Positions 1-64,000 of a stretch of DNA of 64,000 nt are shown in pieces; the first letter of the stretch is position 1; the number at the start of each line of letters is the position of its first letter. Below the pieces are notes generated by a model. The model saw only the letters and a list, made by a program, of their open reading frames with translations. It had not been told where the DNA came from and did no database searches. Source of the stretch: Octopus sinensis (lineage: Eukaryota); contig NC_042999.1 in assembly GCF_006345805.1 (NCBI RefSeq), positions 170,438,001 to 170,502,000 on the forward strand. The letters run 5' to 3'. Made by a program: the position numbers and the translations under genes.

Positions 1-1243
1 CTCCACTTGGAGGTCCGGACCAAACCAGACCCCGAGCAATCAAACCGGGCCGTCGGTCCAGCGTCCCACGACGGAGGCGCTGGTGTGGACGGCATGGGCT
101 TGCTTCTCCAGGTGCCTAGTCGCAAGCCCACTGACTTTTCCCGGTTGATTTTCGCTCCTGTCACCGCTTCGTAGTTTTCAGTGTCTCGCCGACCAGATCG
201 ATGTGCTCGTGGCTAGACACTATGACGGTGACGTTCGTCCGCGTATGCAGACACGCTCGTCCCGCATCCCAATTCTCGCGGGATGCCCCTTAGAGTCGCC
301 AGCTTCCGCAGTAGTGGCTCAAGAGTCAATACGTATAGAAGCGCGAGAGGGGGGCATCCCTGATGGACCGAACGTGCAATGTCGAAAGGTCTCGATAGAT
401 GTCCATTTACGCGAATTACCGAACGGATGCCTCTGTACAAGGCAGCTATCCAGCCGCGGAAGACGGGACCGAAACCGCCGCTCTCAGGACGCCTCCAAGT
501 ATCGATGGTCTACCCTATCAAGGCTTTTGATTGATCCAAGTTGATCAGGGCCCCACCCATGCCAGGTTCGTTAACTACCCTGTCTATGATGTAGCGCATC
601 AGATGGAGGTTGTCATGGATGGTCCGGCCTGGCACGGCGCATGTTTGCGCCTTGTCGACCAGTTTCTCGATGACAAGCGCCAACCTCTTGGCTAGCACCT
701 TGGCCAAAATTTTCAAGTCTGCATTAAGCAGAGTGATGGGCCTAAAGTTATCTATTACATTTCCCTTGTTTAGATCTTTCTTCAGCAGTGTTACGGCTCC
801 TCGGCTCACAAAACCAGGAATGCTCCCGTTTTGCTGCCAGTTGCAGTACACCGCCGCCAAGAGATCTCCAAACAAGTCTGGCATACAATTGTAAAGCTCG
901 TAGGGTAGACCATCCAAACCCGGTGATTTGTCCCTCGAGCATTCTGCCATCGCTTCCCGCACTTCCGCCGCCGTGATGGCACCTTCGCAGCACCCTGCCT
1001 TTCTTGTCGAGAGTCGTGGTAGGCTATGTAGGTAGGCACTGAAGTCCACCCTACGTTCTTGCCCTCCACTCGTTCCGAACAGTCGGGCAAAATGCTGCTG
1101 AAAGGCCTCACACATTTTACTTGGCTCGAGCAATTCGCGCCCCTGTTCATCTACCAGTGACCGAATGGTGGCTTTGTTGCCCTGTTGCGCCTCTGCCACC
1201 CGGGCCTCTCTCGCGGCTCCAACACCTTCGTTCCTTAGAGCAC
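1..1243 (-). mobile_element. L1/Tx1-type LINE ORF2 fragment (RT region), 5'-truncated, runs off the window start
   Basis: Translation gives KSPGLDGLPYELY, NFRPITLLNADLKILAKVLAKRL, INLDQSKA and a frameshifted SAYAD. Colinear with about 8640-9890. Homology stops at 1243 and is followed directly by (AGAT)5 at 1244-1263. Confidence 0.93.
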
Positions 1244-1345
1244 AGATAGATAGATAGATAGATAAACTTACTTGGAAATGGATGCGTGACGTTCTATCAA
1301 ATAATAATATAAATAATATATATATATGCATACATATATGTATAT

Positions 1346-1393
<48 letters not shown>

Positions 1394-1400
1394 GCATATA

Positions 1401-2417
1401 TGTCTTTTTTTCTCTGTCTCGAAATGGTGCTTATAATGTCTTATGATATTTTACGGTAAAAACCTTAATAGTTGAGTCAGTCGTCAAATATTTTAATAAT
1501 AAGAGAGAAAACTCATTTCATGAGAAACCAAGCAAGGCAAAATGGGAGACTACACAGAGTTAGAAAGATTCATGCTTCAAGAGTTACCCTGTGCGTGCAC
1601 TCGTGTATGCGTGTGTATGTGTGTGTGTGTAAATTTATACACACATATATACATACATAGGTACACGTAAACATTTATGCACACACACACACACACACAC
1701 ATTTCAATACGGAGCAAATATTTCACGAAAAAATAATTTTCAATGATATCATTGACTCTGCTATTATCTAGTATAACAATTTAAAAATGACAATAACAGA
1801 ATCAATAATATAGGCGAATGCAGGCCCAAGAACAGCATTAAATAGCTGAAGGATTAAAATTAATCAAAGGACATACTTAGCATGTCCTTTGATTAATTAT
1901 ATATTGTCGGCTGTCCATCTGCTTACTCCTCATTTCGAGCACTGAAAGACAATATGAGTTTTCGAAGGGCCGTTGCTCCTGCAAACCAAAATAAAATTTG
2001 GGATTTACGGAAAGGTCAAAGTTGGTAACAAAAACAGGAGAGTTGAGACATACAAGGAAACCGAAGGGAAACAAACATGGAGGGTCGTTGTTTGGTCTAA
2101 CGACCCAAATCCCAAATTTTATTTTGGTTTCCAGGAGCAACGGCCCTTCGAAAACTCATATTGCCGTTCAGTGCTCGAAATGAGGAGTAGATGGACAGCC
2201 GACAACTGATGAAGGGTCGTTCTTTATGTTACTTGTCCTGTTTTCCCTTTGATTCTCTCGCTGATTATGTAGTCAACTCTTTTGTTTTCGTATTTCATGC
2301 TGTTTACGGTTTATGATGTCCTGTACCCATATATGAATATATGTGTGTGTGTGTGTGTGTATGTGTACATATACATATATATGCATATGTACACTATATA
2401 CATATAGTATTTGTATT

Positions 2418-2472
<55 letters not shown>

Positions 2473-2973
2473 ATTAATCAAAGGACACACTAAGTATGTC
2501 CTTTGATTAATTTTAATCCTTCAGCTATTTAATGCTGTTCTTGGGCCTGCATTCGCCTATATTATTGATTCTGTTATTGTCATTTTTAAATTGTTATACT
2601 AGATAATAGCAGAGTCAATGATATCATTGAAAATTATTTTTTCGTGAAATATTTGCTCCGTATTGAAATGTGTGTGTGTGTGTGCATAAATGTTTACGTG
2701 TACCTATGTATGTATATATGTGTGTATAAATTTACACACACACACATACACACACATACACACGCATACACGAGTGCACGCACAGGGTAACTCTTGAAGC
2801 ATGAATCTTTCTAACTCTGTGTAGTCTCCCATTTTGCCTTGCTTGGTTTCTCATGAAATGAGTTTTCTCTCTTATTATTAAAATATTTGACGACTGACTC
2901 AACTATTAAGGTTTTTACCGTAAAATATCATAAGACATTATAAGCACCATTTCGAGACAGAAAAAAAAAGACA
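1401..2973. repeat. Nested inverted-repeat (foldback) structure: about 500 bp outer arms and about 100 bp inner arms
   Basis: 1401-1904 is the near-perfect reverse complement of 2465-2973. 1904-2006 is the reverse complement of 2107-2205. Confidence 0.92.
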
Positions 2974-3699
2974 AAAAATAAAATGAAAAGAAAACAGAGA
3001 CAGTCGATCGACCGTACCTCTCTGTGAGACTATTTCTCTTATCTGCATCAAATTGTACTTATAACGTCTAATTTTATTTTATAATAACGCCCTGTGGTGA
3101 TATTAAGAATCAATATTATTTTACAATAAAATTATTAATAGCATTTAGTGATTAGTCATGTATTAGATAGAACTGGTCATCTTCATCTATTTCGATAAGA
3201 CTAAAAGACAAAAAAGGGAATTTATATATTTGGCTGATTGTCTGCTTCATCGTTTACTGTTGTTACTTATCCCCAGATCATCCCTTATTTTTTGTAAAGC
3301 GTTCCACCCTCGATTGTCCCGACTTGTTTCAAACACAGGTATATCAAGCAATACGCAATCTCACATAGAGTTTATTTTTGACCAACTTTTCCTCCCAGAC
3401 ACATTGTATAAAGTACTGTATTATGTAAGAAGAGCTATTACCGTTGGCGTAATAATGAATGTGTGTGTCAATACCTTCAATCCTTATTATTACGTTAACC
3501 TTTTTGTTATTTGTACTGGTTGAAAACCAACGGGTGTTAAGTGCTTTGAAAGCTTTTCCAATTAGTGTTTGAGAGGTGTTGTAGTTTAAGTGTATAACCT
3601 GGTAGAGTAGTTATAGATTTTATATGTATATATGTGTATATATACATAGGCATAATTGTTTTTTGGAACGGTTCATCTTGAAGCAGATAAAGCTATAAA

Positions 3700-3820
3700 T
3701 AACCTTTTGGACAGAAGTTGTCTGCAGGACTCGAATCCACATCTCCCTATAAACATAATAGGCGTTCTCCTATTGGGCCAAAGCGATCTTTCGAATTTCT
3801 CTATCCATATTAATGACGTC
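3700..3820 (-). pseudogene. Possible decayed Penelope-like C-terminal remnant
   Basis: A minus-strand frame reads YREMWIRVLQT, resembling the RE..WI..L.T end motif of PLE GIY-YIG domains. Very short. Confidence 0.3.
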
Positions 3821-4906
3821 AACGACACACACACACACACACACACACACAATCTAAGGCCAGTGAGTTGACCAGCTTTACGTGAGGATTTTCGCCTCAA
3901 TTAATTCTTCAATGTACTTTTTTTATATTTTCCCTAGTCTAGCTCTCTACACTGAAAAAGGATATTATCCGAAACGTCGTTCTCTAAGCGTCAAACTAAT
4001 AATTTTAATCGTAAATTTATTCCGTTTTGTTTTAAATATTTATTGTCTTTCCTCTTTCTCTCTCTCTCTCTCTCCTTATCTTCTCCCTCTCTCTCTTTAT
4101 GCGTGTGTCTGTATTTTAAATTACTCTGCTACGCGTGACTTGTGTTTTTTTTTCTGGAAACCTGTATCTTCTATAAGTTTACAAAGGCCATTCGCTATTT
4201 CCATTCACTGCATGCGCATTTATATCTTTTATATCTAGTATATGATAAGACCACCGCCTTTGTGATAGGTTTCTTCTGATCTGAGTAAAAAATTGTACTC
4301 GTGGGTGTCGTGGATGTTATACTTTCTCGAAATAAGAACGCTTCCTGAATTATTTCTACACAATTGTCATGAGTGACGTAGCAAAAGTCTTTCAGTTCCC
4401 TCAAAGAGGGTCCTTAAAGCCGTTAGTGCCTTCTGCAGAATGTTCAGATTTATTTTTCACCTCATATTTACAATGTTATATTTTTGTGCCATTACAGTTT
4501 CAATTGATGGTAATGCTGATGGAACTCGTAATGCTGTTGATGAAGATGGTGGCGATGGTGTGACAGAAGTATTGGTGGTGCTAATAGTGGTAGTAGTGGC
4601 GGTGGCGATGGCGATGGTTGTGGTTGTGGCTAATATATATTGTTTGTAAAGATTGTGACAATGACAGAGATGAGGACAATGACCTGGTGGTCATTGTTTA
4701 TAGCTTCCTCTTACTTCTGTGTGTGACAGCTTGAACGTGCTGTTTGACACCAGCCATTACTGGCCAATCTACACACACACACCGCAGCAAATGGCAATTC
4801 GCTTCACACGTATGGACGCACATGCGCGCGCACATACACACACACGCTTACAGTCACACATACATGTGCATAACTGTTTGTCTGCTTACACACCACACAT
4901 GCATAC

Positions 4907-5001
<95 letters not shown>

Positions 5002-5158
5002 AGATGGTGGAGTGGAGGAGTTTCTAATTGGTGGCTAAAAATAGCAGCCAAACTTCTCTAAAATCTTACCTTACCGTCTGAATGCATGAGTGGACGCATG
5101 ACACCGTATTCCAAGATAAGCATGGTATGTATGCATGCATGCATGTGAACAAGCATAG

Positions 5159-5219
<61 letters not shown>

Positions 5220-5277
5220 TGAGTGTGTGTGTGCATACGTAAATACCTCTATTCATACATGTGCGTGCATGTATGTA

Positions 5278-5494
5278 CGAAGGGTGCTGAAAACTTGCTG
5301 GCTTTGAGTACAAGAAAACACAGGAGGATCAGTTGATTATGATCTTACTCAACATATTCCCCTCTCAGATTCACACACTTATTTGCAGTGGGCCTTCAGT
5401 TTTTCTAAGCCCTGTGAAAGAACTCAGAAGGTTGGGGCTCCAACCAGGTCTTTCGCGACACCTTTAATGCCAGGAACTTCTCAGAAACCCCTCG
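5278..5494 (-). mobile_element. mariner-derived MITE
   Basis: Imperfect TIRs (cgaagggtgctgaaaacttgctggc versus the reverse complement cgagggggtttctgagaagttcctggc). The internal minus-strand remnant GLEKLK..C.KCVNLRGEYVE* matches a mariner transposase C-terminus. Confidence 0.75.
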
Positions 5495-5499
5495 AGGGG

Positions 5500-5550
5500 G
5501 TGTGTACATTCGTGTGTGTGCGTGTGCGTGTGTGCGTGTGCGTGCGTGTG

Positions 5551-5583
<33 letters not shown>

Positions 5584-6380
5584 CGTGTGTAAGTGTGCGC
5601 GCGCGCGCGTAGCGGTCGGAATAACTGACCAGAAGCCTTCTTGATCCGGACTGATCTCGGATTAAAGAACACACGCAAATTCACACACAAACACATAAAG
5701 AGACCCAAAGGTCCAGTCAAGCACACACACACACACAGTTGGGACACACACACACACACACACATAGATATACACGCATACGCATGCATACGTGCACACA
5801 CACACACACACTCACATACACACACCTACATACAAGCATACACACACAGCTGCACACCTGCATACACATACAGCAATACTCCACACACACACACACATGC
5901 ACATAGACATGTAACACACCCACACATACACAGACATGCTAAAACTCACACTCACACAGATATGCACGCACACACACAGACGTGCATACACTCACAGCCA
6001 CACAGCGACATACATAGATATACATAGACATGCACGCACTCACACACACTCACACACACATACTCAGACACACGCACGCAGACAGCCACACGCAAGCATA
6101 CACTTACAGTGATGCACACACACGCACACGACGCGTCCGCACACACACACACACACCACACACACACACACTCACAGACACACACACACACACACACACA
6201 CTCACAGACTCAGACATGGGCACGAGCGCGCTGCTATCGGCTGATTATAAGCAGAATACGCCGTATGACATATAACGACGTGTCTAAATCTGTGTGTGTG
6301 TGTGTGTGCATGTGTGTGTGTGTGCATGTGTGTGTGTGTGCATGTGTGTGTGTGTATGTGTCTGTGTGTGTGTGTGTGTT
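5500..6380. repeat. Compound (GT)n/(CA)n microsatellite region
   Basis: Directly visible degenerate dinucleotide tracts in both orientations. Confidence 0.95.
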
Positions 6381-6925
6381 TATATTAGACAAAAGGGGTG
6401 AGGGTCAGTGACGGTGGCTCTTCTAAGCTGCACCTATGACCTTTGTATGTTGCAGCCTTGACCTTTTGTTGACCCTTCCAGACTTCGGCGATCAATGCAA
6501 TCGATGGTTCCTTTGACCATCCGTACACCACGTTGTGTAACAATGACGTTTGCCTTCGTCGTCAATGTTGTTGCTATTGTCGTTTAGCCCAGGGTCAACC
6601 CTGACCTGATCGAGGAGATTCATGAATGATTAAAAGCATTCTTGCCGTGACCGTTTCCCCCAACCAATTTTTGTTTACTTTGTATGTCAAGTCCCTTTAG
6701 CATAGGGAACAGCGCAGAGGAATTATAATCAGATGCCGTGAGTTCAAATCCCACCAATGATGAGATATAATGCTTTTCAAACCACATGGTTCTGGGTTCA
6801 GTCCTACAGTGAGGCATTTTGGGCAAGTGTTCTCCACTATAGAGCTTGTGAGAAGATTCGGTAGAAAAGAAATTGAAAGAAGCTCGTGGTCGTCGCTGTC
6901 TGTGTGGGTATGTATATCTATATCT

Positions 6926-6999
<74 letters not shown>

Positions 7000-7122
7000 G
7001 ATCGATAGATAGATAGATACATAGATAGATTGATATAGATCGATAGATAGATAGATATAGATCGTAGATAGATAGATACATAGATAGATAGATATAGATC
7101 GATAGATAGATAGATATAGATC

Positions 7123-7177
<55 letters not shown>

Positions 7178-7178
7178 C

Positions 7179-7261
<83 letters not shown>
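6926..7261. repeat. (TAGA)n tetranucleotide array abutting the LINE 3' end
   Basis: Directly visible; joined to the minus-strand AATAAAGAAACA end of the LINE. Confidence 0.97.
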
Positions 7262-10200
7262 GTTTCTTTATTAGCCACACAGGGCTGCTCACAGACAGAA
7301 CAAATTACAAGGTAGAGCTTTTCTTTTGGGGGTAAAAAAAAAGGGGGGGTTGGTTTTCGATCAAAAGGGATCGTAAAAGGAAAGAAAGAGGACAAAAAAA
7401 AGGGGAGGATTTTAAAAAAAAAAGGGGGGAGAGGGAAGAAAAAAGGAAAGGGGAGAGGAAAAAAAGTTGATCAATAGGGATCGTAATCACAGAAATGTCA
7501 ATATGAAGTGTAAAGGGGAGGACAGGTGAGGATTACCCCTGGAAAGAAAAGCCTACGGAAAAGACCACGGTAACCTCGGTCAATGAAGTCACATGTTATA
7601 TTTCTTTCTTTTATTTTTTTTTTGCAAATAAGCAACTCTCTGTATTAATTTTTACGGTTCATAGAATCATAGTCAAGGTAGCTTCGTCATTCATACGTGC
7701 AATCCTTGCTACATTCACCCATCTTTTTTTACTAGACAAAACTTGCCTCTCTACTCTCACTTTCCTCTTCAAGTGATACTTGAAGAAGTTGATGAGAGAT
7801 TGACCAGAGAGGAAAGTGTTTGTCTCTAATCCTTTCAGGCGCGTCCACCAGATCCATTCTTCGCCATAGCCACAAGTATGATAAAAATAGCTCTTCCTCC
7901 CCGTTTGAAGGAAGGAGGCGTGACGATATTAACGATAGACTCGGCTGATAAACCGACACGTCCCACACGTGACAGCAGTCGTTCGACATAAGCCCACAGG
8001 TCGGAAATTGCTGGACACTGCACGATTGCGTGCAGAGCGGTTTCGTCGCTCTGCCGCATCTCGGGCAAATCGGCCCCGTGTTTCTCGAGCCATGCTATAG
8101 AGCTTATCCCGAACGGGTAGCGCTTCTCGGTAGCACCGCCAGGCCAGGGATCTCTGGAAGTTGTCCATAGGTCCCGGGCCGAAAGTCGTTTGAAACAGGC
8201 GGGTCAGGTATTCCTCGTCGACGCCCAGGTTTGCCCCGTGCTCGTCGTCGTACTTCCCCTCCACTAATCCCCTATAGAATGCTTTGGTTGTGTTGAAGTC
8301 ACTCAAGGTCGACCCGGGACGTCAGAGTTGCTTGAGAGCAACGCGACACTCGCGGTGCCATTCGCCCTTCCTCGGCCTCTTTTTGATCCACGACTGTAGT
8401 TCGGTCATGGAGACGAGTTGCCTGACCATCGGGACGCATCCTTTCCACAAGAAGCGGAAGAGAATGCGTTCTAGTTTGGTGATGGTAGGGTCGGGACAAG
8501 GTACGACGGTCAGGCGGTAGTAGATGACGGATGCGATGTACATGTTCGCCACCTCCGCCCGACCTTTTAGGGACAGTTTCCTCTCGGCCCATTGCTGGGC
8601 GAGAGTGACCACCCTACTCGTTATCTCGTTCCAGTTCTTCTCCATTTGGAGGTCCGGACCGAACCAGACCCCGAGCAACTCAACCGAGCCGTCTGTACAG
8701 CGTCCCACGACGGAGGTACTGGTGGATGGCATGGGCTTGCTTCTCCAGGTGCCGAGTCGCAAGCCCACTGACTTTTCCCGGTTGATTTTTGCTCCTGTCA
8801 CCGCTTCGTAGTCTTTCAGTGTCTCGCCGACCCGCCCGATGTGCTCGTGGCTTGACACTATGACGGTGACGTCGTCCGCGTATGCAGACACGCTCGTCCC
8901 GCATCCCAATTCTCGCGGGATGCTCCTCAAAGTCGCCAGCTTCCGCAGTAGTGGCTCAAGAGTCAATACGTATAGAAGCGCCGAGAGGGGAGAGGACATC
9001 CCTGACGGACCGAACGTGCAATGTCGAAAGGTCTCGATAGATGTCCATTTACGCGAATTACCGAACGGATGCCTCTGTACAAGGCAGTTATCCAGCCGCG
9101 GAAGACGGGACCGAACCAGCCGCTCTCAGGACTGCCTCCAAGTATCGATGGTCTACCCTATCGAAGGCTTTCGATTGATCCAAGTTGATCAGGGCCCCAC
9201 CCATGATAGGTTCGTTAACTACCCTGTCTATGATGTAGCGCGTCAAATGGAGGTTGTCATGGATGCTCCGGCTCGGCACAGCGCACGTTTGTGCGTTGTC
9301 GACCAGTTTCTCGATGACAAGCGCCAACCTCTTGGCTAACACCTTTGTCAAAATTTTCAGGTCTGCATTGAGCAGAGTGATTAGTCTAAAGTTATCTATA
9401 ATGTTCCCCTTGTTTGGATCTTTCTTCAGCAGTGTTACAGCTCCTTGACTCACAAAACCGGGTATGCTCCCGTTTTGCTGCCAGTTGCAGTATACCACTG
9501 CAAAGACGTCTCAAAAACAAGTCTGGCATACAATTGTTAAAACTCGTAGGGCAGACCATCCAAACTCGGCGATTTGTCTCTCAAGCATTCTGCCATCGCG
9601 TCCCGCACATCCGACGCCGTGATGGCACCTTCGCAGCACTCTACCTCTCTTGCCGAGAGTCGTGGTAGGCTGTGCAGGTAGGCACTGAAGTCCACCCTGC
9701 ATTCACGCTCACCACTCGTCCCGTACAGTCGGGCAAAGTGCCGCTGAAATGTCTCGCACATCTTGCTGGGCTCGGGCAATTCGCGCCCTTGTTCATCTAC
9801 CAGAGACCGAATGGGGGCTTTGTTGCCCTGCTGCGCCTCCGCCACCCGGGCCTCCTTCGCGGCTCCAACACCTTCCATCCTTAGAGCACGCATCCTAGCC
9901 CTGACAGCACACCCTTCGTGTTTGGCGTTGAAGTGTTGGTCAAGGGCCAACCTTGCTGCCAAAACGTCGGGTGTGATGCCGCTTCTTATTGCCTCTTCTA
10001 ACTTCTTAACTAACTCACCCTCTACTCTATTTCTATCTACGGCTAGTGCCTTGCTATATCTTATTGCTTCCGCTTTTACTGCTCTCTTGAGGGCGAACCA
10101 CCATTTGTTGTTGACAATGGCTCTCGTTAAAGCCCTTTTTACTAACGTGTTGATTCTGTCTCTGAAAACTTGTCTGGACGGGAATGATGCGTTCAGTTTC

Positions 10201-10941
10201 CAGTAACCAGGACCCTGTCTATGTGCCTTATCTAAGACTAGCGTACACGTCACGAATTTATGATCCGTGTAGCTGACTGTGTGGAATTGTGAACATCCTA
10301 AGTTATCCTTGTCTACTGTCCTACACAGTATCCTATCTAGATACGATCTCGACGACCCACTGCGGTTGCTCCATGTCCACGTTGGTGCATTTGGGTGGTC
10401 GAGTCGGTACCTGTCAGACAGTTGGAATCGTCTGAGCAGGTCTCTGAGGCATTTGCATCCCCTTCTGTTTTTGTCTCTCCCCACATAGTCTAGATGCGTG
10501 TCCAAGGTAGCATTCCAATCCCCCACTAAAAGTAAAGGACGAGACGTTCCCAGGAATACTTCTAGACGTCGAAAGAAATCGGCCGACTGTTTAAAGGCGG
10601 TGCGTAGACTGATACGAGTCGAAAGGCGCACCCATTGCTGCCGTCGACATCCAGAACGACCAGTCTACCCTCCGGGTCTACGAATATCGTCTTGACTTCG
10701 AGATCCAGGCTCCTGTGAAAAAGTACCGTGGTGCACAACTACGCCCATCCTCGGCAGACAAGGAGCAAAATAAATGTTAAACTGCCGCCAAACATGGACT
10801 GGACTTAGGCCCGTGGCTCGTGGAGTCTGGTCTCACTTATGGCTATGATTCCCAAATCGTGTGACTTGATGTCATTTAGGAGGTATCCTTGTTTCCAAGG
10901 AGACCCCAAGCCACGCGCATTCACACACCAATCTTGACCAT
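7262..10941 (-). mobile_element. L1/Tx1-type LINE: complete but disrupted ORF2 plus 3'UTR
   Basis: The 3'UTR (about 7262-7658) ends in AATAAA followed by (TCTA)n on the minus strand. ORF2 domains are described in the next feature. Confidence 0.95.
7659..10941 (-). pseudogene. ORF2 polyprotein (APE endonuclease, reverse transcriptase, C-terminal Cys/His region), frameshifted
   Basis: ATG at 10941, then MVKIG.(V)NARGL, IIAISETRL, LLLVGDWNA, SRSYLDRI, YTDHK, GPGYWKLN (APE). RT motifs are INLDQSKAFDRVDH and SAYADDVTV. C-terminus has ETALHAIVQCP. ORF-track pieces: 9537-10631, 9088-9498, 8322-8999, 7929-8306, 7835-8068. Confidence 0.93.
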
Positions 10942-10993
10942 GATTCTATTGGGGGGTGTGTGCTTTAAAACACAAAAAGGAAAGTACAGAGAG

Positions 10994-11460
10994 TTACTTA
11001 CTTGTGTCGAAAGTTTTGGCTTCCTCGTTCTTTGATGTGTCTTGGAGGAGGTTTCTATAGAGTTTTTGAGAGAGATATTTTTGGAAACCCCCCACAGCAT
11101 TTGGAAAGAGGGCTTTGAATTTGTGGTGTTGTGTTTGTGTGATGTGTAGTATTTGGATGTGTTTGGGTGGTGTAGTGCGTGGATGATTGTTAGTTTTGAA
11201 GTCATCTTCACAGATGTTTGTGTGACCTGTGATGTACTCCATTAGTTTGGAGTCTTTGGTGTCTATTGCTGATAGCATTGTGTGTGTTTTTGTGGTGTTG
11301 ATGCTTGTTTGGTTGTGTATGGGGTTTTCAGGGTTCAGGTATATCCCTGCTTTGGTTGCGTTTTCTTGTTTGGCCTTTTTTATCTTTTTCTTTTACCCCC
11401 TGTGGCTATTTGCCATTCTGTCGAACTTTCATCGTTAGATGAAAAGTCTGACGAATCAGC
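10994..11460 (-). pseudogene. Putative decayed ORF1 C-terminal segment upstream of ORF2
   Basis: Acidic/basic low-complexity translation (SSDFSSNDESSTEWQIATGGKRKR) with stops. The ORF ends at 10994, about 50 nt before the ORF2 ATG. No zinc knuckle, and base composition differs from ORF2. Confidence 0.4.
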
Positions 11461-12049
11461 AGGGGGTAAGGCAACAAAGAGGCTCCTACCCAGTCAACAA
11501 AGGAGCCTCTACCGGGTACGATCCATTGCATAGCGGTAAAAAACACCCAATTATTTTTTACCTTAACGTCGGTTTGATCAAAGTCTAGTGAGTGAAATTG
11601 CGTAGATAGAAATTATACAGAAACCCATCGGATGGGTTGTACCTGGTAATTCAAAGGTCCAGATTTGTTACAATGCCTCACTGCTTTTTGCCGAGAATTA
11701 CGGTAAGGGAACACGGATCAGTGAAATACTCAATTATTTCGCACGATGAGTCCAGCCGATGTTGCATCAGAAAGGTCATACATCGAAATTGCGAGATGGA
11801 AATTGTGTGGGAAAGGATTGTTCCTATTCTGAAATAGTAAACTTATTCCACTGTCTTATATAATATCCTCACATGGTCGAGGAGTCCCTTCATTAGGGAT
11901 CACGGCATTGTAAGCATTCGAACCAGATCATAGTCGCTGGTCTCTTTCCTATGATCAAACGATAAAAAAACAAAGAAAATTAAATCTACAGTTTGCTTCG
12001 GTTTTGGTAATGAATCTATCGTTTGAAAGACAGCGCAGAAAACTTCGCA

Positions 12050-13095
12050 ATGTATGCATACATACATGCACACACACACACACACGCACACACGCACGCA
12101 CGCACGCACACATCTATATATCTATAGATATATATGTATGTGTGTGTGTGTGTAACTAAATATATATATATATATATATATATAGTATATATATATATAT
12201 ATATATCTATATATATATATATATATATATATGTAAATATGTATATGTATACATACAACTAAAAACACGCACACACATACATACATACATGCATACATAC
12301 ACACATACATACATGCATACATACATACATACACACATACACACATACATACATACATGCATACACATGCATGCATACATACATACATACATATATACAT
12401 ACACACATACATACATACATGCATACATACATACATACATATATACATACACACATACATACATACATACATACATACATACATGCATACATACATACAT
12501 ACAGCATACATACATACACATACACATACACACATACATACATACATGCATACATACATACATACATGCTACATACATACATACATATATACATACACAC
12601 ATACATTACATACACACATACATACATACATACATACATACACACTACATACATACATACATACATACATACATACACACATACATACATACATACATAC
12701 ATACTACATACACACATACATACACACACACATACATACACACATACATACATACATATAACATACATACATACATACATACATACACACATACATACAT
12801 ACATACATAACACACACTACATACATCACATACATACATAATACCATACATACATACACACATACATACACACATACATACATACATACATACATACATA
12901 CATACATACATACACACCAACATACATACATCATACTACATACATACACATACATACATACACACACTACATACATAATACATACATACATACATACATA
13001 CATACATACATACATACATACACACATACATACATACATACATACATACATACATACATACATACATACATACATACATACGCATGCATACATGC
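12050..13095. repeat. (TA)n plus long (TACA)n microsatellite
   Basis: Directly visible. Confidence 0.97.
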
Positions 13096-14114
13096 ATTGG
13101 GTAAGTCAACTGGGCAGTACCCGGAGGGTGGTTCTACCTTATCATTTGAATTATAATCCTGTAATGTTTACCTTTTGCCCATAACTGATGCCACTCACCC
13201 CCAGCAAAAGCCGACCAAGGGCCAAGAAGTGATATTAAACTGGGCGGGACACCAGATCCATCCCCACTCAAATGTGTTTATTGGAAGGTCGCTTTATGGG
13301 TCCAAACTTCGCATTACTCGATGTGAGTTCATTTGCGTTTCGAAGAAAGCTCCTCTTTAGACATCCTTCGTCTAATTTACGTATCTCATATGTTTATGTG
13401 AGGAGTGCGTGTGTGTTATTTGCGTGTGTGTGCTTGCGGTTGCGTGTAGGTTTTCTCATACAAACACATCTAGTTATAAACACACGCAAATATATTTTAG
13501 CATACGTATGCATATTCTCACGTATGTATGTGTGCGTGTATATAAATACATATGCAGGATGAGAGAGAGAGAGAGAGAGATAGAGAGAGAGAGAGAAAGA
13601 GTGAGTGAGGGAGTTAGTGAGTGAGAAAGAAAAGTGAGAGGGAGAAAATGAAGAAAAAGAGAAACTGAAAGTGTCAGACCGACATACGGAGACAAAGACA
13701 GACAGATAGGCAGACAGGCAGACAGACATAGCAATGCCATATGTCGACTGCGGTGTTGATAACGGGCTTAGGTCAATGAACTGTATGGGTGGTTCAAGGT
13801 GACAATCTATTAGCATAGAGATCAATCAAATACTATTGTTTGTTCTATATATTGGAATTGTTCCAACAGTTGTTGTTCGAGCGAGAGAAGAAAATATAAG
13901 AGACGTCGACTTGGTCTTACACACTACACGGCACGGCAACAGACGGTAACACCTCTGTCGACATCGCATCTCACTGTACACAGCAGTTCCTGTTACAGTT
14001 CACGTCGAGTATTTTGAGAACCATTTCTACATTAGACGCTAATGTACGGACACAGTCACAGTAGACTTCAAGAAGATTTTAAGTCATGAGTCATTCTACT
14101 CTACAGAATACCTC

Positions 14115-14346
14115 TTATTTCTTTACTACCCACAAGGGGATAAACACAGGGGGGACAAACAGGGACAGAGAAAGGGATTAAGTCGATTACATCGACCCCA
14201 GTGCGTTACTGGTACTTAATTTATCGACCCCGAAAGGATGAAAGTCAAAGTCGACCTCGGCGGAGTTTGAACTCAGAACGTAACGGCAGACGAAATACCG
14301 CTAAGCATTTTGCCCGGTGTGCTAACGTTTCTGCCAGCTTGCCGCC
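14115..14346 (-). mobile_element. tRNA-headed SINE, family B (head ggcggcgagctggcagaa...gagttcaaattcc)
   Basis: Reverse complement of the copies at 16940, 31047 and 61803; A-box-like and B-box-like motifs in the head. Confidence 0.85.
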
Positions 14347-16939
14347 TTCTCTACAGAACACCTCTTGTGGACGACGGGACACACTCACTGTAGACTACAG
14401 GACAGTATTCAGGCGTACACGTTCCCGACTTTACAATAGGCAGATGTATTAATTCAGAACTACAGAACAATATTAGGACACACCCAAAGTAGACTACAGA
14501 AAAGTATAAATTTCTAACATAAACTAAATGTCTCAAATTTGGGTGTAGGGGGATAATCGATTGAGATCAAGGCCAATACTTGACTGGTACTTATCGATCT
14601 CGGAAAGATAAAAGAAACGTCAGCTCAGAAATGTTTGATCTCTGAACACGAAAGGATGTAATTTAATACCACAAGGTACTTTTATCTGACGCTCAACGAT
14701 TTTGCTGATCCAATACCTCTGTCTACAAGAGACACGCCTACTGCTATGGACAAAACACTATTAACCTGCGTCTATTGTGCGCTGCAGGAAAGAGTGACCT
14801 ACACAGCCACGTATGAAATAAAGTGCAGACGACATGCCAATATTCCAATACAATCACGTACTGTGTTTCATATAAGTACACATTACATTGCATATCGATT
14901 GCTATGCTGCTTTAACAACGAAAAAGAGTTTAACGGTTTCTTTTCATTAAATAACTTTAGTTGAAACCATTTCAGCCACACATGATTTTCTGTTCAGAAG
15001 ATCCTTACTAGGTTTGTAGAATCTCTCTACCGCATTCCAACTAAATTGCATTTATTAGCCGATTTACCTTCCACTTCACATTGCACAAACACAAAATTTC
15101 TCCCAAATTCACCATTTCGTGTTCATAGTTTCCAAGTGAGAAACATTCCGACATCACCGCAATCCAACTAGGTCACTGACCTTGGCTATTTTTTCACTCC
15201 ACTACCTTCAAACTTTTTCTACAGATATATCTTAACCTGTGGAAACACTTGGCATTCACAATAATGAGTAACTTCTTTGAACAAGCCAAATGCCTGCCTC
15301 TTAAAGGGATTGAAATTGTAAATCACAATCAGTTGCATTGAGTCTATTTCTCACTCGATGACTGTCCGTATGGTTTGTATGACGGAGGTCTGTTTTACTG
15401 TCACATATCAGTGGCCACTTACTTGTACTTGATACGGTAACACATTTCACACGAGATATGCATTTATTTCTTGAGCATTTACCTCCGAAACATCTCACTA
15501 AATCTCCTACGATTTTTCGTGGCAGTCATACATCTATATCATTGCTAAAACAGGATTCCAAAAGTTTAGTTTATTCTTTAGGCCTCCAAAATACTTCTGT
15601 CCTGACCAGTTACTCATACTAAAAAGTACACGTACGTTTCACATTGCATTACTGCCTACATATTTAGCAGAGTGTTGCTGCTGCACACAAAATTGTCAGA
15701 TAATAGACGGAGACTTATTCATCAGTAAACCTACACTCGTTGGTGAAAGAGTATTTAGAATGGAAGAGTACCTCAGGTGAAAATACTTGTGTCCTCTTGG
15801 AATAAGTTGTTTCAACTTCATGCTCAGCCTGTCACCCAACACTCATCTGTAACTCAAAGAATATGTAGCCAGCGTACTGGCCACTCTCCAGTAAACCGCT
15901 TTGACAGGTGGACAAAACCAAGTGAGGATATTCGTCGGAATTCAAACCTCCGGTGAATTGAGACACGTCTATCCTTGCATGTGACGATTGACCACAGTTG
16001 TTTGAGTGAACGAGAATATCCGTCAGTCCAAAAGTTACGGAGTCAGAAAGCGCTAAGAGTCGATGAAATACTATAGAGTACTGGTCATCCACTTCACCTA
16101 GATCTATCTCCATTCATACTGACATCATCTTGCCCCAGGATCAAAGCAGACCTGAGGGAGAAAGTGAGGCTGGAAGTGCACAACCCTTTCTCACTTAAAT
16201 CCAATTCACACTCACATCATGACATCACGATGTTTCTCATCCCATTAATGAACGTACTCGTACACTCACTTGAACACATGCTTTTCGTTTCCCTCTTGCT
16301 GTCTCCTCTATTGCTCCGTAATAACTTTTGACTCTCCCTGCACCAGCAATGTGTCCCCCCCCCCCACTCGATCAAGCTTACTCAATATTTCCATTTCTCT
16401 TCTACAAGTCATCCCTGCTATACCTCACCCTCCTTAAACCCGAAGCTGCACACTGTTTGCCCCCAATCCATCCTATTCAGAAATGCAACCTGTCTAGCGC
16501 TCGGTTTCTGCCTGAGTTTTCCTTCGATTATCAATGCACAGAAATTCAAGTTGCAGATCATCTCTACCTTGCCTCTGTGTGAGTCCTGAGAGAATCTGTT
16601 AAGTCCTGAGCGTTGTTCTACAACCTCCGCCTCCGATTTATTAACATTAACTTCTAACATTGTCACAAACCCTCTACTTCGGGCTTATCGTCCTAGTAAT
16701 CAACTGATGCTAATTTCTCAGTTCTTAGACGAATAAAATACAAACTGATTTCCGCAGGATTTGAAATCACAACACACAAGTACACATCTAACAACTAGTC
16801 CTTTACTCGACCGATTCTGTCACTTCCCCACTCTCTTCAGATTAAATTATATTTAAAAAGTTCGGGATTTCTCATTTGCAGATGAAGTAGAGAATAAGGC
16901 TGTTTGAAAACTCAGTGACATTATTTTCTTCATGCTCAT

Positions 16940-17330
16940 GGCGGCGAGCCGGCAGAATCTTTAGTACACTGGATAAATTGCTTACCGGTATTTCATCTGC
17001 CGTTACGTTCTGAGTTCAAATTCCGCCGAGGTCGACTTTGCCTTTCATCCTTTCGGGGTCGATAAATTAAGTACCAGTTACGCACTGGGGTCGATGTAAT
17101 CGACTTAATCCGTTTGTCTGTCCTTGTTTGTGCCCTCTGTGTTTAGCCCCTTGTGCGTAGTAAACAAATAGGTATTTCATCCATCTTTATGTCCTGAGTT
17201 CAAATTCCACAAAGGTCGACTTTACCTTTTATCCAAACAAAAAGAAACATTTCAGCACGAGGAGTCAGTCTAATCGATCTATTTCTCCCCACAAATTGCT
17301 TGCCTTGTGCCAAAATTGGAAATCAGTATT
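16940..17330 (+). mobile_element. SINE family B, full unit plus partial second unit
   Basis: ggcggcgagccggcagaat...gagttcaaattccgccgaggtcgactttgcctttcatcc, repeated internally. Confidence 0.85.
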
Positions 17331-17559
17331 TTGAGGGAAGCTGGCAGAATGTTTAGCACGCCGGACAAAATGATGGTATCTATTGTATCAGTCTCATTTT
17401 CGCAAAACCGCTAAGGTTTGTAAATAAATCAACACCGGAAGTCACATGGCGGCGATGACAAACAGACACAAAGACACACACACACAAACAGGCACACACA
17501 CAAACACACAGACACACACGCACACACATATAGACACATATAGATATGTGTGTACGTGT

Positions 17560-17590
17560 ATGTGTGCGTATATATATGTATGTGTGTACG

Positions 17591-17666
<76 letters not shown>

Positions 17667-17668
17667 TA

Positions 17669-17709
<41 letters not shown>

Positions 17710-17751
17710 CTATATATACATATATATATACTTACATATACATATATATAT

Positions 17752-17801
<50 letters not shown>
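17560..17801. repeat. (TA)n microsatellite
   Basis: Directly visible. Confidence 0.97.
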
Positions 17802-17806
<5 letters not shown>

Positions 17807-18094
17807 GTAAAATATGAAAAATCAACGAAAATGCACATTGTAAATAAAAATAAGGCTTTTTATGAAAAGTAACGACAAATATATACATTTAGATGGACTG
17901 AGGTAGTAATAAAAGTCATAAAAGTCATTATTATGAGATGACTATAAAGTCAGAAAACAAAGCATACCATGGTTTCCGCAAAGCTATTCATCGCTTCGTA
18001 TACACCGGAAGAAATAGCGCTAACTAATTTTCTTCGACGCGCTAACGATTCTGCCATATCACCGATTTTATCTGCGAAATATAATCCTTTATAT

Positions 18095-18699
18095 AATAGG
18101 CATAAGGTCTGAAATTTTAAGGAGGAGCTTGTTGATTTTATTGACCCGATTGCTTGACTGTTATTTGTTTTATCAACCTGAAAGGATGAAAGGCAAAATC
18201 GACCTTGGAAGAATTTAAACTCAGAATGTAAAACTGGTAGAAATGTGGTGAAGCATTTTTTCTGACACGCTAGCGGTTCTTATTTCTTTACTGCCCACAA
18301 GGGGCTAAACATAGAGGGGACAAACAAGAACAGAGAAAGGGATTAAGTCGATTACATCGACCCGCCAGTGTGCAACTGGTACTTAATTTATCGACCCCGA
18401 AAGGATGAAAGGCAAAGTCGACCTCGTCGGAATTTGAACTCAGAACGTAACGGCAGACGGAATACCTATTTCTTTACTACCCACAAGGGACTAAACACAG
18501 AAGGGAGAAACAGGGACAGACAAACGGATTAAATCGATTATATCGACCCAGCGCGTAACTGGTACTTAATTTATCGACCCCGAAAGGATGTCGATAAATT
18601 AAGTCGACCTCGGCGGAATTTGAACTCAGAATGTAACGGCAGACGAAATACAGCTAAGCATTTCGCCCGGCGTGCTAACGTTTCTGACAGCTCGCCACC
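18095..18699 (-). mobile_element. SINE family B tandem multimer
   Basis: Several consecutive body units (atcgaccccgaaaggatgaaaggcaaagtcgacctc) sharing a head that ends at about 18699. Confidence 0.85.
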
Positions 18700-18874
18700 T
18701 TAACACGCCAGCGATTCTGCCAGCTTGCCGTGTATTCACCGGTCTAATTATAAGGCGAGTCAATAGGGCAGTGAACTGGCAGAATCGCCAGTACGCTGGG
18801 CAAAATGCTTAGCAATGTTTTGTCCGCTTTTATTCTCTAAATTCAAATTCTGTTGTAGCAGTTTACTCTACAGT

Positions 18875-18996
18875 CGCGTGGTTTCGGGTTCAATTATTCT
18901 ATGTGGCACCTTGGTCAAGTGTCTTTACTATAGTCTCAGGCTAAACAGGTGCCATATGAGTGAATTTAGTTGAACGGAAACTATATAGAAACTGTC

Positions 18997-19000
<4 letters not shown>
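18875..19000 (+). mobile_element. SINE family A, degenerate partial copy
   Basis: gggttcaatt...gtggcaccttggtcaagtgtctttactatag matches the reverse complement of 25571-25988. Confidence 0.7.
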
Positions 19001-19087
<87 letters not shown>

Positions 19088-19161
19088 TTATATATATATA
19101 TATAATATATATATATATTATATATATATATAATTATATATATATAATATATATATATAAT

Positions 19162-19199
<38 letters not shown>

Positions 19200-19340
19200 G
19201 TATGTATGTATGGTGTCTATATAATTATATATATATTATATATATATGTATAAGGGTGGAAAGGAACACACGAGTTGATATATATGAAAAAACAAGTCAA
19301 AAATAGATGAAAATGCTAAGATAATTTTATAGTGAAATCT

Positions 19341-19384
19341 TTCAGTACCGGTTTCGGTCATTTTGAGACCTTTTCAACTGTAAC
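19341..19384 (-). ncRNA. Minimal type I hammerhead ribozyme motif (U3-A8 variant)
   Basis: Minus strand reads UUACAG-UUGAAAA-GGUC-ucaaaau-GACC-GAAA-CCGG-UA-CUGAAA, the same as the plus-strand copy. Confidence 0.65.
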
Positions 19385-19688
19385 GATAAATAATAAATTT
19401 AGAAAAAGTAAGAAGAAAAGTTTTTCTGAATTGAACTGCGACTCGGTGTCAGCCACTGACCATTTAAAATACGACCATCAAGGCATTCCCAGATTTCCCC
19501 ACCCCCTCTCCACATCAGCCTCCTTATTCTTCACCTACCCTACCAAGAACTCACAACGACCTCGAACACACAAGTGCAAACAAGGGAGTCAGAGAAAGGC
19601 AGAATGCTACTTATATCTGAACACTACTATAGAAATATTCTTTTAAAAAAAATTTTCTTCTAATTTTCTAAATTTAATTATTTAATCG

Positions 19689-19732
19689 TTACAGTTGAAA
19701 AGGTCTCAAAATGACCGAAACCGGTACTGAAA
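19689..19732 (+). ncRNA. Minimal type I hammerhead ribozyme motif (U3-A8 variant)
   Basis: Core UUGAAAA at 19695-19701; helix II GGUC/GACC; GAAA at 19717-19720; palindromic helix III ACCGGU; H17 = A19726; helix I CAG/CUG plus a mismatch and 2 bp. Confidence 0.68.
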
Positions 19733-20450
19733 TGTTCACTATAAAATATCTTAGCATTTTCTATTTTTGACTTGTTTTTTCATATATAATATATATATAT
19801 ATATATATTATATATATAATAATAATCTATAATAATAATAATAAAATAATAATAATAATAATAACAATAATAATAATAATAATAATAATATTGTAAATAA
19901 CAACAGATAAAAAAACCTATACGTATACTGAGGGTACAACCGGATGGGAGACAGACACAGAAGGGTCCCTGATTTTTCGTCAGTTATCAGCTAAAATGGT
20001 AATATTCAGTTTCGCACCATTAAGGATACGACTGAGAAATCTCCATATTGGTGGTACCTGCGAAAGTTGCAGAGAATTTCGGGCCTGAAGCAAACAAAAC
20101 AACAAAGAGTGGACATATGAAAGTAGAAGAATGTAATTTAAGACGATGGACAAAGAGGAAATAAATAGGAAACTAGCAAAATATGGCCTTGAGCCAAAAA
20201 GACAAGAATGGTGGGTAGTGCTTAGAAGAAATCCTAAAGGTTATGGAAATAACAAGACCGAAAATTTTTGCGACCGAATGGCTGGGCGACCGGTGCGAAA
20301 AAGGGAGAGAATGAAGGAAAGCTGGCCACAGGTCACGTGTCGTCAGTAGCTAGAGGAGAAAAGGAGAGAGGGAGTGAAAGACAGAAAATAAAGGAAGAAT
20401 GATATATATTATATATTTATATATATATATATATATAATATCTCTATATT

Positions 20451-20764
20451 ATAATTCTGAGTTGGCATTGAGAACGGGTTAAAGGCCACTAGATCCCGTC
20501 GGATTGACTCCAAATTTTACAGGGGCATGTAAAATGAGGTGAGGATGCCAGTGGGCTAGGTTAGAAATCCACATCTTAAAAGGTGTCGGTGCTAGGACCA
20601 AAAACGCACACTTTGACAAGTCTACTCTCATTCTTTTATGTGTCTGCCTTTCTCCATCTCTCACTTTCTTTCCTCCCTTCCTTTCACCTTCTCTCTATAA
20701 CGTCCTTTCACAGCGTCTATTATCTTTCCCCCGCCGCGATCGCTTCTATTATCTGCCTGCCTTC

Positions 20765-20801
<37 letters not shown>

Positions 20802-21710
20802 TTCCTTCCTTTCACATTCTCTTAATAACGTCGTTTGATAGCGTCAACTATCTTTCCTCCACCGCCTTCGCAGCGCTGTCACACTCTCTCTCTCTCTCTA
20901 CGTCTGTCTGCATTAATAGAGAGAATTATCATCGCCACCACCACCACCACGACATAATCATGAGAATCTTTCTCTTAAAACAAATCATCTTTAGGTTTCA
21001 AAATATTTCATTTTTCAGTCCTCTCTTTCATATATCACCTTTTCTTCCTCGATCTCTCTCTTTTCCCCCTTCCCTCCAATTTCTCTCTCTATAACGACGT
21101 TTGACACCTCCGCCGTCTCTCTTTCTTCTCTAACACGTCTCTCAGTGTATTTCTGTTTGTATCTATAAAGACGAAACGTGACAGCCGCAAAAGTTTAAAT
21201 ATTCCCACCACAGGTCTTTCAGAAAGGTGAATTATTATCTCCCACCACCACCTCCGCACAGTTATAACAGATATTATTTATCAGAAGATATGTTATTATT
21301 TTGCGTGGATAAAAGATTTTAAAGAATTTATTTGTATGCTCAAGGCGACCGTCGTTAACAAAAATTTGTCGGTAAATTTGAAAAATTTTCCAGTTTTTAA
21401 ATATTTACTTCTTAACTATTTCATTCGTTTTCTCATTGTAAACCAAATCATCTTTAGGTTTCAAAATATTTCATTTTTCAGTCCTCTATTTCATATATCA
21501 CCTTTTCTTCCTCGATCTCTCTCGTTTCCCCCTTCCCTCCATTTTCTTTCTATAACTACGTTTGACAGTTTCGCCGTCTCTCTGTTACTCTTTCTTCCAA
21601 AATTTACAGGGACACGTAAAATGAGGCGAGGATAGGAGTGGGCTAGGTTAGAAATCCCTATCTTAAAAGGTGTGGTTACAAGGGCCAAAAACACACACTT
21701 TGACAAGTTT
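20451..21710 (+). mobile_element. Helitron-like non-autonomous element, 5' part, with internal duplications
   Basis: Begins A|TCtctatattata. About 20510-20630 is repeated at about 21595-21710, and about 20983-21120 at about 21444-21585. Related sequence at about 26120-26290. Confidence 0.4.
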
Positions 21711-22082
21711 TCTCTCTTTCATATATGACCTTTTCTTCCTCCGTCTCTACCTCTCCAGAGCGAATATAGAAGGTGGATCAAATATCTCTACAACTTTAAA
21801 AACACAACAGTCTTCTTTAGACCTCCACAGAAGCAACCGCATATATTGCTAGCTGAACCGATACTCCAACATATAGCACCATATGCCTGGTTTTCCAAAA
21901 TGGCAGAGCGTAAAAAGAAAACAAGCCGAGTTGTTTCGCCATTGGTTTTTCTCACAGACTAATATCATATTTCGATGACGTTGACCATTTCGATGATGTT
22001 GACCATTGTTTTACGGATGTTTTTGTGCAAGAATGGACGCCGAAATGAACAGAAACTGAATTTATTAGAATGAGATCTTCAC

Positions 22083-22134
<52 letters not shown>

Positions 22135-22989
22135 ATTTGTATACATTTGTATTATAATGCGTACACACAACACACATATATATATAACGCGTGTATATGT
22201 ACTTATATATATTTAATGCGTATAGATATCGACGAGGAGATGCACAATGAAATACAAAAACATACCGAGGGACAACCCCTCGAAAATACACTAAATCATT
22301 GGAAGGAAACCTGTGAAAAGGAAGAGAGAAATTCTCTCCTGCGCTGGCAAAAAAGCAACAATTTCTTCCAAAGATATGCGTCAATTTTCAAAAATGAATT
22401 GGGTACAGATAATCCCTTTCTTAAGAAAATTACAAAAAATTAAAAAGAACAACCGAACAACCCACAAACCACCCCCAACTATCCTCCATACACTAGAAAC
22501 AGAAATCACCCACAACCAACATTTTCGACCACGCAAGACTTAACAGGGAACATCTGACAGACAACGCATCTATGAAATAGATTACACACAAAAAACAGAA
22601 CACACCACAATATCCTATACCAACCCAACTACCCCATAACAGCACAAAACAACACTAGAATAAAAATACACCACACACCAGTCACTACTACCCCCCATGA
22701 CCCAAAATTACTGGTCCCCACCGAACACAAGACAAATACAAAATAACACTAAGTCAAGCAACATCCCACATACAAGCAATTCGAAACAAAAATATATCAC
22801 ATACAGAAATTTTACACACATCACTAACGAAAACAACCATAGATTCCCACACACACACAACAATCGGAGGCAATAATACCACCGTTCCCCCGAACCAATA
22901 TCATACAAACAGACAACTCATACAAACAAAATTACACCCAACATTTTTTAGCCCGGGACCAGAGACACCAGGACACAGGCTGGAACCTA

Positions 22990-24480
22990 GTAATAAGGAA
23001 AAACCAAAGATAATCAACCTTTCAACCAAACCTCTCTCTAACATAAAAATTGACATCCTCTCAAAAGGGCTCAAATTTACGCCAACTCCACCCAGAGCCA
23101 ACCTAAATGAAATCAAGGATAATATAACAGAATTTTGCAGAAAATTAAGACTAGCAGAAGCATCAACCAGTTTCAATACTGAAGATGACTCACTAGTCAA
23201 GAACAAAAGTGAACACATCCCCCACAGAGGAAGAAATAAAGATCTTGACGAATTCTGTAACCACATTGAGAATTTTCCCTACCATACTATACATATACAG
23301 ACAGTTAACTCAAATTTTAACACTACACAATGGAAGGAACTGATAGAACTCCAAAATGATGAAGATATAACCATTAAGGAAGCAGACAAGGGAAGTGCAG
23401 TTGTAATAATGGATACATCATACTATAGAAATCTTGTAACTTCCTTGCTTGATGACAACCAACATTATGAAAAAATCACCAACTACACCCCACAAAAAAT
23501 AATGAAAACTCTATCTTCATTAATTAAAACCCATGAAAAGGAACTAACAACCAAAGAGATTGACTTTCTAACAAACTTTAAATGCAAGCCTAGCCTCTTC
23601 TATGGTCTGCCAAAAATTCATAAAAGCCAAATTATAAATGAAACCATTAAAAAATCACCAGACATACATACACACACCTAACCCGGGGGACCTAAAACTA
23701 CGACCCATTGTAGCTGGCCCAACCTGTGAAACAAACAGATTAAGTCTATTTATGGACATCCTCCTGAAACCCTTCCTTAAACATATCGATAGCCATATCA
23801 GAGATGACTTGGATATGTTAAACCACCTTCCAAAAAAAGCCAAGGAAGAAACAATCATGGTTTCATTTAATGTAGTTAATTTATATACCAGTATACCTCA
23901 TAATTATGGACTAGAGGCAATACAGTTCTGGCTTGACCATTTTCCGGTAGAAATACCAAAAAGGATCAGTAAAAATTCATTACTAAATCGGTTGAATTCA
24001 TCCTACATAATAACCACTTCGTGTTTGACAATACATTTTACCGTCAAAAATCCGGAATGCTATGGTATAAGGGCAGCACCAGTCATTGCGAACCCACCAA
24101 TGGGCTACCTGGAAATAATCATTTACCAGGAATCTTTATCAACCTTTGGAAACCCCCCTCTCTCAATACATAAAGAGAATTGGAAACGATTCCTGGACGA
24201 TTGTTTTATACTCTGGAATGAAAACACAGATAAACTCCTAAAATTCAAAAACTATTGAACAGCATCAACCCAAATATACAGTTCACAATGGAATACAACC
24301 AAAAGGAGCTCGCGTTCTTAGATATACTAATTAAAAAAATTAACCTTAAAATAGAAACAGACATTTTTACAAAGCCACAGACGCCAAACAATACCTACTT
24401 TTTGATTCATGCCACCCAAGACACACTAAAACACAAACATCCCTTTCAACCTTGCAAGAAGGATATGCACAATAGTGTCT
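22990..24480 (+). pseudogene. PLE reverse transcriptase (frameshifted)
   Basis: ILSKGLKFTP, IKEADKGSAVVIMD, FYGLPKIHK, LRPIVAG, SFNVVNLYTSIP, WKRFLDDCFILW, NIQFTME, LAFLDILI. Confidence 0.93.
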
Positions 24481-24849
24481 GAACAAAATACCAAGAACTT
24501 TAGACTACAAGAACTCAAAAACCACCCTAATTGACAGACACTACCCAGCTCAACTCATAGAGGATGGGATCAGACGTGCACAGAAATCGACATAGAAACT
24601 TTGAGAAAAGTTCAACACAACAACACACCTCCCCGAAAATACTACTACCTTATATCTACATACAACCCCAGAAACAAAGAAGCCTTCACCATCATCACCC
24701 AGAATTTACCAATACTTCATAAGGACCCCAAATTAAAGGAAATTCTAAACATACATAAAATCATTAAAAGCTACAAACAACCTAAATCACTTAAAAAGAT
24801 TCTCACAAAGGCAAAATTGCTTTCTGAAATTACGGATGCAAAAGTAAAA

Positions 24850-25278
24850 AAATGTGGTAGACCAAACTGTGCAACATGCCCAAACCTTCTAGAAGGATCA
24901 GAATTCCTCTTCAAAGAGGGACAAAAATTCAAGATCAAATCTAATTTTACTTGTGCCTCTGAAAACATAATTTATGTCATAAGATGCTCGGGCTGCCACC
25001 AAAACTACGTGGGGTCCACGGGACTATCACTCAGACGTAGATGCACACTGCATTGACAACAGATTGCATTCCCAGAATACAGAATGATACCCTTTAGTGA
25101 GCATATTGAGAAATGCGCAAAGCAACTACTACCACAATTTTTAATCTTTCCATTTTATCAATGTGCTATTGGAACACCAACACAAATTAGACTAAACAAG
25201 GAAACATTCTTCATTGAAAAATATAAGCCCAAACTTAACCACTCTAACATTCTTATACAGAGAAACTCACCCCATTAA
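24850..25278 (+). pseudogene. Cys linker plus GIY-YIG endonuclease of the PLE
   Basis: KCGRPNCATCP (CX4CX2C linker), NIIYVIRCSGCHQNYVGSTG, and C-terminal ETFFIEKYKPKLN. Confidence 0.9.
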
Positions 25279-25395
25279 TTAAAAAAAGGCATGAAATATA
25301 AAGCGATTATCTCCCTTACACCGGAAGAAATCCCTTATTACTTCCCCTTACCTGGAACTCTCCTTTACACTTCTTAACGAAATCATAACACAATG

Positions 25396-25444
25396 TTTTG
25401 AGAAATTTGAAAAGTTAACACGAAACCGGTAATTTCTTCAAAAA
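25396..25444 (+). ncRNA. Minimal type I hammerhead ribozyme motif (U3-A8 variant) in the PLE 3' repeat
   Basis: Helix I AGAAAU/AUUUCU extended by UUUUG/CAAAA; core UUGAAAA at 25407-25413; helix II GU-uaac-AC; GAAA at 25422-25425; helix III ACCGGU; H17 = A25431. Confidence 0.72.
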
Positions 25445-25570
25445 CTATGTCACTGTATGAAAAAAATTTATAACATTCTTCTGACATAATGACTCAAATA
25501 TATTTTTTTTAACCTTTTAAAACAAGCCTTCTGTAGTTTTTTCACTTCTTACTATTTTCTATATATATTA

Positions 25571-25988
25571 CTCTTTTACTCTTTTACTCTTTTACTTGTT
25601 TCAGTCATTTTGACTGCGGCCATGCTAGAGTACCGCCTTTAGTCGATCAAATCGACCCCGGGACTTATTCTTTGTAAGCCTAGTACTTATTCTATCGGTC
25701 TCTTTTGCCGAACCGCTAAGTGACGGGGACGTAAACACACTAGCATCGGTTGTCAAGCAATGCTAGGGGGACAAACACAGACACACAAACACACACACAT
25801 ATATATATATATATATACATATATACGACAGGTTTCTTTCAGTTTCCGTCTACCAAATCCACTCACAAGGCATTGGTCGGCCCGGGGCTATAGCAGAAAA
25901 CACTTTCCCAAGATGCCACGCAGTCGAACTGAACCCGGAACCATGTGGTTGGTTAGCAAGCTACTTACCACACAGCCACTCCTGCGCC
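25571..25988 (-). mobile_element. tRNA-headed SINE, family A, full-length uninterrupted copy
   Basis: Head ggcgcaggagtggctgtgtggtaagtagcttgc...ggttccgggttcagt, a CORE-like segment (cttgggaaagtg), an internal microsatellite and a (agtaaaag)n tail. Confidence 0.9.
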
Positions 25989-26019
25989 TATTCAAAATAC
26001 TGAAATATATATATATATA

Positions 26020-26915
26020 ATGTGTGTATTATGTGGTCGGTTGAGCTGAAAATATGCACACCTATGTTAAAAGTGCTGACGAGTTTGCATGGCAACTATT
26101 TTTTTCCTCAAATGAAAGGCGTGACCTCTAGGACAAAATTCCTCATCTTATAAAATGTGGCTCGAGTAGACCCGAATGAGATCGGGTTATATTAACCAAA
26201 ATGTGAAAAGGGGTCTAAATGGGGTGGAAGGGGATTAAAATTTACAGGAGCGGGTGTTTAGGAATTCTCTGTTACATCAAGCTAAAAAATTTGCGCCAGC
26301 CTTTAAATCGTCAATGTGTTGCCGTCCATGATGAAGACGTTTTGAATTCTTGCCATGGTGAGTCTACTGTCGTGAGAAAGAATCACTTCAAAACTTGGTG
26401 TTTACGAATTTTCTTTTACATCAAGTTCAAAATTTTACGCCAGCCGTTAAACTGCCACTACGTTGCTGTCCGTCGTTAAGAAATGCCAGCCATGGTGACT
26501 CTACTATCTTCAGATTCTATCCCTTCAAACTTTGGTTTCAATATTTTCTTTATTTTTATTCAACTCGCAAGTTCGTCTGTCCTTTTTAAATGTTAGTATT
26601 TTGCTGTCTGCCTTGAAGCAGACCTTTCCGTTGTCACTGCCTGATATTTATGATTGATCTTTCAAAATAATTTCTTTCTCAACTTACTCAAGATATTTTG
26701 CTGTTTATAAATGGGAGAGAGATAGATAGAGAAAGATAGAGAGTAAGAGAAAGCGAGGGAGCGTCCGAGAGAAATGAAGAGTAAGAGAGTGGGAAAGTGA
26801 GAGAGAAAGGAGAGAGAAATAAGGAGGGAGAATGTGGTGATAAAAAACAGAAAGGAGGCAACAGAAAGTAACAACCACACCCTTACCCGCGCGTAGAGCG
26901 GGTCACCTTAGGCTA

Positions 26916-26916
<1 letters not shown>
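26020..26916 (+). mobile_element. Helitron-like non-autonomous element with 3' terminus
   Basis: Hairpin ACCCGC-gcgtaga-GCGGGT (26885-26903) lies 9 nt before CTAG|T (26913-26916). Internal tandem units of about 135 bp at about 26275-26540. Confidence 0.6.
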
Positions 26917-26969
<53 letters not shown>

Positions 26970-26984
26970 TTAGCACCTACTTAA

Positions 26985-27112
26985 AGGGTTTTAGTCAAAG
27001 AAATTGACCCCCGGTCTTATTCTTTGTAAGCCTGGTACTTTTTCTATCGGTTGTCAATCAGTGATAGTGGGACAAACACAGACACAATGATATACACATA
27101 CAGGTGTATATG

Positions 27113-27208
<96 letters not shown>

Positions 27209-27385
27209 ATTATGTATGTATATATATGTATATATATGTATATGTATATGTATATATATACATATATACGATAGGCTTCTTTTAGTTTCCGTCAACCAAA
27301 TCAACACACAGGGCTTTGGTGGGCCCGAGGCTATAGTAGAAGAATCTTGCCCAAGGTGCCACGCAGTGGGACTGAGCCTGGAAGC
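26985..27385 (-). mobile_element. SINE family A, degenerate copy
   Basis: Matches 25571-25988 (cccgaggctatagtagaaga...cccaaggtgccacgcagtgggactgagcc). Confidence 0.8.
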
Positions 27386-28298
27386 ATGTATGCATGTATG
27401 TATGTATGTGTGTGCGTGTATGTGCATGCATATATATGTATGCATATGCGTGCGTTCGCGCGTGCGTGTGTCATTGTGCAGTGAATATAATCGATGCGTT
27501 GAACAGAAATGCTTCGCGGCATTAAATTCCGATCAAGTCATCCCCATTTACGTCAAGGATGATTTGTCTTTCGTCTTTTACGGAGTCGATAAATTAAGAA
27601 CCAAGAAAGACCATTACTGACGTTCGACTCCATCCTCTGAAATCAGTGCCCCAGAAAGGTCACAACCTCATGGCAGGAACCAGTAAAAGAATAAACGAAT
27701 AACCGTAGATTGCAGCAGAAATATCAACAGGCTTGCTACTTAGAGAGATCAATAAATTCAATAAAAGAAAGTAGTGGGTAATTTTAAGTTTTAGGTGTCC
27801 GTCACCTTCATTCGAAAGTAAGGAAAAGGAAGAAAGTGCCCTTTTTATTTATTTACCCATAATCAAAAAGGCAACGCCATTCTTTCTTCGTTACTCGCCT
27901 GGGAATCAAAGGGAATCTTCTGTCTTTTACCTTGAAGGGTTTTAGTCGAAATAAATCGACTCCAGTTTGGTGCTTATTTTGTTGCTTTCTTTTGTGGAAC
28001 CACTAACTTTTCGAGAAAGTTCCACAATATTAGATTCTTCATTCTTCACAGTAATTGAACTTGTAAAGCTCTTCTAGAACTCTTCTATAAACTAAATGTT
28101 GCTAGCACAAATCATCGGCAATTTATTCTGATTCCGATGCACAAGATACATCTCGTAGATGAACTGGGACGCACTGCTAGTGACGTGACCTGGGATCAGC
28201 CGACGTTTCGAGCCTTTAAGCATCCTCACGCAGGCGACCCAGCTGATGTTGATCAGACCTTGATCAACAGTGGCTAAGGATCAGTCTTCTTAATCTTG

Positions 28299-28680
28299 TC
28301 AGCTGGCGGCGTTCTCTACTGCTTCATTCGAGGATTGGACGGCTTTCGTCTTTTCAAGAACTGTACAGGGTAAGCAGCTTATAAAGCCTCTGCATCTCAT
28401 CTCTATATGTTCGTAGTGAGTCTTCCAGCATCTACTCTGGCATTTTTCCAACAGTTCCTGGTACTTCATGCTGTCTCCTAACATTTAGATTTTTCAATAC
28501 CCTCTTCCCAATGATTTATAATTTCTAACATAAGTTGTTTCTCCTCCTCAAAGGTGGTTATCATGTTTGGCCAGGGTGATGTTGGTCCTTTGTTCTGAGG
28601 AAACTTTAACTGCCTGGCCAAGTTGACAGGTAGCTGCCACTCAGAATAATCAACGCTTCGAATAGTCATCACTGACTCTA
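28299..28680 (-). pseudogene. RLE-type non-LTR retrotransposon C-terminal fragment, Hero-like
   Basis: WQLPVNLARQLKFP..TS.WPNM...EEKQLMLEI..HWEE followed by KYQELLEKCQSRCWKTHYEHIEMRCRGF matches the PD..ELTVPWE..KY.EL..GW...PIEVGCRGF endonuclease pattern. Confidence 0.75.
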
Positions 28681-30625
28681 TACTGCCGCTGGTAAAAACG
28701 CGCTAGAGTTCAGCTTTTGGTTTTTGATTTTTTTTTTTTACTATATTACATCCTATAAACATATCCTACACAGTGACACATCTAATGAGTCTTTTTTATG
28801 CACTTTAAAATACGTGTGTATAGAATCTACCCATTCCAGATATATAACTAATGTTCCTTGGGGATATGTGCTTCTATGTTAGGCAAGAATAGCAGCTGTT
28901 CAGAATTGAAGAGATTTTGTTAAAGTTGATGGCGATGTGTATTTCGTTGGTTTACGATGTTAGATTCAAGTTTCGTGCGTCGGCTGAAGTCCTCTCCAGT
29001 GAAATAAAAGTCTTAATTATCCCCAGACACACATCTATGCATACAGACACAGTACATAGTCACGTCAACCAACCTGTTTGAAATAGCAATCAAATCTTTC
29101 TCAAATCCCAAAAAAGAGGTACAATGAACACTGTTGTTGACTATTGTAGGGAAAAAAGGACAGAATGTTCGGAGTTGAAATGCTTTTGGTCATAAGTTTG
29201 CTGGATCGGGGCTGAGCTGGAGCTTAATGATAACAGCCATGTAAATTACTTTTAACTTTCTTCAAAATTCGTTGGGTTTTCCCTTGGCGTGAATGGATTG
29301 GTGAGGCTGTAACATGAACCCTCTTTTCTTGGTCCCTTTCAGATAGCTGAATCAAAGAGGGAGAGGAAGAGTGAGAAAGAGAGGCTGAAAGAAAAAAGAG
29401 AAACAGGCAAAGAGGAGAATTCGTTGAATGATGCTATTAGATGCAACCATGAACTCTTTTACTCAAAAATTGGCTGCTTTCTGTTATTATTATATCAGAT
29501 TTCTGTAAATTTAATCGAATTTGCGTTGAAACATTTTTATTACGAAATACCATTTATAAAATAGGAAAATATAATCTCTTTCAAGATCTAAAAAAAGAGA
29601 TTAGTTCAAATATGTTTTGCGGTCTTCATCATCATCATCATCATCATCATCATCGTCGTCGTCGTCGTCGTCGTCATCATCATCATCATCATCATCATTA
29701 TTATTATTATTATCATTATTATTATTATTATTCATTTCCGAAATGTATTCTTTGAATTACATCATGAAAAGTGTATTTCGACGGGCGTTTAACATTTGTT
29801 TCAATCAAGTGAGAGAATGAAAGCGGGTAGGTGGGGGTGGGGGGGGCTCACTAAAAGATTTATTCGAAATTTAAGTATATTAGAATTTAATATTTAAAAG
29901 AAAATTGTGTCCATAGACGTTGATATTTCCTATATTTTAGTTCATATCTTTCTTAATCAGATTACATAAGATATTTTTTTTAAAATTGTATTATTAATTG
30001 TGTGTCGCAATTGGAAAATCTATGGGATGTCGGTCTATATCAACTGAAAATCAAACTTATCCGGTAACTGGTACCATATTGTTTATGTCATTTAACCTTT
30101 ATAACTAGGTACCACGCTCGTACAGTTGGTAAACTTGACAGATATTTGAACAATCATCCAAAAGATTGATCGTTCCAGTCTTGTTACTGGTAGCATGTTG
30201 CGTCTACAGCCCAAGAACATTATTAGCACTGAAAGCCATCTTAGCTCTAAATATATTGCATAGATAGGGCGAATGGTTTACTTGTGTAGGAAGCGAAGAT
30301 AGAATTGTAGATCGTTGGATTGCAATTCCGAGCCTCAAACTTTCCTGTCAGAAAACTGCATAGAACAGTTGAGCAACTTACAAAATGTAAGGTTTAGCAT
30401 GCTTTACTTAGCTACACTTTATTTTTATTCTTTACTAGGCTTTAATCATTGGACTGTGGCCATGCTGGGACACTTGTCATCGGAGCTTTAGTTGATGATA
30501 TCGACTCCACTATTAATTTCAGCCTCGTACTTTATCCACCTAAATTTGATGGACCTACTAGGAACGAGATATGAAGAGACACAACATAAACAACACCGGT
30601 TTTTTAACATAGGCACAAACACAAA

Positions 30626-30661
<36 letters not shown>

Positions 30662-30689
30662 TTCTCTCTCTATCTCTTTCTCTCTTTCT

Positions 30690-30723
<34 letters not shown>

Positions 30724-30854
30724 AACACAGTGAGCTATTCACGCGTAACGGAAATGTCGAGTTTTTGATCATCTTATCGTAACGCGAAATTTTCGGAACG
30801 GGAAACATTTTAAATTTTATTTCTATGTTTATGGGAGTAAGTGGGGAGTAAGTC

Positions 30855-31440
30855 AATTACATCGACGCCAGTACTTGAATGGTGCTCATTTTATCAATGA
30901 TGAAAGGCAAAGTCGACCATACCGGAATTTGAACTCAGAACGTAAAAAACCGGAGGAAATGCCGCTAAGCATTTCGCCCGGCGTGCAAACGATTCTGCCA
31001 GCTCCTCGCCGTCATAGTTTTGCAGTTATATTGCAATAGAGTACAAGGCGGCGAGGAGCTGGCAGAAATGTTAGCACGCTGGGCGAAATGCTTAGCGGTA
31101 TTTCGTCTGCCGTTACGTTCTGAGTTCAAATTCTGCCGAAGGACGACTTTGCCTTTCATCCTTTCGGGGTCGATAAATTAAGTACCAGTAACGCACTGGG
31201 GTCGATGTAATCGACTTAATCCGTTTGTCTGTCCTTGTTTGTCCCCTCTATGTTTAGCCCTTTGTGGGCAATAAAGAAATAGGTATTTCGTCTGTCTTTA
31301 CGTTCTGAGTTCAAATTCCGCCGAGGTTGACTTTGCCTTTTATCCTTTCGGGGTCGATAAATTAAATACCAGTTGCGTAGTGGGGTCGATCTAATCGACT
31401 GGTTCCGCCTCCACCAAAAATTTCGGACCTTGTGCCAAGA
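30855..31440. mobile_element. Head-to-head pair of family B SINEs (minus about 30855-31011; plus 31047 to about 31440)
   Basis: Divergent heads separated by about 35 bp; the plus copy is a dimer. Confidence 0.85.
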
Positions 31441-31599
31441 ATAGAAAAGAATATTGCGAAAGTGTTGAATGATGGAAAGTGGTGCAATGAGAATTACTGG
31501 AAGAAAGAATGGCAACATCTTCTGTAAATCATCATCATCATCATCATCATTATCTTCTTTTTCTTCTTCTTTTTCTTTTTCTTTTTATGTCTGCATGAA

Positions 31600-32150
31600 A
31601 AGTGAAGAATTTATCCAAAGTTCTTTGACGAACCATCATTTCTTCGTATAAGCTCTTCAGAGGAATTAACTTTATTATGAACGCGTCTCGTAATTTTGAT
31701 CATATATTCACGATTAGGATTGTTATGGTCAAAAATTTACAGTCATTCCTCAATGAGTGCCAACTCATTAGCATATTGTCTGCAACTGAAGTAATGTGGG
31801 CGGAGCTTCTATATCGTATTTTTGCACTGTAGCACGTTCTTGTTTTATCATCATCAATTCCTCTGTCGACAAACTTTCTGTATGGAATTTCACCAGCTCG
31901 AGCACTTTTTCTCCAAACCTACATCATTTGCTGGCGTCACAATATATTGCTGAACTTGATGTGGACTTACCATTGGTAGAAAATTTGTGAAGCTGAGGAC
32001 ACAGTGTTGCCATGTTTTCTCAAACGCCATTCATAGCTGAAGGATTCATTCCAGTGATTTCGGCTATATATCATCTGTGGTATCCGAAATGTTCAATGTT
32101 TTCCCGTTGTCTCGCCGTCAATTTCACTGTGTAAAACGATTTTTGATAGC
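31600..32150 (-). pseudogene. pogo/Tigger-like transposase C-terminal remnant
   Basis: Frameshifted translation LNISD...MNGV*ENMATLCP and ELVKFHTESLSTEELMMI...IFDHNNPNRE resembles the Tigger C-terminus. Confidence 0.55.
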
Positions 32151-32618
32151 AACTGTTATTCCCTATTTGCTTACCCTTAGAAAGCACAAAAAATGGCTAA
32201 TACCTCCTTCAAAATTTGCTTTTGTTGCATTTATTCAAACCCCCAAAGAATCCCTCTCAACACACGGCTATGATGCTCCCCCGCTACTCCTGCTCATGAC
32301 CAGAGATGTACATACTGTCAGCCACTAAGTGACATATTCAAGTGGTTTAAGGTCAAGCAACTGACAAACAAATCTTTGGTATTGAGCAGAACATTTGCTA
32401 TAACGATATTTCTGCTTCAGCAACTCAGCGCTGAATCTGAGTGAAATGTAATGGGAAATAGGTCAGTTTTAAAAAACCTTGATGTTCAGGTCAGAAAAAC
32501 AAAGTTTGAAGAGGATTGTAGTGATTTCCTTTGATTTGTAGATAGAAGCACAACAGGAAATAACACTTGCTGACCAAAGACAAACAAACAAATAAAAATT
32601 TTGTTGCACAGTGGAATT

Positions 32619-33046
32619 TACTCTTTTACTCTCTTTTACTTGTTTCAGCCATTTGACTGTGGCCATGCTGGAGCACCGCCTTTAGTCGAACAAATCGACC
32701 CCAGGACTTATTCTTTGTAAGCCTATTACTTATTCTATCGGTCTCTTTTGCCGAACCGCTAAGTTACGGGGACGTAAACACACCAGCATCGGTTGTTAAG
32801 CGATGTTGGGGAGACAAACAGACACACAAACACACACACACACACACACACCACACACACACACATACACACACATACATACATATATATATATATGTAT
32901 TTATACGACGGGCTTCTTTCAGTTTCCGTCTACCAAATCCACTCACAAGGCTTTGGTCACCCCGATGCTATAGTAGAGGACATTTGTCCAAGGTGCGACG
33001 CAATGGGATTGAACCCAGAACTATGTGGTTCGTAGGCAAGCTACTT
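32619..33046 (-). mobile_element. SINE family A body, interrupted in its head; continues at 36805-36837
   Basis: Same family as 25571-25988 up to GCAAGCTACTT. The remaining head accacacagccactcctgcgcc is found at 36816-36837. Confidence 0.93.
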
Positions 33047-34702
33047 TTTATTTCATAAAATTTGTCATATAGACAGTACAAAGATTGTGCAGCTTTGCGG
33101 GCTGGACAAACACATTAATGAATGAAATTGAAATAGAATGAATAAATGAGAGACGAAACCCAACACCCACCGATTGGATTTTCTCGAAAACATATTTTGG
33201 ATTTTTGCTGAGTGAATTGTTTTCCTTTTTCCGTCTACCCTTCCAGGTTTCATCCTGTGTAATCAGTCTTTTGAAAAATTTTGACCCTTCCCGAAGTTGT
33301 GCCACCCACAGTGGAAGAATCCACTGTGGGTGGCACAACTTCGGGATATGAAGACGGCACATCGTCTCCCCGCTGAGATGACCCGTTCTTCTTCCTTCTT
33401 TTTTTCTTTTCTTCCTGATTTCGGGAGAGTGGAGCTCTTCCGCTTTGTCCGGAGACTTTCCCCCGCCTCCCGAAGCCTTAGGCTCCTTCGGCGGACAACT
33501 ATTGTTGCCCGCCTTCTTTCTTTTTAATCCTTTTTAAGTTGAGGAGGCTGAAGCCTCCTCGACCACATCCACCTCTCCCTTTGACCGGGTAGGGGAGGTG
33601 GCATCTAGTGATTGTTCCAGGCCCTTACCATGGTCCTGGGGGCAGTTCCTTTTAATTTGGCCTGGCTGCAGGCACGAGTGACACTTGGGGGGACGTCCCT
33701 CAAGTATCACCGGATACCTGCAGCCAGCCAGTTTCAAGAAATCTGGAAAAACCAGATCTGTTGCGGCTGATGGGGTCCACAGGGTCAAAATCGCTTTTGA
33801 CACTTCCCAATCGACCGCCGGCAATACCCTTACATTTAAGAGCCTGGGCCCGCCATCCCCCAGTCCCCGTCGGATGGTATCTTCAATCCAATCCGCTTCG
33901 GTGCCTGGGGGTAACCCACATACCCAGGCTCATATTAATTTTCTTCCACAATATTACGGAAGGAACAGAATTTCCTTGCCTTCTAAAGGCTGACTCGCAA
34001 ACTGGCGAGCCTTTTCCCCGTTGTCAAACAGCAACCATACGGTTGCATGTTTGACACCACGGGACATATATATTTTAAAGAGGACAAATATTCTTTAAGT
34101 TCATTTTTTATGACTTGTTTTGGGAAGACGGTGATGGAAATAAAGAACTTTAGAATAAGTTCTAAGTACCATCGTCTTCTCCTCCATATCTTTTAACCAC
34201 TGCTTAGGCGGGTTAATTTCCCACTCTAAGACAGAGTTTTTCTTTTTAAGTTCCTTCTCTGCCATGTCAAAAAACAGTTCAAAAGATAGTCTGCCAAAAA
34301 ATTAAACCGAATAAAGAATAAAACAAAATAAAAGTGGAGGGGAGGAAAGTGAAATTAAAGTAATGAAAAGAATAAACCAAAATTTAGAAAGAAAGAAAAA
34401 ATAGAAGGGAAAAGTAAAAGAAAAACCTCACAAATATCACAGACAGGGAATCCTTTGTATAATACTCCAAAAAGGTAATCCAAATGGCTTATTCGGAAAA
34501 ATTGTACTTTTTCTGGCGAGACACACCCACTAGAATTTACAAAAAGAATTTTCAAGCAAAAATTCTCAATTCACCATTACGGTGATGAGAATTGGCAATT
34601 TTTCTTTTTGTTCTTTTTTTCTATTCACGGAGCCGAAACTCACATCTTCTCACTGTAACAGTCCAAACCAACTAGTGTTGCATTCTGGGTAACCGGAAGT
34701 TA
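33047..34702 (-). mobile_element. ORF1-bearing retro-insertion A (rearranged 3' part)
   Basis: The minus-strand 5' end begins acttccgg next to the target motif. ORF1 from ATG 34265 is paralogous to copy C. The 3' end ATGAAATAAA abuts the target. Confidence 0.8.
33346..34265 (-). pseudogene. L1/Tx1-type ORF1 (gag-like, zinc knuckle), copy A, with stops and truncated
   Basis: MAEKELKKK..KQWLKDMEEKTMVLRTYS..ATVWLLF..GLPPGTEADWIEDTI..VILEGRPPKCHSCLQPGQIKRNCP (knuckle His changed to Gln). Confidence 0.85.
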
Positions 34703-34713
34703 GCAAGCTACTT

Positions 34714-34928
34714 TATTTCATAAAATTTGTCATATAGACAGTACAAAGATTGTGCAGCTTTGCAGGGCTGGACAAACACATTAATGGATGAAAATGAAAT
34801 AGAATGAATAAATGAGAGATGAAACCCAACACCCGCCGATTGGATTTTCTCGAAAACATATTTTCTTTTTTTAAAAATCAATATGAGGTTTCAAACCTCT
34901 TGCAAGAAGGAGGCACTAAAACCTCTTA
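34714..34928 (-). mobile_element. Short 5'-truncated retro-insertion B (3' end only)
   Basis: About 150 bp nearly identical to 33047-33198 (about 5 differences by eye). Bounded by GCAAGCTACTT (34703-34713) and CAAGCTACTT (34929-34938). Confidence 0.8.
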
Positions 34929-34938
34929 CAAGCTACTT

Positions 34939-36804
34939 TATTTCATTTAATTTGCACAAGGGCAGCACATAGATTTACAACAATTCTCCATGTCAGGTCC
35001 TTCAAGCAATGTGACTTGCCACCTGCAGACAACTCTGCAGCGACAAGTCGGGGCCTGCAAAGAGGAAAGCAAATTCTTTCTTGTCAAAGGTCGCTGTGAC
35101 CTTTGACAAAATATTTTCCATTACTACCTCCGCAGCCACTTGCGGAGGCCATATCGGACTACCAGGGTAGACCGAATACACACGTTCTCGGTCACCCAAG
35201 CCGTCCAAAGATTTATTCACCGTCCCTCCCTCGTGGTAAAGGAGAAACACCTCCTCTTCACAGGAAGGGATCTCACACTGCTCCGTCAGTGGCACACTTC
35301 CCAGGAACATCCGCTGACCGTCCTCTGCTCCTCTTTTTCCTCTTTCTTTCTGAGGCTGAGGGAGCAGGGGGCTGCGTCGACAGACGCGGGGGGTCGCTAC
35401 CCTCCTCCGCGCCTGAACATTCTTTGGTGAGCAACCATTGTTACTCACCTTTCTTTTTCTTTTCGTGGAGGCAACTTCTTCCACGACTTCCACCGTCTCC
35501 CCCTCCAATGAGGGGGCGGCGGGCAGCTTCTCTTTCTCATGCTCCAAGGCCTTGCCACGGCCCTTGGTACAGTTTTTCCTGATATGGCCGGGCTCCAGGC
35601 ACAGGTGACACTTGGGGGGGCGTCCCTCAAGTATCACTGGGTACCTGTACCCGGCCATATTTGGGAAGTCTGGAAATGCCATATCTCTCACGGCCACCGG
35701 GGTCCACAGGGTCAAAGTTGCCTTTGACCCCCTCCCAGTCGACCGCAGGAACAACATCCACACTCAATAGTCTGGGCCCGCTATCCCCCAGGCCTCGCCA
35801 GATGGTATCTTCGATCCATCCCGCCTCCGTGCCCGGGGGCAGCCCGCAGATCCAGGCTCTTCTTATCTTCCTCCCACAATACGTGGGGAGGAACAAAATT
35901 TCTTCCCCCTCAAGGGGCTCGCTGGCAAATTTGCCAGCTTCCTCGGGGGTACCAAACAGCAACCAGACCGTTGCAAATTTGGTGCCCCGTGAAATAAATT
36001 TTATAGTTGGCAAGTAGTCTGCCAACTCTCTCTCTCTCTCTCTCTCTATTATGCTCTTGTCGAAGAGGGTGATGGCACCACGCGACCTAGAATAGGTCCG
36101 TAGCACCACCGTCCTCTTCTCAAGATCTTTAATCCACTGTTTGGATGGGACCACCTCTCACTCCAAAGCAGCGACACCGTTTATTTTTGCCATGTGCAAA
36201 AAAGAAAGTCTTGAAAGTTCAAAGAAAGTTCAAAGGTCACAGAATAAGTCCAAAACTGGTACACAAAAGTTAACAGAAACAGTAAAAAATATAATAAAGA
36301 AAGTCCAAAAAATAATTAAACAGTTAAAAAAAAACAGGAAGGGTAGACGGAAAAAGGAAAACAATTCACTCAGCAAAAATCCAATTTCCTGGCCCACAGG
36401 TATTCCCGGTCAATCGTTTCTTCCCGTAAATGATAAAAGAACTCCAATAAATCCAAACACAAAACTGGCGACAGCGAACGGTAACTGCAACAGCAACTGT
36501 AACAGGTTCTAATCATTCGGCCGAGGACACGCCCCTCCACTGTTTTTTTAAAATGAATCCAAGAAATTCACAATAAATTCACAAAACAGCAGCCGCCGAG
36601 AGCAGGCGAAATTGTCCCAGCAATGGGCGAAATTTGTTAACAAAAAATTACAATATAACAAATTACACCCAGCTCAGATAAAACAAAATCACTTGCCTCG
36701 ACAACCTTCTCTGTTTTTGTTCTTTTTTCTTTTTAGGACGGATCTCAAAGCTCACGTCCTCACTGTTCACTGGCAAGAAGTCGACTTGATGCGCATGTGC
36801 GGAA
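34939..36804 (-). mobile_element. Complete ORF1-only (HAL1-like) non-autonomous retroelement, copy C
   Basis: About 610 nt 5'UTR, a single ORF1, about 60 nt 3'UTR ending in ATGAAATAAA, target motif on both sides, and no ORF2. Confidence 0.85.
35002..36193 (-). pseudogene. L1/Tx1-type ORF1 with CCHC zinc knuckle, copy C
   Basis: ATG at 36193 (MAKINGVAALE*EVVPSKQW), one TGA, one +1 frameshift in a G run at about 35730, an in-frame (GA)n expansion (ERERERE), CHLCLEPGHIRKNC, then a basic region and a C-terminal extension to the stop at 35002. Confidence 0.88.
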
Positions 36805-37189
36805 GCAAGCTACTTACCACACAGCCACTCCTGCGCCTATTATCTTTATGAATTATTTCAAAGTTCTCAAATGAATCGATTTGAAGTTCGCTATCCGACG
36901 TTGATAACTGCTTTTAACTTGGACATAAGGTTAGAAATTTCAAGGAGAAAGTTTAGTCGTTTATATTAGCCCTAGGGTGAGAGTGGTATTTTATTTTATC
37001 GTTCCCGGAGTGATGGAAAGGAAAACAGACTTCAGCGGGAACGGAACTCAAAACGTAAAGGACGGGCACAAACGAGGCTCGGTCGACGTTCTAATGGTTC
37101 TGCCAATCTAATGGCTCTGTCTGACAACAAAAGCTTAATAATGGTTTCAGATTTTTGCACAAGGCCATCAATTTCTGGGGAGATGGTCA

Positions 37190-37354
37190 GTCGATTACAC
37201 AGATCCAAACACTCAACTTATTTTATCGACCCCGAAAAAAATGAAAGATAAAGTCGACCTCGGCGGAACTTGAACTCAGAACATAAAGTAAAGACGGGCG
37301 AAATGCTGCTAAAAATTTTGCCCGGTGTCCTAACGGTTCTGCCAATTTGCCGCC
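37190..37354 (-). mobile_element. SINE family B, degenerate copy
   Basis: aaagtcgacctcggcggaacttgaactcagaac...gccaatttgccgcc. Confidence 0.8.
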
Positions 37355-37506
37355 TTAAACAACAAGGATATAATAAAAACATACACAGGCGCTGACACGC
37401 CTGTGTGGTTAAGAAGAGTGCTTTACAATTGGTTCCGGGTTCGAATCCAGTGCACCGCATCTTAGGAAAGTGTCATCTATCACAAATTCATGCTGAACAA
37501 TACTTA

Positions 37507-51414: not shown

Positions 51415-51468
51415 CTGGGGAACACACACATATATATATATGTATATGTATGTGGTGTGTGGTGTGTA

Positions 51469-51722
51469 GAGGTGCGTGGCTTAATGGTTAGGTGTCAGCA
51501 CCATGATCATAAGATTGTGGTTCGATTCCTGGATGGACGACACGCGTTGTGTTCTTGAGCAAAACACTTCAGTTCACGTTGCTCCAGTCCACTCAGCTGG
51601 CAAAAGTGAGTAACGTTGCGATGGACTGGCGTCCCGTCCAGCTGGGGAACACATACGCCATTGAAACCAGGAAACCGGGCCCATGAGCCTGGCTAGGCTT
51701 TAAAAAGGGCGTATTTATTTAT
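51469..51722 (+). mobile_element. tRNA-headed SINE, family C
   Basis: ggtgcgtggcttaatggtt...ggttcgattcc...gcgatggactggcgtcccgtccag. Confidence 0.8.
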
Positions 51723-51836
51723 TTATATATATATATGCACACACACGTACACATACATATATGTGGGGTGGGGAGAGTGTACGCTTACCTATTACAAATG
51801 TATGTGTACACTACCATATGTATATGTATGTGTGGC

Positions 51837-52040
51837 TGGCAGCATCGTTAGCACGCCGAGGTGAAATGCTTAGCGGCATTTCGTCCGTCTTTACGTTCTG
51901 AGTTCACATTTCGCTGGAGTCGACTTTGTCTTTCCTCCTTTTGGGGGTTGATAAAATTAGTACCAGCTGAGTACTAGGGTCCATTTGATAGATTTACTCT
52001 TTCCCTAAAACTACTGGCCTTGTGTCAAAATTTGAAACCA
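51837..52040 (+). mobile_element. SINE family B, degenerate copy
   Basis: gctggcagcatcgttagcacgccg...gagttcacatttcg. Confidence 0.75.
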
Positions 52041-52145
52041 GTAAGTATATATTGTTTTTATACACCTACATTTCCTTATAGGTACCTATGCATCATCGTT
52101 ATGCGTTCATCTGGATGTACAGAGAACGCAACGCAGTTACAAGTA

Positions 52146-52667
52146 TCGTAAATCCTCAAGTATAGTCCGCCCTTGAGTATAATACGCAAGGGATTTATAG
52201 GGGGATGTACCTCTGAAAAACCTAAACCTCGTGTATATAATACGCACCCCTTCTCTAACTTGAGTCGTGCGTAATTAAGCCAGCAGCACCAAGTCGAACA
52301 AACACTTCTTCGCATGCATAATACAATAATGGTGATGTTCTTAACTGTTATATGGGAATGTAAATATGTTTACAAATTGTTTTTGTTACATGTTATTCTG
52401 TGTTCTGAATACTTTTATTTTAATAAATGTTGCTTACTGCAAGTTATGGAAGATTCTTTTATGACTTCATTGCTTTCAGGCTTAGCTGAAGGTATTTTCA
52501 CGCCCGACATCACAAAATGCGTCTGAATAAACATTGCCGGACAGCAAATAGAGACTCGGACATTGCTTAGAAAATATTTTTCATTTTTAACCCCGTATAT
52601 AGTACGCACTAGGGATTTTGACCTTTAAATTTTGGAAAAAATGCGGATTATACTCGAGGATTTACGG
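52146..52667. mobile_element. pogo/Tigger-type non-autonomous element (MITE)
   Basis: TIRs tcgtaaatcctcaagtatagtccgc versus the reverse complement ccgtaaatcctcgagtataatccgc, with TA on both sides. Confidence 0.8.
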
Positions 52668-53384
52668 TATGTATTTGCCAACACACGCATAATGTAAATG
52701 CCAAGCTAAACTGAATTGTGAGGTATATTTGCCATCTCAATATGGCTAACCACTAAGGGTGGGTGTTACTGTAGCTTGTAGCCCCAGGAGAACATCGTCT
52801 CCAGCTGGCTATTGGCACACTTTCTGTGCCGTATGGGTATTTGCAAAGGGAGGTCATCCTTCTCTCGTCAACCTAAGTGATACGCACGGACTGCAGTTTC
52901 TGGGTATTGACCCGTCATCAGCATACGACAATCACCGGTTTTTGATGAAAGGAGTTCCCAATGCAAATATTAATATCTTTTTTCCAGTAACTTTTCGTCA
53001 CTGATCTTGAAAAACTGTATACAAGCAATAATAAATCTCTGAACGAGGTATAAACAGTAACTGCAGGACAACGTGAGGTATATTTGCCATCTCAATATGG
53101 CTAACCACTAAGGGTGGGAGTTACTGTAGCTTTTGCTTGTATACACTTTTTCAAGGTCATTGTCGTGCAGTTACTGTTTATACCTCGTTCAGAGATTTAT
53201 TAAACTGAATTGTTTTACTTGAAAATCTCCCGACTGAAACAAGTGTATACTAGTTGGAGTCAGTAATTTACTAAAATATATCAATTACTTTATGAAATTT
53301 CGTCGCGTTCTGTCTCTAGTCTGTGCTCTAATATCAACAAGTAATGCTAAAACTATGTTCGCTGGTATGTGTGTGTGTGTGTGT

Positions 53385-53420
<36 letters not shown>

Positions 53421-53460
53421 AACACACGCATTGTCAACAAAGGCTGCATTTTCATAAGCA

Positions 53461-53844
53461 TTCGTTCCTTTATTGCCCACAGGGGGGCTAAACATAGAGG
53501 GGACAAGCAAGGACAGACAAAGCGATTAAGTCGATTATATCGACCCCAGTGCGTAGGCAAAGTCGACCTCGGTGGAATTTGAACTCAGAACATAACGGCA
53601 GCCGAAATACCTATTTCTTTACTACCCACAAGGGGCTAAACACAGAGAGGACAAACAATGACAGACAAATGGAGTAAGTCGATTACATCGACCCCAGTGC
53701 GTAACTGGTACTTAATTTATCGACCCCGAAAGGATGAAAGGCAAAGTCGACCTCGGCGGAATTTGAACTCAGAACGAAACGGCAGAGGAAATACGGCTAC
53801 GCATTTCGCCCGGCGTGCTAACGTTTCTGCCAACTCGCCGCCTT
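53461..53844 (-). mobile_element. SINE family B dimer with 16-bp target-site duplication
   Basis: TGCATTTTCATAAGCA at 53445-53460 and 53845-53860 flanks the insertion. Confidence 0.9.
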
Positions 53845-54564
53845 TGCATTTTCATAAGCACGTTGACTGAAGACTGTCACCGTTATATATCGGGTTATGA
53901 AACCATTGGTAGCAACTTCATAATATGTGCGTTTGTACGAGCGTGTGTATGTGTGTGTATATATGTGCATGTATATGTGTGTAAATGTATATATGTTTAT
54001 GTGTGTGTGTGTGTGTGTGGTGTGTGTGTGTGTGTGTGTGTGCACGTATTTGCATGTTTATGTGTGTGTACGTTTGAATACACTGTTTAATACATTCCTA
54101 CTGGAATGATAAGTATTTTATTAGATACATTTTTATTAGTAGAATTAAAAGCTTTATCGTTTTATTGTCTGTGTAGCGTTTTATTTCCTAGATTCACTGG
54201 TTCAGCAAAGATATTTAATTGACGTACGCTGCGAATACAAAAGAATACAAAAACCTTAATGGTTATTTTTATGTATTTATCAGACAGATAATGCTGTACA
54301 GCAGTGAAACATCGCAATATATCTTACAGAGGAAATTACTATGTATTTTAAATCTGAAAAACGGCGAGGTGCGTAGACCAGAGACCAGCGAGTCTTCAAG
54401 TTGAGCCTTTACTTTTGTGCATTGAGAGGCCACAGCTGTGGTACTACGGATACACCATTTTTTAAATACTTTTTTCAGTTATTAGACAGCGGCCATGCTG
54501 GGGCACCGCCTTGAGGAATTTTAGTCGAATGAATTGAGCTCAGCACTACTCCTGTTTTTATACA

Positions 54565-54955
54565 AACATCATCACTAGGAATATTGGTGGAACATTCTAT
54601 CGAAACATCTGTCAAGTGTAAACATAACAGGTCAGATACTGTTGTTTGAGACGGACAAGACCGTCCGAGAGGTCAGCTGACCTGCTGATGTGAATAGAGG
54701 CTTTGAAAATCAAAATGAAAGAGGATAATTATGGACAACTGGTTGGAAACCTCTAGCCTCTATATCCATATTATAACAGTCACATCTGAACCAATAATAA
54801 TTGGTGCTCTTGGTTTTGGGAGTAAATACCGAAGGGAGATCTGAATAAGCTAGGGTTTTCAGAAAAAGAAATCAACCAGTTAACTCGCACATTACAAAGA
54901 GAATCTTTAATTGGAATAGTAAAAATATGTAAGGCTTTTCTCAAGTTTAAGACGT
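54565..54955 (+). pseudogene. RLE-type non-LTR retrotransposon C-terminal fragment
   Basis: EYWWNI.IETSVKCKHNRSD..EVS*PADVN..YGQL..NL..LYP..EPIIIGALG..SLIGIVKICKAFL*. Confidence 0.7.
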
Positions 54956-55076
54956 GACACTGTTTTTGTTATTCAATGATGGAGCTTTGAATTTTTTGTT
55001 AGAAACCAACTCCTTCCTAAGAGGAAGAATTCAAATAATTAAAAACAGAAGAGAACACACACGCACACACACACAC

Positions 55077-55163
<87 letters not shown>

Positions 55164-55344
55164 ACATGCTATTGGTTTCTTTCTTCCATCCCTCACCCCT
55201 CTCTCTTTCACCTAATATTTCCATTAGCCGGATAATATTCTGCTGGCATTCTCTTCGTATTTAGTTGTTTCTCATTCCTTTCAGTCCCTTCTTTTCCTTG
55301 CCCCACGTCCTTCGCTTTTCGTGGTGCGAAAAAGATTCTGGAGT

Positions 55345-55590
55345 CTGCGTCAGGATCCCCCAAAACAACAGCCAAAGATGAATATCCATGCCAAAAGCTA
55401 TGCTCTGTGTTTGGTGGGATCATAAAAGCATTATTTATTATGAGCTTCTCCCACAAAACCAGACTATTCATTCTGATGTGTACTGTCATCAGCTGGCTAA
55501 TTTGAGCCAAAAAATCAAAGAATTGAGGCCGGAGATTGCCAACAGGAAACGGGTGGTGTTCCAACAAGACAATGCCCAACCACATGTGAA
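55345..55590 (+). pseudogene. mariner transposase internal fragment
   Basis: PKAMLCVWWDHKSIIYYELLPQNQTIHSDVYCHQL..RPEIANRKRVVFQQDNAQPHV. Confidence 0.9.
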
Positions 55591-56369
55591 AAAAAAAGAA
55601 GATCAGTTTCTCCCTAATTATTCCTCCCGTGTCCTATGACATGGCAGATATGTTGGTATATGGAGTCGAAATATAAAGGTACACTTTTTTTTGCTTCTTT
55701 GCATTTTCTTTCTAGATAGGACCTATTGTACTCCACTTCAGGCTTTCAAAGTTCCATCTTTGAACTTTTCTTCTTAAACATCTCAAATGTAAGATCACTT
55801 CCCTGAAGACGGACGCTCGTCTCATCCTATGATTTTTACGGATCACAGAGCCCCCAGAAACAGCTGTTGGATTTGTAATACTTTTCCTCCAACCCTTTCG
55901 GTTTAAATATCATTTGCACTCTGTGTATTTCGCGTATTTAATATGTTGACAGAGGGGAAACTGTGTGGAAGCCTAACATACACACACACACACTCACGCA
56001 CACACACACCCACCCACACACTGGGTCATCCCATAAATAATGCAGTTTTTCGATTACAAGAACTAAAAGTCGGAGGGGGACGAGATAAACTACCTGCATC
56101 AACTTGCTATAAAAGCAGGTAGTAATTTTACCTTGTCTTATTCTTATTTCTTTAATGCCCACAAGGGGCTAAACATAGAGGGGAAAAGATGAAAGGCAAA
56201 GTCGACCTCGGCGGAATTTGAACTCAGAACGTAACGTCAGATGAAATACCGCTCAGCATTTCACCCAGGGTGCTAACGTTTCTGCCAGCCTTATAATGCC
56301 TTGCCTTATTCTTAGTGCAAGTTTTCAAGAGTGCATTTCGATTTCAACAGTTATTTTTTCAAAGCTATA

Positions 56370-57279
56370 ATGGAAGTGACAAAGGAGCACATTCGGCATA
56401 TTTTGCTTTATGAGTTCAATAACGGCAACAACGCAACAGAAAGTGCGACGAATATTAATGCAGTCTTTGGGAATTGGACGATAAGCGTAAGCCAGTGTTG
56501 ACGGTGGTTCCAGTAATTCTGAGCCGGAAACTACAGCCCAGACAACGAGCTTCGTCCTGGAAGATATTTGTAGAGCAAACCCTGGTGGAACTGCTGAGGA
56601 ACTAGCAGAGAAGCTTGGATTTAGTCAATCAACCATTTATCGACACCTGCGTGCCATTGGAAACTCAGAAAATTGGATTAATGGGTTCCTCACAAACTTT
56701 CCGAGTCTAATCCCATGCACAGAGTGAATGTGTGCTCTTCTTTGCTGTCACATCACACGAATGAACCGTTTTTGGACCAAATAGTGACTGGTGATGAGAA
56801 ATGGGTTCTCTACAAAAGTGTCAAGTCCGAAGACAGTGGGTAGGGAAAAGAGAAACACTGGTACCCCAGGCTAAAGAAGTTCTTCACCCATGTAAGGTGT
56901 TGTTATCTGTTTGGTGGGATATGAAAGGCTTAGTCCCCTTTGAAGCTTTAAACTGAAACCAAATGATAACAAAGGAGATCTGCTGGGAGCAGCTTGGGTG
57001 GCTTAAGGTAGCAGTAGAAAAAAAATGACCACTTTTGGTTTCAAGAGGAAAGGTGTTCTTCCATCAGGATAATGCTTGGCCCTGTCTGATTATCATTTAT
57101 TCTGCAGCCTTCAAAATCATTTGGACAGAAAATATATGAATTCTGTAGACGAGGTCAGAACAGTACCGGAGGAGTATTTTCCATCACGGACAAGTGAATT
57201 TTAGAAGAGGGGCCTTGCAAGTCTACCAGATAAATGGGAGAGCATTGTAGAAAGTGAAGGAGGGTATATTTTAGATTAA
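56370..57279 (+). pseudogene. Decayed mariner transposase (Hsmar1/cecropia-like)
   Basis: MEVTKEHIRHILLYEFNNG, WVPHKL, IVTGDEKWVLY, KVLLSVWWDMKG, FHQDNA, C-terminal GGYILD*. Many frameshifts and a deletion over the YSPDL region. Confidence 0.88.
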
Positions 57280-57291
57280 AAAAGAACTTTA

Positions 57292-57354
<63 letters not shown>

Positions 57355-57794
57355 GTGTGTGTGTGTACATATGGGGGATATAATGGATGGGAGGAACAAT
57401 GTTTGGTATTATATAGTAAGATGTTTTCTCCAAGGAACATGATCTGTTTCTCCCTAATTATTCCTCTCATGTCCTATTATCGTCAGATAATAGGACAGAT
57501 AATAGACAGATAATGTCGGTATATGCATTCTCTTTATGGATAGGACCTATTATGCTCCATTTCAGGTTTGCAGATGTTTTACTATTTTCCAAAAATTCTT
57601 GGAAAAGTAACTAGTATGGCTCGGGTAGAGCTTCCTGTACGTAGTTTTAGAGAATGGTCGGTCGACCAATAGAGCCTACTACTGAATACATACTCATTTT
57701 ATCTGTAGTTACTATAACGGTTCCTTCTGTCTATGAAATTGATGTGCTTCCATCTGTGGTCATCTTGACATTTTGCATAATTTATCTTTTAACT

Positions 57795-58200
57795 TTTATT
57801 TGCTTCAGTGAACTGCGGCCATGCCGGAGCACCACCTCAAAAGATTTTAGTCGAACAAGTCGACTCCATTATTCTTGCTTCTTGTTTTAGTCTGGTACTT
57901 ATACCATTGGTACTCTTTTTGCCGAACCGCTAAGTCAGGGGGACATTTACAAACCAACATTGATTGTCAAACGGTGGAGAGGGGATGACAAGCACAAAGA
58001 CATACAAAGATAGACACACACACATATGTATACACACGACGGGCTTCCGCACAATTTCTGTCTACCAAATTCACTCATAGGGAATTAGACGGTCCGCACC
58101 TATAGTAAAAGACACTTGCCCAAGATACTGCGCAGTGGAACTGAACCCGAAGCCACCCAGGCTGCAAAGTGAGCTTCTTAATCACATAGCCATTTCTCGC
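57795..58200 (-). mobile_element. SINE family A, degenerate copy
   Basis: ctgcggccatgccggagcacc...gccgaaccgctaag...cacttgcccaag...gcagtggaactgaaccc. Confidence 0.8.
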
Positions 58201-58237
58201 CTATATCTAAGATTACAATATATATATATATATATTA

Positions 58238-58442
58238 GTGCATATGATATTTTTGTTGTCTTCTAGTCAAGTAGGCAGTGCCTATGAGACATACGGGGTT
58301 TCCGAGGCTAGTGGAAGAGAAGAGGAAGGTAGCTCCAAACCGGAGACCTGGCTTGAAAGCTTACTGTAGAGTAAACTCTGCAAAAAGGTTTGCTAAAGAC
58401 ACTCAATTACTCGGTGTTTCTGTTAAACAACTCAAATAAAAC
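58238..58442 (+). repeat. Near-identical direct duplicate of 59851-60055
   Basis: About 205 bp with one visible substitution (gagaagagg versus gagaggagg). Confidence 0.93.
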
Positions 58443-59471
58443 ATGGCGGAAAAAATCGCCGACTTTTCGTCGCAAGTGTTGTTATCAGAACGCAAAGAGT
58501 CGGAACAAACACCGCAAGGCATTTTTTCGGACATTTTTAAAGTCCACCAATCCATCACCTTAGATACCTTTTTATCGATCCACCGAAAGGATGAAAGGCA
58601 AAGGTGGCCTTAGCATGATTTGAATTCGGAGCACAGGGACTCGGAAAACCACCACACAGCATTTCAACCGATGTCCCAACAACCACCCAGCCATTTCACC
58701 GCCGTTAAGGCAGTAGTGTGCGACTTGAGAAAGATTTGGTTTCTATTTCTAGCAGGGTCAAGCGATCATGTAGAAGTTCTTTCTGCTTGGCTGGAGTGGG
58801 GGTGGTACGTATATCGTTCTGAGAAAATGTGAATTAGAGACTCACTAGAATATAAAACACGAAAGGTCAAAGAAGTTGATATATGATCAGTTGATATATG
58901 AATAATCACATTTGCTTTGGCAAAAAGCAGCATTATCTAACATCCGTCTCGTTGCAAATAAAAGAAAAACACAACTAAGACAAAAGCACAATGAAAACAA
59001 ACAATGAGAAATTAACATACTTTGATAAATATAAGCGAACACAGTAGCGTAGACGCATTGTTAAACGTATGCAGAAAAGAATCGAGACGAATCGAAGAAT
59101 GTGCTTCTATACTAAGGGAGGGTGAAGAACGCTGGTTTAAAGTTTTTAGATAGAAAACAGTAACGTAAGAGATGTTACATGCCTATGAGTCACTAAAAAT
59201 ACAAATTCGATATTTTCTCTCAGCACAAACGCATTTCGGCACGTCCCTGTGCATTTTATTCTCACCCCTCTTGTATAATGTCGACTAAAACAAACGGCTG
59301 TGAAATTTCTCTCAAATTACACTCTGTAGATTAGATTATGTAGTTCGAGATAATCAAGCTTGAATATGAGACGGGATGGTCACGGATGGTATACCTCTTA
59401 TCATAGGTTCATTCAATCAAGGCTTATCTAGGTGTAAACTAAGGGCAACAGCCGAGTAAGATTGGAATATA

Positions 59472-60600
59472 CAGAGTGGGCCGTAATGTTGGGACACATT
59501 TTAATTGCTAGTATCTTGGGTTATAAAAATGACATAGAGTACCAAATACAGTTATGTAATAAATAACTAATATACAGCAATTCAACATATCTAAGATTTT
59601 ACAATTTTTACAGGTAGTTGGTGCTGGTGACCCTCATAATGTTGTGGACTCCAAACGAAATTGCATACGTTGGTGAAGCATATTTCACCAGCCAAAGATC
59701 CATCGTTGCTGCCCAAAGAAAATCTCGACAGTGTTTTGGAAAGCGATAGGTATCATCCTGAAAGATGGTCCTGCGTGCGGTCACAAACTTTCGTGAGACA
59801 AACGATACGGAGAAGAATAAAAACCCCAGGTCGATCTCGAACGTCTCGTGGTGCATATGATATTTTTGTTGTCTTCTAGTCAAGTAGGCAGTGCCTATGA
59901 GACATACGGGGTTTCCGAGGCTAGTGGAAGAGAGGAGGAAGGTAGCTCCAAACCGGAGACCTGGCTTGAAAGCTTACTGTAGAGTAAACTCTGCAAAAAG
60001 GTTTGCTAAAGACACTCAATTACTCGGTGTTTCTGTTAAACAACTCAAATAAAACGCTTTTGAAGAAAGTCCCTCGAATTCCACGCATCGATTCGCTTAA
60101 CAGTTGAATATTTCGCGAACCAGTGTCTGAAAGATTTGAAAACATGACATACACTTGTATCCATGTAAGGTACAGCTAGTGCAGCAATTGCCTCCGCCAG
60201 ATAAGATGCAAAGAAAGACTTTTAGTGATTGGTTCGCCAATATGTGCTGGGAGGAAGAGGATTTCATCAGATGAAGTTCCTTTTAACCTTTTTGATTATG
60301 TTAATAAATGAAATTGTAGGTTTTGGGGGTTGTGAAAGTCCTCAAATCGTGCATGAAAGGACTTTGCACAGTGAGGGGGTTACAGTGTGGTGTGCAGTGA
60401 CTTATGCATGTGTGGCTGGTGCTTACTTTTTTAAGGACGAACACGGTGCAGCTGTAAAAGTAACTGCTGAGCGCTACAGCCATATGCTGAAGACCTTTCC
60501 CGAGTTACAGAAGCTTGCCCTGACACAGATGTGGATGCAACAAGATGGTGATTGTCAAGGACAACTCTTCGAGAATAATTCCCCAGACATCTCATTTCGC
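59472..60600 (+). mobile_element. Decayed Tc1/mariner-superfamily element (maT/rosa-like), 3'-truncated, with an internal insertion
   Basis: TA|CAGAGTG start; MLWTPNEIAYVGEAYF..SIVAAQRK; GRSRTSR; AFEESP; YP.KVQLVQQL; LHSEGVTVWCA; AYFF; RYSHML; WMQQDG. No right TIR found. Confidence 0.8.
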
Positions 60601-61802
60601 CGATAGTTGTTGTTGACATACAACAGCAGTAATTTTATTCAGCTGAATACACGTCATTGAGTGGTTGAAATTGCCGAAATACGAGAAATGTAACGTCAAA
60701 TAACTTCGTAAATATAAATTTTTCTCAAAAACGCTAAGAGTAAAAGATGTTTTATATGACACATTCTACCAGTATCCGAAGTTTGAAAGTGTTTCATTAC
60801 AAAAAATTATTTTAAAAATCTGTAGGTCAAAAGGTAAAGATCCCAGTTCTAACCATACCGCAAAGGATTCTGTTTATCAACAACTAAGAATATCACTTTT
60901 TGATTTGTTTGCAATGGTTATGATGTAATATGTGCAAGTCAGAGGATAAGGTTGCATGTAGCAAGTTGAAAAAAGGGCTTGTGTTTGAAGAAAGGCCGCG
61001 TGCTGCATAAATATTTCTGGATGCATTGAAAGAAATTGACGCAAGAAATAGTTCATAGTTATCCTTGATTTTATTCAACCGTTGCGAAGTTTTTCACAAA
61101 ATACAAATGTTAGTTTTAATAGAGAGAATATCTTGTAGAAGTCTATCATCAAGTTGTATGAAAGGAGAAAAGCAATGATATAAAGCTCGTGCGAGATTTG
61201 CAACTAATAGTAAGTTAGCTGTCTGTAAATAGCAGAGGAAAGAAGTCAGGCGCTGGGGAGAAAGGAAGGAAATTTGACTATAAAAGTTGCCAAAGAAAGA
61301 ATATTTTGCTGTTTGTGTCTCAAATTCATACTTGTGCCAAAGTCGAACTAATCAATAACAATGGAATTGTATGAGCTGTCTCAATCGAATTCTTTCTCAC
61401 TTAAGATGGTGACGATTTCGAATGATGACACTAACAAATTCTGAGTGCAAATTCAGAGAACAATGGACAGACGCATGAAAACCGAGGTTTCGATTCTTGG
61501 TTATGCGTTCAGCGTGTATCTGCTGCATGCTTTTTTTTTTTTTCTGTTTTGTCCTCAATTGAGATCTTTTGTTCTCAATTGACCGGGTGAAGTACTTTAT
61601 TAATTTGAAGGACAGTGGATTGGCATAATTGTGAGGGCGTCTCCCCTACCGTATTCACTTATACCTACATACGTTCTATGATCAAATCACGTCACGTTCA
61701 GTTTTGTTTTTCATTCTTCAAGAACCTATAAAATAAGCAACCGTCAATTAATAAATATGATTGATATAATCGATGTTATGTACCTATATTAGATATCAAG
61801 GC

Positions 61803-62230
61803 TGAATCGTTAGCACGCCGGACAAAATGCTTAGCAGTATTTCGTCTGCCGCTACGTTCTGAGTTCAAATTCCGCCGAGGTCGACTTTCATCCTTTCGGG
61901 GTTGATTAAATAAGTACCAGTTACGCATTGGGGTCGATATAATCGACTTAATCCGTTCGTCTGTCCTTGTTTGTCCTCTCTGTGTTTAGCACCTTGTGGG
62001 TAGTAAAGAAATAGGTATTTCGTCTGCCGCTACGTTGTGAGTTCAAATTCCGCCGAAGTCGACTTTGCCTTTCATCCTTTCGGGGTCGATTAAATAAGTA
62101 CCAGTTACACACTGGGGTCAATATAATCGACTTAATCCGTTTGTCTGCCTTTCATTCTTTCTGAGCCGATAAAATATGTACCACTTGAACCCTGGGGTCG
62201 ATCTCTTACCAGAAATTGCTGGCCTAGTAC
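61803..62230 (+). mobile_element. SINE family B tandem multimer
   Basis: gttagcacgccggacaaaatgcttagc...gagttcaaattccgccgaggtcgac, repeated. Confidence 0.85.
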
Positions 62231-63138
62231 TAAAATTTGAAACTAATATCATTGTTTCTTCAAGCTTTAGCTCAAGTCTCTATATTTTTTATTACTGGTC
62301 CTTTATAACCAACGAGGGACCTTTATACAGTCTCTTGAATGGCTAGAAATATCAGCCAAGCTTCTTTATATCATACTCTACGTTTTTCCATTAAAATGAA
62401 TAAGAAATATTAGATAATATAGTATTATGTACTTCCAAGTCGTGATAGTCATGGATGGACAGCCTTCTTGATGTGAGTGGACCTGGAGATAAACAACAAT
62501 ACTGTTATGCCTTCTACGCATAACAATCAAGTCCCGCTCAAATCTCATTGTTTCATTTTGAAAAAAATGGCCAAGAAATAGATGTAGGATAATGTGCGTC
62601 TGGATAATCTATGCTTCAGAAAAAGAAGATAGAATAATCACGGATATCGTCTCTTTTTGATCAGAGCTCTGTCCTATTAGATCTGACCTGTTTGGGCTGC
62701 AATAACAAGAACGCTAACACAGTCCTGTGTTTGAGCCTGGCATCAGATAACTATGATCAATTAATGTGCAGTTATAATATGGACTAGAGTTTAAATTACA
62801 ATATATTAAGGAAGGAAACATTAACAAAACGTCCCCAGCATAGAGGGGAAAGGCTTGACAAATACGGCAGAAGGTGCTTGAAACGCTGTCATTTACATGA
62901 CAGATACAACAATGAAAAGAATTTTATATATACATACGGACACAGAAATACCTATAAATCTCTGTGTTAATTTCACAGAAAAAAATTCTTCATGGGAGGT
63001 AAATTGCCCGGAAATCCGGTAATTGTTTACTTCGACATTTGCAAGTTTATTTCTCTGTCGTCTGTATCTAATAAATAAATTCAAATCAAATCAAAGTTAG
63101 TGCTGGCATCTCACTGATGAATTGTTGTTGTTATTGTT

Positions 63139-63140
<2 letters not shown>

Positions 63141-63181
<41 letters not shown>

Positions 63182-63312
63182 TAATAATAATAATAATAAT
63201 AATAATGATAATAATAATAATAATAATGATGATGATGATGATAATAATAATAATAATAATAAAGATAATAATAATAATAATAATGATGATGATAATAATG
63301 ATGATGATGATG

Positions 63313-63373
<61 letters not shown>
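63141..63373. repeat. (AAT)n/(GAT)n microsatellite
   Basis: Directly visible. Confidence 0.97.
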
Positions 63374-63374
<1 letters not shown>

Positions 63375-64000
63375 TGAATTTGTTAATTTGTATAGATCCC
63401 ATGATTTATGATACGTACCTCCTGTGTAGAAGATACAAGCCATTGTTTTCTCTGTGCTTATTTTCTTTTTAATAAAATTGTTGCTCTCTCAAACTCCTCA
63501 GCTTGTTAGCTCTTGAAATGCTACGCTAAATTATTGGTACTTAGGTCAGAATACATCGTAACATTTTATTTTATTATTTCAACTTGGTTGTATTTTGAGA
63601 GATTGTCTAAGTATCTACCCCACAAGGCATTTATTCCAGGTGGTATAATAATAACCTTGGCCTACTCATTAAAACTTTTAAGTCATTGACTAAGTTTCAT
63701 TTGAAACATTTTGGCGGCACTTTAGCGTGGAAGGTTTATATTGACCAATCGAGATATTCGGACATTCAGTCCGAGCTTTACTTATTGTTCCTTACATAGT
63801 GTTCCGCTTTACTTGCGCTCACGAAATTTATTTAATTTAAATCTCTCCACATGCACGTGCAAGTATATTTGCTAATGCGTTTACACTCATAGTTTCAGTT
63901 CACGAAAAAAGAGGCTTTCACGCATAATTATACATTTATATACACGCAGATAAATACAATGACAAACAAATCCGTACAAATATGATGACCAAGACAAGTA

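What the first reader, a model, noticed from the sequence alone, without database searches (positions are those of the whole stretch)
32619..36837. Serial site-specific retrotransposition into the tRNA-like head of a SINE
Seen: a family A SINE is split at GCAAGCTACTT. The uninterrupted copy has one such motif (about 25955-25966), but here it occurs four times: 33036-33046, 34703-34713, 34929-34938 (CAAGCTACTT) and 36805-36815. The motifs separate three same-orientation inserts. Each insert has a 3' end reading ATGAAATAAA joined to the target on the minus strand, and the inserts come from at least two different sequence families. The site lies between the A-box-like and B-box-like motifs. Established: Tx1-clade elements target multicopy sequences (U2 snRNA, tRNA arrays, microsatellites), and regenerated target duplications permit tandem stacking. 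Inference: a retrotransposon lineage that uses an abundant SINE as its specific target, a parasite-of-parasite system that I do not recall being described. This is the strongest novelty candidate in the window.
Basis: partly seen in the sequence, partly recalled or inferred. Interest (0 to 1): 0.88.

Follow-up and report, generated by a model that had tools for sequence, protein, structure and literature searches.

The report
Retrotransposons stacked in an octopus SINE
Three dead copies of a small gag-only retrotransposon sit head-to-tail at exactly the same 11-base spot inside an abundant octopus SINE, a real but unsurprising new example of the known habit of Tx1-type LINEs to home in on one repeated sequence, here another mobile element.

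Summary
One SINE (minus strand) is split after ...GGTAAGTAGCTTGC. The 11-nt motif occurs four times in 3.8 kb and separates three same-orientation inserts of 1,866, 214 and about 1,652 bp. Each insert ends ...ATGAAATAA(A).

The two long inserts are decayed ORF1-only non-LTR elements: 5'UTR, an ORF with two RRM-like domains and a CCHC knuckle, a short tail, and no ORF2. Two further copies, found in Octopus sinensis by protein similarity alone, have the same 5' junction to a SINE head (chance about 2e-5 each).

Distant ORF1 relatives in four octopod genomes belong to full-length L1/Tx1-type LINEs (APE, RT, zf-RVT). These LINEs share ins3's 3'-tail motif. They also sit at fixed targets: (ATT)n, (ATCT)n, a MITE-like repeat, and short motifs regenerated between stacked copies.

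Serial target-specific retrotransposition with a regenerated 10-15 bp target duplication is therefore well supported.

Tx1-clade membership is only indirectly supported, because the inserts have no RT. The 3' junction to SINE body is seen only in this window.

The claim of an undescribed parasite-of-parasite system is overstated. Tx1-clade families already target piggyBac, Mariner, Harbinger and LTR elements, with tandem copies sandwiching a TSD. A SINE target appears unreported in the literature I could search. Verdict: new member of a known kind.

The parts
36805..36841 (-). 5' head of the interrupted SINE (AATAGGCGCAGGAGTGGCTGTGTGGTAAGTAGCTTGC). Its last 11 nt (36815-36805) are target copy 1.
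   Evidence: 38/38 identity to the intact SINE at 25956-25993. Non-SINE flank lies upstream.
34939..36804 (-). Insert 3: a 1,866-bp ORF1-only non-LTR element. 5'UTR 36804-36194 starts TTCCGCACATGCGC. Decayed ORF1 runs 36193-35002 (one stop, one frameshift), including a conserved post-knuckle segment. The tail ends ...GCTGCCCTTGTGCAAATTAAATGAAATAA.
   Evidence: 63% aa identity to O. sinensis P0001. No ORF2 remnant. Tail motif shared with octopod L1/Tx1-type LINEs.
34928..34938 (-). Target copy 2 (AAGTAGCTTGT, one mismatch), between ins3 and ins2.
34714..34927 (-). Insert 2: a 214-bp element. It has a unique 55-60 nt hairpin-forming 5' part and a 160-nt tail 95% identical to the tail of insert 1.
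34699..34713 (-). Target copy 3 (AAGTAGCTTGC) plus TAAC. Together they are one mismatch from the SINE consensus AAGTAGCTTGCTTAC, and are read as the upstream half of a 15-bp duplication made by insert 1.
33047..34698 (-). Insert 1: a ~1,652-bp ORF1-only element. 5'UTR starts TTCCGG. Decayed ORF1 is about 34265-33392 (four in-frame stops). The 3' region is a mosaic: palindrome 33289-33346, a 49-bp mariner fragment, and a 54-bp inverted copy of an ins3-type 5'UTR piece. A 160-nt tail follows, ending ...TTATGAAATAAAA.
33036..33046 (-). Target copy 4 (AAGTAGCTTGC), continuous with the SINE body.
32619..33035 (-). Remainder of the interrupted SINE: B-box-like region, body, (TA)n(TG)n microsatellite, 3' half and (TAAAAGAG)n-like tail.
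   Evidence: 80.5% identity to the intact copy at 25560-25995 and 88.6% to a copy in L002.
25560..25995 (-). Uninterrupted copy of the same SINE, serving as the empty-site reference. It has a single target motif at 25956-25966.

Best explanation
[quoted passage not shown] The copies here are non-autonomous, ORF1-only derivatives plus one short tail-only element. The site reads GGT^AAGTAGCTTGC^TTACC on the sense strand.

Shown: three elements are joined by their A-rich 3' end (...ATGAAATAA) to the same target nucleotide. All lie in the SINE's orientation, and each is bracketed by a 10-15 bp duplication of the target.

Shown: the duplication recreates the target on both sides, so later insertions entered the upstream copy. 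The order was ins1 first, with a 15-bp duplication whose TAAC remnant survives at 34699-34702, and then ins2 and ins3.

Inferred: the nick is made by the AP-type endonuclease of an autonomous L1/Tx1-type partner that is not in the window. Its reverse transcriptase recognises the shared 3' tail. The ORF1-only elements make their own RNA-binding ORF1p (two RRM-like domains plus a CCHC knuckle) and borrow ORF2p in trans.

Speculative: transcripts may start in the SINE head, so the head travels with some copies and helps form the 5' junction.
For: Motif statistics and junctions. The SINE is rebuilt exactly once the inserts are removed.

Independent copies L001 and L002 (O. sinensis) were picked only by ORF1 similarity. 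Both have SINE head ...TGC followed by TTCC...CATG(C/T)G. With 14 such heads in 344 kb, the chance of this for one element is about 2e-5.

The inserts are diverged from one another (73.6% identity, different 3' structures), so they are separate events.

The ORF1 product is RRM-RRM-CCHC.

Remote ORF1 relatives lie in full LINEs with APE, RT and zf-RVT, and their best PDB match is human L1 ORF2p.

Those LINEs are themselves target-specific and stack. Examples: (ATT)n on both sides in L034; (ATCT)n at window 7272 and L002 32243; a 19-nt motif regenerated between two 75%-identical units in L037; 5.3-kb arrays with a recurring junction motif in L040 and L041.

The ins3 tail core GCCCTTGTG...AAAT.AA matches their conserved tail (z=4.6, 2 of 500 shuffles). 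The ins1 and ins3 tails match over the last 38 nt (z=6.6).

L1-Tx1 families are annotated as recently active in O. vulgaris (PMC13282606).
Against: The 3' junction to SINE body is documented at one locus only. L001 is 3'-truncated, and L002's downstream flank is not SINE.

No copy with an ORF2 was found, so neither the endonuclease nor the clade is demonstrated for this family.

Only five elements at three loci could be examined. Genome-wide flanks could not be tabulated because no octopus genome was searchable by DNA.

All copies seen are dead, apart from the intact ORF1 of P0001.
Confidence: 0.75

Rival explanations
1. The 37-41 nt SINE head is part of the elements' own 5' terminus. It would have been acquired once by template switching onto SINE RNA, or by transcription from an upstream SINE, as with the U1/U2 heads on crocodilian Tx1 and SINEU. 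On this view the SINE association reflects ancestry rather than target choice.
For: L001 and L002 carry the head starting exactly at the SINE 5' end, but no SINE body follows within 10-29 kb. The head next to ins3 has 0/36 mismatches to the SINE consensus, against 26/325 in the body (p about 0.05). There is precedent in PMC4494074.
Against: ins1 and ins2 have no head, yet both are bracketed by the target. The ins1 3' end continues precisely into SINE body, with an 11-15 nt overlap with the head, and no second head is present. L001 and L002 say nothing about the 3' junction, because one is truncated and the other's 3' end is undefined. A carried head fits well as an addition to targeting but cannot replace it.
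Confidence: 0.12
2. The array arose from a single insertion, followed by unequal crossing-over, segmental duplication or gene conversion. Alternatively, it is an assembly artefact.
For: Repeated 11-mers and shared tails could mediate recombination or mis-assembly. The window does contain an N gap elsewhere (around 46.9 kb).
Against: ins1 and ins3 are only 73.6% identical and differ in UTRs and 3' structure. ins2 has a unique 5' part. The same junction recurs in another assembly. Equally heterogeneous stacks exist in L037 and L040, with units 75-77% identical.
Confidence: 0.04
3. The true target is a multicopy tRNA or other small-RNA gene containing AAGTAGCTTGC. SINE copies are hit only because their head derives from it.
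For: The head has A- and B-box-like motifs. Known relatives target small-RNA genes: Keno targets U2, Mutsu targets 5S, and Dewa targets a tRNA-Leu spacer (PMC3706591).
Against: All three occupied sites are SINE copies. Their heads begin at the SINE 5' end, and in the window the SINE body, microsatellite and tail follow. No tRNA gene was detected in the window, and the head is not scored as a tRNA.
Confidence: 0.07

Closest known systems
Tx1L in Tx1D (Xenopus laevis), founding member of the Tx1 clade
   Same: An APE-type LINE that inserts at one specific sequence inside another transposable element. The specificity resides in the endonuclease (Christensen et al. 2000, as cited in PMC4494074).
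   Different: That target is a non-autonomous piggyBac DNA transposon, not a SINE. Tx1L is autonomous and its nicking specificity was shown biochemically. Here only ORF1-only derivatives were seen and nothing is shown biochemically.
Tx1-Mar LINEs and SINEU-3 in Mariner-N4_AMi (crocodilians; Kojima 2015, PMC4494074)
   Same: A transposon serves as the target, with a ~16-bp TSD. Tandem insertions 'sandwich a TSD' through sequential insertion. Non-autonomous riders share the target, and small-RNA-derived heads sit at 5' ends.
   Different: That target is a Mariner DNA transposon, and the riders are short non-coding SINEU. Here the target is itself a retroposon (a SINE), and the riders keep a complete ORF1.
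Keno, Mutsu, Dewa, Kibi and Koshi (Tx1-clade target-specific families of fish and other animals)
   Same: Sequence-specific insertion into multicopy sequences. The octopod relatives found here at (ATT)n and (ATCT)n behave like Kibi and Koshi.
   Different: Those targets are U2 snRNA, 5S rRNA, a tRNA-Leu spacer and (TC)n/(TTC)n microsatellites, not a SINE.
HAL1 (half-L1) and other internally deleted non-autonomous LINEs
   Same: ORF1 is retained and ORF2 is lost, and amplification depends on ORF2p supplied in trans. Internally deleted non-autonomous LINEs, citing Bao and Jurka 2010 for L1, are mentioned in PMC4494074. That this citation is the half-L1 (HAL1) paper is from my own knowledge.
   Different: HAL1 is a mammalian L1 derivative without target specificity.
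R1/R2 of rDNA
   Same: A fixed target and possible dependence on co-transcription with the target. Upstream target sequence helps form the 5' junction (discussion in PMC4494074).
   Different: R2 uses a restriction-like endonuclease, and the target is a host gene. Co-transcription here is only a hypothesis.

Membership tests
Target-specific non-LTR retrotransposon (TPRT signature at a fixed site) | The 3' ends of independent copies are joined to the same target nucleotide in a fixed orientation. | tested here: met
   Three junctions...ATGAAATAA(A)|AGTAGCTTG, all in SINE orientation. All three are at one locus.
Target-specific non-LTR retrotransposon (TPRT signature at a fixed site) | A target-site duplication brackets each copy. 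| tested here: met
   A 10-11 bp duplication (AAGTAGCTTGC) brackets ins2 and ins3. About 15 bp (AAGTAGCTTGCTTAC, one mismatch in each half) brackets ins1.
Target-specific non-LTR retrotransposon (TPRT signature at a fixed site) | The same flanking target is found at independent genomic loci (criterion in PMC4494074: more than 20% of copies). | tested here: inconclusive
   The 5' flank is the SINE head at 3 of 3 loci (window, L001, L002). The 3' flank could be assessed only in the window. A genome-wide count was not possible.
Tx1 clade (L1 group) of LINEs | An ORF2 with an AP-endonuclease, an RT grouping with Tx1 in phylogeny, and a C-terminal CCHC. | not testable with these tools
   The inserts have no ORF2 (tblastn E>0.05). 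Distant relatives (L034, L037, L040-L042 and window 7272-10763) have Exo_endo_phos, RVT_1 and zf-RVT, with human L1 ORF2p as the best PDB match. No Tx1 reference set or RT tree was available.
Tx1 clade (L1 group) of LINEs | An ORF1p with RRM domain(s) followed by a CCHC knuckle. | tested here: met
   The AlphaFold model of P0001 has pLDDT 80-93 over residues 10-200. Foldseek top hits are tandem-RRM proteins (E 5e-5). The CCHC match is weak in Pfam. This architecture is not exclusive to Tx1.
Tx1 clade (L1 group) of LINEs | A 3' tail shared with an autonomous partner. | tested here: inconclusive
   The ins3 tail against the L034 LINE tail gives z=4.6 (2 of 500 shuffles). The core GCCCTTGTG...AAAT recurs at LINE 3' ends in L034 and L042. 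The ins1/ins2 tail matches only ins3, over 38 nt.
ORF1-only (HAL1-like) non-autonomous LINE | ORF1 is kept, ORF2 is absent, and several copies share the same architecture. | tested here: met
   ins3 (1.87 kb) and L002 (about 2.0 kb) share 5'UTR, ORF1, a conserved post-knuckle segment and a short tail. L001 shares the same up to its truncation. ins1 has ORF1 plus a mosaic 3' region.
tRNA-derived SINE (the target) | Many dispersed copies with a common 5' end, A- and B-box-like motifs and a defined tail. | tested here: met
   14 heads in 344 kb of octopod DNA, with aligned full copies.
tRNA-derived SINE (the target) | The head is recognisable as a tRNA. | tested here: not met
   ARAGORN found none. 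Rfam gave no tRNA match at E<=1.

The most novel reading that the evidence does not exclude
An octopod Tx1-like lineage has specialised on a SINE head as its landing pad, and may also use it as a transcription start or as 5' homology. This lineage is in turn exploited by ORF1-only and tail-only derivatives. That would make a three-tier chain of genomic parasites: riders on a LINE that lives inside a SINE that depends on yet another LINE. It would be the first LINE lineage whose dedicated target is a SINE.
Probability: 0.3. Interest if true: 0.6.

Novelty: new member of a known kind. Interest (0 to 1): 0.45.

Why it matters
It adds a retroposon (a SINE) to the list of sequences that Tx1-type LINEs can home to. 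It also suggests that octopod genomes host a radiation of target-specific L1/Tx1-type elements with several different targets: two microsatellites, a MITE-like repeat, short unique motifs and a SINE head.

That gives a natural series for studying how AP-endonuclease specificity changes. It also offers a compact, abundant and presumably harmless landing site, which is of interest for targeted-integration tools.

For genome annotation, it explains composite 'SINE-LINE-SINE' repeats and spurious gene models such as LOC115225585 in octopus assemblies.

Tried and rejected
1. Word-indexed protein searches with the ins3 ORF, a 3-sequence profile and a 13-sequence profile returned only P0001 (plus P0031). 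The last search was swamped by low-complexity words.

2. An exact look-up of a window ORF found nothing on record.

3. A metagenome scan for the 3' junction 18-mer gave 31 loci. None shares anything else with the SINE or the inserts, so these are chance hits.

4. By eye, the L002 3' flank looked like degraded SINE body. Local alignment against shuffles is at chance, so this was rejected. A sensitive search found no SINE body or element tail downstream of the L001 and L002 copies.

5. The idea that the head is younger than the body is only marginal, because divergence along this SINE is patchy.

6. Rfam and ARAGORN gave no tRNA call for the head, and no RNA family for the L037 target.

7. I looked for ORF2 remnants in all five SINE-associated elements and found none. 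The post-ORF1 conserved segment has no counterpart in the full-length relatives.

8. A broad regular expression for the tail core gives about the chance number of hits (19 against 16 expected). Only the extended pattern at LINE 3' ends is meaningful.

9. The LINE already in the window (7272-10763) was considered as the partner. It shares no nucleotide similarity with the inserts and ends at (ATCT)n, so it is a relative and not the partner.
Full report
**Observation.** The 11-mer GCAAGCTACTT occurs at 25956, 33036, 34703 and 36805, with a one-mismatch copy at 34928. That is five matches at <=1 mismatch in 64 kb against 0.91 expected, and no shuffle reached five.

Everything reads on the minus strand:
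- A 37-nt SINE head ends in ...GGTAAGTAGCTTGC (36841-36805).
- It is followed by insert 3 (36804-34939, 1,866 bp), AAGTAGCTTGT, insert 2 (34927-34714, 214 bp) and AAGTAGCTTGC.
- Next come four bases TAAC, insert 1 (34698-33047) and AAGTAGCTTGC.
- The rest of the SINE then follows (33035-32619).

Removing the inserts and the extra motif copies rebuilds one complete SINE, colinear with the uninterrupted copy at 25560-25995. Each insert ends ...ATGAAATAA(A).

**What the inserts are.**
- Inserts 1 and 3 share 73.6% identity over ~485 nt of coding sequence and differ elsewhere. Insert 2 shares only its last 160 nt (95%) with insert 1.
- Inserts 1 and 3 each carry a 5'UTR beginning TTCC, a decayed ORF of roughly 290-400 codons, and a short 3' region.
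- The only close protein among 5.8 billion clusters is an uncharacterised Octopus sinensis protein, P0001 (281 aa, 63% identity).
- Its AlphaFold model is confident over residues 10-200 and shows two alpha/beta domains. The best solved-structure matches are tandem-RRM proteins (NONO/SFPQ, hnRNP A1 UP1; E down to 5e-5). A CCHC knuckle and a disordered basic tail follow. This is an RNA-binding ORF1p-type protein.
- None of the five SINE-associated elements contains any endonuclease or RT remnant.
- ins3 and the L002 copy share the same ORF2-less architecture, including a conserved post-knuckle segment. They therefore amplified as ORF1-only non-autonomous elements.
- Insert 1's 3' region is a mosaic: a perfect 27-bp-stem palindrome, 49 bp of a mariner transposase gene also present at 38132-38180, and an inverted 54-bp piece of an ins3-type 5'UTR.

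**Independent copies.** P0001 and P0015 were retrieved purely by ORF1 similarity. P0015 is a chimeric gene model whose residues 83-127 are another ORF1 start. They led to two O. sinensis loci.
- In L001 the sequence reads ...ATAGGCTGAGGCATGGCTGTGTGGTAAGTAGCTTGC|TTCCTGTGCATGCG.
- In L002 it reads ...TAGGCGCAGGCGTTGCCGTGTGGTAAGAAGTTTGC|TTCCACTGCGCATGTGCG.
- In both, a SINE head starting at the SINE's own 5' end abuts the element at the same nucleotide and in the same orientation as in the window.
- There are 14 such heads in 344 kb of octopod DNA, so the chance of this for one element is about 2e-5.
- In the same sample, nine well-preserved heads and two diverged ones are uninterrupted.
- On the 3' side these two loci are uninformative. 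L001's element is truncated at ~1.5 kb. L002's 3' end cannot be defined, and its downstream flank is not SINE.
- The 3' junction into SINE body is thus documented only in the window.

**Order of events.** The SINE consensus reads ...AAGTAGCTTG(C/T)TTACCAACC. The TAAC before insert 1 and the CTAC after it are each one mismatch from TTAC. This fits a 15-bp duplication made by insert 1. Inserts 2 and 3 then entered the upstream copy, each with a 10-11 bp duplication. Because each integration regenerates the target on both sides, stacking is expected.

**Relatives and clade.** An exhaustive HMMER search with P0001 found 47 proteins. All those looked up come from octopods (O. sinensis, O. vulgaris, O. 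bimaculoides, Argonauta) or from unnamed assemblies. Apart from P0001 itself and P0015 (64% over 45 residues), identities are 22-36%. Their loci show what kind of element this ORF1 belongs to.
- In L034, ORF1 is followed by an ORF2 starting MANLRIGCLNVRGL. It has Exo_endo_phos, RVT_1 and zf-RVT domains. It is 70-77% identical in nucleotides to a LINE already in the window (7272-10763, minus strand), whose best PDB match is human L1 ORF2p.
- These LINEs are themselves target-bound. L034's copy lies in (ATT)n on both sides. The window's copy and another in L002 end against (ATCT)n.
- In L037, two full-length units only 75% identical are separated by the 19-nt motif that also precedes the first unit.
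- The L037 and L039 elements start after the same position of a palindromic MITE-like repeat.
- L040 and L041 carry 5.3-kb head-to-tail arrays with a recurring junction motif. Units are 77-99% identical.
- Their conserved 3' tail (...GCCC(C)TTGTGG.(A)AATAAA...) contains the core present near the end of ins3. Against L034's tail, z=4.6 with 2 of 500 shuffles; extended matches appear. The ins1 and ins3 tails match over their last 38 nt (z=6.6).
- A recent O. vulgaris repeat annotation lists 13 recently active L1-Tx1 families but does not analyse targets (PMC13282606).

**Mechanism.** The best-supported reading is target-primed reverse transcription by a sequence-specific AP-endonuclease LINE of the L1/Tx1 type. 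The first nick falls at GGT^AAGTAG on the antisense strand, and the second lies 10-15 bp downstream.
- The junctions, duplications, orientation and stacking are shown directly.
- The identity of the enzyme, trans-mobilisation of the ORF1-only elements and tail recognition are inferred.
- Whether transcripts start in the SINE head is open. If they do, the head would travel with the RNA, as with the U1/U2 heads of crocodilian Tx1 and SINEU. L001 and L002 hint at it.
- That idea cannot replace targeting, because inserts 1 and 2 have no head and insert 1 runs directly into SINE body.

**Comparison with known systems.**
- Tx1 of Xenopus inserts into the piggyBac-type transposon Tx1D.
- Crocodilian Tx1 families target Mariner-N4_AMi, Harbinger and LTR elements.
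- Other Tx1-clade families target U2, 5S, a tRNA-Leu spacer and microsatellites.

The architecture and the parasite-of-parasite logic are therefore established. What I could not find in the searchable literature is a SINE as the dedicated target. Repbase could not be consulted.

**Verdict.** Tx1-clade membership is plausible but not testable here. The novelty is that of a new member of a known kind, namely a new target class carried by ORF1-only riders. Interest is moderate.

Noticed in passing
window 7272-10763 (-) and 2-1219 (-): L1/Tx1-type LINE copies with APE, RT and a zf-RVT-type C-terminus, 70-77% identical to the O. sinensis LINE in L034. The longer copy ends ...CAGCCCTGTGTGGCTAATAAAGAAA directly against an (ATCT)n microsatellite. 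An independent copy in L002 (~32243) ends the same way, which suggests an (ATCT)n-specific family.
   Followed up: partly
L034 9716-15345: A full-length but decayed L1/Tx1-type LINE (ORF1 of 621 codons, then ORF2) embedded in an (ATT)n microsatellite on both sides.
   Followed up: partly
L037 9380-15412; L039 9327-9960; L038 9186-12054: A sister ORF1 lineage sits next to or inside a palindromic MITE-like repeat. The L037 and L039 elements start after the same position of that repeat. In L037, two full-length units only 75% identical are stacked, separated by a regenerated 19-nt motif, TTTTTCAAACAGCTGGTCG.
   Followed up: partly
L040 2.9-20.8 kb; L041 4.4-19.2 kb: Head-to-tail arrays of three or more full-length LINE units with a ~5.27-kb period. 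Units are 99% identical in O. vulgaris and 77-93% in O. sinensis. The junctions contain a recurring ...ACTGAATACTCGTCAT... motif.
   Followed up: partly
window 33183-33403: Insert 1's 3' region is a mosaic: a near-perfect palindrome (33289-33346, predicted hairpin -58 kcal/mol), a 49-bp fragment of the mariner-like transposase gene, and an inverted 54-bp copy of ins3 5'UTR (36331-36384). This suggests template switching or recombination in that lineage.
   Followed up: partly
window 37820-38473 (-): A mariner-like transposase ORF (218 codons without a stop). It is the source, or a relative of the source, of the 49-bp fragment inside insert 1.
   Followed up: no
window 32958-33035: The 78 nt of the interrupted SINE just 3' of the insertion site carry 12 mismatches to the family consensus. 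The next 57 nt carry none, and the 3' half about 7%. The cause is unknown; it could be a subfamily difference or error-prone repair at the integration site.
   Followed up: partly
window 22701-25053 (+): A series of long open frames from another retroelement-like sequence, with a possible C-terminal GIY-YIG-type region. It was not analysed.
   Followed up: no
L001 10001-10846; L002 10001-36638: The RefSeq gene models LOC115225585 (P0001) and 'K02A2.6-like' (P0015) are transposon ORFs. The second is a chimera of this ORF1 start with a retroviral-type integrase exon.
   Followed up: partly
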